From NCBI GenBank assembly GCA_949077035.1, contig CARUPR010000008.1, forward strand, positions 5,240 through 69,239: a DNA stretch of 64,000 bases. Direction: 5' to 3'. Shown here piece after piece: positions 1-64,000 of this stretch. Each line of letters begins with the position of its first letter. Positions within the stretch are counted from its first letter, which is position 1. Source of the stretch: an uncultured Eubacteriales bacterium (GTDB taxonomy: Bacteria; Bacillota; Clostridia; Christensenellales; UBA1242). The position numbers and the translations under genes are program-made. Below the pieces are notes generated by a model that did not search any database, had not been told where the DNA came from, and saw only the letters and a program-made list of their open reading frames with translations.

Positions 1-1
1 T

Positions 2-286
2 TTGCGTATTCTTTTCTGTGATTTTGATGAAAATCATGTGCGTGAACAACTGAAAATGTGCTATACTGATATAGAAAAGCTTAGAAAGGTGTATGGCGAT
101 GATATAATCTATCTTGATGCCATGAAATCACCTATCAAAAGAATACAAGACAAATTTCGATATCAAATTATGATGAGGTTTAAACTGGCTAAGGCTGACA
201 ATATTGAAAATGAGGTTTTTAGGATGGTTGATTCTGCCACCAAAAATTCGGTGTTTTTTGAAGTCAATCCTCAAAACCTATCTTAA
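2..286 (+). CDS. priA: C-terminal end of primosomal protein N' (PriA), 5'-truncated by the window edge
   Basis: ORF is open to the window start. It sits directly upstream of def-fmt, as in the conserved Firmicutes priA-def-fmt order. The tail ...PIKRIQDKFRYQIMMRF... resembles the PriA C-terminal domain. Confidence 0.55.
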   Translation: MRILFCDFDENHVREQLKMCYTDIEKLRKVYGDDIIYLDAMKSPIKRIQDKFRYQIMMRFKLAKADNIENEVFRMVDSATKNSVFFEVNPQNLS

Positions 287-445
287 TTTGATAAATTGAA
301 AATTTGCAAAAGCTTTTTATTTTTAAATAAATTGAATTTGTTTTTAAATTTATTATCTATTTTGTATGATGAAATGATTGATAAATAAAAAGTTGATGAT
401 TAAAGTTTAAAAACTTATAAGTAAAAAAATATTCAGGAGAAAATT

Positions 446-919
446 ATGGCAATAAGAAATGTGACAATGATTGGTGAGGCTGTTTTAAGAAAGAAATCAA
501 AGCCTGTCAAAGATTTTGATGAGGACCTTTGGCAACTGCTTGATGACATGAAGGAAACTATGTATCAAAATGACGGCATGGGTCTTGCGGCTCCACAAGT
601 GGGCGTTTTAAGAAGGGCTGTTGTTATTGATGTCAACAATGCTTTTATAGAGCTTATAAATCCTGTCATTATAAAAACCAAGGGTGAAGATATTGAAGAT
701 GAAGGCTGTTTGTCTGTCGGAAAGTTTAGGGGAAGAGTTTCAAGACCGATGGAAGTGACAGTTCGCGCCCAAGATAGATATGGTTTTGAGTTCACTTTGA
801 CTGGTGAAAAATGGCTTGCACGTTGCATATGTCATGAGCTTGACCATCTTGACGGAATTTTATTTGTTGATAAAAGCCTTGATAAGGACAAATATCTCAA
901 AAATGGTGGAAGAATTTAA
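446..919 (+). CDS. def: peptide deformylase
   Basis: All three deformylase motifs are present: GMGLAAPQVG, EGCLSVG, HELDHLDG. SD AGGAGA lies 6 nt upstream of the ATG. Confidence 0.95.
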   Translation: MAIRNVTMIGEAVLRKKSKPVKDFDEDLWQLLDDMKETMYQNDGMGLAAPQVGVLRRAVVIDVNNAFIELINPVIIKTKGEDIEDEGCLSVGKFRGRVSRPMEVTVRAQDRYGFEFTLTGEKWLARCICHELDHLDGILFVDKSLDKDKYLKNGGRI

Positions 920-970
920 GTCTTATTAAAGATTAAAAAGAAAGAAAAGAAAAAGTTAAAAGTTGGTTTT

Positions 971-1888
971 ATGAAAGTTTTATTTTTAGGAAGTTCTCAT
1001 TTTTCAAAAATTGTGCTTGAAAAAATGCTTGAAAGAGGGATTGATGTTTCTTGCATCATCACTCAGCCAGACCGTCCTTCCGGTCGTGGCCATAAGCTTG
1101 CACAAACAGAGGTTAAAAGTTTTGCTATCGAAAGAGGTTTGTCTGTCAAAACTTTTGATAAGCTTAGATTGCATATTGATGAAATAAAGGATATTGATTT
1201 TGACATATCTGTTGTTGCTTCATTTGGTCAAATTTTGCCTGATGAATTTTTGGCTTTGAAGTTATGCATCAATGTTCATCCTTCTATTCTGCCAAAATAT
1301 AGAGGAGCTTCGCCTATTCAAAGTGCAATCTTGAATGGTGATGAGCTTACAGGGGTGACAATCATGAAGGTTGCTCATGAGGTAGATTCGGGCGATATTA
1401 TTAAACAAAAAGAGTTTGTTTTAAATGGTGAGTATTATCATGAAGCTGAAGAGAAGCTTGCTGATATCGGCGGCGATATGGTAAGTGATGTCCTTGAAGA
1501 ATATCAAAATGGTCATATTACATTTACAAAGCAGGACCATGAAAAAGCAACTTTGGTTGGCAAATTTTGCAAGGAAGATGGTAGGCTTGATTTTTCTTTG
1601 TCTGCAAAAGCGATTGTAAACAGGGTTCGTGCGCTTTCTCAAGAGGTGGGCACATATTTTGTCGTTGACGGCAATGTGATTAAGGTTGAAAAGGTAGCCG
1701 ATGTCAGTGGTCAGTTTGATGCAAAACCAAATGAAATCTTAAATGACAAAAAGCATTTTGTGATTGGTTGCAAAGATGGTGCTGTTGAAGTTCTTGTTTG
1801 CAAAGCACCTTCTGGGAAAAGTATAAGTGGAAGAGATTTTTTAAATGGTCATAATGATTTTCTTGCAAAAAGGATAGACAATGCTTAG
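971..1888 (+). CDS. fmt: methionyl-tRNA formyltransferase
   Basis: Motifs SFGQILP and NVHPSILPKYRGASPIQ are present. Position immediately after def. Confidence 0.93.
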   Translation: MKVLFLGSSHFSKIVLEKMLERGIDVSCIITQPDRPSGRGHKLAQTEVKSFAIERGLSVKTFDKLRLHIDEIKDIDFDISVVASFGQILPDEFLALKLCINVHPSILPKYRGASPIQSAILNGDELTGVTIMKVAHEVDSGDIIKQKEFVLNGEYYHEAEEKLADIGGDMVSDVLEEYQNGHITFTKQDHEKATLVGKFCKEDGRLDFSLSAKAIVNRVRALSQEVGTYFVVDGNVIKVEKVADVSGQFDAKPNEILNDKKHFVIGCKDGAVEVLVCKAPSGKSISGRDFLNGHNDFLAKRIDNA

Positions 1889-2915
1889 TGATTTTTCTTT
1901 TGAAGAGATGAAAGAATATGTGGTGAAATTGGGTTTGCCTGCTTTTAGAGGCGAACAGATTTTTAATGCAATTTACAGCGGAAAAACTCTTGAAGAGATA
2001 ACAAACATTCCAAAGGCTTTAAAAGAGATAATCAAGGATGATTATCCTAATTATAAAATTTTAAAAAAGTTTGTCAGTCGTGATGGCACACAAAAGTTTA
2101 TCATTGAGTTTGGTGATGGCAACATTGTTGAAAGCGTGCTGATGAAATATAAATATGGTTATACCGTCTGCCTTTCTTCGCAGGTTGGTTGCAGAATGGG
2201 CTGCAAATTTTGCGCCTCAACTTTGAATGGGCTTGCCAGAAATTTATCAAGCGGTGAAATTTTGGGGCAGCTTTTGCTTATCAATCGTGAAATTGGTGGC
2301 AGTGAAAAAAATCGCCAGATTACAAATATTGTGCTTATGGGCAGCGGAGAACCTCTTGACAACTTTGAAAATGTTTGCAAGTTTATTGATATGATTTCTT
2401 CAAGCAGAGGGCTTAACATAAGCCAAAGAAATATATCGCTTTCAACCTGTGGTTTGGTTGATAAGATAGAACTTTTAGCCGAAAAAAGATATAATATTTC
2501 GCTTACAATCTCTCTTCATGCAACATTGGATGAAAAGAGGGCTGAGGTTATGCCAATAGCAAATAGATATAAAATATCAGAGATTATTGAGGGATGCAAA
2601 AATTATTATCAAAAGACCAAAAGAAGGATATATTTTGAATATACTCTTATCAAAGGTGTCAATGATGCAAATGATGATGCAGTAAGATTGTCAAAACTTT
2701 TAAAAAATTTAAATGCCCATGTCAATATCATTCCGCTTAATGAAGTTAAGGAAAGAGATTTGAAAGGCACAACAAGACTTGAAGCTTATAAATTTGCAGA
2801 CTTACTTAAAAGTTATGGTGTATCGGCAACTGTCAGAAGGACAATGGGCGAGGATATTGCAGGTGCCTGTGGTCAGCTTAGAAATAAGATAATAAAAGAT
2901 GCTAATAAAAAATAA
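1881..2915 (+). CDS. rlmN: 23S rRNA/tRNA adenine-C2 methyltransferase RlmN (radical SAM)
   Basis: Radical-SAM cluster CRMGCKFC, GSGEPLDN, and the C-terminal catalytic Cys in ACGQL. Overlaps the fmt stop by 8 nt. Confidence 0.93.
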   Translation: MLSDFSFEEMKEYVVKLGLPAFRGEQIFNAIYSGKTLEEITNIPKALKEIIKDDYPNYKILKKFVSRDGTQKFIIEFGDGNIVESVLMKYKYGYTVCLSSQVGCRMGCKFCASTLNGLARNLSSGEILGQLLLINREIGGSEKNRQITNIVLMGSGEPLDNFENVCKFIDMISSSRGLNISQRNISLSTCGLVDKIELLAEKRYNISLTISLHATLDEKRAEVMPIANRYKISEIIEGCKNYYQKTKRRIYFEYTLIKGVNDANDDAVRLSKLLKNLNAHVNIIPLNEVKERDLKGTTRLEAYKFADLLKSYGVSATVRRTMGEDIAGACGQLRNKIIKDANKK

Positions 2916-3290
2916 TCAATAAAATATTACATAATTTTATTGTTTTTGATGAAATTATTAAAAAAATTGCAAAAAATATCAGAAAAATATAAAATAAATT
3001 AAAATTAAATAAAAAATCATTTAAAAATTATAAAATAATTATTAAAAATAAAAATTAAATAAATAAAAATAAAAAAATAAATTGATAAAATAATAATAAT
3101 TCATTAAAAAATTAAAAATAATTAATTTTAATAAATAAAATAATTAAAAAATTATTAAAAAATAATAAAAAATAATAAAAAATATTAAATTTAATATAAA
3201 TTAATTAAAATTAATATAAAAAATGATGAAAAATTAATTATATATAAATTAAATTATCAAAAAAAGAAAAGAAATTAAAAAGCTTAACAA
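2916..3290. repeat. A/T-only low-complexity intergenic tract (A-rich on + strand)
   Basis: About 375 bp between rlmN and rsgA. Roughly 3000-3230 has almost no G or C and is built from AAAAATTAAAT-like units. Confidence 0.8.
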
Positions 3291-3304
3291 AAACAGGAGG
3301 AAAG

Positions 3305-4144
3305 GTGCAAGGTTTGGTTGTGTGCAAAAATGCCGATTTATTTTCGGTTGAATGTGACGGAAAATTGTATAATTTAAAACCAAGTGGCAAAACAAAAGCC
3401 AAAGGCATTTTTGTTGGCGACAGGGTTGAATTTGGTGATAATATAACCAATGTTTTGTCAAGAAAAAATCTTTTGATAAGACCGCCTGTTGCAAACATAG
3501 ATAGAATTTTTATTGTCATATCAATGCTGCCAAAACCTGATTTTGTGCTGGTTGATAAGATTTTGATATATTGTGCACTTAATGGTATTCAACCTTTCAT
3601 AGTTATCAACAAGCTTGACCTTTGTGACAGAGAGTTTGTTGAAAGGATAGATGAAGATTATGGAGAAAATTATAAAATAATAAAAGTCTGTGCAAAAGAT
3701 GGAAATGTTGAAGAACTTAAATCACAAATCAAAGGCCTTTGTGTTATGGCTGGGCAGAGTGCGGTTGGCAAGTCATCTATCATAAATGCAATATTTAAAA
3801 ATCAAGATGAAATGGTTGGTGCTCTTTCAAAAAAGATTGACAGAGGAAGGCAGACCACTCGCATTGTAAAATTGTTTAAGATTGATGAAAATTATCTTGC
3901 AGATACAGCAGGGTTTTCGCTTCTTGACCTTTCAATGGTTTCCAAACTTGAAGAACGAGAGCTTGCTGCCTATTATCCAGATTTTTTGGAAGGGCGGGCA
4001 AACTGCAAATATCGTTCTTGTTTGCATATTTCAAATTCTGAATGTGGGGTTGTTGAAAATGTGCAGATAGGCAAAATTTCAAAAAGGCGATATGAGAATT
4101 ATTTGAAAATTTTGGAAGAACTTAAAAGTGGAAGAAAGTTTTAA
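3305..4144 (+). CDS. rsgA: ribosome small-subunit-dependent GTPase A
   Basis: Circularly permuted GTPase motifs NKLDL, GQSAVGKSS and DTAGF. C-terminal zinc motif CKYRSCLHISNSEC. GTG start 6 nt after AGGAGG. Confidence 0.9.
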   Translation: MQGLVVCKNADLFSVECDGKLYNLKPSGKTKAKGIFVGDRVEFGDNITNVLSRKNLLIRPPVANIDRIFIVISMLPKPDFVLVDKILIYCALNGIQPFIVINKLDLCDREFVERIDEDYGENYKIIKVCAKDGNVEELKSQIKGLCVMAGQSAVGKSSIINAIFKNQDEMVGALSKKIDRGRQTTRIVKLFKIDENYLADTAGFSLLDLSMVSKLEERELAAYYPDFLEGRANCKYRSCLHISNSECGVVENVQIGKISKRRYENYLKILEELKSGRKF

Positions 4145-4258
4145 AAAACAAATTATAAATAAAAGATTATCTTTTTAAAATAAAAGAGTAAATTAAAAAA
4201 AAGAGATTAAAATTTTATAATAAAAAGATATGCAAAAGAGAAAAATAGGGAGAAGAGT

Positions 4259-4924
4259 ATGAAAAATAATATTTATGTTTCTGTTTCAACAGACCCCATC
4301 AAAGAATATCAGAAGGTGGTGGAGTATGCAAAAAGTCTGCAAGGAATTGCCGACCTTATACATTGTGATGTCAAAGATGGGGTTTTTGTTTCAAGCAAAA
4401 ATTTTGATGCCGGACTTACTCGAAATATAAATCAAAACTGCTTGACAATGCTTGATGTCCATCTTATGTGCAGTGAGCCGCTTAAGATGATTGACGACTA
4501 TCTTAAAGCGGGTGCAAATATAGTCACCATTCATTATGAAGCTTTTGAAGATAAAAATGATATTGTGCTTGCATTGAATAAGTTGAAAGATGCCAAAGCT
4601 TTGGCTGGGCTTGCAATTAAACCTGAAACTGAGATAAAGGAAATAAAGATGTTTTTGCATGATTTTGATATCATTCTTGTTTTGGGTGTTCAGCCTGGTG
4701 CAAGTGGTCAAAAATTCATTCCTTCCGCACTTGATAAAATCAAACTGCTTGATGAGATAAGAGAAAAGAATGATTTTAAATTTAAAATTGAAGTGGATGG
4801 AGGAGTAAGTGTTGATAATGCTCAAGAACTTATTTCGGCAGGTGCTGATATTTTGGTGAGTGGAAGTTTTATTTATAAAGCGCAAGATAGGCAGGCTGCC
4901 ATCAATAGTTTGAAAGGAAGATAA
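4259..4924 (+). CDS. rpe: ribulose-phosphate 3-epimerase
   Basis: Motifs HCDVKDG, LDVHLM, VQPGASGQKF and EVDGGV. Follows rsgA as in Bacillus. Confidence 0.9.
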   Translation: MKNNIYVSVSTDPIKEYQKVVEYAKSLQGIADLIHCDVKDGVFVSSKNFDAGLTRNINQNCLTMLDVHLMCSEPLKMIDDYLKAGANIVTIHYEAFEDKNDIVLALNKLKDAKALAGLAIKPETEIKEIKMFLHDFDIILVLGVQPGASGQKFIPSALDKIKLLDEIREKNDFKFKIEVDGGVSVDNAQELISAGADILVSGSFIYKAQDRQAAINSLKGR

Positions 4925-4937
4925 TGCATGCAAAATA

Positions 4938-5056
4938 GGTTGGAGGGCGCTCGGGGACGAGAGTCAACCTTTGAATGAGACATTCAAAGGTTTGTTCACG
5001 GCAGTGAACAGCTTGACGGAAGGTCAAGCACTCTCGTCCCCGTCCCCGCACCAATT
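4938..5056 (+). ncRNA. unidentified GC-rich structured RNA candidate (four-way junction)
   Basis: P1 pairs 4952-4963 (cggggacgagag) with 5031-5042 (ctctcgtccccg). Three enclosed hairpins: 4965-4994, 4995-5008 and 5011-5029. Outer ggttgg/ccaatt pairing needs G-U, which favours the + strand. G+C is far above the surrounding intergenic DNA. Confidence 0.4.
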
Positions 5057-5118
5057 TGGTAACAAACGCAAAATAGAAAAAATCAAATTCAAAAATACAA
5101 AATAAAAAAATATAAAAA

Positions 5119-5149
5119 TATCTTCAAAATTGCTTGAAGATTTTTTTTA
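5119..5149 (+). terminator. intrinsic terminator downstream of rpe and the structured element
   Basis: Stem atcttcaa/ttgaagat with a 6-nt loop, followed by T8. Confidence 0.6.
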
Positions 5150-5162
5150 AATGAGCTATAAT
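5134..5162 (+). promoter_or_regulatory. candidate sigma-A promoter of ppdK
   Basis: TTGAAG, 17-nt spacer, TATAAT. The -10 ends 30 nt upstream of the ppdK ATG. Confidence 0.45.
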
Positions 5163-5191
5163 TTAAGGGTAGATTATAAAAAGGAGAAAAT

Positions 5192-7816
5192 ATGAAACAA
5201 TTTGTTTATTTGTTTAAAGAAGCTGATGGAAAAAATAAAGCTCTCTTTGGTGGCAAAGGCGCAAACCTTGCTGAAATGACAAATCTCGGTATGCCTGTTC
5301 CTCAAGGCTTTACCATTACAACTGAGGCCTGCACTCAGTATTATAAAGACGGCAAAAAAATCAATGAATCAATTATGTCGCAAATCGAAAACAAACTTAA
5401 TGACCTTGAAAAGATGACAGGCAAGAAGTTTGGTGACAAGAAAAATCCTCTTCTTGTATCTGTTCGTTCAGGAGCTAGAGTTTCTATGCCTGGTATGATG
5501 GATACAATCCTCAACCTTGGTCTTAATGACGAAGTTGTTGAAGGTCTTGCAAAACTTACAAACAATGCAAGATTTGCTTATGACTCATATAGAAGATTTA
5601 TCCAAATGTTCTCAGATGTTGTAATGCAACAAGAAAAATCAAAATATGAAAGAATTCTTGACAAAGTTAAGGAAGAAAAGGGTGTTGAATTTGATAAAGA
5701 CCTCACCGCTGAAGACCTTAAAGAAATCGTAAATATGTTTAAAGAGCTTTACAAAAAAGCTCAGGGCGAAGAATTCCCACAAGAACCTCGTATCCAACTT
5801 ATCGAAGCTGTTAAGGCTGTATTCCGTTCTTGGGATAATGACAGAGCAAATGTCTATAGAAGAATGCATGACATCCCTTATGAATGGGGAACTGCTGTCA
5901 ATGTTCAATCAATGGTATTTGGAAACATGGGTGAAACCTCAGGAACAGGTGTTGCCTTCTCTCGTAACCCTGCAACTGGTGAAAACAAACTCTATGGTGA
6001 ATATCTTATGAATGCTCAAGGCGAAGACGTTGTTGCTGGTATCAGAACTCCACTTCCAATTTCAAGTCTTGAAAAACAAAATCCAAAGGTTTATAAAGAA
6101 TTTGCTGATATTGCAAAGAAACTTGAAAAACACAACAAAGATATGCAAGATATGGAGTTTACTATCGAAAATGGCAAACTTTATATGCTTCAAACAAGAA
6201 ATGGTAAAAGAACTGCTAAGGCAGCATTGAAAGTTGCTGTAGACCTTGTAAGCGAAGGTATGATTACAGAAAAAGAAGCTCTTATGATGCTTGACCCAAA
6301 ACAACTTGATGCTCTCTTGCACCCACAATTTGATGATGCCGCTTTGAAGAAAGCGACTCCAATCGCAGAAGCTCTTCCTGCATCACCTGGTGCAGCTTGT
6401 GGTAAAATCTATTTTACAGCTGAAAAAGCAAAAGAAATGTCTGCAACTGAAAAGGTTGTTCTCGTTCGTCTTGAAACTTCACCAGAAGATATTGAGGGTA
6501 TGGCTGTAAGTCAAGGTGTATTGACTGCTCGTGGTGGTATGACTTCTCACGCTGCCGTTGTTGCTCGTGGTATGGGAACTGCCTGCGTTGCTGGTTGCAG
6601 TGCAATTAAGTTTGCTGATGATGAAAAATCTTTCACTCTTGGCGGAAAGGTATATCATGAAGGAGATGATATCTCTTTTGATGGCTCAACTGGAAAAATC
6701 TATGATGGTATTATGGCTACAGAACCTGCTAAGATTTCAGGTGAGTTTGCTACTATTATGGAATGGGCAGACAAATATCGTGCAATGCAAGTTCGCACAA
6801 ATGCCGATAATCCAAAAGATGCAAGAAATGCATTCAATTTCGGTGCTCAAGGTGTAGGTCTTTGCAGAACAGAACATATGTTCTTTGAAGCTGACAGAAT
6901 CCCTGCGGTAAGAGAAATGATTGTTTCTTCAACTGTTGAAGAAAGAAAGAAAGCTCTTGCAAAACTTCTTCCTATGCAAAGAAAAGACTTTATCGGAATT
7001 TATAAGGCAATGGAAGGACTTCCTGTTACTATCCGTTTCCTTGACCCACCACTTCATGAGTTCTTACCTCACGAAAATAGTGAAATCAGAGCTCTCGCTG
7101 AAGAAATGGGAATCACTTTTGATAAATTAAAACAAACAGTTGCTGACCTTCACGAATTCAACCCAATGATGGGACACCGTGGACTTAGACTTGCAGTAAC
7201 TTATCCTGAAATTGCTGAAATGCAAACTCAAGCGGTTATTGAAGCTGCAATTGATGTAAACAAAGAAATGGGCTTCAAAATTGTTCCTGAAATTATGATT
7301 CCTCTTACTTGTGATTCAAAAGAATTTAAGTATGTTCGCGACATCGTTGCAAACAAGGCTGATGAAATTATCAGAGAAAATGGTGTTGAACTTAGCTATA
7401 AGATAGGAACTATGATTGAAATTCCTCGTGCTGCATTGACAGCTGATGAAGTTGCCAATAGCGCTGAATTCTTCTCATTCGGAACTAATGACCTTACTCA
7501 AATGACTTATGGATTTAGTCGTGATGACTCAAGTAAATTCCTTGATGTATATTATTCTAAGAAGATATTTGAAAGCGACCCATTTGCAAGAATCGACCAA
7601 AATGGTGTTGGCAAACTTGTTAAGATGGCAAGCGAACTTGGAAGAAAGGCAAGACCTGATATCAAACTTGGTATCTGTGGTGAACATGGTGGTGACCCAT
7701 CAAGTGTAGAATTCTGCCATAACTGCGGACTTACCTATGTATCTTGCTCTCCATTCAGAGTTCCAATTGCAAGACTTGCTGCAGCTCAAGCAAATATCAA
7801 AAATCCAAGAAGATAA
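5192..7816 (+). CDS. ppdK: pyruvate, phosphate dikinase
   Basis: 874 aa. Motifs: GGKGANLAEM, phosphohistidine GGMTSHAAVVARGMG, GLCRTEHMF, FSFGTNDLTQM, CGEHGGDP. Confidence 0.97.
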   Translation: MKQFVYLFKEADGKNKALFGGKGANLAEMTNLGMPVPQGFTITTEACTQYYKDGKKINESIMSQIENKLNDLEKMTGKKFGDKKNPLLVSVRSGARVSMPGMMDTILNLGLNDEVVEGLAKLTNNARFAYDSYRRFIQMFSDVVMQQEKSKYERILDKVKEEKGVEFDKDLTAEDLKEIVNMFKELYKKAQGEEFPQEPRIQLIEAVKAVFRSWDNDRANVYRRMHDIPYEWGTAVNVQSMVFGNMGETSGTGVAFSRNPATGENKLYGEYLMNAQGEDVVAGIRTPLPISSLEKQNPKVYKEFADIAKKLEKHNKDMQDMEFTIENGKLYMLQTRNGKRTAKAALKVAVDLVSEGMITEKEALMMLDPKQLDALLHPQFDDAALKKATPIAEALPASPGAACGKIYFTAEKAKEMSATEKVVLVRLETSPEDIEGMAVSQGVLTARGGMTSHAAVVARGMGTACVAGCSAIKFADDEKSFTLGGKVYHEGDDISFDGSTGKIYDGIMATEPAKISGEFATIMEWADKYRAMQVRTNADNPKDARNAFNFGAQGVGLCRTEHMFFEADRIPAVREMIVSSTVEERKKALAKLLPMQRKDFIGIYKAMEGLPVTIRFLDPPLHEFLPHENSEIRALAEEMGITFDKLKQTVADLHEFNPMMGHRGLRLAVTYPEIAEMQTQAVIEAAIDVNKEMGFKIVPEIMIPLTCDSKEFKYVRDIVANKADEIIRENGVELSYKIGTMIEIPRAALTADEVANSAEFFSFGTNDLTQMTYGFSRDDSSKFLDVYYSKKIFESDPFARIDQNGVGKLVKMASELGRKARPDIKLGICGEHGGDPSSVEFCHNCGLTYVSCSPFRVPIARLAAAQANIKNPRR

Positions 7817-7861
7817 TTGGATGTTTGGTTGACAATAGCATATAACAATTTTTATAAAATA

Positions 7862-7893
7862 AAAAAGTGGGCATAATTTGCCCATTTTTCTTT
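7862..7893 (+). terminator. intrinsic terminator of ppdK
   Basis: Stem tgggca/tgccca (7868-7873/7879-7884) with loop taatt, followed by a T-run. Confidence 0.7.
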
Positions 7894-8056
7894 ATGAATG
7901 CAAGACAGTCAGGAATAAAGAGAGTGTTATTTTTAGGAACGCAAGATAGGCAGAGCGTGAGTGCTATGTTTAGGAACGCAAGATTATCTTATCACTTAAA
8001 AGTTTGGTTTATATTTATAGCACAAGCAAAGAGGGTGATGATATTAATAAAAATAT

Positions 8057-8084
8057 AAAACCATCGGAAAATCCGATGGTTTTT
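8057..8084. terminator. bidirectional intrinsic terminator
   Basis: aaaaccatcgga-aaat-tccgatggtttt, with an A-run and a T-run flanking a perfect stem. It lies downstream of the minus-strand gene at 8149. Confidence 0.7.
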
Positions 8085-8148
8085 ACAATATTTTAAATAT
8101 AATTATTTATTAATTTTATTTTAAAAATTTCTGTTTAAAGATTATATT

Positions 8149-8751
8149 TTAAAAGAATGTGTTGTATTCTTCATTATAGTCAACATAATCTTTAGATTCT
8201 TCAACAGTTTTGTTTGTTGCTTCTTTAACTTTTTTAGGTGCTTTAGCAGCTTTTGTATTGTTTTTTTTATAAACTTCAATAGCGTGACCATTTGAATCAT
8301 TGATTACAAAGTTTTGTCCGCTATAACCATATTTCTTTAATTCTTCAATACATTCCAAAGCAACATCAATATTTGCAAAGAAACCTTTATTAAAAATCTC
8401 TGTATCGCGGAAAGTCACTCTTCTTTTTTCGGTAAGATAAACATAATCATTGTTATCTACTGGTTCTGCATTTTTCAAAAGTTCATCATTTTCTCTGTAT
8501 TTTTTATTGTTTAATTCTTCTTTTGCACGTTTTTTGCATCTGTCAAGGATATATTCCTCTCCATAATAATACAACTCTTGTTCAGTGCGAGTTTTATTAT
8601 AAAGGTCTAATGCATAATCGCGAATTTCTTTTTGTGTTGGCATTATAACATAGTTTATAAATTCTTCTTTTGATTCAAAAATTGGATTTTTTTCTTTTAT
8701 GCCAAGGCAATAAATATTGTCGTTTAATTTTGATGCTTCAATATATTTCAT
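8149..8751 (-). CDS. hypothetical protein (200 aa, Lys/Glu-rich)
   Basis: Long ORF with SD AGGAGG upstream of the ATG. No motif recognised. Confidence 0.6.
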   Translation of the reverse strand: MKYIEASKLNDNIYCLGIKEKNPIFESKEEFINYVIMPTQKEIRDYALDLYNKTRTEQELYYYGEEYILDRCKKRAKEELNNKKYRENDELLKNAEPVDNNDYVYLTEKRRVTFRDTEIFNKGFFANIDVALECIEELKKYGYSGQNFVINDSNGHAIEVYKKNNTKAAKAPKKVKEATNKTVEESKDYVDYNEEYNTFF

Positions 8752-9004
8752 AATATACCTCCTAGTATTTCAATATTAATTATATCAAATTTTTAGTGAT
8801 TTGTCAAGGTAGCAAATAAATTATTATATCAATAATTTTATTTATGTTTTTGAAATTTATAAGTTTTTTGCCAATAAAGTTAATCAAAAATTTAAGATAG
8901 ACTTTTTAGTTGCTGTGCAATTTAAAAATAATATAAAATTTCTTTACTTTTTGAAAAAGATGTGTTACAATATGATAGCAAAATAATAAAAGAGGTGAAT
9001 TTTT

Positions 9005-9199
9005 ATGATGATTGAACCATCTATAGACAAACTTTTAAGTCAAACAAAAGGTAATAAATATATTTTATGCAATGTTGTATCAAAAAGAGCCAACGAAATT
9101 GAAAGCGTAAGAAGGTTGGAACTTGCCGACCAAGACAAAAAGGCTATCAGTATTGCTTGTGAAGAAGTTGCAACAGGCAAGGTAAAATATAAAAGATAA
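9005..9199 (+). CDS. rpoZ: DNA-directed RNA polymerase subunit omega
   Basis: 64 aa. N-terminus PSIDKLL...NKYILCNVVSKRANEI is typical of RpoZ. SD AGAGGTG. Confidence 0.85.
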   Translation: MMIEPSIDKLLSQTKGNKYILCNVVSKRANEIESVRRLELADQDKKAISIACEEVATGKVKYKR

Positions 9200-9322
9200 T
9201 TTATTTTTAAGATAAATTGATTTTATAAGAAAGATTTAGAATTTTTAATAATGCTTGTTATTCTTACAAATTTTATTTATATAATTTTCTTTGCTAAAAT
9301 AGATTAATATAAATTTGCAAAT

Positions 9323-9350
9323 AAAAAACACCAGTTATATGGTGTTTTTT
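9323..9350. terminator. bidirectional intrinsic terminator
   Basis: aaaaaacacca-gttata-tggtgtttttt, between the convergent genes rpoZ and 9438..10793. Confidence 0.65.
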
Positions 9351-9437
9351 ATTGTTTTATAAATTTTTTATTTTAAATTTGTAATGAAATTTTTAATTAA
9401 TCAAAATTGATTTATCAAACCAAGCGTCAACGGGAAC

Positions 9438-10793
9438 TTATTTTATCATTTCTTCTTCATGGCTGATATATGTCTCATCTTTTAAAGTTTCAATCTCATC
9501 ACAATAGCTTTTTTCACTTTTAACTTTGTTGTGAAGTTCAACATCGGCAGTGTATATATCCTTTGCAAATTTTTCATTCCATGCAAAATGATTGCTGTCA
9601 TAGATGACTTGCCCATGGGCCTTTACATCTGCTCCTTCAATATCTCTAGCATAAAAATAATTCCATTTTAAGTTTTTGCTGTCAATTATGATTTGACCTA
9701 GGCCTTTGATATCGGCATCTTTGATATGCTTTGCAAAATAATAGCACCATTCAGGGGATTTTGAATCTTTTATTATCTGTTCATGTAATTTTATATCTGC
9801 ACCTTTAATGTCTTTTGCATATAAAAAATTGACTTTTATATCTTTGCTTTTGGCGATTTTTCTTCCATGGGCTTCTATATCTGCACCTTTAATAGAGCTT
9901 GCAAAAATATAGTTCCATTTTGGGTCATTGTTGTTTAATACCACTTTTTCATGGGCATATATATCTGCTATCTTTATATTTTGGGCAAAGAGGGTGTTGA
10001 TAGAAGGGTCATTTGTTTCAATAACAACTTGTTCATGCTTTTTAAAATGAGCCCTTGTTTTGAATATTTGGGCAAACAGGTAGTTGTAATAAGGGTCTTT
10101 GCTGTCTACAATTGCTTGAGATAGCGCTTTGATATCTGCATTTTTGACATTTGTTGCAAATTGATAAATTGCTTTAAGGTCATTGCTTTCAATAACTTTT
10201 TGCATAAAAAGTTCTTTATCGGCACCAGGAATTTCATTTGCAAAAGAAATAATCCAATCTAAATTATTGCTTTCAACAACAGCTTGTTGATGAGCTTTTA
10301 TGTCACAACCTTTGATATTCTTTGCTGCTAAAAAGTTGTAATATACATCTTTGTTTTCGATTATAACATTGCAGTGAGCGATTTTGTCGCTGCCTTCAGT
10401 CATGAGGGCGAAATCGTAATTATTTTTAATATCTTTGTTTTCAATTATGACCTTTCCATGAGCCTTGATATCAGCACCTGGAATAGTTTGGGCAAACATA
10501 ATATTCCATTCATCATTTTTGCTGTCAATGATAACCTTTCCATGTGCTTTGTCATCGGCACCAATCACATTTTTTGCTGCTAAGACATTAAAAAGGCAAT
10601 CTTTGCTATCTATAATGACTTGAAGATGTTTTGCTTTATCAGCAAAAGGTATATTCATGACAAATTGATAGCATAGTTTTGGGTCTTTTGAATTTAAAAT
10701 TTGATATTCAATATCATATACCTCATCACACTTGCCATATCTTTCATATAGTTTTTTTGCTTTTTGAACTAAATTCTCATTATTGTCTATCAT
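9438..10793 (-). CDS. tandem 28-residue-repeat protein (about 14 repeats), unknown function
   Basis: Repeat unit H-x3-(V/I)(I/V)-x-S-K-(D/N)-x2-W-N-Y-x-F-A-x2-I-x-G-A-D-I-K-A recurs through most of the 451 aa. No signal peptide. Confidence 0.75.
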   Translation of the reverse strand: MIDNNENLVQKAKKLYERYGKCDEVYDIEYQILNSKDPKLCYQFVMNIPFADKAKHLQVIIDSKDCLFNVLAAKNVIGADDKAHGKVIIDSKNDEWNIMFAQTIPGADIKAHGKVIIENKDIKNNYDFALMTEGSDKIAHCNVIIENKDVYYNFLAAKNIKGCDIKAHQQAVVESNNLDWIISFANEIPGADKELFMQKVIESNDLKAIYQFATNVKNADIKALSQAIVDSKDPYYNYLFAQIFKTRAHFKKHEQVVIETNDPSINTLFAQNIKIADIYAHEKVVLNNNDPKWNYIFASSIKGADIEAHGRKIAKSKDIKVNFLYAKDIKGADIKLHEQIIKDSKSPEWCYYFAKHIKDADIKGLGQIIIDSKNLKWNYFYARDIEGADVKAHGQVIYDSNHFAWNEKFAKDIYTADVELHNKVKSEKSYCDEIETLKDETYISHEEEMIK

Positions 10794-10831
10794 GTATCTA
10801 CCTTTTATTTATATTTAAAGCTCGGTTAAAA

Positions 10832-11788
10832 TTATAGCTCGGTTTCTTCTTCCTTTCTTTCTGCAACTTTTTCTCTGACCAATTTAAATTGATTCATATG
10901 ATAATAATCATTATTTTCTTTTATTACATTATAGTGGCCATCAATATCTGCACCATCAACTTCTAAAGCGAAATGAAAGTTTAAATAAGAATCATTTGAT
11001 TCCTGGACAACTTTTCCATGAGCCAAAATGTCAGCATCAGGAATATTTTTTGCAAACCACAAACTGATTCGCGGATTTTTGCTGTTTAAGACTTTTTCTT
11101 CAAGCAATTTGACATTTGCGCCAGGTATTTTTGCGAAGAAACACATATATTCCAAATCATTCGACTTGATAATTGCATCTTGAAGAAGGTTTATATCAGC
11201 ACCTTTTACATGAAGGGCAAACAGGTAGATATATTTAGGATTTTTTGCATTTATGACAACATTGCAAAGGGCATTTATATCAGCACCTTTTACATGAGCC
11301 GCAAATTCATAACAAAATTCACTATTTTTGCTTTCCAGCATCACTTGCTCATGAAGTTTTACATCGCAGCCTTTGATATCTCTGGCAAATGCAAAGTTGT
11401 AATATAAATCTTTGCTTTCAAAGACAACCTTGCCATGAGCTTGCGCATCTGCTTTTGGAAAAGCTTTTGCAAATTTATAATTCCATGTTGCATCTTTGCT
11501 TTGAAGGACAACTTGAGCATAGTCATCGATGTCATCAATTGGCAAACTATATGCAAGCAGGGTGTTTGCTTCAGGATTTCCACTTTCTAAAACAACTTGT
11601 TTATGCTTGCTTAGCACTTCAGGCTCTTTTAATAATTCTGCATATGTGAAAATGTTTATAAAATTAAAACTTAACATTGCATCATTAAATTCAAGCACTT
11701 TATCGCTAAGATTTTTTAATATTTTGCACATTCCAAATTTTTTATAAACAAATTTTGAATATTTTAATAATTTTTCTTGTTTATTCAT
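10832..11788 (-). CDS. paralogous 28-residue-repeat protein
   Basis: Same repeat unit (e.g. AHGKVVFESKDLYYNFAFARDIKGCDVKL) and a similar N-terminal head as the neighbour. Confidence 0.75.
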   Translation of the reverse strand: MNKQEKLLKYSKFVYKKFGMCKILKNLSDKVLEFNDAMLSFNFINIFTYAELLKEPEVLSKHKQVVLESGNPEANTLLAYSLPIDDIDDYAQVVLQSKDATWNYKFAKAFPKADAQAHGKVVFESKDLYYNFAFARDIKGCDVKLHEQVMLESKNSEFCYEFAAHVKGADINALCNVVINAKNPKYIYLFALHVKGADINLLQDAIIKSNDLEYMCFFAKIPGANVKLLEEKVLNSKNPRISLWFAKNIPDADILAHGKVVQESNDSYLNFHFALEVDGADIDGHYNVIKENNDYYHMNQFKLVREKVAERKEEETEL

Positions 11789-11989
11789 ATTTCCTCTCTT
11801 TCAATAAGTTTACTATATTTATTATGATTTGTCAATATTGATTTGTTTTTTAATCAATTTATACGACTTTGTTTTTTCATTTTTTTGGTGTAAATATTCA
11901 TTTTTTTGGTGGCAATTATTGTGTTTGTTTTCTTTTTGAAATCTAAAGACAATATTGCTTTTCGTCGAAAATTTTGTTATAATATCAAT

Positions 11990-12526
11990 ATGCAATTTAT
12001 AATATCACAAATTTTAGGTGGAATTGCCTTAATTCTTGTTGGAATTTCTTATTTTTGCAATAAGAAAACTTTTTTGCTTCTTCATACTTTTGCAAATATA
12101 TTTTACGGGGCAGGTTTTGTTGTTTCCCTTTCTTTTGTTGCCGGAATAAACACTTTTATAAGCACTTTGAGGACGATTGTATTCTTTTTTTATGAAAGAA
12201 AAGGGAAAAATATCCCATATTATTATATTTTGATTTTTTCAATAATGTATATTCTGGTTGGCGCGCTTCTCTACAAATCACCATGGGATATCTTGACAAC
12301 AATTTCACCAATTATGTTTACTGCTGCCATGACCCTTAGAAAGATGATTACCGTAAATTTTGTGATGTTGTTGCCAAACCTTATGCTTTTTACCTTCTGT
12401 ATTTGCAATGCCTTTTATACTTCTTGCATTTTGGATGCGATAGAATCGATTATTATCATTGTTGCAATTGTCACATATTTTGTGAGAAAATATCGTGAGA
12501 AGAAGGAAATTTATAAGCTTATTTAA
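11990..12526 (+). CDS. polytopic membrane protein (possibly YgjV-like)
   Basis: Multiple hydrophobic helices. I prefer the in-frame ATG at 11990 (MQFIISQILGG...) over the TTG at 11906. TGTTATAAT lies just upstream, and there is no clear SD. Confidence 0.5.
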   Translation: MQFIISQILGGIALILVGISYFCNKKTFLLLHTFANIFYGAGFVVSLSFVAGINTFISTLRTIVFFFYERKGKNIPYYYILIFSIMYILVGALLYKSPWDILTTISPIMFTAAMTLRKMITVNFVMLLPNLMLFTFCICNAFYTSCILDAIESIIIIVAIVTYFVRKYREKKEIYKLI

Positions 12527-12532
12527 ATTGTC

Positions 12533-12566
12533 AAAAAAAATACAGAAGATTATTCTGTATTTTTAG
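12533..12566 (+). terminator. intrinsic terminator
   Basis: A-run, stem tacagaa/ttctgta with loop gatta, then a T-run. Confidence 0.65.
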
Positions 12567-12668
12567 TTTTTAAAAAGTTTGTTGATGAAACTGGACTTAT
12601 TTTAAATTTTATTGGCAAAAAGGACTTAAAATTTATAAATTATTGAAAGATTTTGAAAGAGGACGATT

Positions 12669-13850
12669 TTATAAAAGCTCACTTTCAAATTTTGTCATTG
12701 CATCTTCAAAGGTTGTCTTTAAGATTAAGTCATTATCTTTTGGTCCTTCAATTGGATAAGAGATAAAACCATCATCATTATAAAAACCTTCTGGGTCTAT
12801 GAAAATAATTTGCAAGCCTGCCGCTCTTGCCTGTTTTTGCACCTGACGTCTGTCTGCGTGTGTGCCAATGCAGATAAGCGATTTTGCCCTTTTATCAAAT
12901 TCAATTTGTTGGATATAGGTGTTTATATCATATGTTCTTAAAATAATCTCTGGTATATCAAAGCGCTTTACAAGTCTATCAAAGTTATTGTTGTAAACAG
13001 TGCCTACAAACAAACCCTTTTTATATAATCTGTCAAAGGTTTTATATCCCTCTGTATGTTGTGCTTGCAAACACTTTTTTGGAGTTTGAGAAAATTTTAT
13101 GTATGATGCGATTGGGTCTTTTATAAGTTTTTCCATTAAATCATCGTCATCCGCATAATAGAATTTCTTAGATAGGTGGTTTTGCACTCTGTAAGTTTCA
13201 TGCATTTCATAGAGAGGGTCAATCCCTGCCGCGATAGATGGACCGCAGCCCATTTCAACTTGTGCAGGAAGATACTTTTTGATTTCATCGATGTCTGAGA
13301 TGTATTTTGGGTTTTCTCTTTTGTTTGGGATTCTAAACAATTTTGTTGAATGTTTCCACATACGCTCATAATGAGCTTGATAGTCAAAGCCATCTGTGAC
13401 AGCAATGACATCAACAGAGTTATAATTGTCAGGGAAGGAAGCTTTGCAAAGTTCATTTTTAGGGTGGTTGTCAAACTTTTCGATTATGATTTTCAAGTTT
13501 TCTTTCATCCATGTTTTGTCGTCAAACTTTGTAAATGAATTTTTCTTCAATGCTTTTAAAATTCTGTTTAGATATCTTTCATTTTCCTCTTTTGGCATTG
13601 TGTTTGAAACAATCATGTAAGCATATTTCATGGCAAGATTGTCATTTTCATTTATGTAAGTGTTGTAAAAATGAATATATCTTCTTCTTTGAGTTGTTTC
13701 ATTTTCATAGCCTGACTGGTTTGCATTTTCAGGTCTTTGATTTCTAAACCACATTCCTTCAAAATGAAATTCGCCATTTTCTTCAGCAAAATATTTGTTG
13801 AAGGTTTCGCTTTCATTTATGTTGAATTTAAATATTTTTAATGGAAACAT
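12669..13850 (-). CDS. SIR2-like (DHS-like NAD-binding fold) protein with an unknown N-terminal domain
   Basis: The C-terminal half carries sirtuin-order motifs: GCGPSIAAGI (compare GAGISxxxGI), NNNFD (compare TQNID), ICIGTH (compare xxGTS) and FIDPE (compare xxNxE). There is no zinc ribbon, and Tyr stands where the catalytic His is expected. Confidence 0.55.
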   Translation of the reverse strand: MFPLKIFKFNINESETFNKYFAEENGEFHFEGMWFRNQRPENANQSGYENETTQRRRYIHFYNTYINENDNLAMKYAYMIVSNTMPKEENERYLNRILKALKKNSFTKFDDKTWMKENLKIIIEKFDNHPKNELCKASFPDNYNSVDVIAVTDGFDYQAHYERMWKHSTKLFRIPNKRENPKYISDIDEIKKYLPAQVEMGCGPSIAAGIDPLYEMHETYRVQNHLSKKFYYADDDDLMEKLIKDPIASYIKFSQTPKKCLQAQHTEGYKTFDRLYKKGLFVGTVYNNNFDRLVKRFDIPEIILRTYDINTYIQQIEFDKRAKSLICIGTHADRRQVQKQARAAGLQIIFIDPEGFYNDDGFISYPIEGPKDNDLILKTTFEDAMTKFESELL

Positions 13851-13972
13851 TTTTTTACCTCTTTTTTTAGTTTTGTAGTTTTAATTTATAAGATTATTTA
13901 ATTAATTTTCATCAATAGGTTGTTTATAAGTTTTAATCGAAAGGGCTTAAAATAAATTAAATCAATCAGCTT

Positions 13973-14776
13973 TTATTTGTTTTGATTTTTGCAATTTTTT
14001 ATCATTTCTTCAAGTTGGCAGGCCTGTTTATAAACTTCTGCCAAAACTTCAGTTCTGTCTTCATTTCCGCGTTTAGCCATAAATATTTCATAGTCCAAAA
14101 CTAGTTCGTTTGGCACTTTTGCAAGTTTTTCAGCAAGTTTTTGCCAGTCTATTGTGCCATATTTATTTAATGTATGCTCATCATCTTTGCCAGAATTATC
14201 ATGAAGATGTAGGCAGATAATTTTGTCGCCATAATCTTTAAAATAGTCAAATTCTGGGTCAACAAAATTGTTGTGACCGCTATCATAACAAATTTTCATA
14301 TAAGGATGTTCAATCTCTTTAAAAATTGCTTTGAAGGTGTCTGGGTCATCAATGTTTTCAATTGCAAGAGGGATGTTTTTCTTTTGACAAAACTTGAGCA
14401 CTCTCTTGATTCTTTCAAAGCCTATTTCTCTTGAAGGCTCTTTGCAAAATAGGTGAACAACCACGCAGGAACAATGATATTTTTTTGCAAGGGCGACATC
14501 CCTTTTTAAATCTCTTTCCATTCTCTTCCCAATTTTTCCATCGATAAAGAATTCGGGAAGTTCATCATTTGTATATCTCATGTGAAGTGAAGAATTTAAA
14601 AGATTATATTTTTTAAAATTTTTCATTTGATTTCTAATTGAGCCATTTTGTTTTTTACGATTTTTATTGGCTATTGTAATCACGCAATCAAAGCCGGCAT
14701 CCTTTATCAATTTTACACGCTCTTCATGAGAATTTTCATCATTATATCCGAAATAAAAACTTATACCTTTTTTCAT
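13973..14776 (-). CDS. xylose-isomerase-like TIM-barrel (sugar phosphate isomerase/epimerase family) protein
   Basis: Motifs VVVHL, LAIENI, CYDSGHNN and LHLHDNSGKDDEHTLNKYGTIDW, typical of the AP_endonuc_2 / TIM-barrel family. Confidence 0.75.
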   Translation of the reverse strand: MKKGISFYFGYNDENSHEERVKLIKDAGFDCVITIANKNRKKQNGSIRNQMKNFKKYNLLNSSLHMRYTNDELPEFFIDGKIGKRMERDLKRDVALAKKYHCSCVVVHLFCKEPSREIGFERIKRVLKFCQKKNIPLAIENIDDPDTFKAIFKEIEHPYMKICYDSGHNNFVDPEFDYFKDYGDKIICLHLHDNSGKDDEHTLNKYGTIDWQKLAEKLAKVPNELVLDYEIFMAKRGNEDRTEVLAEVYKQACQLEEMIKNCKNQNK

Positions 14777-15507
14777 AATTTTCTCCTAAGTATTTCTACT
14801 GCTTCTTTATATAAAGCTTTGTCCTCTTCATTTAAATATTTTGAAAAGGTGTCATAAATAGCATCAAGATAGTTGTTGTTTAAAACGTCCTTTCTTAAAA
14901 AATCAAAAGTTATGTTGTAAGCGCAAGAGGTGAGTATAAGACTTCTATCAAGTTTGGTTTGCGGTGAGTAATAATATATTGGTTGCAAACTAATAAACTT
15001 GTCATATATTTCTTTTGTGAAACCATCTTTATCAATAAAAATTTGCTGGGCACCATTTGCTGTGGTAATTACATTTGAAAAAGAATCAGCATTTTTTACT
15101 ATCTCAACAAATTTTAGGACATCTTCATTTTCGCCATTATAAGGTTTATTATGATATTTTGCAGTTTCGCAAAGGATATCAAACTGGGTTTCGTCTAAAT
15201 ATAATGTTTGACCATCCCAAGTCTTTAAAACTTCGTATGAAAGGTCGCCATGGTCAGCACTGTTATTGTCATTGTAAGTTTGATATTTTTTCCATTGTTC
15301 AAATCTGCCAACATCATGCAATAGACCAACTAAATAGGCAAAAATTCTATCCTTTTGGCAAAGTTTAAGCTTACAGGCAATCTTAAAAGAGGTGGTTGCG
15401 ACATCAAAGCTGTGGATAATTTTTCTGAGAATGTTTGTATTTGAAGTGTCATATTTTGAAATAAAATTCCAAAATATCTTGTTATATTCTTGAATATATT
15501 GAATCAT
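14773..15507 (-). CDS. HD-domain metal-dependent phosphohydrolase
   Basis: H...LLHDVGRFEQ...DH pattern. 4-nt overlap with the downstream TIM-barrel gene indicates an operon. Confidence 0.75.
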   Translation of the reverse strand: MIQYIQEYNKIFWNFISKYDTSNTNILRKIIHSFDVATTSFKIACKLKLCQKDRIFAYLVGLLHDVGRFEQWKKYQTYNDNNSADHGDLSYEVLKTWDGQTLYLDETQFDILCETAKYHNKPYNGENEDVLKFVEIVKNADSFSNVITTANGAQQIFIDKDGFTKEIYDKFISLQPIYYYSPQTKLDRSLILTSCAYNITFDFLRKDVLNNNYLDAIYDTFSKYLNEEDKALYKEAVEILRRKL

Positions 15508-15574
15508 TTTTATCCTTTTATTTTGTTATCTCTATGATAATTTATATTCAAAAAAAAGTCAAATTAATTTAAAC

Positions 15575-15607
15575 AAAAAAGACATATCATTTTGATATGC
15601 TTTTTTT
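15575..15607 (-). terminator. intrinsic terminator (GCATATC-stem family)
   Basis: aaaaaagacatatca-ttt-tgatatgcttttttt, downstream of 15655..16344. Confidence 0.6.
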
Positions 15608-15654
15608 ATTAAGATATGAATGATTTAATCAAAGAGGTTGTTTTATGAATTCTA

Positions 15655-16344
15655 TTATTCCAAAATATTTTCAATATCTTTGTTGTATTTCAATTCCATT
15701 TTTAACTTTTGATTTAAGATATTATCAACTGCTTTTGAAATGTTGTTTTTAAACATCCCCCAAAAAATATCTTGCCAGTTGTAATTGCAGAAATTGATAT
15801 TATTGCTGATAAGACCACTATTCAAGAGGTTGATTTCCTTGTTTTGGATAAACATATCTGAAGCATTGTATTCACCGCGTGCAAAATTATTTTTATGTCC
15901 AAAAGTCATTTGTCTGTCAGAGCCAACTTGAAAACCAATTTCAAATTCTTTCAAATATGCGATGTCATCAGGACCATATGGGTCGATATCGCAATAACAA
16001 ACTTCGTTTTTAATTGTGTTTGTAATAAGAGTAATTTCTTCATCTGGGTAAATTGATTTCAATTCATTCAACATTTCAGTAATAAGTGATTGCAAAGGAA
16101 CATTGAAATATCTGCTTTTTTTGTTTAAAATTTCATCAATTTTCTTAATTTTTGCCTCAGCTTTTTCAATTTCGCTATTTATTTCCTGCACTTTTTCAAT
16201 ATCAATAGGCTGGTTGATGTATTTTTGATTGTTAAGTTGATGACTTAAAAGGTATACTGTAATACCACAGTTGTTTTTCTGAGTAATTAATTCCTTATAT
16301 TTTTCAACTGCCTCTTCAATTTTTTGGTTTGTTTCAAATTTCAT
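15655..16344 (-). CDS. coiled-coil paralog family protein 1 of 3, unknown function
   Basis: Shares architecture and the C-terminal motif (W)Q(D/E)xFWG(I/M)FK(S/N)NI(E/S)K with the next two genes. Confidence 0.7.
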   Translation of the reverse strand: MKFETNQKIEEAVEKYKELITQKNNCGITVYLLSHQLNNQKYINQPIDIEKVQEINSEIEKAEAKIKKIDEILNKKSRYFNVPLQSLITEMLNELKSIYPDEEITLITNTIKNEVCYCDIDPYGPDDIAYLKEFEIGFQVGSDRQMTFGHKNNFARGEYNASDMFIQNKEINLLNSGLISNNINFCNYNWQDIFWGMFKNNISKAVDNILNQKLKMELKYNKDIENILE

Positions 16345-16414
16345 ATTTTACCTCTCATTAATTATTTATACTTTACCATATAAATTTGATAAATTTTATT
16401 TTTTAAATTTAATA

Positions 16415-17110
16415 TTAGTTGAATAATTCGTTTAAGTTTTCTTTATATTTTTCATCCAATGATTTCATTGCTGCTTTATGTTTTTGAGAAAGTTCTTCAA
16501 CCTCTTTTTCAATGTTGGATTTAAATATTCCCCAGAAATAATCCTGTAATTCTTGACAATCAAAGTCTTCTTTATTGTTGATAAGCCCAATTTCGATAAG
16601 ATTTATTTTTTCATCTCTAAGAATCATATCAAAAGCATTATATAAAGGGCTTTGTGTTGTCCTTTGAATTTTGAAAGTCATTTCTTTCTTGCCAACATTG
16701 ACGCCAAATTTAAATTCATTGCAATAGTAGGTGTCGCCAGGGCCATAGAAGTCATCGGCAGTTTTGAAAGATTTTAAAATTTTTGTATCAAAAATTTCAT
16801 AAACTTTTTTGTCAGGGTATTTTGTTGCCATTATCAAAGCCATATCTTTCAAAAGTTCTTTTACAGAAATGTTGAAAAAACGACTTTTCTTATCTAGCAA
16901 ATCTTCAATTTTTTTAATATCCTTAATATTTTTATTGATTTTGCTATTAAGTTCTTTAATTTCAGCATCTGTCAATTTTGTGAATCTAGCACCAGCAAGT
17001 GTATAATCTAAATGGTCTTTATTTTCTTTATAGCTGTCTAATTTGTTAAATAAATCTTTATATTTTTCAACTATATTTTCTATTTGTTGATTTTTAGATG
17101 TTTCTTTCAT
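16415..17110 (-). CDS. coiled-coil paralog family protein 2 of 3
   Basis: Start moved to the ATG at 17110 (MKETSKNQQIENIV...), which follows GAGGAA and matches the start of paralog 3. Confidence 0.7.
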   Translation of the reverse strand: MKETSKNQQIENIVEKYKDLFNKLDSYKENKDHLDYTLAGARFTKLTDAEIKELNSKINKNIKDIKKIEDLLDKKSRFFNISVKELLKDMALIMATKYPDKKVYEIFDTKILKSFKTADDFYGPGDTYYCNEFKFGVNVGKKEMTFKIQRTTQSPLYNAFDMILRDEKINLIEIGLINNKEDFDCQELQDYFWGIFKSNIEKEVEELSQKHKAAMKSLDEKYKENLNELFN

Positions 17111-17249
17111 AATTTTCCTCATATAATTTTTTATAATTTGGTTTAAAATAGTGGTGAATATTATTTTTAAATATTATTTCTAATTAAGAAATAATTTTAA
17201 TTTTATTTTTTATCGTTTAAGCGTGTGATAGATGACTTTTAGCTTTCAA

Positions 17250-17930
17250 TTATAATAATATGTCGTTTATCATTTCTTCATATTTTTTTTCTAATGATTG
17301 AATTTTTGCATTACGTTTTTCTGTAAGTTTTTTAATGTCTTTTTCAATGTTGCTCTTAAATATTCCCCAGAAATAATCTTGGTATTCTTGACTTGCAAAA
17401 TCTTCTTTATTGTTGATAAGTCCTGTTTTTAGGAGGTTTATTTTTATATCTTTAAGGATGGCATCACCAGCACCATACAGATAATCCTCCACTGTCTTTT
17501 GCACTATGAAAGTGATTTGTTTACCGTCTACTTGAACCCCAAACTCAAATTCCTTGCGATATAATTTCTGGTCATAGCTATTATAAAATTCTTCACATGA
17601 AACAGTGTTATAAATTTGACGAATTTTGCTATCTAGTTTATTTTGTGTCAAAGTTTTTGTAATAAAGTGAAGAAGTTTGCTTATAGGGACTTCAAAATAA
17701 TGGCTTTTATTTTTCAACAATTTTTCTATTTTTTCAATATTTTCAATATTTTTCTTAATTTTGTCATTAAGGTCTTTAATTTCATCCTTAGTCAAAGAAA
17801 TTAGTTTGTTGCCATCAAGCATATAATTTAAAAGGTCTTTAAGTTCTTTATAGCTGTCTAATTTATTTAAAATATCCTTATAATTTTCAACTATATTTTC
17901 TATTTGTTGATTTTTAGTTGTTTCTTTCAT
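17250..17930 (-). CDS. coiled-coil paralog family protein 3 of 3
   Basis: The N-terminus MKETTKNQQIENIVENYKD is near-identical to paralog 2 at protein and DNA level. C-terminal YFWGIFKSNIEKD motif. Confidence 0.7.
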   Translation of the reverse strand: MKETTKNQQIENIVENYKDILNKLDSYKELKDLLNYMLDGNKLISLTKDEIKDLNDKIKKNIENIEKIEKLLKNKSHYFEVPISKLLHFITKTLTQNKLDSKIRQIYNTVSCEEFYNSYDQKLYRKEFEFGVQVDGKQITFIVQKTVEDYLYGAGDAILKDIKINLLKTGLINNKEDFASQEYQDYFWGIFKSNIEKDIKKLTEKRNAKIQSLEKKYEEMINDILL

Positions 17931-18089
17931 AAATTACCCCTTATAATTTTAAATTTTCGTTTATAATATTTTACCCTATGCAAGGGTAAAAGTCAATAGC
18001 AATATTTAAATATAATAAACATTTATTTGGTAAATGAAAAATGGATTAATTTCAAATTTTTTTCTTCTGAAGTTTAATAAAGATATTAC

Positions 18090-18122
18090 AAAAAAGAGCA
18101 TATCAGATGATATGCTCTTTAA
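18090..18122 (-). terminator. intrinsic terminator (GCATATC-stem family)
   Basis: aaaaaagagcatatc...gatatgctcttt, downstream of the lipoprotein gene. Confidence 0.6.
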
Positions 18123-18144
18123 TTTCTTTTATGCAAGTTTGTTT

Positions 18145-18867
18145 TTAAATTGATAAGTCCACTTTTTCAAAATTGAATGTTTGAATGGCAGGGGCATCTG
18201 TTATAACCGGAGTGGTTTCGATATCAGGTCTTGCTCCTGGCATAGCATAAATTCCCATGGTAAAAGAATTTTCGGTGATGTTTGTCAGTTTGAAATATTT
18301 TTCTGCTGCAGCCATGGTTATAATTTCCCAGCTTTCAGTTTGCTTATTAAACTCTCTTAAATATATTGTGATATGAGATGCAAATTCGTTGCTTTCAAAA
18401 TGCATATTGTCGCTATAAATGCCAATTTGCATTATGTTGTTTTTAAACATTATTCCATAATAAACATCTTCGGTTTCTTCGCTGACTGGCTTGATAGATT
18501 TGTATGTTATTGTTGCGTTTGCATCTAAAGGATAGGCTGGTATTGCTTTTATGGTGTAAGCAATTTTTAGGGTATAAATTTGGTCGGTTTGATTGTCGAT
18601 GTAGGAAAGGACCATGTTGCGAGTACCTTCTGTTTCGCTTGAAAATCCGGTTATCATTTCCTCTTCAATCGCAATATGTATTGTGTTTTTGTCTTTTGTA
18701 TACTCAATAATTCCGCCTGTTACATCAAGGTTTTCGCCAACATAATATTCGGTTTTGAAAGTTGAAATTATCTTGATACCTTCAGGCTTTCCGCCGCAAG
18801 CAAATAATGTGACCATAGAACATAATATTAGTGCAGGCAAGATTAAAAACTTTGTAAATTTTTTCAT
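18145..18867 (-). CDS. lipoprotein, unknown function
   Basis: Signal peptide MKKFTKFLILPALILCSMVTLFAC with lipobox LFAC. SD AAAGGAG. Driven by a C9-tract promoter. Confidence 0.8.
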   Translation of the reverse strand: MKKFTKFLILPALILCSMVTLFACGGKPEGIKIISTFKTEYYVGENLDVTGGIIEYTKDKNTIHIAIEEEMITGFSSETEGTRNMVLSYIDNQTDQIYTLKIAYTIKAIPAYPLDANATITYKSIKPVSEETEDVYYGIMFKNNIMQIGIYSDNMHFESNEFASHITIYLREFNKQTESWEIITMAAAEKYFKLTNITENSFTMGIYAMPGARPDIETTPVITDAPAIQTFNFEKVDLSI

Positions 18868-18886
18868 AATAACTCCTTTTATCTTT

Positions 18887-18913
18887 ATTATACTCGGGGG
18901 GGGGTAAAGTCAA
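18887..18913 (-). promoter_or_regulatory. sigma-A-type promoter with a C9 homopolymer in a 15-nt spacer (predicted phase-variable)
   Basis: Minus strand reads TTGACT-TTA-CCCCCCCCC-GAG-TATAAT. The -10 ends 19 nt upstream of the lipoprotein ATG. Confidence 0.65.
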
Positions 18914-19072
18914 GGCTTTTATTAAAAATTTACCGAAAAATTTTGTCAAACTTTGCTTTTTAGTTGGTTGACTTAAAGATTTTTATAAAATCCTTCAAGA
19001 ATTATTGTTTTCAGTCACAAAAAATGTGGCATTTTCCCAAAAACAACAATTTTAAAATTAGTTGTATCTTTA

Positions 19073-19522
19073 TTATGTATAACTAGGGTTTTCGACTTTA
19101 TCCCAGATATCCCTTACATACTCGTCTTCGATTTTGGCATTTTGGATAAAGTCATCTTTGTCTGAAAAGTAATAGATATTTTCAGGGCTCCAACCAAATT
19201 CAATTTCATCCTCATCATCGCCTCTAGATAAATAAAAATTTTTGTCTTGATATTTAAATTCCATTTCACCATAAAAATCAAAACCTTCTAAAAAATCATC
19301 AATGGATGGTTTAAATCCTTTGCCAGCTGCATAAAATTTTTTTGCTTTGTTGAAAGAAATTAAATTGCGATATATTACTTGGTCTGGATTTTCTTCACAC
19401 ATAGAATCATTGAACCAACCACAATATGGACAAGGGTTTATATCAAACTCTGAAGTCATGTAAACTTTCCGACAAACAGCACATTTTTTCTGTATATTTT
19501 TTTCTAATGGATTTATTTTCAT
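19073..19522 (-). CDS. Cys-ribbon (CPCC-like) paralog 5, putative immunity-type protein
   Basis: N-terminal CxxC...CPYCGW zinc-ribbon pattern followed by NLISxNKAKK. The C-terminus ENIYYFSDKDDFIQNAKIEDEYVRDIWDKVENPSYT is shared with its paralogs. Confidence 0.7.
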   Translation of the reverse strand: MKINPLEKNIQKKCAVCRKVYMTSEFDINPCPYCGWFNDSMCEENPDQVIYRNLISFNKAKKFYAAGKGFKPSIDDFLEGFDFYGEMEFKYQDKNFYLSRGDDEDEIEFGWSPENIYYFSDKDDFIQNAKIEDEYVRDIWDKVENPSYT

Positions 19523-19534
19523 TTTATTCTCCTT

Positions 19535-19626
19535 TTAACAATTACTTAAATTAATTCCTTTCGTATATTTTTGTCTTTCTTTTCCTTTTGGTTTTGTCCA
19601 ATCCCAATAATGGTCATGGGGGAAGT
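19535..19626 (-). pseudogene. 3' remnant of a second allele of the 104-aa His-rich gene
   Basis: Translates to FPHDHYWDWTKPKGKERQKYTKGINLSNC*. It is homologous at DNA level to 21773-21870, and no start codon or N-terminal part is present. Confidence 0.6.
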
Positions 19627-19664
19627 ATAATACTATAATTGTATAGGAGATTATGAGGTGGTTT

Positions 19665-20138
19665 TTATTGCAACCAATATCTGTCGGTTGTTTCGCTCCA
19701 AATGTCTTTTAATAGTTTACCTTCAACTTTTGCGTTGCTTTTAAATTCTTCATCATTATTAAAATAAATCATTTCTTTGGTCTGGGAGTTGTAAAGGCTT
19801 ATCTTTATAGCTTGTTTATTTTCAAACACTAGTTCAACAGCATAATAAACCCCATTGTATTCAAATTGCATTTCGCTATATCCATGTAATGCCTCTAAAA
19901 ATTCATCTAAATTGGGCTCAAAAGGTTTTCCTTCTTTGTAGAGCTGTCTTGCTTTATTTAGTGAAATTAAATTGGGATGAATTACATTATTGGGATTTAT
20001 ATCTGCAAAATGATTGTTTTTCCATTTGCAATTTTGGCAATCTCCTTGTTCATAAATATCTTTTTCTATAATTTCTCCACAAACCGAACATGGTTTTTCA
20101 AATACTTTATAATATAAATTATTTTTTTTATTTTTCAT
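19665..20138 (-). CDS. Cys-ribbon (CPCC-like) paralog 4
   Basis: CSVCG...CQNCKW ribbon, HPNLISLNKARQLYKEGKPF, and a divergent C-terminus. Confidence 0.7.
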   Translation of the reverse strand: MKNKKNNLYYKVFEKPCSVCGEIIEKDIYEQGDCQNCKWKNNHFADINPNNVIHPNLISLNKARQLYKEGKPFEPNLDEFLEALHGYSEMQFEYNGVYYAVELVFENKQAIKISLYNSQTKEMIYFNNDEEFKSNAKVEGKLLKDIWSETTDRYWLQ

Positions 20139-20230
20139 AATATTTACCTTTTAACATAAGCTTGAATTTGTTTTTTGTCCATCTAATCCTGTTTGAGTTG
20201 GCTATGTGTTTGGAATAATATTGATATTTT

Positions 20231-20695
20231 TTATGTATAACTAGGGTTTTCGACTTTATCCCAAATATCTCTTACATACTCGTTTCCGATTTTGGCATTT
20301 TGGATAAAGTCATCTTTGTCTGAAAAGTAATATATATTTTCAGGGCTCCAACCGAATTCAATTTTTGTTTGGTTTTTATCATTATCATCATAGATAAGAA
20401 AAACACAACATTCTTTTTCTTTATACCAAAATTCAACTTCGCCATAAAAATAAAGCATATTAAGGAAATCATTTAAATCTGGTCTTAAAGGTTTTCCTTC
20501 CTTAACAAGTTTTTTGGCTTTGTTTTCTGATACAACATTAGGGAAAATTATATTATCTTCATTTTCGCCATCGAAATTTGAATTATACCAACCACAATAA
20601 TCACAATCCCCATGGCCCAATTTATCATATTTTATCATTTTTCCGCAAATATTACATTTTTTGTCTATAATTTTTTCATATGGATTATTTTTCAT
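20231..20695 (-). CDS. Cys-ribbon (CPCC-like) paralog 3
   Basis: CNICG...CDYCGW ribbon. The last ~130 nt are near-identical to paralogs 1 and 5. Confidence 0.7.
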   Translation of the reverse strand: MKNNPYEKIIDKKCNICGKMIKYDKLGHGDCDYCGWYNSNFDGENEDNIIFPNVVSENKAKKLVKEGKPLRPDLNDFLNMLYFYGEVEFWYKEKECCVFLIYDDNDKNQTKIEFGWSPENIYYFSDKDDFIQNAKIGNEYVRDIWDKVENPSYT

Positions 20696-20734
20696 TTTAT
20701 TTTCCTATGAATGATAAGATTTTAATAAATTTTA

Positions 20735-21181
20735 TTATAAATAACTAGGGTTTTCGACTTTTACCCAAATATCTCTTACATACTCATTTTCAATTTTCGC
20801 ATTTGCGATAAAATCATCTTTGTTTTTAAAAAACAATGTTCCGTTTCCCCAGCACATTTCAATGCCATTATCTCCATGTCGGAATAAGCTATAGCCTATT
20901 TGGTTGTAGTCAAAACTTGTTTCTCCGTAAAATTCAAAGGCTTCAAGAAAATCATCCAATGAAGGACATAATTTTTTGTTCTGTTGATATAGCTTTTTTG
21001 CAGTATTTAGAGATATCAGGTTAGAAAAGATGACTTTATCTGGAAACTCACAATAAATTGTTCCATTATACCATCCACAATTAAAACATTCTCCTTGTTC
21101 ATAAATGTCTGCCATATATTTATTTCCACAAACAGCGCAATGCTTTTCAAATACTTTATCATAAATATTATTGTTTTTCAT
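20735..21181 (-). CDS. Cys-ribbon (CPCC-like) paralog 2
   Basis: CAVCG...CFNCGW ribbon and a related C-terminal KDDFIANAKIENEYVRDIWVKVENPSYL. Confidence 0.7.
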   Translation of the reverse strand: MKNNNIYDKVFEKHCAVCGNKYMADIYEQGECFNCGWYNGTIYCEFPDKVIFSNLISLNTAKKLYQQNKKLCPSLDDFLEAFEFYGETSFDYNQIGYSLFRHGDNGIEMCWGNGTLFFKNKDDFIANAKIENEYVRDIWVKVENPSYL

Positions 21182-21191
21182 ATTTTACTCC

Positions 21192-21250
21192 TATGAACAA
21201 AATGATGTATTGGTATATTTCCTACCATCAGAGCCATACCACCTTTGTAA
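21192..21250 (-). pseudogene. internal remnant of the His-rich gene
   Basis: Reads QRWYGSDGRKYTNTSFCS*. The segment accatcagagccataccacctttg matches 21930-21955 of the intact gene (QQRWYGPDG). Confidence 0.45.
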
Positions 21251-21297
21251 TTTAAACTTTATTTGAGTTTGCTATGTGTTTGGTATATTATTGATTT

Positions 21298-21759
21298 TTA
21301 TGTATAACTAGGGTTTTCGACTTTATCCCAGATATCTCTTACATACTCGTCTTCGATTTTGGCATTTGCGATAAAGTCATCTTTGTCTGAAAAGTAATAT
21401 ATATTTTCAGGGCTCCAACCAAATTCAATTTTTGAAATGTCACCATTATTTTTGTGCAATAAAATTACACAACATTCTTTTTCTTTATACCAAAATTCAA
21501 CTTCGCTATAAGAGTATAACATATCAAGGAAATCATTTAAATCTGGTCTTAAAGGTTTTCCTTCCTTAATAAGTTTTTTTGCTTTGTTTTTAGATACAAC
21601 ATTAGGGAAGGTTACATATTCTTCATTTTCATCGCCGAATTTATCGTTAAACCAACCACAATTTGAGCAAGCTCCATTGCCGCTGCTATCTACCAAAAGA
21701 CTTTTGTCGCAAACAGAACATTTGCTCTTTATATTTTTTTCAAATGGATTTATTTTCAT
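21298..21759 (-). CDS. Cys-ribbon (CPCC-like) paralog 1
   Basis: CSVCD...CSNCGW ribbon. Begins 14 nt after the stop of the 104-aa gene. Confidence 0.7.
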   Translation of the reverse strand: MKINPFEKNIKSKCSVCDKSLLVDSSGNGACSNCGWFNDKFGDENEEYVTFPNVVSKNKAKKLIKEGKPLRPDLNDFLDMLYSYSEVEFWYKEKECCVILLHKNNGDISKIEFGWSPENIYYFSDKDDFIANAKIEDEYVRDIWDKVENPSYT

Positions 21760-21772
21760 TTTTATCTCCTTC

Positions 21773-22087
21773 TTAGCATTTACTTAAATTTATTTTTTCA
21801 TTATTCGGTCCTTTATATTCAAGCCTTTGTTTTCCTGGTGGCTTTGTCCAATCCCAATAATGGTCGTGGGGGAAAGTATGATTATGATGTGCATTTCCAT
21901 GAGCCCAATCTCTATCCCATATTGCAAGACCATCAGGTCCATACCATCTTTGTTGAAGCAATTTTTTTGTTTTTTCATCATAGTAATCTATTCTAATATT
22001 TGGTTTTTCACTCCATCTTTCATGTATATTAGACCTATAAGGTCCAAACATATCAAATTTCCCGCCGCTTGATTTACACATTCCCAT
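21773..22087 (-). CDS. small His/Trp-rich protein (104 aa), putative toxin-type module
   Basis: Motif RWYGPDGLAIWDRDWAHGNAHHNHTFPHDHYWDW. Its ATG overlaps the stop of the upstream gene (ATAATGG), implying translational coupling. Truncated copies occur downstream. Confidence 0.6.
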   Translation of the reverse strand: MGMCKSSGGKFDMFGPYRSNIHERWSEKPNIRIDYYDEKTKKLLQQRWYGPDGLAIWDRDWAHGNAHHNHTFPHDHYWDWTKPPGKQRLEYKGPNNEKINLSKC

Positions 22088-22905
22088 TATAGCACCTCCT
22101 GTGGCAAAACTTCAAATGTTTTGGATATTGTTTCTCCACCAATGCCAACAAGTTTAAATTTTAAATTTTTTCCTATTATTTCTTTTATTTTTAATTTTGT
22201 GGCGAATGGGCCGATGACATTATATTTTTTATCTATTATTTTATCATCTAAAATCCACTCAATTCTGTCGGTGAATAGGGTTTTTACTTGAATAGTTCCT
22301 TGATAATTGTCGACTTCTATTGAAACAATTTTTGGGGCACCTATTAAGTAATCGTTTCTTTTTATTTCAAATAGTTTTTTCATATCTTCATATGATAGCG
22401 AAAACCAATCTACATCTTGATATGGATTTTTTATTAGGGGAATGGTGTTTTGTTTTATTTCAATTCCGTTGCCGCCAAAACATTTTAAATCTGCAACCAT
22501 TTTCCACCTAAAGACCTTATTTCTCTCTTTATAATCTATTATTGCTTTATTTAGATGTGATGCAAATTGCATTTCTGAGCATTTGTTGACTTTTATAAAA
22601 TGCTTCTCAGCCTCTTCACCAAAGCCCAATCTTACAGAGTTTTTAAAATGTTTTACGCCATGGCATCTTGAGCAAATTGCAATAATTTTTGTCAATATTT
22701 GAGTTTTTCTTTTTATGTCAAAATCCCATTCCTCATGTGCATCAAGCTCATCTGTTTCATATCCGCAAATCTCACACCTGCCTTTTGCTCTTTTTAGGGC
22801 ATATTTGCGAAGGATATCCCAGTCATTTTTTGGCAGGGTTTTGCTTAAGTCATTATTCCATGCTCCTTTTGGAAGCATATTTATTGTAAGTTTCATCTCT
22901 TCCAT
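22087..22905 (-). CDS. HNH-type zinc-finger nuclease-like protein with an unknown C-terminal domain
   Basis: CEICGYETDELDAHEEWDFD...QILTKIIAICSRCHGVKH gives a CxxC...H-E...CxxCH..H pattern. SD AGGAGG lies 6 nt upstream. Confidence 0.6.
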   Translation of the reverse strand: MEEMKLTINMLPKGAWNNDLSKTLPKNDWDILRKYALKRAKGRCEICGYETDELDAHEEWDFDIKRKTQILTKIIAICSRCHGVKHFKNSVRLGFGEEAEKHFIKVNKCSEMQFASHLNKAIIDYKERNKVFRWKMVADLKCFGGNGIEIKQNTIPLIKNPYQDVDWFSLSYEDMKKLFEIKRNDYLIGAPKIVSIEVDNYQGTIQVKTLFTDRIEWILDDKIIDKKYNVIGPFATKLKIKEIIGKNLKFKLVGIGGETISKTFEVLPQEVL

Positions 22906-22915
22906 AGCCTGCCTC

Positions 22916-23650
22916 CTATATTTCTGGATAAAGCTGGCCGGCGAGATATCTTTTTGTAAACTCTTCTAAGCCTATCTTTTTTATCAAATTTTCGCTATCG
23001 AAAGGGTCTATTGCTTTTATATTGCCTTTCATTTCTTTAAAAGGTGTGCCATAACAAATGATTGCGCTCGGTTTTATTTTTTCCATCATAATTTCATAGC
23101 CTTCCATAAATCCCTTCTTGTTGTCTTCTCTTGTGTATGTTGAAACTGCCACAACAGAGCCCTCTTCAACACCGTCACAAAAGAATTCAAAGCAATCATA
23201 AGAGCCCCATGAAATTGTTGGAATTACAAGCATCCCTTGTCTTTGCCAAAAGGCGCCGCACCAACGATTTTTGAAAACGCTATCAATCTGCCGGGCAAGG
23301 GGCATATCTTTATAGGTGCTAAACTCGGGTGTCAACAATGCATAGTATTGGTCCAGTTTTTCTAGGGCTTGTGCTGGTTTGTCATAGACAGTTTCAAAAT
23401 TCCAATCGTAGGTAAAAAAGTGGATGGATTTATTTTTGTTTTCAACATCATCATTTTTTGTTTTTAAAAAGCTTAATAATTCAATTTTGTCTAAATCAAT
23501 TTTTTGCTTTTTGATAAGTGGCATTCCATATTTGCCAGTTTTTTCAAATTCGTTTCTTACAAGTTTTTGTTTTTTATGTCGCTTTTCTTCATAATAATCA
23601 TAATCATTAGTAAAAGAAAAAAGCGAACTCAGTTGTTCGTTTTTAATCAT
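22916..23650 (-). CDS. DUF4417-like protein
   Basis: Pattern IHFFTYDWNFE...LLTPEFSTYKDMPLARQIDSVFKNRWCGAFWQRQGMLVIPTISW matches my recollection of DUF4417. First gene of the operon. Confidence 0.55.
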   Translation of the reverse strand: MIKNEQLSSLFSFTNDYDYYEEKRHKKQKLVRNEFEKTGKYGMPLIKKQKIDLDKIELLSFLKTKNDDVENKNKSIHFFTYDWNFETVYDKPAQALEKLDQYYALLTPEFSTYKDMPLARQIDSVFKNRWCGAFWQRQGMLVIPTISWGSYDCFEFFCDGVEEGSVVAVSTYTREDNKKGFMEGYEIMMEKIKPSAIICYGTPFKEMKGNIKAIDPFDSENLIKKIGLEEFTKRYLAGQLYPEI

Positions 23651-23911
23651 TTTTATTCTCCTTTTTAAAAGACTTTTGCCTTTGGAGATAATGTATCATG
23701 AGAAAATTCTGTATTTCAAGTTTTACTGCCAACTTTTGGCATTTATTTTTAAATTTTTAATAAAAATTATATTCAATCTTTTTTAATATAAAATTGACAA
23801 TATAGGCTGAATTGCTTTAAAAAGCTTGCGTCTATTTAAGTGTTTTAAAGGAATTACTTTGCTATTGTTTATCTTGCCTGCTTAGAATATTGCAGGTTGT
23901 TTGAAGTGCAG

Positions 23912-23940
23912 AAAAAAAGCATATCGTGTGATATGCTTTA
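23912..23940 (-). terminator. intrinsic terminator (GCATATC-stem family)
   Basis: aaaaaaagcatatc-gtgt-gatatgcttt. Confidence 0.6.
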
Positions 23941-23942
23941 TA

Positions 23943-24359
23943 CTATTTTTCAAGTTCTTCTTCAAGGCTATTCTCAACAATTGCAATCTGTTTGTCCACC
24001 TTTGCTTGAAGGAAGTTTTTTAAATCGGTGACATATTCTTTAGAGTTGCCGTATAATTTTGCTGTTTCAATTCTGAAATTGTTTGTTGTATCTTCATCTG
24101 TTTTATAATTTTTTTTAATTCTATCACCAACAGAAATTTCAAAATCATTATGTATAATATAATATTCTCCAAAATCAAGAAAATCTCCTATATCAAGGCC
24201 TATTGTTTCAAATTCTTATATCCTTAAACAATAGCTATTATTAATAACCGAGCATTTACAATTTTTCATATTTTCTTTAAGTGGAATGTTGCTTATTTTT
24301 GATATAATTTCGCAGGCGGTTTTTTTATTTTTAATATATTTAAAATTATAAATTCTCAT
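23943..24359 (-). pseudogene. disrupted small gene (138 codons with one in-frame TAA)
   Basis: ATG at 24359 follows AAGGAGA. The frame is open to the TAG at 23943-23945 except for a TAA at 24216-24218 (codon 48). Confidence 0.55.
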
Positions 24360-24535
24360 ATCTCCTTTGTTTTTATTATATCATACATATTTTATAAGTC
24401 AACAAATAAAATTAATATTCATCATCTATTAATATAAAACTTATGTATTTTTTAGTTTGTAATCTATTTTAGTTGTGAATTGTTTATTTGTATGATTTAA
24501 AATTTTATCAAGGTGGCGGCCTAAAGCTTTTGTTT

Positions 24536-24871
24536 CTAAGAATTATAATCATAGGGAATTTTATTTTTTCTTTCTCCAAGTAAATTTAAAATATACCCAT
24601 CTTCAACTTTGCACCACCAATGGGGGTCATTTTTGGGAAGGTCTTGCAAGATTGATTGGTCTGAAAGTTTATTATCTTTGACCAGTTCTAAATCTTTTAC
24701 GTGAACCAATATTTCAGCATAATCGCTTCCATCAGGTCTTGAAAATACGACTTCAAATTTATTTTCTCTAAGCCAAGCAAATATTATAGTGCCGATTGCG
24801 CCCTTAAAGACGCCTTCTTTTTCATATTTTTCTTTGCTTACAGTGACTCTTACTTGGTCTAACCATTTCAT
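24536..24871 (-). CDS. small protein, DUF4926-like N-terminal half (antitoxin/immunity-like)
   Basis: The SH3-like pattern VRVTVSKEKYEKEGVFKGAIGTIIFAW...FEVVFSRPDG resembles DUF4926. 4-nt overlap with the upstream ORF. Confidence 0.45.
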   Translation of the reverse strand: MKWLDQVRVTVSKEKYEKEGVFKGAIGTIIFAWLRENKFEVVFSRPDGSDYAEILVHVKDLELVKDNKLSDQSILQDLPKNDPHWWCKVEDGYILNLLGERKNKIPYDYNS

Positions 24872-25161
24872 TGTTTTCCTCCTTTAATCTTTTTATTAAG
24901 TGAGGCAATTTTAATTTTGCCGTTTGGCCATACGACACAACCTATATGGCAATTAAATTTTTCGTGAGAATGTTCATTCTTGCCATCTAAAATAAAATTT
25001 ATTTGAATATGTTGTCTATTTTCATTTAAAGTTTTTAATTGATATCTATTATTAAGAAAACCTTGTGAAACTTCTTGTGAAATTTTTTTATACAATTCAT
25101 TTGCATTTTCTTTATTATATCCCATACTTCTCATCATTGCAAACTTATTTGGTTCATACAA
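24868..25161 (-). CDS. small protein, possibly DUF6883-like toxin-type module or a remnant
   Basis: FAMMRSMGYNKENANELYKKI... then ...CHIGCVVWPNGKIKI loosely fits the DUF6883 pattern. No SD upstream of either candidate ATG. Confidence 0.3.
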   Translation of the reverse strand: MYEPNKFAMMRSMGYNKENANELYKKISQEVSQGFLNNRYQLKTLNENRQHIQINFILDGKNEHSHEKFNCHIGCVVWPNGKIKIASLNKKIKGGKQ

Positions 25162-25256
25162 TAAATATTTGGTAATTTTATCTAGTTGAATATTTTTGAA
25201 AAAATATTGATTTTTTAGTTAATTTGTGTTATTTATAATAATGAAGGAGAAATATT

Positions 25257-26788
25257 ATGAATAAAAAATCTATTAAAAGTTTTTTATTTCTTTTTTTATT
25301 TTGTTAGTTCCAGGTTTATTTTTTGCTGGATGTGGTGCAACTAAGCTCACAATTACTTTTGATACTAATGGTGGTAGTTTTATAGAAAGAGTTTTAGTAA
25401 AATCGGGGGAAAGTATTTCAAAACCAACTGACCCTATCAAAGAAGATTATATATTTGATGGTTGGTTTTGGGATGAGGATTTTCAACTCGCGTTTAGATT
25501 TGGTGAGGATAAAATTACAAAAGATACAATACTTTATGCAAAATGGCGTCAACCTAAAACATTTGAAATAACATTTAATTCTAATGGCGGGTCTAAGGTG
25601 CCAAACCAATATATGCAGGAGGGTGGAAGTTTTGCAAAGCCAGAGATGCCAACACGAGTTGGCTATGTTTTTGATGATTGGTATCTAAATAATGGGCAGA
25701 AATTTGACTTTGACGTTGATTTCAAAAACATAATTGAGGACACAACTCTTTTTGCACGTTGGAATGCACTTTTTACACTCAGTCAAGAAGGAACAGCAAT
25801 TACAGGTTTGACAGATTATTCTCGAAATATTAAGAATTTAGTTATTCCAGATGAAATTGATGGGAATGTAATTACTACATTAAAGGAAGGCGCACTTGCA
25901 GGTGGAAAATTTGAAACCCTTGAATTCGGTAAAGATTTAAAAACATTTGAAAGTAAACAATTCATAGGAAAGGCATTAAGTGAAAACCCATTAAAAGAAG
26001 TTTATTTTAATGGAACCATTGACGATTGGGTTAAAATCTTATTCGCTGATACAAGCCCTCTGTGTGCAAATTTTGATGGTGTAAAACTATTTGCAGATGA
26101 CGAAGAAGTTTCAGGGAATATTGCTATTACTGCTAATGTAAATTATATTCAACCTTATGCTTTTGCTGGTCTTAAAATTACGGGTGTAACATTGCCAGAA
26201 AGTGTAAAATTTATTGGGAATTCAGCTTTTTACAACTGCTCAAAACTCACAACTATAAATTTGGAGAAAGTTGTTTATATTTATGAAGGCGCCTTTTGGG
26301 GCTGTGCAGAACTGCAAAGCGTGTCACTTGATTTGGCTCAAAAGATTTTCAAGAAAGCATTCTTTGAATGTTTAAAACTAAAAGATGTCAAAGTAGGCTC
26401 TTATTTAAATGAAGTTCAACAAGAAGCCTTTCTTGCTTGTCCAATTGAGAAAATTGATTTAGCAATTACTCGTCTTGAAAAATTGGGAGAAAAGGCTTTT
26501 GGATGCACTGCATTACGAGAGGTGAAACTTCCATATACTTTGACAGAATATCACTTAGATTCCTTTTTTAACTGCATGTCCCTTAAGACGATGATAATTG
26601 ATTCAAATACAATATATCAAAATTTATCTCAAAAGCCATCCTTCTGTGGAGGTTTGACAACTTTTAAAGTTTCCGATTCGGTTATTCAAAATTCGGGAGA
26701 AAATACTTGGCTTTACAACACAGAAATATTTACACACACTCAAGAAAACGGGTATCATGTTTTCACTTTTAATTATGCAGTAAAATAA
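25257..26788 (+). CDS. surface lipoprotein with Listeria-Bacteroides (Flg_new) repeats and BspA-type LRRs, frameshifted in the signal peptide
   Basis: Strong SD GAAGGAGA plus ATG 25257 encodes MNKKSIKSFLFLFLFC*. The long ORF (25301..26788, LVPGLFFAGCG...) is in another frame, and one extra T in the T7 run 25291-25297 fuses them. Repeats ITFDTNGG...GWF and LRR_5-like IGNSAFYNCSKLTTINL are present. Confidence 0.75.
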
Positions 26789-26835
26789 TTCTAAAATCGA
26801 TTGTAAGTAAATAAAATAAACATAAGGGAGGCCTT

Positions 26836-27522
26836 ATGTTTTTTATTTTAAAGAAAAAGGCGATTATCGCCTGGCTATTAGGAGTTTTACTCATAGCAAC
26901 CTTTTGTGCCACATATTTTTCTATTAAAACTAATGCAATGCCAAAGCCGCTTCACACTATTGTCATTGATGCCGGTCATGGCGGTAGGGATGGTGGAGCA
27001 ATTGGCTCGGCAACAGGGGTGACCGAAAGTGAACTTAATCTTATGTATGCAAAAAAACTTGCAAAGCTTTGTGAAGATTTTGGAATCAAGGCTGTGCTTA
27101 CCCGAAGTGATATGAATGGGCTCTATGATGAAAATGCACAAAACAAGAAAAAGAGTGAAATGGAAAAAAGGAAAAGCATTATAAATGGTTGTGGTGCTGA
27201 TATCATGGTCAGTATTCATATGAATTCTTTTCCACTTTCCTCAAGTGAAGGTGCACAAATTTTTTACGCAAAGGGCAGTGAAAATGGATTTAATCTTGCA
27301 AAAAGTGTGCAAACAAGTGTGTGTCAGTCTTTTAAAAGCGCAAGAGATTATGTAAGTGTTGGTGACTATTATGTGATAAACACAGCGAAGATGCCTGCCA
27401 TTTTGGTTGAGTGCGGTTTTTTATCAAATCCAAATGAAGAGCGGCTTTTGAAAAGCAATGATTACTGCGAAAAATTTTGCTATTCGATTCTTGCAGGTGT
27501 AATTTCATATTTTGAAATATGA
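26836..27522 (+). CDS. cwlD: germination-specific N-acetylmuramoyl-L-alanine amidase
   Basis: N-terminal TM helix, IDAGHGGRDGGA, MVSIHMNSF and GAQIFY. Size is typical of CwlD. Confidence 0.8.
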   Translation: MFFILKKKAIIAWLLGVLLIATFCATYFSIKTNAMPKPLHTIVIDAGHGGRDGGAIGSATGVTESELNLMYAKKLAKLCEDFGIKAVLTRSDMNGLYDENAQNKKKSEMEKRKSIINGCGADIMVSIHMNSFPLSSSEGAQIFYAKGSENGFNLAKSVQTSVCQSFKSARDYVSVGDYYVINTAKMPAILVECGFLSNPNEERLLKSNDYCEKFCYSILAGVISYFEI

Positions 27523-27708
27523 TTTTTTAGAGTAAACGAGTTTTATTTAAAAAATGCGGTTTATAAATTTTATGTTTTAATAATCAGAAACAAAATTTAA
27601 CTTCAAAAAATAATATATCGTCAATTATTTTGACAAGAAAGTTGATTTTTGATATATTTATAATAGAATATAGGCAAAATAAAACAAAAGTTTAAATGGG
27701 AGGATATT

Positions 27709-28269
27709 ATGTATATTGCTTTCAGTGGTGTATCATCAAGCGGAAAAAACACGATTATGAATGAGCTTGTCAAAAGAAGGGATAATTTTAAGGTGCTTGA
27801 AAGGTCTTCAGGGACAACACGTCAACCTCGCGAGAGTGACAAGATATTTGACACCTATGTTTATATGAGTGAAGAGGAATTTAAAAAGGGGATACAAGAG
27901 GGCAAGTTTTTTGAATATGAACTTGTGCATGGAAACTATTATGGCACAATTTTGTCGCAGCTTGAAAGGGCTAAAGAGGCAAAAGACATATTTTATATCC
28001 GCGACATTGATGTAAAAGGTGCGGTAAATTTGAAAAAGTTTTTTGGCGATAGTCAGCTTTTTACAATCTTTCTTGATGCCCCAGATGATGTTTTAAGAAA
28101 GAGATTGAAAGAGAGAGGGGACAGCGAAGAGGACATTGAAAAAAGGCTTTCAAGAAGTGTTTTGGAAAGGTCTTTTAAAGATGGCTATGACCTGATAATT
28201 GAAAATATTGATATGGAAAAAACTATTAGAACAATATTTGATTTTGTCGATAGTCGCACGCAAAAATAG
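27709..28269 (+). CDS. guanylate kinase family protein
   Basis: P-loop SGVSSSGKNT, TTRQPRESD...YMSEEEF and VHGNYYGT. Confidence 0.7.
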   Translation: MYIAFSGVSSSGKNTIMNELVKRRDNFKVLERSSGTTRQPRESDKIFDTYVYMSEEEFKKGIQEGKFFEYELVHGNYYGTILSQLERAKEAKDIFYIRDIDVKGAVNLKKFFGDSQLFTIFLDAPDDVLRKRLKERGDSEEDIEKRLSRSVLERSFKDGYDLIIENIDMEKTIRTIFDFVDSRTQK

Positions 28270-28301
28270 AGATAATTAAATAAAAAATGGATAAAAAAGA
28301 T

Positions 28302-28330
28302 AAAAAATCATACATTTTGTATGATTTTTC
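28302..28330. terminator. bidirectional intrinsic terminator
   Basis: aaaaaatcataca-ttt-tgtatgattttt, between convergent genes. Confidence 0.65.
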
Positions 28331-28361
28331 TTTATTTTTAATTAAATTATCTTATTTTTTA

Positions 28362-28904
28362 TTAGTTTTCTTTGTTTTCTTCATCGCCGTTTGATGATGG
28401 TCGGGTAGTGTTTGAATTTGTCAAATCAGCATTTTCTGAATTTAATTTGGCATCACTTTTTGGCTTGCTTTTATTTTCAACGTTTGGGAAAATCTCATCC
28501 ATTTTAAGTGAACATTCTTTAATGACGATTTTGTCGCTGCCATTGATTTCAATTATGCCTTCGCCTTCAAAGACCATGCTTTCAAGACCTGTGTTTGAGC
28601 TGACCATGCCAATGCAATCATTGTTTTGTGCAAGCTTTACAAAAAGTTTGTCTTTTTCAGAAAGCTTTTCCAAATTTTCAAACTTTCCGATATGATAAAT
28701 TTTTTGGTTAAGCTTTTTGGTGGCGACAGGATATATATTGCCATTATATTCAATTTCATCAATCATTCTGTCAAAGGTAATTACTCTATAGCAGTCTTTA
28801 GGAAGTGATAGGTCGTTTATGTCATTTGATTTTACCCTTGTTGTCCTTTCTGCTGGAAGAATGTTTGTGTTTGTGAAAATGGTTGCATAGTGATTTACCT
28901 TCAT
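28362..28904 (-). CDS. hypothetical protein with a low-complexity acidic/Ser-Asn tail
   Basis: Start moved to the ATG at 28904 (MKVNHYATIF...), 4 nt after CAGGAGGCC. Confidence 0.55.
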   Translation of the reverse strand: MKVNHYATIFTNTNILPAERTTRVKSNDINDLSLPKDCYRVITFDRMIDEIEYNGNIYPVATKKLNQKIYHIGKFENLEKLSEKDKLFVKLAQNNDCIGMVSSNTGLESMVFEGEGIIEINGSDKIVIKECSLKMDEIFPNVENKSKPKSDAKLNSENADLTNSNTTRPSSNGDEENKEN

Positions 28905-28973
28905 ATCGGCCTCCTGAAAAACTTTATATAATAAGTTTAACACAAATTAAAATTTTTTGCAAGTCTTATATAA

Positions 28974-29189
28974 AAAAGGACGGAAGAATTGAAATAAAGA
29001 TATAGAGATGAAAAAAGAAGATAAAAAATATGAACAGAAGAAGAGAATAAAAAGGAAGAATTGAAAAGGAAGAAGAAAATAAAAAAAGAGGAATGAAAAA
29101 AAAGAAAATGAGGTGTAAGAAGATATGAAAAGGACGGAAGAATTGAAATGAAGGCGATAAAAAATAAAACAGAAGAAGAGAATAAAAAG
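28974..29189 (+). repeat. polypurine (A/G) intergenic tract with an imperfect ~135-155-bp direct duplication
   Basis: aaaaggacggaagaattgaaat occurs at 28974 and 29128. aacagaagaagagaataaaaag occurs at 29033 and 29168. Very few pyrimidines on the + strand across ~28960-29260. Confidence 0.75.
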
Positions 29190-29356
29190 AAAGAAGAAAG
29201 AAATAAAAAAAGAGTTATTAAAAAAAGATTTAAAAGGAAAGAAAAGATGTGTTGAATGAAGGGGGACTTGGAATAAAAGCCACTTTTTTAATGATTTTAT
29301 ATATAGATAAAGTGCGATAGGGTTATTTTCTCAATTTTGCCCTTATTCGTCAAATT

Positions 29357-31687
29357 TTGGCAAGTAATGATAAGAGGAATGAGAAAGAGGTGAGTTATAA
29401 TCAAGATGAAATGAAATCTAAAATTGTCTATCTATTAAAATTCTTTTTATTTTTACTTTTATTTTTTGTGCTGTCAAGGGCGGGTATAAACGGGGTGATT
29501 TTTCCGTTTGCATTTTCAATGATGTTTGCTCTTGTATGGGCAAATCAAAAGGTTTGGTTGGTCGCTCCTGCCTATATAATTGGTTCTGTGGCAAACAATT
29601 TTTCTTTTGAAGGGGCAATCAGCACACTTGTTGCGGTGATTTTTCTTGTGGTGCCCTATTATATCCATGTCAGCATCAAAAAACCTATGCTTAAGTGGGA
29701 ACTTTTTGTCTATGCCTTTTTAAGTCAAATAGCTTGGCTTGTTTTTGCCATTCTTGGTGATATGGAAATCTATTTTGCAATATTATCTCCAGTTGTCGGA
29801 ATTTTTTATCTCTTCATCGCGCTGTCGATTTTTGAGCCACTTTTGAGGCGTGGGCTTAATCATAAGTTGACCCTGCCTGAAGTGGTTTGCGGTGGTGTGC
29901 TTTTGATGAGCATTGCAAGCGGACTGGCAAGTTGTGATATATATGGTTTTTCTCTTTTAAAACTTTTTGTTGCCTTTTCGCTTTTGTCGATATCGCAGGT
30001 GTCAAATTCTGGCAGAACTATGATATTTGCCTCGCTTATGGGGTTGGGTGCTTTGATAAGCGGAAACAATCCGATGCATATGACCCCTTTCATTATTTGG
30101 GGGCTTGCTGTGATTTCTTTCAAGTTTGCAAATAGAATATTGCCGGCAAGCGCAATTATAGTCAGTGAAGTTTTGATTACCTTCTATTTTCAGCTTTATT
30201 ATTCTTTCACAGTTGTTGGTTTTATGCCTGTTGTGGTGGGAGCAGTGATATTTTTGATTGTGCCAAAGGCCTTTTACAATTCTCTTGCATTGCTGCTTTC
30301 ATCAGAAAAGGAAAGAAGTGCTGTCAAATGTCTATTAAATCGCAATCGTGATATTCTGCAAAGGCGGCTAAATAAACTCTCAGAAGTTTTTTATGATATG
30401 AATGCCGTCTTCCGCACCCTTATAAAACAAAACGCAAGTGAAAGCGAAGCCAAAGAAATGCTTTATGAAGAGATAAAATCGACCATCTGCAAAAATTGTC
30501 CTGAATATAAACATTGCCATAGGACCTTCAGTGAAGATACAAGAGGGATATTTTTAAATCTCATAACCATTTCTTTAGAACGTGGAAAGATAAGCATTCT
30601 TGACCTTCCAAGTTATCTATCCTCAAGATGTGGTCAGTCTGCAAGGTTGATTTCTGAAACAAACACTCTTACAAAACAATATAAATCCTATTCTCAGCTT
30701 GTGGGAAATATTGATACAAGCAAGCTTCTCATTTCCGACCAGCTTGAAGGAATTTCAGGGCTGATGAAAACTTTGGCGGGCGAAGTTGACACGATGATAA
30801 GTATGGATTCTGGTCGAGAAATGAGGATTTTGGACGAATTATCGTCAAACAACATCATCTGCACCGATGCTGTGGTCTATGAAAGAGATGCAAGGACGAT
30901 GATGACAACTTTGGTTGTCCGCGAAGAAGATGTGCAAAAACTTAAGCTTCAATCGATTGTGTCAAAAATATGCGGCAACAAAATGGTGATAAATGATGTA
31001 ACACCAACAGAACGTGCCGGTCTTGTTTCGGTAAATTTAAAAACTGCACCTCGATATGATTGTATTTTCGGTCTTGCAAGCACTCCAAAAGGTGGTGGCG
31101 GTGAGTCTGGTGATAGGCATAGTATTGAGAGGCTTGACGGTGATAAGTTTATCTTTGCAATCTGTGACGGAATGGGAAGCGGTCAGCAGGCAGGCAAAAA
31201 GGCAGAAACTACAATCGGTTTGATAGAAAATTTCTATAAAGCTGGTTTTGAAAGTGAAATTATCTTGTCTTCCGTCAATAGGCTTATGAATCTTGAAAGC
31301 AATGATATCTTTTCAAGCATTGATATCTGTGTGGTCGATTTGAAAGATGGAATTGCCGATTTTGTGAAAATGGGTGCTACAACCTCCTATGTCAGAGGTG
31401 AAGACGGCTGCAAAATTGTTGAATGCTCAGCCCTTCCTGTGGGTATCCTTGACAATGCAAAGGCAATCACAAAAAAGATTGTCTTAAATGATAAAGACAA
31501 CATCGTGCTTTGCTCTGACGGAATAAATGATGCCTTTGGCAGTGATGGCGAATTTAAAGACTTTCTGTTGACTGTCAAAGCCCACAACCCTCAAGAGTTT
31601 GCCGACCAAATTCTTGCAAAAGCTCTTTCAAACAACAATGGCTATGCTGTCGATGATATGACAGTGCTTGTGATAAAGATTTTTTGA
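29357..31687 (+). CDS. spoIIE: stage II sporulation protein E (membrane PP2C phosphatase)
   Basis: About 10 N-terminal TM helices. C-terminal PP2C motifs FAICDGMGSGQQAG, SDGINDAF and DDMTVLVIKI. Start is uncertain: TTG 29357, GTG 29390 or ATG 29411. Confidence 0.9.
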   Translation: MASNDKRNEKEVSYNQDEMKSKIVYLLKFFLFLLLFFVLSRAGINGVIFPFAFSMMFALVWANQKVWLVAPAYIIGSVANNFSFEGAISTLVAVIFLVVPYYIHVSIKKPMLKWELFVYAFLSQIAWLVFAILGDMEIYFAILSPVVGIFYLFIALSIFEPLLRRGLNHKLTLPEVVCGGVLLMSIASGLASCDIYGFSLLKLFVAFSLLSISQVSNSGRTMIFASLMGLGALISGNNPMHMTPFIIWGLAVISFKFANRILPASAIIVSEVLITFYFQLYYSFTVVGFMPVVVGAVIFLIVPKAFYNSLALLLSSEKERSAVKCLLNRNRDILQRRLNKLSEVFYDMNAVFRTLIKQNASESEAKEMLYEEIKSTICKNCPEYKHCHRTFSEDTRGIFLNLITISLERGKISILDLPSYLSSRCGQSARLISETNTLTKQYKSYSQLVGNIDTSKLLISDQLEGISGLMKTLAGEVDTMISMDSGREMRILDELSSNNIICTDAVVYERDARTMMTTLVVREEDVQKLKLQSIVSKICGNKMVINDVTPTERAGLVSVNLKTAPRYDCIFGLASTPKGGGGESGDRHSIERLDGDKFIFAICDGMGSGQQAGKKAETTIGLIENFYKAGFESEIILSSVNRLMNLESNDIFSSIDICVVDLKDGIADFVKMGATTSYVRGEDGCKIVECSALPVGILDNAKAITKKIVLNDKDNIVLCSDGINDAFGSDGEFKDFLLTVKAHNPQEFADQILAKALSNNNGYAVDDMTVLVIKIF

Positions 31688-31714
31688 TAAACTTTTGATG
31701 CCAATCTCAATTTC

Positions 31715-31945
31715 TCAGCAGGAAGGCAAAATCAATTTGAAGATAAACTCAATCAGCCTCAGCTCCCTTTCAACCATATGGTCCATAAACAAAAAATCAT
31801 ATTCTTGAAATAATGTCTTTTGACCCTTTTGCAATGAGTGAATGAGTTTGTCTGTGGCATCATCAAGCTCTTTCGAGGTTTTATAGTGCTCTTTACTGTT
31901 TGCCTCAAGATAACAGTCATAAAATAATCTAACTAATGGTTCCAT
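31715..31945 (-). CDS. 76-aa helical protein, partner of the divergent XRE gene (module 1)
   Basis: SD AAGGAGG. Paralog of 32275..32505, sharing LFYD(C/S)YL...HYKT(S/R)KELDD...(R/Q)EQR(L/I)I. Confidence 0.65.
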   Translation of the reverse strand: MEPLVRLFYDCYLEANSKEHYKTSKELDDATDKLIHSLQKGQKTLFQEYDFLFMDHMVERELRLIEFIFKLILPSC

Positions 31946-31960
31946 TTTTTCCTCCTTAAC

Positions 31961-32025
31961 TTCGACAATTGTTTATATTATATTTCGACAATTGTCTAAT
32001 GTCAAGCGTTTCTTCAACAATTGTT
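31961..32025. promoter_or_regulatory. operator cluster (three ACAATTGT palindromes) overlapping a consensus promoter
   Basis: TTCGACAATTGT at 31961 and 31985, and TTCAACAATTGTTG at 32012. The minus-strand promoter is TTGACA (32000-32005), 17-nt spacer, TATAAT (31977-31982). Box 2 lies in the spacer and box 1 at the predicted transcription start. Confidence 0.6.
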
Positions 32026-32048
32026 GTATATTTATTTAAGAGGAAAAA

Positions 32049-32252
32049 ATGAATAAATTTGGTGAAAGATTGAAAGAATTGAGAATTGAAGCAGGTTTAA
32101 GTCAGCTTCAATTAGCGAAAAAAGTTGGAATAACAAATTCTGCAATTGGTTTGTGGGAGTTTAATAAAAGAGTTCCAAATTTAGATGCTGTGATTGTGTT
32201 GGCAGAATTTTTTGGTGTTACTGTCGGATATATGGCAGGGGTTGAGGACTGA
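32049..32252 (+). CDS. XRE-family helix-turn-helix regulator (67 aa, module 1)
   Basis: MNKFGERLKELRIEAGLSQLQLAKKVGITNSAIGLWE is a canonical HTH_3. Confidence 0.85.
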   Translation: MNKFGERLKELRIEAGLSQLQLAKKVGITNSAIGLWEFNKRVPNLDAVIVLAEFFGVTVGYMAGVED

Positions 32253-32274
32253 TGAAATTCTAATAATCTTTACT

Positions 32275-32505
32275 TTAAATTTCAAGTGATAGCAAAGAAA
32301 ATATATATCCAATAATTCTTTGTTCTCTATCGGATATATGATTTTCAAAAGCAATATCATAATCTATAAACATTTGATATTGTTCATTACTGAGTGTTTC
32401 TAGAAACATTTTGCTTTTGTCATCCAGTTCTTTTCTTGTTTTATAGTGATTTTTAAAATTTTCTTTTAGATAGCTATCGTAAAATAACTTAATAATTATT
32501 TCCAT
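32275..32505 (-). CDS. 76-aa helical protein (module 2)
   Basis: Paralog of 31715..31945. Candidate minus-strand promoter is TTGACA (32559-32564), 18-nt spacer, TAAAAT. Confidence 0.65.
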   Translation of the reverse strand: MEIIIKLFYDSYLKENFKNHYKTRKELDDKSKMFLETLSNEQYQMFIDYDIAFENHISDREQRIIGYIFSLLSLEI

Positions 32506-32609
32506 ATTTACCTCTTTTTAATATTTTCAATTTAATTTTACCCTAATTATTGTTATGATGTCAAGCATTTTCCTAACATTTGTTATAAAATTTTATAAAA
32601 GGGGTAAAA

Positions 32610-32813
32610 ATGAACAAATTTGGCGAAAGATTGAAAGAATTGAGAGAAGAAAAAGGGCTTACGCAGGAAGAACTGGCTGAAGCGATTGGTTATTCTGATG
32701 TTTCAATTTATTATTGGGAAACAGGCAAAAGGCTTCCTTATTTGGATACTGCAATTGTTATTGCACAATTTTTTAAAGTGTCTTTGGACTATTTGGCGGG
32801 CATTGAAGATTAA
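32610..32813 (+). CDS. XRE-family helix-turn-helix regulator (67 aa, module 2)
   Basis: MNKFGERLKELREEKGLTQEELAEAIGYSDVSIYYWE. Roughly half of its residues are identical to module 1 by eye. Confidence 0.85.
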   Translation: MNKFGERLKELREEKGLTQEELAEAIGYSDVSIYYWETGKRLPYLDTAIVIAQFFKVSLDYLAGIED

Positions 32814-32872
32814 TATATGAAATCAATTGATTTTTTAAATGAAAAAAGTTATACTAATGAAAAAGGGGAATA

Positions 32873-33985
32873 ATGGAACATCTTGCTTTATATCGCAAAT
32901 ATCGTCCTTCCAATTTTGATGAAGTGGTGGGGCAGGAACATATTACGCGAGCATTAAAAAATCAGATTGCATCTGGCAGTATTGGCCATGCATATCTTTT
33001 TACTGGTTCGCGAGGGATAGGAAAGACATCAATTGCAAGAATACTTGCAAGGGCGGTGAATTGTCTTGACAATCAAAATGGTTCGCCATGTGGCAGGTGT
33101 GAGAGTTGTCAGAAGCTTGAAAGGCAGAATGACATCAACATCATTGAGATTGACGCGGCGTCAAACAACAGGGTTGACGATGTGAGAGAGCTTCGTGAGA
33201 AGGTTAAGTTTGCGCCAGTTGATGCAAAATATAAGGTTTACATCATTGACGAAGTGCATATGTTGACAGACTCGGCATTCAATGCCCTTCTTAAGACATT
33301 GGAAGAGCCACCAAAGCATATCATCTTTATTTTAGCGACCACAGAGGCGCATAAATTGCCGGCGACAATCTTGTCAAGGTGTGTGAGGTTTGATTTTAGG
33401 TTGGTGGGGCTTGAAGAGCTGGTTGGGCTGCTTAAAAAGGTGTTTGACAGCGAAGAGATTGAATATGATGATGAGGCGCTCAAGGCCATTGCAATTGCGG
33501 GTGAGGGAAGTGTGAGAGATACACTTTCAATTGCAGATAGTGTGATTGCCTATTCAATAGGAAAGGTAACACTTGAGGGCGTTCAAAAGGTGCTGGGCTC
33601 GACTGATGAAAGTTTGATGATTGAATATTTTGACAAACTATACAATAAAGACATTGGTGGGCTTTTGGAGCTTGTCAATCGTCTTGATGAGGGTGGCAAA
33701 AATATGTCCATACTTGTCAAGGACCTTTCAAAGCACGCGCGAAATTTGTTGATTTGCAAGACTTGTGCAAAGCCAAATGAGATTTTGAATATGGCTGATG
33801 AAAGTTTCAACCGCATCAAAAATCAGGCTGAAGATTTTGAAGAAAAGATGCTTATCAGTTATATGCAAAGTTTTGGCGGGGCTGAGAATGAGCTGAGATG
33901 GACAATCTCACCAAGGCTATTGCTTGAAACGCTTTCTCTTTCTGTTATGGCTGGCCTTGGCAGCGAGGACGTAAAAAAAAACTGA
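32873..33985 (+). CDS. dnaX: DNA polymerase III subunit gamma/tau, zero-frame product (domains I-III, 370 aa)
   Basis: Walker A GSRGIGKTS, zinc module CLDNQNGSPCGRCESC, Walker B IIDEVHML and SRC motif ILSRC. Ends at a TGA immediately after an A9 run. Confidence 0.93.
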   Translation: MEHLALYRKYRPSNFDEVVGQEHITRALKNQIASGSIGHAYLFTGSRGIGKTSIARILARAVNCLDNQNGSPCGRCESCQKLERQNDINIIEIDAASNNRVDDVRELREKVKFAPVDAKYKVYIIDEVHMLTDSAFNALLKTLEEPPKHIIFILATTEAHKLPATILSRCVRFDFRLVGLEELVGLLKKVFDSEEIEYDDEALKAIAIAGEGSVRDTLSIADSVIAYSIGKVTLEGVQKVLGSTDESLMIEYFDKLYNKDIGGLLELVNRLDEGGKNMSILVKDLSKHARNLLICKTCAKPNEILNMADESFNRIKNQAEDFEEKMLISYMQSFGGAENELRWTISPRLLLETLSLSVMAGLGSEDVKKN

Positions 33986-33987
33986 AA

Positions 33988-34332
33988 ATGGTGACAAATA
34001 AAGTTCCGCTTACTGCCAAGACGGTTTGGGGTAAGGTGGTGCTTTACTTAAAAGAAAACAGGCAGGTTGCATTGCATGTGGCTTGCGGGGATATCACCGA
34101 TGTTGTCATTGAAAATGGTAAGCTTTCGATAAATGTTGTCGAGCAGATGCTGGCAAATCTTCTTCTTGAAGGGAAGGGGATTATTGAGCGGGCATTGCGA
34201 TGGCAGGGGCTTGAGCTTGAAGTTGAAATCAACATGAAGGTGGCTGTGACCTCTGATGCCGAATATGATAAAAAAAGGCTGAGAGAGGTTTTTGGAGAAA
34301 TAGAACTTATTAAAAGAAATTTATGGAGGTAA
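33988..34332 (+). CDS. dnaX: DnaX tau C-terminal domain in the -1 frame (probably expressed as a fusion via slippage at A9)
   Basis: No SD upstream. The frame stays open back through the A9 run. The pattern W-x2-V-x3-L...AL...(I/L) resembles the C-terminal domain of full-length Firmicutes DnaX. Confidence 0.6.
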   Translation: MVTNKVPLTAKTVWGKVVLYLKENRQVALHVACGDITDVVIENGKLSINVVEQMLANLLLEGKGIIERALRWQGLELEVEINMKVAVTSDAEYDKKRLREVFGEIELIKRNLWR

Positions 34333-34335
34333 AAT

Positions 34336-34659
34336 ATGGGATACAATAATTTTGGAGGATTTGGCGGAGCTAATATGGGTCAACTTATGCGTCAGGCTCA
34401 AAAGATGCAAGAAGATATGGCAAGAGCCAAGCAAGAGCTTGAAGAAAGCGTGTTTACATCATCGGTTGGTGGTGGAATGGTTGAGGTGAAAATGACAGGT
34501 GCAAGAGCTATGCAATCTATCAATATTAAACCTGAAGTGATTGACCCAGATGATAAAGAAATGCTTGAAGACCTTGTCATTTCAGCAGTAAACGACTGCC
34601 TTGAACAAATTTCGCGCAAAGAGCAGGCAAGTATGCCACAAGTTCCAGGGCTTTTCTAG
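34336..34659 (+). CDS. ybaB: nucleoid-associated protein YbaB/EbfC
   Basis: MGQLMRQAQKMQEDMARAKQEL is characteristic. Conserved dnaX-ybaB-recR order. Confidence 0.9.
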   Translation: MGYNNFGGFGGANMGQLMRQAQKMQEDMARAKQELEESVFTSSVGGGMVEVKMTGARAMQSINIKPEVIDPDDKEMLEDLVISAVNDCLEQISRKEQASMPQVPGLF

Positions 34660-34668
34660 GATAAAATT

Positions 34669-35262
34669 ATGAATAATGAAGATGTCATTGAAAAGCTTAT
34701 AGAGCAGTTTCGCACACTGCCGGGTGTGGGATATAAGACGGCACAAAGATATGCTTTTTCAATCATAGAGGGCAAAAAAGAGCGTGCAGAGAGATTTAGT
34801 CAAGCGCTGATTGAAGCCAAGGAAAAGATTGGATTTTGCAAGGTGTGTGGCAATTTTACAGACAGAGAAATTTGTCCTATTTGCAATAGTAGAAACAGAA
34901 AGATTATATGTGTTGTAAAAGAGCCAAAGGATGTGCTTGCAATGGAAAAGGTCAAGTCATATCAAGGTGTTTATCATGTCTTATTTGGCACAATCAGTCC
35001 GCTTGAACATCGTGGGCCAAATGATATAAAAATCAAAGAACTGCTTTCACGTGTTCAGTCTGACAATGTTGAAGAGGTGATTATGGCGACAAATCCTGAT
35101 GTTGAAGGTGATGCAACTGCCATGTATATTGCAAAAATTTTATCACCGCTTGGCGTGAAGGTGACAAGACTGGCGCAGGGTGTTTCTATGGGAAGCGACC
35201 TTGAATATGCCGATGAAGTCACACTTTCAAGGGCACTTGAAGGAAGGCGTGATTTAAATTGA
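34669..35262 (+). CDS. recR: recombination protein RecR
   Basis: Hh[15 protein letters not shown], zinc finger CKVCGN...CPIC, and a Toprim region. Confidence 0.93.
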
Positions 35263-35363
35263 TTTTGGTGTTTTTGCAAGATATTGTATTTTGTTTGAAA
35301 GAATTGATACCATATATAGATAAGGTATTATTGCAAAAAAGTTTAAACAAAATCTAATTTTAT

Positions 35364-35645
35364 TTTTTACAATATTTTACAAAATGTTTCAAAAATCGCA
35401 TTTTATTTTTTACAATATTTTACAAAATTCGCTAAATTATTTTTACAATATCAACAGATAAATTTTTACAATATTTTACAAAATGTTACAAAATTTTTAA
35501 ATAGGCCTTAAAATAAAATTTGTAAAATTCTTTACAAAATTAGACTTTTTTGAACAAAATTTTTACATTGGCTAAAATATCGTTTGAAAAACTGATTGAA
35601 AATATATTTTTACAAAATTTTACAAAAATGTTACAAAATTAGACA
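35364..35645. repeat. array of TTACAAAAT-type motifs including three copies of a 22-mer
   Basis: TTTTTACAATATTTTACAAAAT at 35364, 35407 and 35463. A partial copy at 35440. Further (T)TTACAAAAT copies out to 35645, at least a dozen TACAA cores in total. Confidence 0.8.
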
Positions 35646-35800
35646 TAATTCTTTTTCAATAAAGACAATTCTCTTAAAATAAATAAAATTTTTATGGAAA
35701 GAATGGAGAGTTTTTAAGGATAAAAAGTTGTTTGATTTGCAAAATTTATATTTGCTTTTGCTCTAAATAATTTTACATATAAGACAAAGTTGGAGATGAG

Positions 35801-37552
35801 ATGAACTTAATTAAAGAAATTGAAAAAATACTTAAGGTTGCGTGTGAGAAGGCTGGCTATGATGAAAACTTGTCGGTCAGTTTTTCTAATATGGGCAATT
35901 GTGATTTTCAATGCAATGGCTGCTTTGCTTTATCAAAAAAATATGGCAAAAATCCATATGACATTGCCGAAGATATTGTCAGCAAAATTGATGCCACTAT
36001 TTTTAAATTTGAGGTTTCAAGACCTGCCTTTATCAATATTAAGGTGAGCGATGAGGGGTTTGGTAGGCTTGCAAATTTTCTGCTTGCTGACGAAATGGGA
36101 GGACTTGAGAAGAATGAAGTTTCTCAAAAAGTTCTGCTTGATTATGGCGGCGCCAATGTAGCAAAGGCGCTTCATATTGGCCATCTTAGGCCTGCTATCA
36201 TTGGTGAGAGTTTGAAGAGGCTTTATAGGCTTTTGGGCGATGAAGTGATAAGTGATGTTCATCTTGGCGATTGGGGGCTTCAGATGGGACTTACCGAGCT
36301 TCAGCTTTTTGAAGAGGGCAAGCTTGACGGTTATTTTGGTGGAAAGGAAAAATATGATATCACCATTGAAGATTTAAATGAGGCATATCCGGCGGCAAAC
36401 AAACGTAAGGCAACCGATGAAGAGTTTAAGAAAAAGGCTGAAGAGTGGACACTTAAAATTCAGCAAAAAGAAAGTCCTTATTATGATATTTATAAGGTTA
36501 TCAGAGAGCTTTCTGTCAAGGAAATCTCTGCAAACTATCTTAAGCTTGGTGCCTCTTTTGAGCTTTGGAAGGGTGAAAGTGATGCACATGATTTCTGCGA
36601 TGAAGCGGTGAATATTATAAAAGAAAAGGGACTTGCAAAGCTTAGCGAGGGTGCTCTTATTGTAGAGGTGGCTGGCGAGGGCGAGAATGTCCCTGCCGGA
36701 AAAAATGAAGATGGCACCATTCGATACAACAATCCAATGCCTCCATGTTTGATACAAAAGTCAAATGGGGCATATCTATATGCAACAACAGATATTGCGA
36801 CAATACTTATGCGAAACAAGGAATATACTCTTGACCGCATTGAGTATGTCACAGATGGCAGGCAAAAGATGCATTTTAATCAGGTGTTTAGAGTTTGCAA
36901 GAAAAGTGGAATTTCTCCACAAGAGCAAAAACTTGTGCACGTGATAAATGGCACTATGAATGGCAGAGATGGAAAGCCTTTTAAGACACGTTCTGGCGAT
37001 ACTGTAAAGCTTGAGGACATCATTGCAATGCTTATGGATAAGGCAAAAGAAAAGCTTGTTTCAAATGGAGCGGCAAGTGATGATGAAACCGCGCTTATGA
37101 TTGGTGTTGGGGCGATGAAATTTGGTGACCTTTCAAATACTGTCAGCAAAGATTATGTGTTTGACATCGATAAGTTTATGGCGTTTGAGGGCAAGACCGG
37201 GCCATATCTTCAATATATGGTTGTGCGAATCAATTCAATTCTTGAAAAGCTTAATGGCAAACAGGGCGGCGAGATTTTCATTGATTGTGAGGAAGAGCGT
37301 GAAATTCTCCGCACGATAATCAAGCTTAATTCTTCATATCAGATTTGTTATCGTGAGAGGTCACTCAATGCGCTCTGCACAGCCCTTTATGACCTTGCAA
37401 GTGCTTTTGCAACCTTCTATAACAACCATAACATAATAAATGAGAGCGATGAAAACAGGCAAAAAAGCTTTATTTCTCTTATCACTTTGGTGAGAAAAAA
37501 GATGCTGCAGGCTCTTGATGTGCTTGCAATAAATGTCCCTAAAAAAATGTAA
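35801..37552 (+). CDS. argS: arginine--tRNA ligase
   Basis: HIGH motif ALHIGHLR, a class I core, FKTRSGD, and C-terminal anticodon-binding helices. Confidence 0.92.
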   Translation: MNLIKEIEKILKVACEKAGYDENLSVSFSNMGNCDFQCNGCFALSKKYGKNPYDIAEDIVSKIDATIFKFEVSRPAFINIKVSDEGFGRLANFLLADEMGGLEKNEVSQKVLLDYGGANVAKALHIGHLRPAIIGESLKRLYRLLGDEVISDVHLGDWGLQMGLTELQLFEEGKLDGYFGGKEKYDITIEDLNEAYPAANKRKATDEEFKKKAEEWTLKIQQKESPYYDIYKVIRELSVKEISANYLKLGASFELWKGESDAHDFCDEAVNIIKEKGLAKLSEGALIVEVAGEGENVPAGKNEDGTIRYNNPMPPCLIQKSNGAYLYATTDIATILMRNKEYTLDRIEYVTDGRQKMHFNQVFRVCKKSGISPQEQKLVHVINGTMNGRDGKPFKTRSGDTVKLEDIIAMLMDKAKEKLVSNGAASDDETALMIGVGAMKFGDLSNTVSKDYVFDIDKFMAFEGKTGPYLQYMVVRINSILEKLNGKQGGEIFIDCEEEREILRTIIKLNSSYQICYRERSLNALCTALYDLASAFATFYNNHNIINESDENRQKSFISLITLVRKKMLQALDVLAINVPKKM

Positions 37553-37624
37553 AAAAAATTACAAAAAGGTATTTACAAACTCTTATAAATGTGCTATTAT
37601 ATATTCAGAAGAAACGGAGGAATT

Positions 37625-37792
37625 ATGACAGCAGTATTGAAAAAAGGTGAAATACTTTCCTATGGAATTGATAAGACAGCTTTTAAAGGAATGACAATCG
37701 CAAGAAAAAATGAAATTAAAGTAGACCATATTAAGACTATAAAAGATTATGTTGAAACTTATAATGATTTTGAAGATGGTATTCAACTTTAA
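37625..37792 (+). CDS. small hypothetical protein (55 aa)
   Basis: ATG at 37625 follows GGAGGAATT. Candidate promoter TTTACA...TATTAT upstream and a hairpin plus T-run downstream. Confidence 0.5.
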   Translation: MTAVLKKGEILSYGIDKTAFKGMTIARKNEIKVDHIKTIKDYVETYNDFEDGIQL

Positions 37793-37803
37793 TTAAAATT
37801 ATA

Positions 37804-37827
37804 AGCACCCTTAGGGGTGTTTTTTCT
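37804..37827 (+). terminator. intrinsic terminator (imperfect stem)
   Basis: agcaccc-tta-ggggtgtt followed by T6. Confidence 0.5.
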
Positions 37828-37890
37828 TTAAATAAAAAGAGATAAAAGAAAAAGTTTAACATTTTTGTTTGATTTTTCATATATCTAAAT

Positions 37891-38373
37891 ATGGCTGCTG
37901 AATATAACAGAAAATTAGCGGTGGAATACGCAAGAAAATGGGCGCTTAGTGCAAATCCAAAGTTCTATCATTTTGGTGGGATAGGTGGAGATTGCACCAA
38001 TTTTATCTCTCAGTGTTTATTGGCTGGAGGGGGCGTGATGAATTATGACCCTATCAATGGCTGGTTTTACAACAGCGTTGCCAGTCGCTCGCCAAGTTGG
38101 ACGGGTGTTGGTCAGCTTATGACCTTTCTTCTTAGAAATAGGCAGACTAAGGGACCTTATGGCAAAATTGTAAGCCTCAATGATATTGAAGAAGGTGATA
38201 TAATTCAGCTTCGCCAAAATCCCACACATTTTAATCACAGCGTGATTGTGACAAAGATTTTGGGAAGAAAAATTTTTGTTTGCGCCCATACAAATGATGC
38301 AAAAGATAAACCTCTTGATGAATACTTTTTTTTAGAAGCAATGCCTATTCATATAATAGGAATAAAAAATTGA
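37891..38373 (+). CDS. putative amidase-domain protein (Amidase_6-like)
   Basis: YNRKLAVEYARKWA...NPKFYHFGGIGGDCTNFISQCLLAGG...SPSWTGV...GDIIQL...HSVIV. Confidence 0.7.
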   Translation: MAAEYNRKLAVEYARKWALSANPKFYHFGGIGGDCTNFISQCLLAGGGVMNYDPINGWFYNSVASRSPSWTGVGQLMTFLLRNRQTKGPYGKIVSLNDIEEGDIIQLRQNPTHFNHSVIVTKILGRKIFVCAHTNDAKDKPLDEYFFLEAMPIHIIGIKN

Positions 38374-38431
38374 TTGACAAACAAAAGATTTTATGATAAA
38401 ATATATTATATAAATTAAAGAGGAGAAGATT

Positions 38432-38665
38432 ATGAAAGATATCATTGTTGCTATGGAAAAATTGCCTCTTTGGGCAAAAGTTGTTCTTGCACTTCCAATG
38501 CTTGATATTATCTGGGTGGTTTACAGAATTATTAGGTCACTTGATAAGAAAAGTTATTTTGGTGTCATCCTTGCAGTTATCTTGATTATTATTGGAATAC
38601 CTTTCTTATGGCTTATTGACATAATTTGTATTCTTTTAAATGGTCATGTTTTCTGGATTGATTAA
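38432..38665 (+). CDS. small two-helix membrane protein
   Basis: Two hydrophobic segments. SD GAGGAGAAG. Confidence 0.6.
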   Translation: MKDIIVAMEKLPLWAKVVLALPMLDIIWVVYRIIRSLDKKSYFGVILAVILIIIGIPFLWLIDIICILLNGHVFWID

Positions 38666-38846
38666 TTTAAGTGACATAAAAAAAGGCTTAATATATTTAA
38701 GTCTTTTTTTTAATTTATATTTCAATCTTTTTCTAATTTATTATTTCAATCTTTTTGTTGTTTTATAAATTTCAACCTTCGTTTTTTAATTTCTCATTTT
38801 TTTAATTTCAATTTTTATTTTTATTTTTTATTATTTGCTATTCTTA

Positions 38847-39515
38847 TTAATAAGAGAAGTTTGAGGTTGTGCCAATGTTTATCGTTTTAAAGTCATTTTC
38901 ATTCACTTCAACCAGTGATATGATATAACCGAATGTATTTGCCTGATAGCCGCCATAAATTTTTTGATAAATTTCAAGATAATATCTGTCGAGAGCGATG
39001 TTATAATAGGGCATAATTGAATTGACACTGCTTATATAAAGCTGACAATCTTCCTTGTTTTGGCAGCCTGAGTTTGAGCTATCTAAGAATATCCGCTTGC
39101 CTTCATAATCAATTTCAATAATATCATTTTCGATATATGAGGCTTTGATAGAGGGGTTAAAATCTTCGCTATTGAATATTGAAAGAGCTTTTTCGCCTTT
39201 AAAGGAAAAGATTTGATAAAAGCTGTATCCTCCGCTTCCTCCACTTTCTACACTATAAAGGATTTGTTCAAGTCCATTATCGGCAAAGTTTGCAATGAAA
39301 ATTTGTGGATTATAACCTATATTGACTGCAGGCTCGACAATTATTTCATTTTCTTCGCCCTTGACTTTTATCTCAATATTTTCACGATAAAGTTTGCCCT
39401 CACTGCAAAGGCTGACATGATTAAATTTATCACTTTCGATAAGCCTGCCTACTTTATATTCGCAAAGAGGCGATGAAAGGGAAAGGCAGGCTAAAATTAC
39501 TGGTAAAATTTTCAT
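38847..39515 (-). CDS. secreted hypothetical protein
   Basis: N-terminal signal-like MKILPVILACLSLSSPL. No other motif recognised. Confidence 0.6.
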   Translation of the reverse strand: MKILPVILACLSLSSPLCEYKVGRLIESDKFNHVSLCSEGKLYRENIEIKVKGEENEIIVEPAVNIGYNPQIFIANFADNGLEQILYSVESGGSGGYSFYQIFSFKGEKALSIFNSEDFNPSIKASYIENDIIEIDYEGKRIFLDSSNSGCQNKEDCQLYISSVNSIMPYYNIALDRYYLEIYQKIYGGYQANTFGYIISLVEVNENDFKTINIGTTSNFSY

Positions 39516-39681
39516 ATAATTATTATGGGTATAAAAAATGAAAATATGTATATTGAAATAAATCTATTTTTAAGTTTTATTTAATTTTATTTGTTTTATT
39601 TATTTTTGTTTTGCAAATAATAGATATTATGATAATATATATTTATCATTTAATAGCCTACTTGAATTGATTGAGGTGATT

Positions 39682-40251
39682 ATGATTGAGATTAAAGATA
39701 AAAAAGATAGTATTGTTAAGATGAAGGAAATGAGATTAAACTATTTTCCTCTTGATGTCTTTCAGGTTTCTGATGAAAACGGGATTGAAAATTTTATTAA
39801 TACCTTTCCGGCAGATGAATATGTGCTCAGAAGTGCAAATAAGGCAAAGGGAGATTTCTTTTTTGTAAAAACTTTTGAGCAGGTAAAAGAGAAATTAAAG
39901 TTTTTTGAAGATGATGTGACAATAAGTGTTTCTTACAATCCTTATAAAGAGGACATTGTTTTGGTTGGTGATATTATTGTTCATAAAGATTTTTATTCGC
40001 AAACTGTTGATATTACCGCAAGAGATGATATTGAAGCGACTCACAGAAATATTTATGAAAATCCAAAATATAATCTTCACACTTCCATTGAAGATGATAA
40101 ATTATGGAAGATTCCGGGTATATCAAAGATTATGAGATATATTACTGATAATGAACTTTATAATGTCATAATTGAGTTTTCTGTTTATGATTGCAAGATT
40201 GGCGTCAACAAAGATAATGTTGTGATAAGCGAGCTGAGAACGGGGTATTGA
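39682..40251 (+). CDS. hypothetical protein
   Basis: ATG at 39682 follows GAGGTG. No motif recognised. Confidence 0.55.
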   Translation: MIEIKDKKDSIVKMKEMRLNYFPLDVFQVSDENGIENFINTFPADEYVLRSANKAKGDFFFVKTFEQVKEKLKFFEDDVTISVSYNPYKEDIVLVGDIIVHKDFYSQTVDITARDDIEATHRNIYENPKYNLHTSIEDDKLWKIPGISKIMRYITDNELYNVIIEFSVYDCKIGVNKDNVVISELRTGY

Positions 40252-40358
40252 TAAAGTTTGAAAAAACTTAAGAGAATTTTATAAATCATTGAATATTCAG
40301 TTTTACTTGACTTAATATCATATTTTTTATAAAATAGTTGAAAAGGAGGATGTTTGAC

Positions 40359-40895
40359 ATGGATGAAGATTATGACGATTATGATGACGATGGTGGCTTC
40401 AATGACGATGACCAAGATGATAGTTTTAATGATGAAGACAATTCAGCCAGTGAAGATAATGAGCATCCTTATGGCAGTGACCCAGAAGATGAAAATGAAG
40501 ACAAGGGAGACTCTGCTGGCAATGATGAGGAAAAATCTGGCATAAAAGGGATGATTGCCGGTTTAAGAAAAAAACCAAATTTAAAGAAAATGAAAGCAGT
40601 TGCTTCTGCAAATGATTTTGGGCCTCACATTCCTGCCTTTCCTTGCCCTGGTTGTAAACAAGCAAGCCTTTTTTCTGACAAGATTATCCCAACAGGCGTA
40701 AGGGCGACAGTATCAATTGCAAAAGCCTGTATTGGGGTTTTCTCTGCCGAAAAAGATTTAAATATTTTGCGCTTTGTTTGCTTAAATAGTAAGTGCAAAC
40801 ATTTCTGGCCAAGGACTGGTGACAAGTTTATGATGAATGTGGCAAATCCTGGAAAACTTGTTTTGAAAAAAAATCCATTTCATGTAAATAAATAG
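40359..40895 (+). CDS. acidic protein with a C-terminal Cys-ribbon
   Basis: Asp/Glu-rich N-terminal half. CPGC...CLNSKC pairs in the C-terminal half. ATG at 40359 lies 9 nt after AGGAGG. Confidence 0.55.
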   Translation: MDEDYDDYDDDGGFNDDDQDDSFNDEDNSASEDNEHPYGSDPEDENEDKGDSAGNDEEKSGIKGMIAGLRKKPNLKKMKAVASANDFGPHIPAFPCPGCKQASLFSDKIIPTGVRATVSIAKACIGVFSAEKDLNILRFVCLNSKCKHFWPRTGDKFMMNVANPGKLVLKKNPFHVNK

Positions 40896-41215
40896 TTTTT
40901 TTATAAAATACTGCAAAATTTGAAAAAAAAGACGCATAAAAATTGTGTCTTTTTTATTTTTTAGTTATTTTTATTTTACAATCGCTTAAGCACCTTAAAA
41001 TAGGGCGAAAGAGAGGTTTTTTATCTTTAATTTTATTTATTTTTCTGTTGCTTAATATTTATATCGTGTTTTAACCCTATTTTATTGACAAATTTGATTA
41101 AATTTCTTATATTTTTTATATACAAATAATTGCAATTTGATTTTGTATGTGATAAAATATTTCCGTTCATAGATGGCTAATTTAATAATTAGTTTAATTT
41201 AAAAAAAGGATTTTT

Positions 41216-42505
41216 ATGAAAAAAAAGGTTTTGATTTTTACAGTTACTGCTGGCAATGCTCATAATGCTTGTGCTTGCGGTATGGAAAAGAAACTGTTAA
41301 GTATAGATGATGAAGTTGAGGTTAAAGTAGTTGACCTTTTGCATAGCTATTCAAACTGGCTGTATGCTTGGTTGGCAGATGGCGGTTATAACTGGGCGGT
41401 GAGTAGGGCAACATGGTCTTATGATAGATTTTATAATATGTATAAGAGGATTAAGCCTATTCATAGATATACCTGTGCTGCACAGGGGACATCACTTTCC
41501 ACTGTTGATGGGGTTATGAAAGAGATTTTAGAGTTTGAACCTGATGTAATATATTGCACACATTTTTATCCGGCTATTGCGATTACAGACTTAAGGCTTG
41601 TCTATGATTTGCCTTGTAAGGTGATTGTTTCCAATCTTGACTATGTCAATTCTCCTTTCTGGGAGGCTGCGATTGGTGTTGATTATTTTGCTATTCCAAA
41701 TGAAGACTTTATTGAGGAGTGTGTTGAAGAAGGGTTTTCTGTCCAACAACTTCTCCCAATGGGGCTGCCTGTTGATGAACATTCGCTTGAACTGGTTGAA
41801 AAAATCGATGCAAGAAGACAGCTTGGGCTTGATGAAAGCCTTCCAACAATCATGGTTATGTTTGGTGGTGGAAGTTGGAGCGGCGGCTTTAAAATCTTTA
41901 ATGATTTGATTAAGGTTGTGGGAAAGCGACGCGTGCAAATCATTATGATAAATGGTCACGATAAAAAAAGTTTTAAGAAAATTGAAAAAATGAACTTTGA
42001 AGACAATATCAAAGTTGTCAATGTTGGCTTCACCGATAAAATATTTTTATATATGTCCGCCTCAGATTTTATTTTAAACAAATGCGGTGGCGCTTCGATA
42101 ACTGAAGCTCTTAATAAAGGTCTGCCAATGCTTGTGACAACAAAGATTCCGGCACAAGAAAAATATAATTTGAAGTATATTCAAGAAAAAGGCGTTTCAC
42201 TTGCCTTTCATAATAAGAAAGAACTAGAAAAGCATATTGTAACATTGCTTGACGATAAAGATAAGCTGAATGACATGGTTGAAAAGACTAAAGAATTTAG
42301 AAAAAATGCGATTGGCGATTTATCAAGATTTATTTTGTCACAACCAAAAGCTGATTATACAGAGCTTAAAAATTGCAATATAGACCTTTCTAAGATAAAA
42401 AAGATTGTCAGAAAATATGTCAGATTTGCCAATAAAAAAGAACTTAAAAAAGCAAAGAAAACAAAGCAAATGAAAAAAATGGAAAAATTGGGAGAGATAA
42501 AATGA
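41216..42505 (+). CDS. MGDG-synthase-family glycosyltransferase (UgtP-like diacylglycerol glycosyltransferase)
   Basis: N-terminal VLIFTVTAGNAHN motif and a C-terminal GT28-like region NKCGGASITEAL. Candidate promoter TTGACA, 17-nt spacer, TATATT about 110 nt upstream. Confidence 0.6.
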   Translation: MKKKVLIFTVTAGNAHNACACGMEKKLLSIDDEVEVKVVDLLHSYSNWLYAWLADGGYNWAVSRATWSYDRFYNMYKRIKPIHRYTCAAQGTSLSTVDGVMKEILEFEPDVIYCTHFYPAIAITDLRLVYDLPCKVIVSNLDYVNSPFWEAAIGVDYFAIPNEDFIEECVEEGFSVQQLLPMGLPVDEHSLELVEKIDARRQLGLDESLPTIMVMFGGGSWSGGFKIFNDLIKVVGKRRVQIIMINGHDKKSFKKIEKMNFEDNIKVVNVGFTDKIFLYMSASDFILNKCGGASITEALNKGLPMLVTTKIPAQEKYNLKYIQEKGVSLAFHNKKELEKHIVTLLDDKDKLNDMVEKTKEFRKNAIGDLSRFILSQPKADYTELKNCNIDLSKIKKIVRKYVRFANKKELKKAKKTKQMKKMEKLGEIK

Positions 42506-43371
42506 AGATAGCGGTAGTTACAGATAGTAATTCAGGTATTTCACAAAAAGAAGCAAAAGAGATTGGGAATTTAAGGGTTTTGCCTATGCCATTTGCAATT
42601 GATGGTGAAGAATTTTTTGAAGATATCAATCTTTCGCAACAAGAGTTTTATGTTAAGCTGCTTGATGAAGAGGCAAATATCTCTACATCTCAACCTGCAA
42701 TAGGAATGATAACAATATTATGGGAAGAACTTTTGACAGAGTATGATGAAATAATCCACATCCCAATGTCAAGCGGGCTTAGTATGTCCTGCGAAACTGC
42801 AACTAATTTTGCAAAAGAGTATAATGGCAGAGTTCACGTGATAAACAATAGGCGTATTTCTGTCACACAAAAGCAATCGGTTTATGATGCATTAAAACTT
42901 GCTAAAGAGGGCAGAAGTGGATGTGAAATAGCAGAAATTCTGCACAAAACTTCAATGGATGCCAGCATTTATATTATGGTAAGCACCCTTAAATATCTTA
43001 AAAAGGGCGGAAGAGTTACGCCAGCCGCTGCTGCAATTGGCACTCTTTTGAAGATAAAGCCAGTCTTGCAGATTCAGGGTGGCAAACTTGACCAATTTGC
43101 AAAGGTTATGAATGAAAAGGTGGCACGTCAAAAGATGATTGAGGCAGTCAAAAATGATTTAAATAATCGTTTTAAAACTCTTTACAATAATGGCGAGATG
43201 AAATTGGCTGTCGCATATACAAATTGTGAAGATAAGGCAAAATCATTCATGGAAGAGATAAAATTGCAAATCCCTGATGTTGAAATCATAGCTGTTGACC
43301 CACTTTCACTCAGTGTTTCTTGTCATATAGGAAGCGGCGCATTGGCAATTGCTTGTGTGAGAGCTTTATAA
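42502..43371 (+). CDS. DegV-family fatty-acid-binding protein
   Basis: KIAVVTDSNSGI...STSQP...CHIGSGALAIA. 4-nt overlap with the upstream gene. Confidence 0.85.
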   Translation: MKIAVVTDSNSGISQKEAKEIGNLRVLPMPFAIDGEEFFEDINLSQQEFYVKLLDEEANISTSQPAIGMITILWEELLTEYDEIIHIPMSSGLSMSCETATNFAKEYNGRVHVINNRRISVTQKQSVYDALKLAKEGRSGCEIAEILHKTSMDASIYIMVSTLKYLKKGGRVTPAAAAIGTLLKIKPVLQIQGGKLDQFAKVMNEKVARQKMIEAVKNDLNNRFKTLYNNGEMKLAVAYTNCEDKAKSFMEEIKLQIPDVEIIAVDPLSLSVSCHIGSGALAIACVRAL

Positions 43372-43407
43372 TAATAATTTTAAGAAAAATAGGATAAAGA
43401 GGTTAAG

Positions 43408-44229
43408 GTGAACAAACTTAAAGGAAAAATTGCGATAATAACTGGTGCAAGTCGAGGGATTGGCTTGTCAATAGCACAAGTTTTACATAATGAAGGTGTA
43501 AAAGTTTATGATATTTCAAAATCTTTAACACATCATGACTTTATTGCAAAAGGTTTTCAGGCAGATATAAATGACTATCAAAAGGTGAAGGAAATTTTTG
43601 AAGAGATATTTGCTATTGAAGGCAAAATTGACATATTTGTCAATAATGCGGGTTTTGGAATTGCAGGAGCGATTGAATATGCAAATCCAGAAAATATATA
43701 CAAACAAATTGATACCAATCTTGCAGCATATATTGTGCTATCTTCTATTGCAATAAAATATCTGAAAAAGTCTGGCGGAAATATCATCAATATTTCTTCT
43801 GTTGGTGGAATAATTCCGCTTCCTTATCAAGCCACTTACAGTGCAACAAAGGCAGGAATTGAAATTTTTTCAAGGGCGCTTGCAAATGAAGTTAAACAAT
43901 ATAAAATTCATGTTACTGCAATTTTGCCGGGTGATACAAAGACAGGTTTTACAGCTTCGCGTGTAATTGACAATGAAGTTGAAGATAAAACTCAGCAAGA
44001 AAGTATAAGACTTTCTATTGCCAAGGTAGAAAAAGACGAGCAAAAGGGGATGAGCCCTGAAAGTGTTGCAAAAGTTGTGAAAAAAGTTTTGAAAAAGAAA
44101 CATCCACCTCTCAGAGCGACAGTTGGATTTGCCTATAAATTGGTTGCTGTTTTGCCAAGATTGCTTACACTTAAAACTATCAATTTTATAGTAAGAAAAA
44201 TGTATTGCAAAAACAAAAAAACAAAATAA
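43408..44229 (+). CDS. SDR-family oxidoreductase
   Basis: TGASRGIG, NNAG and YSATKAG (YxxxK). Confidence 0.85.
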   Translation: MNKLKGKIAIITGASRGIGLSIAQVLHNEGVKVYDISKSLTHHDFIAKGFQADINDYQKVKEIFEEIFAIEGKIDIFVNNAGFGIAGAIEYANPENIYKQIDTNLAAYIVLSSIAIKYLKKSGGNIINISSVGGIIPLPYQATYSATKAGIEIFSRALANEVKQYKIHVTAILPGDTKTGFTASRVIDNEVEDKTQQESIRLSIAKVEKDEQKGMSPESVAKVVKKVLKKKHPPLRATVGFAYKLVAVLPRLLTLKTINFIVRKMYCKNKKTK

Positions 44230-44335
44230 ATTTAAAGTCTTTAAAAAAATTATTTATATTAATAGAATAAATAGGTAAAAGAAAAATGCATTTTAAAATA
44301 GTAAAAACTTTTTAAGAAGTTTTAAGGAGAAACAA

Positions 44336-44911
44336 ATGGAAGAAGAAAAAATTTTATACAAAAATTCTAGCAAAATGGATGATGAAGAAATCATAATTTT
44401 TCAAAATTATGCTTTAAAAAAGACACTTTTTATTTCATCAATAGTGTTTACTTTAATTTTTATTGCGGTTGGAATTGGGACAAGCTTTTTTGATTTAACA
44501 ATGGGGATTGTTTTTATTGTTTGCGGGCTACTCGGTGGATTTGTCCTTTTGCCATATTTAATAAAAGAAAATGTTAAAAAGCAGAATAAGACTTCTCTTG
44601 GTGATAAAAGATATCTCAATACTTTTGAATTTTATGAAGATTATATTTTTGTTGAAAGTAAGGCATCAGCAAAAGATAAAAATGAATTTCAGCAGGTTGC
44701 AACGCAAAAGGTTTTATATAAAGATGTATTTAAGATTGTTGTGTATAGAGAATTTTTGTTTATCTTTTTAAATGCTCGTCAAAGTTTGATTTTAAATTTT
44801 AAAGGAATGACTTTTGGCACAGCAGGTGAGATGATTGAATTTTTAAAAACCAAATCAATAAAGTTTGTGGATAAGTCAAACGAGAATACTCCTAAGCTTA
44901 GTGAGAAATAA
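44336..44911 (+). CDS. membrane protein (YcxB-like topology)
   Basis: Two adjacent TM helices followed by a soluble C-terminal domain. Confidence 0.45.
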   Translation: MEEEKILYKNSSKMDDEEIIIFQNYALKKTLFISSIVFTLIFIAVGIGTSFFDLTMGIVFIVCGLLGGFVLLPYLIKENVKKQNKTSLGDKRYLNTFEFYEDYIFVESKASAKDKNEFQQVATQKVLYKDVFKIVVYREFLFIFLNARQSLILNFKGMTFGTAGEMIEFLKTKSIKFVDKSNENTPKLSEK

Positions 44912-44926
44912 AATGTAATAAAAATA

Positions 44927-44957
44927 TAAAAACTAGGTAAGTGATACCTAGTTTTTT
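44927..44957. terminator. bidirectional intrinsic terminator
   Basis: aaaaactaggta-agtga-tacctagttttttt. Confidence 0.7.
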
Positions 44958-45083
44958 TAAGGAAGCAAAACAAAGCGAGTAATAGAAATTTTATTGGGTT
45001 TTCTTATGTATTTCAGTATAATTTTAAGTCAGATTATTGCGGACAATTTCCGCTTTTTTTGTCAGTTTGAAAGCTTTTGATAT

Positions 45084-45350
45084 TTAAGCTTTTGCATCAT
45101 TAAGTGCTTTTTGATAAGCTTCAATGATGATATTTTTAAGTTCTAAACGAGTTTCGGTATTGATTGGGTGTGCAATGTCGATATGTTCGCCTTCAGCAGT
45201 TTTTTTGTTTGGCATAGAAATAAACAATCCATCTTTTCCTTCAATGACTTTAATGTCATGCACAACAAAGCAACCATCGATTGTAATAGAAACAATACCT
45301 TTCAATTTTGTTTCGTCTTTTAATCTTACTCTAACATCTGTAATTTTCAC
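45084..45350 (-). CDS. spoVG: septation/sporulation regulator SpoVG
   Basis: [10 protein letters not shown]...[27 protein letters not shown]...DIAHPIN is a canonical SpoVG sequence. Confidence 0.93.
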
Positions 45351-45501
45351 TTAAGTTTACCTTCCTTCTTTCTAATTTTGGTTTTTATGAACCTATTTGT
45401 ATTTTACTATTTTTTTCTCTTATTTCCAAACAATTTACGCATTTTTTACGATATTTTTAAATTTTTTTCAACAATTTCTTTTCTCTGTCATAAAAAAGGT
45501 T

Positions 45502-46227
45502 ATGATATACAATTATAATGGCAGTCATATTTATTTTAATTTTATTGACAGGGGCTCAAAGCGACCTGTGATTCTTTTGCATGGTTGGGGAAGAAGCGGT
45601 CAAGACTTTTGCGATGTGATTGAGCATATAAATGACAGGTCTATTCTCACTGTTGATTTTCCGCCTTTTGGTCAGAGTGATAAAGATATTGTTGGCTGGA
45701 ACATATATACATATGCTGGTATGGTCATGTCATTATGTGACCATTTAAAAATTGATAGTGCTGATTTTATCGGCCATTCTTTTGGTGGCAGAATTGTGAT
45801 AATTTTAGCTGCGGTCAAACGTTCACTTGTTCATTCGTGCATACTTGTTGATAGTGCCGGAATGAAGCCTCGCCATTCTATAAAATATCGATATCGGCAG
45901 ATTAAATTGAAATTGGCAAAAAAACTTAAACTTAATTATCATCCAAAAGGTTCTGCCGATTATGAAGCATTGTCCCCCGAAATGAAAGGAACATTTAAAA
46001 GCATAGTAAACACACATCTTGAAGATTATGCAAAAAAAATGCCCATGAAAACCTTGCTCGTTTGGGGCGAAAACGATAATGAAACCCCTCTTTATATGGC
46101 TAAGAAATTGAATAAACTTATAAAAAATTCTAGTCTAAAAATTTTAAAGAATGGCGGACATTTTTCATTTTTTGATTGCAAGCTTGAGTTTTTTATGGCT
46201 TTAGATGAATTTTTCGAGGAGGAATAA
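45502..46227 (+). CDS. alpha/beta hydrolase
   Basis: HGWG oxyanion region, nucleophile elbow GHSFGG, and C-terminal GGHF. I prefer the ATG at 45502 over the low-complexity extension from 45397. Confidence 0.75.
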   Translation: MIYNYNGSHIYFNFIDRGSKRPVILLHGWGRSGQDFCDVIEHINDRSILTVDFPPFGQSDKDIVGWNIYTYAGMVMSLCDHLKIDSADFIGHSFGGRIVIILAAVKRSLVHSCILVDSAGMKPRHSIKYRYRQIKLKLAKKLKLNYHPKGSADYEALSPEMKGTFKSIVNTHLEDYAKKMPMKTLLVWGENDNETPLYMAKKLNKLIKNSSLKILKNGGHFSFFDCKLEFFMALDEFFEEE

Positions 46228-47646
46228 ATGGTCTATTTCAACACATGCATATGTGTGATTTTGTTCATGGCATTATCCTATATATTTGCCAAAACTTATC
46301 AACTTTCCGGCTATCAACCACGCCTATTTTTAAAAAGTGTCATTGAATTTAATTTGGCATTTGGCGATAAAAACAAACTGCACTGGACAAAAAGAATGAT
46401 AAGGTTTTTATTGACTTTGTTTATCATAATGTGTGGTTTGTTTTTTGTGGTCAATTATTTTATAAACAATATCTATCTAAAGGTGTTTGATATCCTTTTA
46501 ATTTTTCTATGCCTGCCTCTTTTGCTCATCCTTGCCCACTATATCATTTTGCCTGTTGAAATTTTGATAAAAAAGCATTTTATAGCAAGGTCAACAAGAA
46601 AACTAAAAAGAAAAAAGATTATTAAAATAGGAATCACTGGAAGTTATGGCAAGACTTCTACTAAAAACATTTTAGCAGCAATGCTTGAAAATCAATATAA
46701 AGTTTGCATAACACCAAAAAATTATAATACAGAAATGGGGCTGTCAAAGACAATTTTGCAAGAACTTGATGACCATGATATCTTTATTGCCGAAATGGGT
46801 GCCCGTCATCCAGGCGATATCAAAATACTTGCAAAAATGGTTGAGCCTGATTATGGAATTATTACAACAATTGGTCCTCAGCATCTTGAAACGTTTAAAA
46901 GCATAGATGCAATTGAAAAAACAAAGTTTGAACTTGCTGAAGGAATAAAAGAAAATGGCATAATGGTGTTTAATGGTGACAGCAAGTCCACGCGTAAATT
47001 GTTTTTGCAGTTTAAAGGCGAAAAATACATTGCGTGCGATAAGAATGGTTACGCTTATGCCGATAATGTCTATATAGATGAAAATGGTTCTCACTTTGAT
47101 TTGTTTTTAAATGGCAGCAAATTGGAAGCTAAAACAAAACTTCTTGGAAAATGCAATATAAACAACATTGTCACAGCTTCTACTCTTGCCCATATCCTTG
47201 GAATAAGCAGTCAAGATATCATTGCATCAATTAGGCAACTCGAGCCCTCAAAACATCGATTGGAAATTTTAAAAAACAACTATTGCACCATAATAGATGA
47301 TTCTTATAATTGCAATGTTGTGGGCGCTAAGGAAGCACTTGATGTCCTTTCAAAATTTAATGGAATCAAGATTGTAATTACACCCGGCATTGTAGAACTT
47401 GGTGCAAGTCAGTCGCAGGAAAATTTTAAGCTTGGGACGATGATTGCCGATGTTGCTGACTATTTGATAATTATGAACAATGTCAACAAAAATGAAATTT
47501 TATCTGGGGCTATATCACACAATTTTAAACGTGAAAATATATTCTTTGCAGAAAGCAGAAAAAAACAAAAGGAAATACTTGAAAAGCTTACTTCAAAAGA
47601 TTGTGTGGTCTTATTTGAAAATGATTTACCTGATAACTATAAATGA
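46228..47646 (+). CDS. murF: UDP-MurNAc-tripeptide--D-Ala-D-Ala ligase with an atypical membrane-spanning N-terminus
   Basis: P-loop GITGSYGKTSTK, DSYNCN, and a Mur ligase C-terminal domain. The first ~130 aa form at least 3 hydrophobic helices instead of the usual soluble domain 1. Confidence 0.8.
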   Translation: MVYFNTCICVILFMALSYIFAKTYQLSGYQPRLFLKSVIEFNLAFGDKNKLHWTKRMIRFLLTLFIIMCGLFFVVNYFINNIYLKVFDILLIFLCLPLLLILAHYIILPVEILIKKHFIARSTRKLKRKKIIKIGITGSYGKTSTKNILAAMLENQYKVCITPKNYNTEMGLSKTILQELDDHDIFIAEMGARHPGDIKILAKMVEPDYGIITTIGPQHLETFKSIDAIEKTKFELAEGIKENGIMVFNGDSKSTRKLFLQFKGEKYIACDKNGYAYADNVYIDENGSHFDLFLNGSKLEAKTKLLGKCNINNIVTASTLAHILGISSQDIIASIRQLEPSKHRLEILKNNYCTIIDDSYNCNVVGAKEALDVLSKFNGIKIVITPGIVELGASQSQENFKLGTMIADVADYLIIMNNVNKNEILSGAISHNFKRENIFFAESRKKQKEILEKLTSKDCVVLFENDLPDNYK

Positions 47647-47752
47647 GATTATGCTTAAAAATAATATAATTTAAGATAATTTATTGAAATTCGACAAAAA
47701 AATGCAGAAAAAAGGCTAAAAAAGCTTAATTTTAAATAAAAAGAGGTTGAAA

Positions 47753-48871
47753 ATGAAAAATATTGGTGTTTTTTATGGTGGTAAAAGTGTTGAGCATGAT
47801 ATCTCAATCATCACCGCATTGCAGGCGATGTCAAACGAGATTAGCGGATATAACTTCATTCCAATTTATATGACTTCTGATGGAAAGATGCTAAGTGGCG
47901 ATAACTTAAAGGATGGCAGAACATATCTTAATATTGATAAAAATATAAAAAATCAATGTGAAGTTGTCATCCGTTGTGGCAGTGGCAAGGTAAGCTTTTT
48001 TAAGAAAAACAAGATTAAAAAAGAGATAATTCTTGATTGTGCCCTGCTTTGTAATCATGGGCATGGTGGTGAGGATGGCTGTTTGCAAGGACTTTTAGAA
48101 CTTGCCGAAATTCCATATACTTCTTGTGACCTTTCTTCAAGTGCCAACTGTATGGATAAAGATTTGACAAAGCTATGTTTAAAAGCTTTTAATATTGACA
48201 CTTCAGCATATTTGCATATTTGCAAGGATGAATATAAAAATGGAAAGCAAGATTTTATTGCTTTGGTTTCTCAAAAAATTGGTTTTCCATGCATAATAAA
48301 GCCTGCTACCCTAGGCTCAAGTGTTGGTATTGATGTCTGTGATGACAAAGATAAACTAGAGTCAATAATTGAGCAGGCATTCAGTTATGATAATAAAATA
48401 TTGATAGAAAAATTTGTTACAGGTGCCAGAGAATTTTGTTGTGCGGTTATAAAAAGTTCAAACAGACTTCTTTCAAGTAAGATTACCGAAGTTGAAAAAG
48501 GCAAATTTTATACTTTTGAAGAAAAATATTTAAGCGAAAAGAAGAGTATTGAGAAAAAATTGTCAAAAGAGCTTCAAAAGCAAATTAAAGATTGTGCAAT
48601 AAAGGCATATAAAGCACTTTCATGCTTTGGTGTGGTGCGTGTTGACTTTTTGTATGATGAAGAAAATGATAAACTTTATGTAAATGAATTGAATTCTATT
48701 CCAGGCTCTCTTTCATTCAATATGTTTGACACCTCTTTTTCTGATTTGATAATAGCACTTATTGAAGAGGGAATAAAAAGATTTGAAGAAAGAAAAAAAA
48801 TTGTTTATAAATTTAATTCAAAAGCGATTGAAAACTATATTGAGTTTTCTAAGAGTCTGAAAATCAAATAA
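47753..48871 (+). CDS. ddl: D-alanine--D-alanine ligase
   Basis: GGKSVEHDIS, HGHGGEDGCLQGLLEL and ATP-grasp NELNSIPGS. ATG at 47753 lies 6 nt after AAGAGG. Confidence 0.9.
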   Translation: MKNIGVFYGGKSVEHDISIITALQAMSNEISGYNFIPIYMTSDGKMLSGDNLKDGRTYLNIDKNIKNQCEVVIRCGSGKVSFFKKNKIKKEIILDCALLCNHGHGGEDGCLQGLLELAEIPYTSCDLSSSANCMDKDLTKLCLKAFNIDTSAYLHICKDEYKNGKQDFIALVSQKIGFPCIIKPATLGSSVGIDVCDDKDKLESIIEQAFSYDNKILIEKFVTGAREFCCAVIKSSNRLLSSKITEVEKGKFYTFEEKYLSEKKSIEKKLSKELQKQIKDCAIKAYKALSCFGVVRVDFLYDEENDKLYVNELNSIPGSLSFNMFDTSFSDLIIALIEEGIKRFEERKKIVYKFNSKAIENYIEFSKSLKIK

Positions 48872-49063
48872 AAGTAAGAATCAATTATTCAAAGACTTTA
48901 TATTAAAAAAGAAAAATAGATTTGTAACAATAAAATTAAAAGTATTTGTTTAATTAAAAGATTTTTTAAAATTAAAAATTAAACAATTTTGACAAAATAA
49001 TTGCAAAAAATCGCAAAAAAAGCATCAAAAATGTAAAATTATGCTAAAATGAGGATAAAATAT

Positions 49064-50584
49064 ATGAAATTATTAAATTTGATTGAGGGCGTCAGTCTGA
49101 AAGATAAAAACAAAAAACCTTCTGAAATGGAAGTTTTAGATATAAAAATTGACAGCAGAAATGTAAAAAAAGGTGATGTTTTTATCGCTTTGACAGGTGA
49201 AAATTTTGATGGAAATGATTATATCAAAAGTGCTTTTAATAATGGCGCCGCTTGTGTAATAACTGATAAAGATATAACTGGGCAAAATATCATTCAAGTT
49301 GAAAATGCACGTTCTGCCTATGCAATTATGTCTAAAAATTATTTTGGCAGAGCCTGTGATTTTTTAAAAGTCATTGCCATAACTGGGACAAATGGCAAGA
49401 CCACAACAAGCAATCTTTGCGGTGATATTTTAAGGTCGGCAGGATTTAAAGTTGGTGTAATAGGCACGCTTGGTGCAAAGGTTGATGGCGAGTTTATGGA
49501 CACAGGTTTCACAACGCCAGACCCTTATATTTTACATTCATTATTTAAAGATATGAAAGATAAAGGTGTGGAATATGTCATTATGGAGGCCTCAGCCCAT
49601 GCTTTGGCTTTAAACAAGCTTGATGGTATAGAGTTTGAAATAGGAGTGCTTACAAATATCACAGAAGACCATTTGGACTTTTTTGGCGATATGGATAGAT
49701 ATGCTGAAGCAAAACTTAAATTGTTTGAAAGAGGCAGGACTAAACTTGGCATTTATTGCGACGATAAAGCCTATATAGAAAGATTGAAAGAAAAAAGTGA
49801 TATAGACCTTTTAAGTTATGGATTTAATGATAATTGTGATTATTATTGCAAAATTTTGAAAAAGAATTTTAGTTTAAGTCGATTTGTATGTAAAGATTAT
49901 AAAAATAAAGCTTTTACAATTGAGATGCCCCTTCAAGGTCAATTTAATATTGAAAATGCTATGGCTGCAATTGCTGTTTGCAGAAGCTTGGGAATATCAT
50001 TTTATCAAATAACTGATGCTTTCAAGAAGATAAAACCTGTTGAAGGAAGATTTAATATCATCAAACATGGCAATGTAAACATAATAGTTGACTTTGCTCA
50101 CACTCCAGACGGGCTTGAAAAGGTGCTTGAAACTGCAGTTGAACTTGCTGAAGGCAAAGTTGTTGCAATTTTTGGTTGTGGTGGCAATCGTGATAAATTA
50201 AAAAGACCGATAATGGGTGAAATTGCCTCTAAATATGCAGATGAGATTATCTTGACAAGTGACAATCCACGCTTTGAAGAGCCATTGACAATTATAGACG
50301 AAATTTCAAAAGGTATCGTCAATTGCTGTTATAGAATAATATCAAACAGAAGAAAGGCGATTGAATTTTCGCTTAATCATTATAAAAATAATGAAACCAT
50401 CATTATTGCAGGTAAAGGTGGTGAAAGGTATCAAGAAATTCAGGGTGTAAAATATCCTTATAATGATTTTGAGGTAATCAAAGATTTTTTGCAAAGAGAA
50501 AGTGAAATAAAGACCGCAAACATTAAGCGGGAGGAATTGTCAAATTTAGACAATCAAAGTTTGGAAGAAGAAAACGATGTGTAA
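49064..50584 (+). CDS. murE: UDP-MurNAc-L-Ala-D-Glu--2,6-diaminopimelate ligase
   Basis: ITGTNGKTT, the DNPR motif (meso-DAP type) and GKGGERYQ. Confidence 0.9.
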   Translation: MKLLNLIEGVSLKDKNKKPSEMEVLDIKIDSRNVKKGDVFIALTGENFDGNDYIKSAFNNGAACVITDKDITGQNIIQVENARSAYAIMSKNYFGRACDFLKVIAITGTNGKTTTSNLCGDILRSAGFKVGVIGTLGAKVDGEFMDTGFTTPDPYILHSLFKDMKDKGVEYVIMEASAHALALNKLDGIEFEIGVLTNITEDHLDFFGDMDRYAEAKLKLFERGRTKLGIYCDDKAYIERLKEKSDIDLLSYGFNDNCDYYCKILKKNFSLSRFVCKDYKNKAFTIEMPLQGQFNIENAMAAIAVCRSLGISFYQITDAFKKIKPVEGRFNIIKHGNVNIIVDFAHTPDGLEKVLETAVELAEGKVVAIFGCGGNRDKLKRPIMGEIASKYADEIILTSDNPRFEEPLTIIDEISKGIVNCCYRIISNRRKAIEFSLNHYKNNETIIIAGKGGERYQEIQGVKYPYNDFEVIKDFLQRESEIKTANIKREELSNLDNQSLEEENDV

Positions 50585-50815
50585 TTAAGATTTTTTGACA
50601 TAATATTTGCAAAAATAAGCAAATTTCATTGAAAAATGAAAAATATCATTAAGAACATCAAAAAACATTAAAAATTAATAAAAAAAGCGGAAATTAATAA
50701 AAAAAGTTTTAATAAACAAAAATAAATTAAACAAATCATCAATAATATAAAGATTTATGAAAGAAATTTAATAACTTGCAAATCATAATCATATAATGAA
50801 AAAGGGGTGCAATAT

Positions 50816-51775
50816 ATGTTGAATTTCTTTCTTGTTTTTTTAGTTGGCCTTTTAAGTGCAATAATATTTGGAATTCCTATTTTGCTGGTTTGCAAGAAGT
50901 TTCATCTTTCTCAAACCATTCTTCATTATGTGGACAAGCATATTGGGAAAAGTGGCACACCTACTATGGGAGGTTGGATTTTTATTTCAGCCTGCATTTT
51001 TGCATCAGCATTTTTTTTAAGAGATGACTTTATTTATTCAATTTTAATCTTGTTGACAATGCTTGGATATGGATTTTTAGGCTTTTTAGATGATTTTATC
51101 AAGATAAAATGGCATAAAAATGAGGGTTTAAAACCATATCAAAAGATTATCGGTCAGGTGGGCTTATCTTTAATAATTGCTATTTTTGTTTATTTTAAGG
51201 TAGGCACTTCTATAGATTTGTTTGGTTTAAATTTAAATTTAGGGATTTTTATAATTCCGTTTATAATAATTTTCTTTGTCGCTGTCACCAATTCTGTAAA
51301 TTTGACTGATGGGCTTGATGGGCTTGCAAGCGGTGTCAGCCTTATCTATCTTTTATCTTTTGGGGCTATTCTTGCAATATTAAATTTTACAAACTTTTCA
51401 ATTATTTCTTTTGCCATGGCGGGTGCTTTGGTTGGATTTCTTTTATTTAATGGTTTTCCTGCAAAAATCTTCATGGGTGATACAGGTTCGCTTGCACTAG
51501 GAGGTCTTATAGCATCACTTTGCATATTTAGCGGTCTTGAACTTATACTTCCAATCATTGGCATAATGTTTGTTCTCTCTGCTGTAAGTGATATTTTGCA
51601 GGTTGGTTATTACAAAAAAACGCATAAAAGAATTTTTAAAATGGCACCTTTGCATCATCATTTTGAGCAGCTTGGCGTGCATGAAAATCGAATTGTATGC
51701 GGTTATATTATTGTCACTTTAATTTGTGGTTTGTCAGCACTTATAGGTTATATGGCAGTTGTTGGTTTGATTTAA
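50816..51775 (+). CDS. mraY: phospho-N-acetylmuramoyl-pentapeptide transferase
   Basis: TPTMGG, NSVNLTDGLDGLA, MGDTGSLALGG and APLHHHFE. Confidence 0.95.
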   Translation: MLNFFLVFLVGLLSAIIFGIPILLVCKKFHLSQTILHYVDKHIGKSGTPTMGGWIFISACIFASAFFLRDDFIYSILILLTMLGYGFLGFLDDFIKIKWHKNEGLKPYQKIIGQVGLSLIIAIFVYFKVGTSIDLFGLNLNLGIFIIPFIIIFFVAVTNSVNLTDGLDGLASGVSLIYLLSFGAILAILNFTNFSIISFAMAGALVGFLLFNGFPAKIFMGDTGSLALGGLIASLCIFSGLELILPIIGIMFVLSAVSDILQVGYYKKTHKRIFKMAPLHHHFEQLGVHENRIVCGYIIVTLICGLSALIGYMAVVGLI

Positions 51776-51940
51776 AAATTCTTAATTTCTTTTATCAACT
51801 TGAATTTTATGTTGTAACAATTATTATTTTTATATTATTTTCATATTTTTTTCAATTTTATTCTTAAGTTTTCTACTTTAGCATATCTTTAAATTTTGAT
51901 TAGTATATTAAATTAAAGGAATTGCAAAAGGAGAAGAAAT

Positions 51941-53248
51941 ATGAATTTGAGAGGAAAAAATGTTTTAGTTTATGGCATGGGAATAAGCGGCCAAGCAGCT
52001 TGTCGGCTTTTGCATGAAAATGGTGCCTGCGTGTCAACCTATGATGATGAAAATAGATTTAATTCTTATTTTGCACATGAGTCGAATCCTATGGTTAAAA
52101 AATTTGATTTGATTGTGGTAAGCCCTGGAATTAAAGTTTTGGGCAATCAGCTTTTATCACATTTTTTGATAACTGGCACCAAGGTCATAAGTGAGCTTGA
52201 CCTTGGCTATGCTTTTTGTAAAGGAAAGGTGATTGGCATAACTGGGACAAATGGCAAAACTACTGTCACCTCTCTTGTTGGTGAAATTTTTAAAAGGGCG
52301 GGGAAAAAGACCTTTGTGTGTGGGAATATCGGATTGCCAATTTCGTCGATAGCAAAAGATACTGATGAGCAAAGCGTTGTTGTCTGCGAGGTCAGCAACT
52401 TTCAACTTGAGCTTTCAAGTTTGTTTAAACCAGGCATTGCTTGCATACTTAATATTGCACCTGACCACCTTGATAGGCATGGCACTTTTGAAGAATACAA
52501 AAGGGTAAAAAGCAAAATATTGACTGGCACGCGAAATCAGAAAGTTATATTAAATTTTGATGACGAAATTGCAAACAAGATGCAAATTAACAAAAAAACG
52601 ACATTTTTTTCAAAAAAATTGCTAAATAAAGGCGTTTTTGTCAAAAATAACTATATTTATCAAAATAAAATTAAAATTGTGCCTCTCAGTGAAATCCCTC
52701 TTTTTGGCGAGAAAAACCTTGAGAATGTGCTGTCTGCAGTTGCCATAGCTTGCAGCTGTAAAATTAAACCAAATATAATAAGAGAGGCTGTAAACAATTT
52801 CAAAGCACCACCACATAGGCTTAGTTATTTAGGGCAGGTGAATGGAGCTGATGTCTTTGATGACTCTAAAGCTACAAACATTTCTTCAACTCTTTCCGCT
52901 ATTGGTTCGCTTGGCGAAAGGGGGCTTGTCTTGATGCTTGGTGGACTTAATAAAGATTTTCAGTTTGATGAAATCTTTAAAAATGGATATGATTTTGAAA
53001 AGCTTATTTGTTTTGGTCAGGCGGGGCAGGAAATCTTTGATTGTGCAAGCAAATATGGTTATCAGCCTCTTCTATTTCCTACAATGAAAGCCGCCTGTCA
53101 TTTTGTGAAAGCTTCTGCTCAGCCTGGACAAAAGATTTTGCTTTCGCCTGCCTGTGCAAGTTTTGATGAGTTTGCCTCTTATTCGGTGAGAGGGGAGGTT
53201 TTTAAGGAGATTATCTTTGGTGAGATTGAACAAATTGAAATGTCATAA
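51941..53248 (+). CDS. murD: UDP-MurNAc-L-alanine--D-glutamate ligase
   Basis: GMGISGQA, GITGTNGKTTV and DDSKATN. Confidence 0.93.
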   Translation: MNLRGKNVLVYGMGISGQAACRLLHENGACVSTYDDENRFNSYFAHESNPMVKKFDLIVVSPGIKVLGNQLLSHFLITGTKVISELDLGYAFCKGKVIGITGTNGKTTVTSLVGEIFKRAGKKTFVCGNIGLPISSIAKDTDEQSVVVCEVSNFQLELSSLFKPGIACILNIAPDHLDRHGTFEEYKRVKSKILTGTRNQKVILNFDDEIANKMQINKKTTFFSKKLLNKGVFVKNNYIYQNKIKIVPLSEIPLFGEKNLENVLSAVAIACSCKIKPNIIREAVNNFKAPPHRLSYLGQVNGADVFDDSKATNISSTLSAIGSLGERGLVLMLGGLNKDFQFDEIFKNGYDFEKLICFGQAGQEIFDCASKYGYQPLLFPTMKAACHFVKASAQPGQKILLSPACASFDEFASYSVRGEVFKEIIFGEIEQIEMS

Positions 53249-54422
53249 TGGCCATTCTTGCCTTAAAGACATCATTATTATTTCTATTATCGTTGTCTTG
53301 CTTGCAAGTTTTGGCTGTTTGATGGTTTATAGCGCAAGTTTTTATAGTGCAGAATATCATTATGGCAACAAATTCTTTTTTCTATTTAAACAGATTATGG
53401 GTGTTGTCATGGGTGCAGGTGCTATGCTTTTCTTTGCATTTTTTGATTATCATCTGCTTAAAAAGTTTAAATGGTGGATAATGATTGCAACATTTGTTTT
53501 GCTTGCACTAGTTTTTGTCCCTGGTCTTGGTATGGAGAGCTATGGCGCGAAAAGGTGGGTTTCGATTTTAGGTTTTTCAATTCAACCTTCTGAAATTGCA
53601 AAGTTTTCGCTTGTGATTTTTGTTGCTTCATATATGTCTGACAATCATGACAAGGTAAAAACCTTTAAAGGGCTTCTGCCGGTGCTTATCGTTGGCGGCT
53701 TAATGTGTGTGCTTGTGATGATTGAGCCAAGTATGAGTGTGACAATGTGTATAGCCTTTGTGACATTGTTTATGTTGATTATTGGCGGAATGAGCAAGAA
53801 GCACACTATCATGTTTTCTCTGCCTGCTGCAGCTTTGGTGCCTGCACTTATTGTTTTAGAACCTTATAGACTGAAAAGATTGATGGCTTTCATCGACCCA
53901 TGGGCATCACCGCAGGGAGAAGGCTTTCAACTTATACAATCACTTTATTCGCTTGGTGATGGTGGACTTTTTGGTGTTGGTCTTTTTAATTCTCGTCAGA
54001 AATATCTTTTTTTGCCATTTGCTGAGTCTGACTTTATTTTGTCTATCATTGGTGAAGAGATAGGCTTTATTGGCACAACAATATTGCTTTTTGTATTTTT
54101 CTTTCTTTCATATAAACTCATTAAAATTGGCCTGAATGCCAAAGATAGATTTGGTGCTATGCTATCATGTGGTGTTGCATTTATTATAGCTGTGCAAACA
54201 TTATTGAATGTTGCCGTTGTGACAGGCTCAATTCCGCCAACAGGTCTTCCACTTCCTTTTATTTCAAGTGGAGGGACTTCGGTTATGGTATTTATGGCAG
54301 GGGTTGGAATTTGCTTAAATGTTTTGCGTCAAAGTATGGGTGATGACTATAAAATAATCAAAATAAAAGAAAAAACCATAAAAAATGGCAAAAAAATGCC
54401 AAAAAAAGCTGAAAAAATATAA
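53217..54422 (+). CDS. ftsW: SEDS peptidoglycan glycosyltransferase FtsW/SpoVE
   Basis: IQPSEIAKF, SDFILSIIGEEIGFIG and PPTGLPLPFISSGGTS. It uses a non-ATG start somewhere in 53217-53240, overlapping the murD end. Confidence 0.9.
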   Translation: MVRLNKLKCHNGHSCLKDIIIISIIVVLLASFGCLMVYSASFYSAEYHYGNKFFFLFKQIMGVVMGAGAMLFFAFFDYHLLKKFKWWIMIATFVLLALVFVPGLGMESYGAKRWVSILGFSIQPSEIAKFSLVIFVASYMSDNHDKVKTFKGLLPVLIVGGLMCVLVMIEPSMSVTMCIAFVTLFMLIIGGMSKKHTIMFSLPAAALVPALIVLEPYRLKRLMAFIDPWASPQGEGFQLIQSLYSLGDGGLFGVGLFNSRQKYLFLPFAESDFILSIIGEEIGFIGTTILLFVFFFLSYKLIKIGLNAKDRFGAMLSCGVAFIIAVQTLLNVAVVTGSIPPTGLPLPFISSGGTSVMVFMAGVGICLNVLRQSMGDDYKIIKIKEKTIKNGKKMPKKAEKI

Positions 54423-54515
54423 TTTTCTTTAAATTATTGAATTAGATAGTTATTAATAAGTTTTAAAATTTAAAATAAAATGAAGATAATAATTTAAAAA
54501 TTTTATCAAAAAAAT

Positions 54516-54548
54516 AAAAAGAACTATATTATCATATAGTTCTTTTTA
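54516..54548. terminator. bidirectional intrinsic terminator
   Basis: aaaaagaactata-ttatca-tatagttcttttt, between ftsW and the convergent micro-ORF. Confidence 0.7.
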
Positions 54549-54667
54549 ACAACTTAAGAAAGACTGAATCAGTGTTTTCTTGTTTTGATTATATTTTCTT
54601 TATTAATAATAATTGTTTTCTTTTATTAAAAACATATTAATATCATGAATTGATTGACATAATATAT

Positions 54668-54793
54668 TTATTGCTTTTTATCTTCTGCATTATTAATTTC
54701 AGTTTTATTATTATCCTTTTTAGGAGGGCAAAGTTTGTCTATAAGTTTGTCAAATTCTTTATTCATATAATCATTAAATTCTTTATTATTCAT
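54668..54793 (-). CDS. conserved micro-ORF (41 aa) coupled to the LRR-like repeat gene
   Basis: MNNKEFNDYMNKEFDKLIDKLCPPKKDNNKTEINNAEDKKQ. Its ATG lies 1 nt after the upstream TAA. The GGAG within the upstream EMEW codons serves as SD. A paralog lies at 56354..56461. Confidence 0.65.
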   Translation of the reverse strand: MNNKEFNDYMNKEFDKLIDKLCPPKKDNNKTEINNAEDKKQ

Positions 54794-54794
54794 T

Positions 54795-56024
54795 TTACCA
54801 CTCCATTTCTGCTATTTCATAAAGAGTGTTTTGATACAGATAATTTAAACCTTTTTCTTTTTGTGTATTTATTTCGTTTTCAATTTCTTTTAATCTTACA
54901 TTAAAAACATCAACCATAATGTCTGGCACTTCTTTGATATAACCATCTTCTCTGCAAAGTCTATTAAATTGATTTTTTGTTTTTATTTTTACAATTTGCA
55001 TTAAAGCTTGTCTACATTCACGATTTACAAAAACGTCAATTGGTAAATCTTCTTTTTTAATTTTTCCAGCACCATATAAAATTAATGAGCTTACCGCAAG
55101 GTCAGTTTTGAATTTTAAACTAAAAGGAACTGCATCTAATTGCTCGTCAAGTAAAGGAGCGTAATAGCTGCCAGTAGTTGCAACATAATTATTAATGATT
55201 TCTTGAGGAATTGCTTTTATTTCTTCTTTTGTTAAACCTAAAAATGTTATATCTTTACCATTTGCAACACGTTGATTGATTATTTCTTGAGGGATTGCTT
55301 TTCTTTGTTTTTCTGAAAAATGACTTGGAATATCAGTGCCATTTGCAATACCTTGATTAATTACATCTTGAGGAATTTCTTTTAGTTGTTTTTCTGTTAA
55401 GCCCAAAGAAATTAAATCTCCGCCATTTATAATGCACTGATTTATAATGTCTTGAGGGATTTTGTTGATTAATCTCTCTGATAATCTTAAAAATGATAAA
55501 TTTTTACCACTTGCAATACGCTGATAAATAAACTCTACAGGAATTGCCTCTTGTTTCTCTTGTGAAAAATTAAGTAAACTTCCACCATTTACAACATATT
55601 GATTGATTGCTTCTTGAGGAATAGCCTTTTTTTGCTCATCTAAGAGTGCGTCAAAATTCCCACCCTTTGCAATATTTTGATTGATTATTTCTTGAGGTAC
55701 TTCTTTTAATTTGTTTTGTGTTAAATTAAAAATATTTCTGCCCTTTGCAACATATTGATTGATAATATCTTGAGGAACTGCATCAATTTGTTCTTCTGAA
55801 ATACAGCCTAAAGGTCCATCATTTGCAACAAATTGATTGATAATATCTTGAGGGATGGCTTTTATTTGTTCATCAAGTAGTCCATATAAATATGCACCCT
55901 TTGCAGCACGTTTATTAATAATATCTTGAGGTAATTCTTTTAATTGGCTTGCATTTAAATTTAGAAGATATAAATCTCCACCATTTGCAATAAATTTATT
56001 AATTGTTTGTTGAGTTTCTTCCAT
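54795..56024 (-). CDS. LRR-like 26-28-aa tandem-repeat protein A with a conserved C-terminal domain
   Basis: About 11 repeats of (A/E)(I/V)PQ(D/E)IINQxxAxGxxLxxLxxxQxx. C-terminal LILYGAGKIKKEDLPIDVFVNRECR...EMEW. No signal peptide. Confidence 0.8.
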   Translation of the reverse strand: MEETQQTINKFIANGGDLYLLNLNASQLKELPQDIINKRAAKGAYLYGLLDEQIKAIPQDIINQFVANDGPLGCISEEQIDAVPQDIINQYVAKGRNIFNLTQNKLKEVPQEIINQNIAKGGNFDALLDEQKKAIPQEAINQYVVNGGSLLNFSQEKQEAIPVEFIYQRIASGKNLSFLRLSERLINKIPQDIINQCIINGGDLISLGLTEKQLKEIPQDVINQGIANGTDIPSHFSEKQRKAIPQEIINQRVANGKDITFLGLTKEEIKAIPQEIINNYVATTGSYYAPLLDEQLDAVPFSLKFKTDLAVSSLILYGAGKIKKEDLPIDVFVNRECRQALMQIVKIKTKNQFNRLCREDGYIKEVPDIMVDVFNVRLKEIENEINTQKEKGLNYLYQNTLYEIAEMEW

Positions 56025-56062
56025 ATTCTCACCCTCCTTTTTTTAAATTACTTCCTATCTTA

Positions 56063-56090
56063 ATTATACTCGGGGGGGGGTAATTGTCAA
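56063..56090 (-). promoter_or_regulatory. sigma-A-type promoter with a C9 homopolymer in a 16-nt spacer (predicted phase-variable)
   Basis: Minus strand reads TTGACA-ATTA-CCCCCCCCC-GAG-TATAAT, about 38 nt upstream of the ATG at 56024. Confidence 0.65.
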
Positions 56091-56286
56091 CCTTTATTTT
56101 CAAAATAATAAATTATCTGATTTTTTAGTAGTTTGTTTTTTAAAAATGATTTTTATAAACAAAATTTATTGATAAAAAAGCACTCTTACTTCTTTCTTGC
56201 GTCAAAGAGAGCTTTTTTTGCTTTAATAAAATTAAAAAAAGCACCTTTCTTGCATCTCTAAAAACACTTGTTTTAGTTTGTGTCAC

Positions 56287-56317
56287 AAAAAAACAGCAAC
56301 AATTGTTGCTGTTTTTT
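56287..56317 (-). terminator. intrinsic terminator after micro-ORF 2
   Basis: Perfect 20-nt palindrome acagcaacaattgttgctgt flanked by an A-run and a T-run. Confidence 0.65.
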
Positions 56318-56353
56318 GATTGAAATTTTTATATGAAATATTAAATTTTGACA

Positions 56354-64000: not shown

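Follow-up and report, generated by a model that had tools for sequence, protein, structure and literature searches.

The window analysed here, a stretch of DNA taken at its full length of 64 kb, carries on its minus strand a lipoprotein gene headed by a promoter, P1, which a direct reading gives as TTGACT-TTA-CCCCCCCCC-GAG-TATAAT from 18913 to 18887, with a spacer of 15 nt. Re-reading of the sequence bore out what the sequence-only reading had described at 18887-18913, TTGACT-TTA-C9-GAG-TATAAT on the minus strand with a 15-nt spacer, and likewise its placing of the promoter next to a lipoprotein gene, whose SD sequence AAGGAG, ATG and LFAC lipobox were all located (Table 1). The A/T-rich block that abuts the -35 hexamer resembles an UP element. 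Transcription normally starts at the position of the T-A that follows the -10 box, and the start of P1 would by its sequence be the A at 18880, 7 nt past that box.

The product encoded behind P1 begins with MKKFTKFLILPALILCSMVTLFAC, followed by GG, and has Cys24 in an L-x-A-C lipobox that is invariant in an alignment of 4 homologues; on sequence it is a lipoprotein. An Ig-like Big_3 domain was detected (Pfam E=1.5e-5). The AlphaFold model is confident (pLDDT 81) and has two domains, of which the C-terminal one is an 8-strand beta-barrel. A fold search with this model gave weak matches with E values of at least 0.004, to Bacteroides surface proteins and the lipocalin-like Tp0751, and no fold match below E=0.004. 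The lipoprotein unit is monocistronic, because an intrinsic terminator at 18120-18093 closes it.

Table 1. Positions of the three promoters, P1 to P3, and of the features that belong to them
Feature	Position	Strand	Remarks
A/T-rich block aaatttttaataaaagcc	18914..18940	-	abuts -35 box of P1; matches the family-wide T-run/A-run block
P1 -35 hexamer TTGACT	18908..18913	-	
P1 C9 homopolymer	18896..18904	-	within spacer TTA-C9-GAG at 18893-18907
P1 -10 hexamer TATAAT	18887..18892	-	GAG before it at 18893-18895; GAGTATAAT at 18887-18895
Purine-rich AAAGATA	18880..18886	-	downstream of P1 -10 box; as in the family profile
P1 SD AAGGAG	18873-18878	-	ATG at 18867
P1 cargo, 240-aa lipoprotein	18145..18867	-	signal peptide, lipobox LFAC, Big_3, C-terminal barrel
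Intrinsic terminator of lipoprotein unit	18093..18120	-	12-bp stem, then T run
P2 TTGACA-ATTA-C9-GAG-TATAAT	56063..56090	-	spacer 16 nt; C9 at 56072-56080
P2 cargo, 409 aa	54795..56024	-	repeats of about 33 aa (IPQDIINQ...); between ftsW and murA
P3 TTGACA-ATT-C9-GAG-TATAAT	57557..57583	-	spacer 15 nt; C9 at 57566-57574
P3 cargo, 352 aa	56462..57520	-	paralogue of P2 cargo, 39% identity

Other genes flank the lipoprotein unit. Downstream of it are three tandem paralogous orphan genes (15655-17930, minus strand; 229, 235 and 226 aa), at least the first of which has its own promoter with a 17-nt spacer at 17996-17968. Five paralogues of 148-157 aa stand in tandem at 19073-22087 (minus strand), all of them with a Cys_rich_CPCC motif at the N-terminus, and a 104-aa His/Trp-rich ORF follows them; DUF4417 (22916-23650) and DUF4926 (24536-24871) proteins are encoded near these paralogues. 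To judge from its gene content, the region just upstream of P1 looks like an island of immunity-type genes.

Two further promoters of this kind, P2 and P3, precede paralogous repeat-protein genes within the cell-division cluster, with ftsW on one side and a TM2-domain gene/murA on the other. Neither a signal peptide nor a Pfam family was found in the P2 product, and the ATG at 57520 is the likely start of the P3 product. P1, P2 and P3 have in common TTGAC-W-W-T...C9-GAGTATAAT-W-AAGATA and little besides. That P1 shares its downstream flank with both dcw copies, as had been claimed, proved correct; all three run on as [A/T]AAGATA. In each of them 11-12 of the 12 hexamer positions match TTGACA/TATAAT, and an SD sequence and start codon follow 19-40 nt downstream. 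Their spacers, of 15 nt in P1 and P3 and 16 nt in P2, depart from the 17±1 nt of sigma-A promoters, and C9 fills 9 of the 15 or 16 positions, in a host genome of 32% GC. Promoters nearby in the window have 17-nt spacers (TTGACT-17-TAAAAT at 17996 and TTGACG-17-TATAAT at 58278). Rfam and tRNA scans of the window gave no match and thus no known RNA element at the promoters. The repeat-protein family (54795-57520, minus strand, in the window; L143-L150 among the other loci, which carry L numbers throughout) is found at varied loci in relatives, for example after rplA, and there usually has a 32-35-aa ORF next downstream.

Apart from the tracts of P1, P2 and P3, each exactly 9 long, the window has no C/G run that exceeds 5. 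Runs of 5 occurred 12 times (13 expected), runs of 6-8 not at all, and runs of at least 9 three times (0.012 expected). Words of C7 or more were confined to the three promoter sites, where they gave 9 overlapping matches (1.0 expected), a number reached in 0 of 100 shuffles, and GAGTATAAT occurred four times (0.5 expected). Chance resemblance is hard to reconcile with an expectation of 0.012 when three such runs are seen, all within a common 27-28-nt context. An assembly artefact has in its favour that homopolymers are error-prone in sequencing generally, and nothing further. The species of the window is rare, with two contigs that both come from one sample, but an independent Logan assembly from that same sample has an identical P1 sequence, and the motif was recovered in many independent assemblies across projects. 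Chance or artefact is therefore effectively refuted as an account of the three C9 promoters.

The promoter family in other genomes

We scanned 185,579 species, one genome each, with the pattern TTGAC-N3-5-C7-N0-7-GAGTATAAT, which left tract length (7-14) and spacer length (12-21) free and required TTGAC and GAGTATAAT, so that the conservation of these two parts is partly built in. Among the 48 loci found, about three quarters lie in low-GC (29-41%) MAGs labelled uncultured Clostridia, Eubacteriales or Firmicutes, and these low-GC loci come from mouse, rabbit, goat and other guts. The sequence-only reading was to be given up if the genomes held no further copies and the tract was fixed in length; the family motif was in fact found in 18 other low-GC species-level genomes, many of them with 2-4 copies, and the tract is not of strictly constant length. 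The window is syntenic with L006 (72-75% nucleotide identity) and L040 (80%). Family genes have their SD sequence 12-75 nt downstream of the promoter.

A family profile was built from 37 non-redundant promoters, many of which are probably related by descent, so that they cannot be counted as independent events. The tract is C9 in 28 of them, C8 in 4, C10 and C7 in 2 each and C11 in 1, and the spacer measures 15 nt in 24 and 16 nt in 8. On the 5' side of the -35 hexamer, T predominates at -15 to -11 (57-89%), A at -9 to -5 (76-86%) and C at -1 (84%); on the 3' side of the -10 box, five purines are followed by T (70%) at +6 and A (73%) at +7. The E. coli UP-element consensus resembles the upstream block of these promoters. 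Given such an UP-like block, the family would be near-consensus in all its parts except the spacer. There is no TG extended -10 motif in family promoters. Tract promoters encountered unselected in flanking DNA vary around the -10 box (GATA-TATAAT, GCTT-TATAAT, G9-TAAAAT).

A looser metagenome scan (C5 or more) returned almost only ordinary promoters with 16-18-nt spacers and was used as a control; it added three members to the family (L091, L121 and L123). The 48 control cores, with the same hexamers and C5-6, have spacers of 16 nt (n=15), 17 nt (n=18) and 18 nt (n=6), with the mode at 17. Family and control spacers differ (Mann-Whitney p=6e-9), and lengths of 17-18 nt occur in 1 of 37 family promoters and in 24 of 48 controls. 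Tract promoters with C11-C14 or G9 in high-GC and other relatives (the CAYOSS MAG, L141, and L040 at 7973) have spacers of 19-21 nt. Tract promoters thus avoid 17-18 nt from either side. In L006 the tract is reversed, TTGACT-TTTTTC-G9-TAAAAT, and the spacer is likewise 15 nt; a G9 on the sense strand at this spacing argues against strand-specific sequence recognition.

Homologues of the lipoprotein and of the repeat proteins were also examined for variation of the tract; most of them have ordinary tract-free promoters. Repeat-protein homologues in other species have 17-nt spacers without a tract, there is no tract upstream of the lipoprotein homologue P0002, and L141 is the sole homologue locus with tracts (C11 and C12). 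In a scan of viral contigs the one match was an ordinary C7 promoter with a 17-nt spacer, and the promoter module is not phage-associated.

Other readings of the promoter were rejected by inspection or comparison. An alternative hexamer 2 nt away, which would restore 17 nt, is not present, as no shifted hexamer agrees at more than 3 of 6 positions and the key bases are missing. The motifs of SigI-like or other alternative-sigma promoters do not match. A CsoR/RcnR-type operator, in which AT-rich inverted repeats flank a G/C tract, does not fit, since TATACTC and ATTTGTC (or TAAAGTC), on either side of the tract, form no such repeats.

Several additional observations were made in the scans. L002, L026 and L032 are tract promoters of the form TTGACAAG-C7/C9...GAGTATAAT in a MAG of about 50% GC labelled candidate division WOR-3; L026 and L032 precede the same type of gene with different tracts, C7T and C9G. 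These WOR-3-labelled copies may reflect mis-binning or an independent occurrence. In the conserved leader of L003 (~1140), L007, L009 and L043, TGTGGATAA, which is complementary to a consensus DnaA box, lies 4-6 nt past the -10 box. In L147/L148, about 90 nt upstream of the gene at 5001/639, a 17-nt spacer contains (GCCA)3 in TTGACA-aggccagccagccaggg-TATACT, possibly another repeat-tuned spacer.

The cargo of the family falls into about 30 unrelated gene families, mostly orphan. A Pfam scan of 23 cargo proteins (20 from relatives and 3 from the window) left 19 without a family above threshold. From the relatives, 17 of 20 had no match, the exceptions being a DUF4116 repeat protein, a camelysin/TasA-like secreted protein and a fusion of sigma region 4 with an alpha-CTD; from the window, the lipoprotein alone reached the threshold. 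No housekeeping gene was found among the cargo scanned. Such mostly family-less, non-housekeeping cargo is as expected for contingency genes. The suggestion that a switched surface lipoprotein serves immune or phage evasion found no support: these 19 of 23 proteins are Pfam-less, several cargo proteins look, to judge from their sequences, cytoplasmic or like small membrane proteins and not like surface antigens, and close homologues of the lipoprotein and the repeat proteins elsewhere use ordinary promoters.

The fusion protein, of 230 aa, is the cargo of the promoter at 139-165 of L022 and joins sigma-70 region 4 (E=1e-5) to an RNA polymerase alpha C-terminal domain (E=8e-18). Sigma region 4 reads the -35 box and the alpha C-terminal domain reads the UP element. 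From its domains, this protein could be a regulator of such promoters. The window encodes no homologue of it or of any other cargo of the relatives.

Cassette junctions and tract length

Pairwise comparisons show the promoter to be a recombination junction. L003 and L009 represent one locus in two species, in which the promoter and a 42-nt leader are kept and the coding sequences are unrelated from the start codon. In L014 and L048, 1.36 kb of upstream DNA plus the promoter is 94.6% identical, and the cargo differs from about 17 nt past the -10 box. The converse is found in L011 and L039, whose promoter and cargo are near-identical (96.7% over 791 nt, with the first 150 nt from the -35 box identical) and which are unalignable from about 45 nt upstream of the -35 box, with only a diverged (78%) syntenic flank beyond. 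L151 joins the 125-aa cargo of L011/L039 to the upstream half of the L024 promoter, the junction lying in the spacer (TTGACAAT-C9). Finally, L006 has a 3.1-kb insertion, headed by a C9 cassette, at a position (4924-5192) that is unoccupied in the window. A portable promoter module, as the sequence-only reading had it, thus stood up more strongly than proposed, with one promoter before different cargo and one cargo behind different upstream DNA. The cassettes carry their own promoter and terminator, which is unlike the promoterless cassettes of integrons, and no integrase domain was found in the neighbouring proteins scanned. The copy at 1480-1515 of L123 has a decayed tract in its spacer (AAAT-C6TC) and another C9, uninterrupted, that abuts the -35 box on its 5' side; recombination seems to have displaced either the tract or the upstream half.

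In L006 as well as in L040, the pyruvate phosphate dikinase gene is closely preceded by a tract promoter and a small membrane protein gene. A separate feature of this region is a GC-rich, cloverleaf-like element between the rpe-like and pyruvate phosphate dikinase genes, at 4936-5062 (plus strand) of the window and 6995-7075 of L006. Its form in the window comprises three hairpins and, as closing stem, GACGAGAGU/ACUCUCGUC (MFE -71.3 kcal/mol, z -9.5); the L006 counterpart (z -8.0) retains all three hairpins with different sequences. The element had no Rfam match. In L006 it is directly followed by five tandem copies of CCGATCCTACCAACCAAAC (7078-7165).

Tract length differs between alleles at some loci. 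Among 10 independent assemblies of the small-membrane-protein cassette, 8 have C9 and 2 have C8, and among those of the 125-aa cassette, 6 have C9 and 3 have C8; two C8 contigs have a coverage of about 2.5-3x, at which homopolymer error is possible, and a 120-kb contig confirms C8 in one series. The tract is the sole difference between L168 and L162 in 1762 nt, and L162 is matched at 100% identity by six further assemblies over 1.3-2.7 kb. Between L029 and L038 the one difference is at the edge of the tract, the flanks being identical. Five CAYOSS copies have tracts of C12, C12, C12, C13 and C14.

Other comparisons point to stability. The C8 allele of the 125-aa cassette, seen in three unrelated projects, always comes with an A>G change three bases ahead of the -35 box; this perfect linkage to a SNP means that the allele is passed on stably rather than switched rapidly. 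The tract is unchanged in 4 of 7 close ortholog pairs, and L016 and L024 have retained C9 and the 15-nt spacer despite about 15% divergence of the flanks. Interrupted tracts, C8A in L121, C6TC in L123 and C7T in L038, all still give a 15-nt spacer, which suggests selection on the spacing itself, independent of mutability. Of the phase variation put forward in the sequence-only reading, variability of the tract was supported in part: C8 and C9 alleles occur at the same locus, but the combination of C9 and 15 nt is strongly conserved and a SNP stably accompanies one C8 allele. On this sequence evidence, in which its direct support is limited, variability of the tract is plausible.

The same genomes also have coding tracts of 9, G9/C9 at 4471-4479 of L024 and 3440-3448 of L027. 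In one gene, for a 968-aa surface protein with Flg_new (Listeria-Bacteroides) and Bsp-like repeats, a G9 that encodes GGG comes right behind the signal peptide, and the second tract lies in a 240-aa short-chain dehydrogenase. A homopolymer just after a signal peptide is the classic layout of a frameshift switch. Both coding tracts are candidate frameshift switches. As they too are 9 long, a length of 9 looks like a property of the slippage system rather than of promoter geometry.

Proposed spacer tuning and its alternatives

The reading that we favour, with a confidence slightly better than even, is that P1 belongs to a clade-wide family of sigma-A promoters that are prone to slippage and whose spacer is kept near the shortest workable length. 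The parts of such a promoter are an upstream block rich in A/T, cTTGACA, TATAAT and a run of purines that closes with TA at the likely start, and a G:C homopolymer, usually of 9 bp, makes up most of a spacer of 15 nt in place of the usual 17. A tract of this kind is prone to replication slippage. With consensus hexamers and random spacers in E. coli, expression was high at 15-19 bp and dropped below 15 (PMC8695583), a rule derived from that organism and not from Clostridia. Because 15 nt borders the range that still allows good transcription from consensus hexamers, three states can be inferred. C9 with 15 nt would be an expressed state close to the shortest usable spacer, loss of one base (C8, spacer 14) would cause a sharp drop in expression, and a gain (C10 or C11) would raise it; the change from 15 to 14 is the only one actually seen within a species. 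The outcome would be heritable, reversible variation, at the population level, in expression of the gene behind the promoter. Relatives with longer tracts would sit at the upper edge, with 19-21 nt.

Slippage of this kind would account for the odd conserved spacer, for interrupted tracts that keep 15 nt and for the tract being kept pure. Each unit is a self-contained cassette of promoter, short leader, one gene and terminator, and the conserved promoter of about 28 bp doubles as a crossover point at which cargo and upstream contexts are exchanged within and between species. That changes in length alter transcription, that they are frequent and reversible, and that they are the selected function, we infer from the sequences compared. 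The wider proposal, in which uncultured gut Clostridia would possess an integrase-free cassette system with the C9 core as both an edge-of-range switch and a homology handle for the exchange of orphan genes among loci and species, is unlikely as a whole; in such a system the edge position (15 nt, or 19-21 nt with longer tracts) would give a one-base slip its largest effect.

The uniformity of the tract, C9 in 28 of 37 promoters and far more constant than in classical contingency promoters, speaks against the slippage reading. In its main rival, which we hold to be rather unlikely, the 9-bp G:C tract at 15-nt spacing would be a fixed cis-element, a constant structural or protein-binding feature in which length changes are merely deleterious mutations. 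It could be a rigid A-like tract that confers dependence on negative supercoiling, or the site of a clade-specific factor for an accessory regulon. Conservation of C9 and 15 nt over 18 species while the flanks diverge speaks for such an element, as do the interrupted tracts that hold 15 nt and the C8 allele with its stable SNP linkage; GC-rich spacers need negative supercoiling in E. coli (PMC8695583), and the fusion protein of L022 could bind the conserved upstream half. A fixed element is harder to square with a sense strand that carries either C9 or G9, with relatives that have C11-C14 and spacers of 19-21 nt, and with coding tracts of the same length in the same genomes. A protein-binding site in particular would have to do with flanks that are not inverted repeats, unlike those of known G-tract operators, with no candidate binding factor found in the window, and with a cargo set lacking the functional coherence that would suggest a regulon. 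The 28-bp core might instead be selected mainly as shared homology for the swapping of cassettes among loci and species through homologous recombination, the tract being kept as a part of it. The L003/L009, L014/L048, L011/L039 and L151 junctions and the 3.1-kb insertion of L006 favour this, but homology needs no homopolymer, no consensus -35 and -10 boxes and no fixed distance to the SD sequence, and the junctions fall at several points (-45, inside the spacer, +17 and the start codon) rather than at a single site. As the main reason for the core a recombination handle is quite unlikely, and it is compatible with the slippage-prone promoter that we favour.

Comparison with known promoter switches

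Repeat-driven promoter switching is textbook knowledge for a few Gram-negative mucosal pathogens and for mycoplasmas. In Haemophilus influenzae hifA/B, TA repeats lie in the spacer between the -35 and -10 boxes, and in Mycoplasma hyorhinis vlp a poly-A tract lies there; in vlp, a whole family of lipoprotein genes is under promoters of this one type, and for both hif and vlp there is experimental proof of switching. The family described here is like these in having a simple repeat in the spacer and differs in the repeat unit and in its cargo, which in hif and vlp consists of paralogous surface proteins.

In Bordetella, a poly-C promoter is common to the unlinked genes fim2, fim3 and fimX, and its tract length influences transcription (PMC1891110). 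As in that system, the poly-C lies inside the promoter upstream of the -10 box, the element serves several unlinked genes, and strains differ by single C residues (PMC1891110). The fim tracts, however, are longer and more variable (7-20 C), whereas the length here is nearly always 9. The fim promoters are BvgA-dependent, have a 'fim box' and express paralogous fimbrial subunits, in contrast to the consensus sigma-A boxes and unrelated cargo of the present family; with a -35 box that is already a consensus sigma-A hexamer, this family does not call for an activator a priori. The Bordetella promoters and this family of gut Gram-positive anaerobes are not homologous in sequence, and the analogy extends to mechanism and no further.

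Neisseria meningitidis opc (poly-C) and porA (poly-G) have a G:C homopolymer between the -35 and -10 boxes (cited in PMC5084427) and share with our family its position in the spacer. The common Neisseria alleles lie at or next to the 17-nt optimum and vary widely among isolates, whereas the spacer here is 2 nt short, nearly invariant and part of a multi-copy module. Tract length in opc and porA reportedly sets the spacing and hence gives graded expression; the papers on them, Sarkari 1994 and Tauseef 2013, are among the references of PMC5084427.

Should the tract tune expression, these promoters would mark the contingency gene set of a whole uncultured clade in a form readable from metagenomes, with members that are almost all proteins without known function. 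The near-fixed design of C9 and 15 nt would also be a natural test of whether switches evolve where one slip has the largest effect, and the junctions at which cargo is exchanged point to a simple route by which accessory genes could move along with the signal that expresses them. Our literature search found no description of a conserved multi-copy, repeat-switched promoter module in gut Firmicutes. With ordinary sigma-A/sigma-70 UP-element promoters the family shares TTGACA/TATAAT, the A/T-rich upstream block and a purine start about 7 nt past the -10 box; unlike them it has a 15-nt spacer (against 17±1) and a G:C homopolymer in that spacer in a genome of low GC content. It is set apart from the known systems by its host lineage, its consensus hexamers with no sign that they depend on an activator, its near-fixed tract and sub-optimal spacer, its unrelated cargo and its role as a junction.

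Follow-up and report, generated by a model that had tools for sequence, protein, structure and literature searches.

A probable chromosomal polymorphic toxin/immunity locus combining a free-standing toxin tip domain with an array of CPCC-type immunity genes in an uncultured gut Clostridia bacterium

Introduction

Among the described systems closest to the locus reported here are the polymorphic toxin arrays, namely the cdiA-CT/cdiI orphans of CDI systems, the Rhs orphans and the LXG loci (PMC3482391). In such arrays a toxin domain is common to RHS, LXG and FilH proteins, the immunity gene lies immediately downstream, extra immunity genes are accompanied by truncated toxin pieces, conserved flanks are the sites of recombination, and toxin and immunity subtypes co-vary. 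The toxin domain Ntox24 (PF15529) is all-beta with conserved Y, H and H residues, occurs with RHS, FilH, LXG, MuF and HINT and in toxin-antitoxin (TA)-like pairs, and has RNase as its predicted activity (PMC3482391). Zhang et al. also point to apparent type-II TA pairs that include versions of Ntox24 (PMC3482391). Our literature search found no experimental paper on Ntox24.

Two further systems concern the partner protein. The CdiA-CT/CdiI complex of E. coli O32:H37 (PDB 8EY4, with CdiI alone in 8EY3) contains an immunity protein of the Cys_rich_CPCC family that consists of the CPCC domain alone (58-70 aa); our literature searches on CPCC immunity and on the 8EY4 complex found no paper. In the Paenibacillus larvae phage Fern, the gp26 "toxin" (phrog_18811) is a secreted protein of 676 aa with a signal peptide, SH3-like repeats and PT-TG, and the next gene, gp27, belongs to phrog_3711 (E 1.8e-25).

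Here we analyse a locus in a window of 64,000 nucleotides (the whole stretch of DNA that was analysed) from an uncultured, Christensenellales-like gut Clostridia bacterium. The locus is chromosomal and its pattern matches known bacterial toxin/immunity arrays, with a toxin that has no visible delivery part and lies beside two phage-type genes. We regard it as very probably a chromosomal polymorphic toxin/immunity locus. In this locus a polymorphic-toxin warhead appears as a free-standing protein of ~100 aa with the full population-genetic signature of interbacterial toxins, including subtype diversification, cognate partners, orphan immunity arrays and cassette displacement, which raises the question of how free-standing toxins reach their targets in abundant, uncultured gut Clostridia (Christensenellales).

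Results

Layout of the locus

The minus strand carries, in this order, a DUF4417 gene, an HNH-like gene, a 104-aa gene and five intact paralogs of ~150 aa:

22916..23650, minus strand: DUF4417 gene, 244 aa, first in the conserved four-gene unit (PF14386, E 9.5e-51; phrog_940/8680)
22087..22905, minus strand: HNH-like gene, 272 aa (phrog_5200 HNH endonuclease, E 9.8e-29, residues 3-138)
21773..22087, minus strand: intact free-standing toxin gene, 104 aa, Ntox24-like all-beta His-rich domain (profile, phrog_18811, AF2)
21298..21759, minus strand: paralog 1, 153 aa, a CPCC zinc ribbon joined to a phrog_3711-like domain, presumably the cognate immunity gene (PF14206, phrog_6332, phrog_3711)
20735..21181, minus strand: paralog 2, 148 aa, orphan immunity gene that shares 45% identity with paralog 1
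20231..20695, minus strand: paralog 3, 154 aa, orphan immunity gene nearest to paralog 1 (71% identical)
19665..20138, minus strand: paralog 4, 157 aa, most divergent orphan immunity gene (PF14206 27.0 bits; phrog_3711 E 7.5e-7)
19073..19522, minus strand: paralog 5, 149 aa, orphan immunity gene behind a 3' toxin remnant (PF14206 27.0 bits)

The stop of the HNH-like gene overlaps the start of the toxin gene (TAATG), and paralog 1 starts 13 nt past the toxin stop. We see neither a secretion signal nor a secretion system close to the locus. Because the DNA is AT-rich, scanning for promoters and terminators told us little: there were 37 promoter-like sites where 31.7 are expected, and the array contained no terminator. 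Public sequencing runs contain at most 7% of the locus words. A second paralog trio, unrelated to the array, lies 1.2 kb away at 15655-17930.

An initial annotation, made from the sequence alone, had described a polymorphic-toxin-like array of the 104-aa gene and five paralogs. These ORFs are all present on the minus strand as it described them, and the tip domain, the immunity-type domains and the adjacency in related genomes all fit its reading. New relative to that annotation are the two-domain nature of the paralogs as immunity fusions, the distant link of the toxin family to Ntox24, and the membership of the toxin/CPCC pair in a conserved four-gene unit with the DUF4417 and HNH-like genes.

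The 104-aa gene encodes a free-standing toxin tip domain

The family of the 104-aa protein comprises 64 clusters, and a profile built from 63 members found 647 proteins at E ≤ 1e-3. These proteins are 200-2030 aa long and match at their extreme C-terminus, where the family core is the terminal domain after RHS, LXG, Fil_haemagg_2, PT-HINT, PT-TG and DUF4280, with known pre-toxin modules directly before it. As in the polymorphic toxins of Zhang et al. 2012, the trafficking or repeat regions that precede this C-terminal tip are of different kinds, and small immunity-type genes lie immediately downstream in varied contexts (CPCC, a ~125-aa family, Fern gp27). The C-terminus of the phrog_18811 "toxin" matches the 104-aa protein (E 6.8e-6), and Fern gp26 carries the same toxin domain. 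The 104-aa gene encodes a free-standing copy of this all-beta, His-rich domain. The protein is approximately the domain itself with short extensions, and it lacks a signal peptide and any further Pfam domain. The earlier caveat of a tiny toxin without a delivery domain holds. It does not have the multidomain architecture with a secretion or trafficking module of a full polymorphic toxin. Unlike in the arrays described above, there is no trafficking, repeat or pre-toxin region and there are no secretion genes nearby, and the upstream "constant" part is a separate HNH-like gene (with DUF4417) instead of the toxin body.

Like Ntox24, the domain is all-beta with conserved Tyr and His, and it shares the same partner range (RHS, FilH, LXG, HINT, MuF/phage) and the occurrence in TA-like pairs. 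PF15529 was matched by 4 of 142 profile relatives (best E 1.7e-5), whereas the window protein and the 64-cluster family gave no match to it at E ≤ 1. The window protein also matched no other Pfam toxin model at that threshold, and no toxin or defence family in Pfam, NCBIfam or PADLOC. Two further differences from Ntox24 are the family's own extensions (MGMCKPSGG... and ...YC) and its partners, which are CPCC fusions in place of Imm50 or Imm53. The start MGMCKPSGG is invariant among standalone toxins, and 53 of 63 members end in Cys.

In the AF2 model (pLDDT 89.7) the toxin has six strands and no helix. Y49 is nearly invariant in the family, and H63, H70, H74 and H76 are invariant. When the toxin profile was run against PDB sequences, nothing matched at E ≤ 10, and Foldseek of the model against the PDB gave no fold match (nothing below E 0.6), with no 8EY4 chain among the 50 matches listed. 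LAS/M23-type metallopeptidase and His-Me finger readings were rejected because the motif order is wrong and the model lacks a helix. Ct_MAD of MuF toxins (PMC5576092), built from phage proteins of Proteobacteria, was dropped because nothing links it to this locus. In LXG and haemagglutinin toxins with the same tip, the partner is a ~125-aa, weakly YxiG-like immunity family and not CPCC; kinship of these immunity proteins (P0213-P0215) with the paralogs was rejected (hhalign probability 0.4%).

The paralogs are fusions of two immunity-type domains

The CPCC resemblance proposed in the initial annotation is borne out by PF14206, which matches all five paralogs, two of them (paralogs 4 and 5) above the gathering score of 24.5 bits. 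The zinc-ribbon cysteines C14, C17, C31 and C34 are invariant among 46 sequences. In the AF2 model of paralog 1 (pLDDT 93.9), the CPCC domain matches 8ey4_I/8ey3 (Foldseek prob 1.0, TM 0.80, rmsd 1.8 Å), which are titled CDI immunity protein and match CPCC by hmmsearch (E 0.0018). The N-terminal 55-60 residues of the paralogs thus share the zinc-ribbon fold and sequence family of E. coli O32:H37 CdiI; unlike that protein, the paralogs carry an extra second domain of ~80 aa. This C-terminal domain is matched by phrog_3711 (E 5.8e-5 and 7.5e-7; hhalign E 2e-5) and is homologous to Fern gp27, which lacks the CPCC ribbon. Each paralog is a fusion of two domains, both seen elsewhere as immunity proteins, and no HTH, RHH or AbrB domain was found in them. 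Paralogs 2-5 are 36-71% identical to paralog 1, and any pair 32-71%; the four orphans are all intact and keep every family-invariant residue.

Remnants and mosaic ends within the array

Between and within the paralogs lie the following shorter features:

19535..19626, minus strand: 3' remnant of a displaced toxin gene, FPHDHYWDWTKPKGKERQKYTKGINLSNC and stop (tblastn, 61-nt repeat, sequence reading)
21224..21247, minus strand: internal toxin-gene remnant, QRWYGSDG
21262..21283, minus strand: junction repeat copy 1, CCAAACACATAGCAAACTCAAA
20192..20213, minus strand: junction repeat copy 2, CCAAACACATAGCCAACTCAAA
19051..19206, minus strand: shared 3' block of the paralogs, a 156-nt repeat family with copies at 20209-20364 and 21276-21431 and a weaker one at 20713-20868

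All the irregularities singled out in the initial annotation are real. For the 3' remnant, tblastn aligned toxin residues 72-104 with 19538-19624 (E 2e-9), and a 61-nt DNA repeat (19564-19624 against 21814-21874) is 85% identical. This remnant retains its reading frame, stop codon and downstream RBS, and the RBS and start context that come after it are those also seen at paralog 1. The internal remnant is identical to 21929-21952 of the intact gene at 21 of 24 nt, with none expected in 100 shuffles. The junction repeat, CCAAACACATAGC[C/A]AACTCAAA, is an exact two-copy match, with none expected by chance. The proposal that displaced toxin tips each precede their own partner stands for paralogs 2 and 5, the only ones of the four orphans with a toxin remnant detectable upstream.

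The shared block reaches past the stop codon; the copies belonging to paralogs 1, 3 and 5 show 88-90% identity, and that of paralog 2 shows 63%. DNA identity peaks at alignment columns 421-480, ~20-80 nt before the stop (95% for pairs 1/5 and 3/5, 93% for 1/3), against only 48-68% in the 5' windows of pairs 1/5 and 3/5. At DNA level, paralogs 3 and 1 are 80-93% identical over columns 181-540, just past the stop, and 56-65% in the zinc-ribbon part.

Toxin-partner pairing in related loci

We compared the window with 63 related loci from different species (64 loci in all), among which its five paralogs form the largest array. In line with the initial annotation, these relatives show extra full or truncated cassettes, toxin-then-CPCC adjacency and subtype-specific pairing. 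The toxin usually has a CPCC gene directly behind it, and 65 of 110 CPCC ORFs lie directly behind a full toxin. One CPCC gene is present in 23 of the 63 loci, two in 30 and three in 7. At least two CPCC genes occur in 37 of the 63, whereas two full toxins occur in only 8; such common orphan CPCC genes across species suggest selection for protection against the toxins of others. Truncated toxins were found in 8 of the 63, and several displaced toxin cassettes in other genomes are preceded by an HNH 3' remnant. In the window array, neither an HNH 3' stub nor an amidase 5' fragment was found at E ≤ 1.

Distances between toxins correlate with those between their adjacent CPCC proteins (Mantel r 0.68, p 0.0005, a value that includes any effect of shared species phylogeny). 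The nearest relatives of each window paralog lie behind a different toxin subtype. For paralog 2, some of them (L018, L037 and L040, 71-72%) are directly behind an intact toxin, in two of the three cases of the KHKNENPKNPHKYPHDH subtype; others, namely L015, L062, L066 and L068, are not directly behind an intact toxin. The nearest relatives of paralog 4 (69-76%) come after GGGEHEWPHDHSWDW-subtype toxins, and those of paralog 5 (65-67%) after NPKGNHKFPHDHPWDWSK-subtype toxins. Since the window paralogs are closer to genes of other species (60-76%, most of those behind an intact toxin subtype) than to each other, they were assembled from different cassettes instead of arising by local duplication, with the possible exception of paralogs 1 and 3.

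Conservation of the DUF4417-HNH unit

The toxin pair stays tightly linked to the DUF4417 and HNH-like genes even where the gene order is permuted. The DUF4417 protein is 75-87% identical in the best 120 of 697 matches and in most of the 63 related loci, where its median identity is 85% against 59% for the neighbouring amidase. The best 120 of the 697 homologues are only standalone proteins of ~245 aa, which has no bearing on DUF4417-toxin fusions. In eight related loci, pieces of the amidase 5' end are found again downstream of the cassette.

Discussion

Paralog 1 would bind and block the resident toxin, presumably in the cytoplasm because neither protein has a signal peptide. Paralogs 2-5 are probably orphan immunity genes left behind as successive toxin-immunity cassettes were displaced by recombination, while deletion reduced the old toxin genes to two stubs, one of 92 nt from the 3' end and an internal one of 24 nt. 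Recombination would be anchored by the paralogs' conserved 3' block together with the conserved 3' end of the HNH gene and 5' end of the toxin gene. By analogy with the published Ntox24 prediction we infer that the toxin may cleave RNA, and the conserved D58/D60/H63/H70/H74/H76 cluster might form an active or metal site. These proposals give a testable function to a toxin family with no Pfam model and no PDB structural relative and to the CPCC/phrog_3711 fusions, set DUF4417, a phage domain that is widespread but has no known function, within a defined conflict, and make the five window paralogs a ready panel for immunity specificity. Fern gp26/gp27 stand in a different context, that of a prophage moron and not a chromosomal array.

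As to how the toxin is used, we lean slightly towards passage between cells by some route. A purely intracellular use is a reasonable possibility, though a less than even one; here the toxin would stay in the cell as a type-II-like addiction module stabilising a selfish DUF4417-HNH cassette. The extra paralogs would then be leftovers or "anti-addiction" antitoxins of earlier cassettes, and they would accumulate because a lineage can lose the toxin but not the antidote. The toxin and paralog 1 are small, cytoplasmic and coupled, with no signal peptide or trafficking domain in either, and some apparent type-II TA pairs contain Ntox24 versions (PMC3482391). The tight linkage of the pair to DUF4417 and HNH, the identity contrast with the amidase, as expected for a spreading element, and the amidase fragments in eight loci agree with addiction as well. 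However, the orphans are intact with all family-invariant residues, CPCC genes outnumber toxins in a manner that points to protection against others' toxins, toxin subtypes co-vary with their partners as in interbacterial systems, and the toxin gene comes first and the immunity gene second.

A related and rather doubtful idea is that DUF4417, the HNH-like nuclease, the free toxin and CPCC immunity make up an undescribed kind of integrase-less selfish cassette. HNH/DUF4417 would move or maintain it at one site next to or inside a sporulation-type amidase gene, the toxin/immunity pair would be a swappable payload, and the MGMCKPSGG start with the terminal Cys would be a new export or maturation signal. 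If true, this signal would give a delivery route without a fused trafficking domain.

It is improbable that the 104-aa domain only serves folding, entry or membrane targeting, as an adaptor or pre-toxin module ahead of the real warhead, with the CPCC paralogs as zinc-ribbon regulators or chaperones. A minority of relatives do carry, after the domain, a hydrophobic tail scoring as Tox-WTIP (a predicted pore-former), and there the domain may not be the warhead; this Tox-WTIP membrane hairpin appears in the RHS proteins P0175 and P0199 and the short proteins P0114 and P0138, several other proteins have a hydrophobic tail, and the N-terminal half of the domain resembles YD-repeat hairpins (DUF2963 match). 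In most matches, however, including LXG, haemagglutinin-repeat, PT-HINT and PT-TG proteins, the domain is last, and it directly follows known pre-toxin modules. Small immunity-type genes of two unrelated families come after it, its invariant Asp/His cluster hints at a catalytic or metal-binding role, and the CPCC domain is a solved immunity protein.

That the array is a mere tandem expansion of zinc-ribbon genes by unequal crossing-over, with no specific relation to toxin variants and with "remnants" that are chance or debris, is hardly credible: simple duplication does yield tandem paralogs with homogenised ends, and a second paralog trio lies nearby at 15655-17930, but no matches are expected by chance for either remnant or the junction, the 3' remnant keeps its frame, stop codon and downstream RBS, and the paralogs, 32-71% identical pairwise, reach 60-76% with genes of other species, most of them behind an intact toxin subtype.

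Organization of the putative toxin and immunity genes

Between 19073 and 23650 the minus strand of the window encodes eight ORFs in close succession, with 0-142 nt between neighbours. Paralogs are numbered from the toxin gene outward, paralog 1 being the presumed cognate immunity gene and paralogs 2-5 orphans.

Features of the array (window coordinates)
22916-23650, minus strand: DUF4417 gene (PF14386, E 9.5e-51)
22087-22905, minus strand: HNH-like gene, 272 aa (phrog_5200, E 9.8e-29)
21773-22087, minus strand: 104-aa toxin gene; its start codon and the stop codon of the HNH-like gene overlap in TAATG
downstream of the 104-aa gene, from 19073, minus strand: five paralogs of 148-157 aa each
21224-21247, minus strand: internal toxin stub (21/24 nt identical; 0 expected in shuffles)
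20192-20213 and 21262-21283, minus strand: duplicated junction
19535-19626, minus strand: 3' toxin stub (tblastn E 2e-9; 61-nt repeat, 85% identity)

The initial annotation had described truncated toxin-gene copies among the paralogs and a duplicated junction segment; the former are confirmed by the tblastn hit, the repeat and the short internal match, and both copies of the latter were located. It had also described the paralogs as mosaics, near-identical at their 3' ends and divergent at their 5' ends, and this is what windowed DNA alignment displays. Paralogs 1, 3 and 5 share 93-95% DNA identity in alignment columns 421-480, close to the 3' end and about 20-80 nt before the stop codon, whereas the 5' parts of pairs 1/5 and 3/5 reach only 48-68%; between paralogs 1 and 3 the similarity extends over the whole length except for the zinc-ribbon region, where they diverge.

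A free-standing member of a polymorphic-toxin domain family

The family of the 104-aa protein comprises about 64 clusters of proteins ~100 aa in length, carries no Pfam annotation and is invariant at Q45, Q46, R47, D60, H63, H70, P73, H74, D75 and H76. Searching the family profile against 1.84 billion representative proteins returned 647 matches. Those that are not standalone (profile positions ~10-88) carry the domain at the extreme C-terminus of 200-2030-aa proteins, preceded by RHS repeats, LXG, haemagglutinin repeats, PT-HINT, PT-TG or the PAAR-like DUF4280. It is by such a distribution that a polymorphic-toxin warhead is defined (PMC3482391). In a viral library the 104-aa protein matches phage minor capsid proteins over their C-terminal parts (E 1e-4), and by tblastn the domain forms the end of a protein annotated as 'toxin' in Paenibacillus larvae phages, which has a PT-TG domain as well as a signal peptide.

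Comparison with toxin-domain models, a check proposed in the initial annotation, showed that 4 of 142 profile relatives match Pfam Ntox24 (best E 1.7e-5), whereas a Pfam scan of the 104-aa protein gave no hit to it. In its published description Ntox24 is all-beta with conserved Y, H and H, occurs with RHS, FilH, LXG, HINT, MuF and in TA-like pairs, and has a predicted endoRNase activity (PMC3482391). The AlphaFold2 model of the 104-aa protein is all-beta and confident (pLDDT 89.7), and no PDB fold match to it was found. Our working guess, borrowed from the published Ntox24 prediction, is that the toxin may act as an RNase; its Asp/His cluster could equally bind metal.

Standalone members have a nearly invariant MGMCKPSGG start (53/63) and end in Cys (53/63) or Tyr (7), and fused forms lack both this start and the terminal Cys. 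These standalone-specific ends may act as a maturation signal, bind a metal or form a terminal disulfide. The window copy (21773-22087) is atypical at its ends (MGMCKSSGG ... LSKC).

Paralogs as putative two-domain immunity proteins

Every paralog consists of an N-terminal CPCC ribbon with four invariant Cys and a C-terminal domain of ~80 residues. The ribbon matches PDB 8EY3 and, in 8EY4, chain I, both in fold (Foldseek prob 1.0, TM 0.80, rmsd 1.8 A) and in sequence (hmmsearch E 0.0018); the two entries, both from E. coli O32:H37, are titled as a CDI immunity protein and a toxin-immunity complex, respectively. The C-terminal ~80 residues match phrog_3711. Phage Fern gp27, a member of phrog_3711 (E 1.8e-25), aligns with this domain (hhalign E 2e-5), and its gene lies directly 3' of the Fern toxin, whose end is the same warhead as the 104-aa protein. 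The pairing of warhead and phrog_3711 domain thus recurs in a distant lineage, a second and independent line of evidence that the two are cognate toxin and immunity partners.

Where the tip ends LXG and haemagglutinin toxins, the partner is a different ~125-aa protein; several immunity families per toxin family are usual among polymorphic toxins. These partners are mutually homologous (L010:5914-6288, L011:5302-5679 and L012:2199-2600, in loci from other genomes), share the motifs HD..I..Y, WPM.Y and SSYGL.GW, have a weak YxiG-like hit as their sole Pfam match, and likely constitute an unnamed immunity family.

Cassette variation in related loci

A scan of species-representative genomes yielded 63 loci, all in MAGs of uncultured gut Clostridia, Christensenellales or 'Ca. 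Onthoplasma'. In a tblastn map of these loci the DUF4417 - HNH - toxin - CPCC unit adjoins an Amidase_3 gene, and about ten loci have the permuted order toxin - CPCC - DUF4417 - HNH. There is one CPCC gene in 23 loci, two in 30 and three in 7, the maximum being the window's five; two full toxins occur in 8 loci and truncated toxins in 8. Because several displaced cassettes keep the final 30-80 HNH codons ahead of the toxin, the HNH 3' end together with the toxin 5' end probably serves as a recombination anchor.

Median identities to the window proteins (DUF4417 85% and HNH 72%, versus toxin 58% and best CPCC 60%; flanking amidase 59%) divide the cassette into a constant and a variable part. 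Across most of the 63 loci DUF4417 (22916-23650) keeps 75-87% identity, and the adjacent amidase (window 26836-27522) only 38-73% in those species, a pattern that suggests either horizontal spread or very strong constraint.

Distances among toxins and among adjacent CPCC proteins co-vary (Mantel r 0.68, p 0.0005, a statistic that ignores shared phylogeny). Intact toxins directly precede the closest relatives of paralogs 2, 4 and 5 (65-76% identical; for paralog 2, some of them) and represent a different subtype for each paralog, distinct in His loop and tail; a fourth subtype precedes relatives of paralogs 1 and 3. Since these nearest relatives follow different subtypes, the orphans appear to have been assembled from different cassettes.

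Proposed mechanism and alternatives

In its logic the array resembles CDI, Rhs and LXG orphan arrays, but its toxin is a free-standing warhead, its immunity proteins are two-domain fusions, and the place of a toxin body is taken by two conserved genes of their own (DUF4417 and HNH). Our literature search found no paper describing the four-gene unit; the four papers found to mention DUF4417 do not place it in a toxin/immunity unit, and two papers mention Ntox24.

From the domain identities, gene adjacency, toxin remnants and pairing of subtypes that were observed, we propose that paralog 1 would bind the resident toxin in the cytoplasm and neutralise it, and that older toxin genes would have been deleted while their immunity genes were retained. 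The 3' block common to the paralogs would be kept alike by gene conversion and double as a downstream recombination anchor. An addiction module is favoured by a toxin without any export signal and by linkage of the pair to the possibly selfish DUF4417-HNH genes; orphans that stay intact across many species speak for exposure to foreign toxins. There is a small probability that the toxin domain is an adaptor and not a warhead, as could be read from a minority architecture in which it precedes a Tox-WTIP membrane hairpin.

In that recurrent architecture the domain lies directly N-terminal to a ~50-aa membrane hairpin often scoring as Tox-WTIP, a predicted pore-former (profile-matched proteins P0114, P0138, P0175 and P0199); the WDW end of the toxin domain may itself be partly covered by the Tox-WTIP model of Pfam. 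Hydrophobic tails follow the domain in P0099, P0154, P0164, P0173 and P0200.

Neighbourhood of the cassette

Fragments covering about residues 1-52 of the Amidase_3 protein recur 3' of the cassette, in amidase orientation, in loci L028, L029, L040 (for example L040:6896-7045), L054, L064, L066, L067 and L072. In these loci the cassette seems to be lodged within the 5' end of the amidase gene, to which it would give a new start; a search of the window found no 5' fragment of this kind. In the window, a 495-aa BspA-type LRR / Listeria-Bacteroides repeat surface protein gene (25301-26788) separates the accessory stretch from the amidase gene; it is missing from the same position in the related loci examined. 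The same accessory stretch holds a second paralog array between an HD-domain gene and the amidase gene, comprising three tandem minus-strand paralogs (15655-17930; 229, 235 and 226 aa; 51% and 34% identity to the third) that could be assigned to no family. An overlapping 97-aa/111-aa gene pair (24536-25161), whose second gene is DUF4926-like (E 2.8e-5), separates cassette and amidase gene; the pair recurs between amidase and DUF4417 in L044 at 85-87% identity, and DUF4926 copies adjoin the cassette in L035 and L057.
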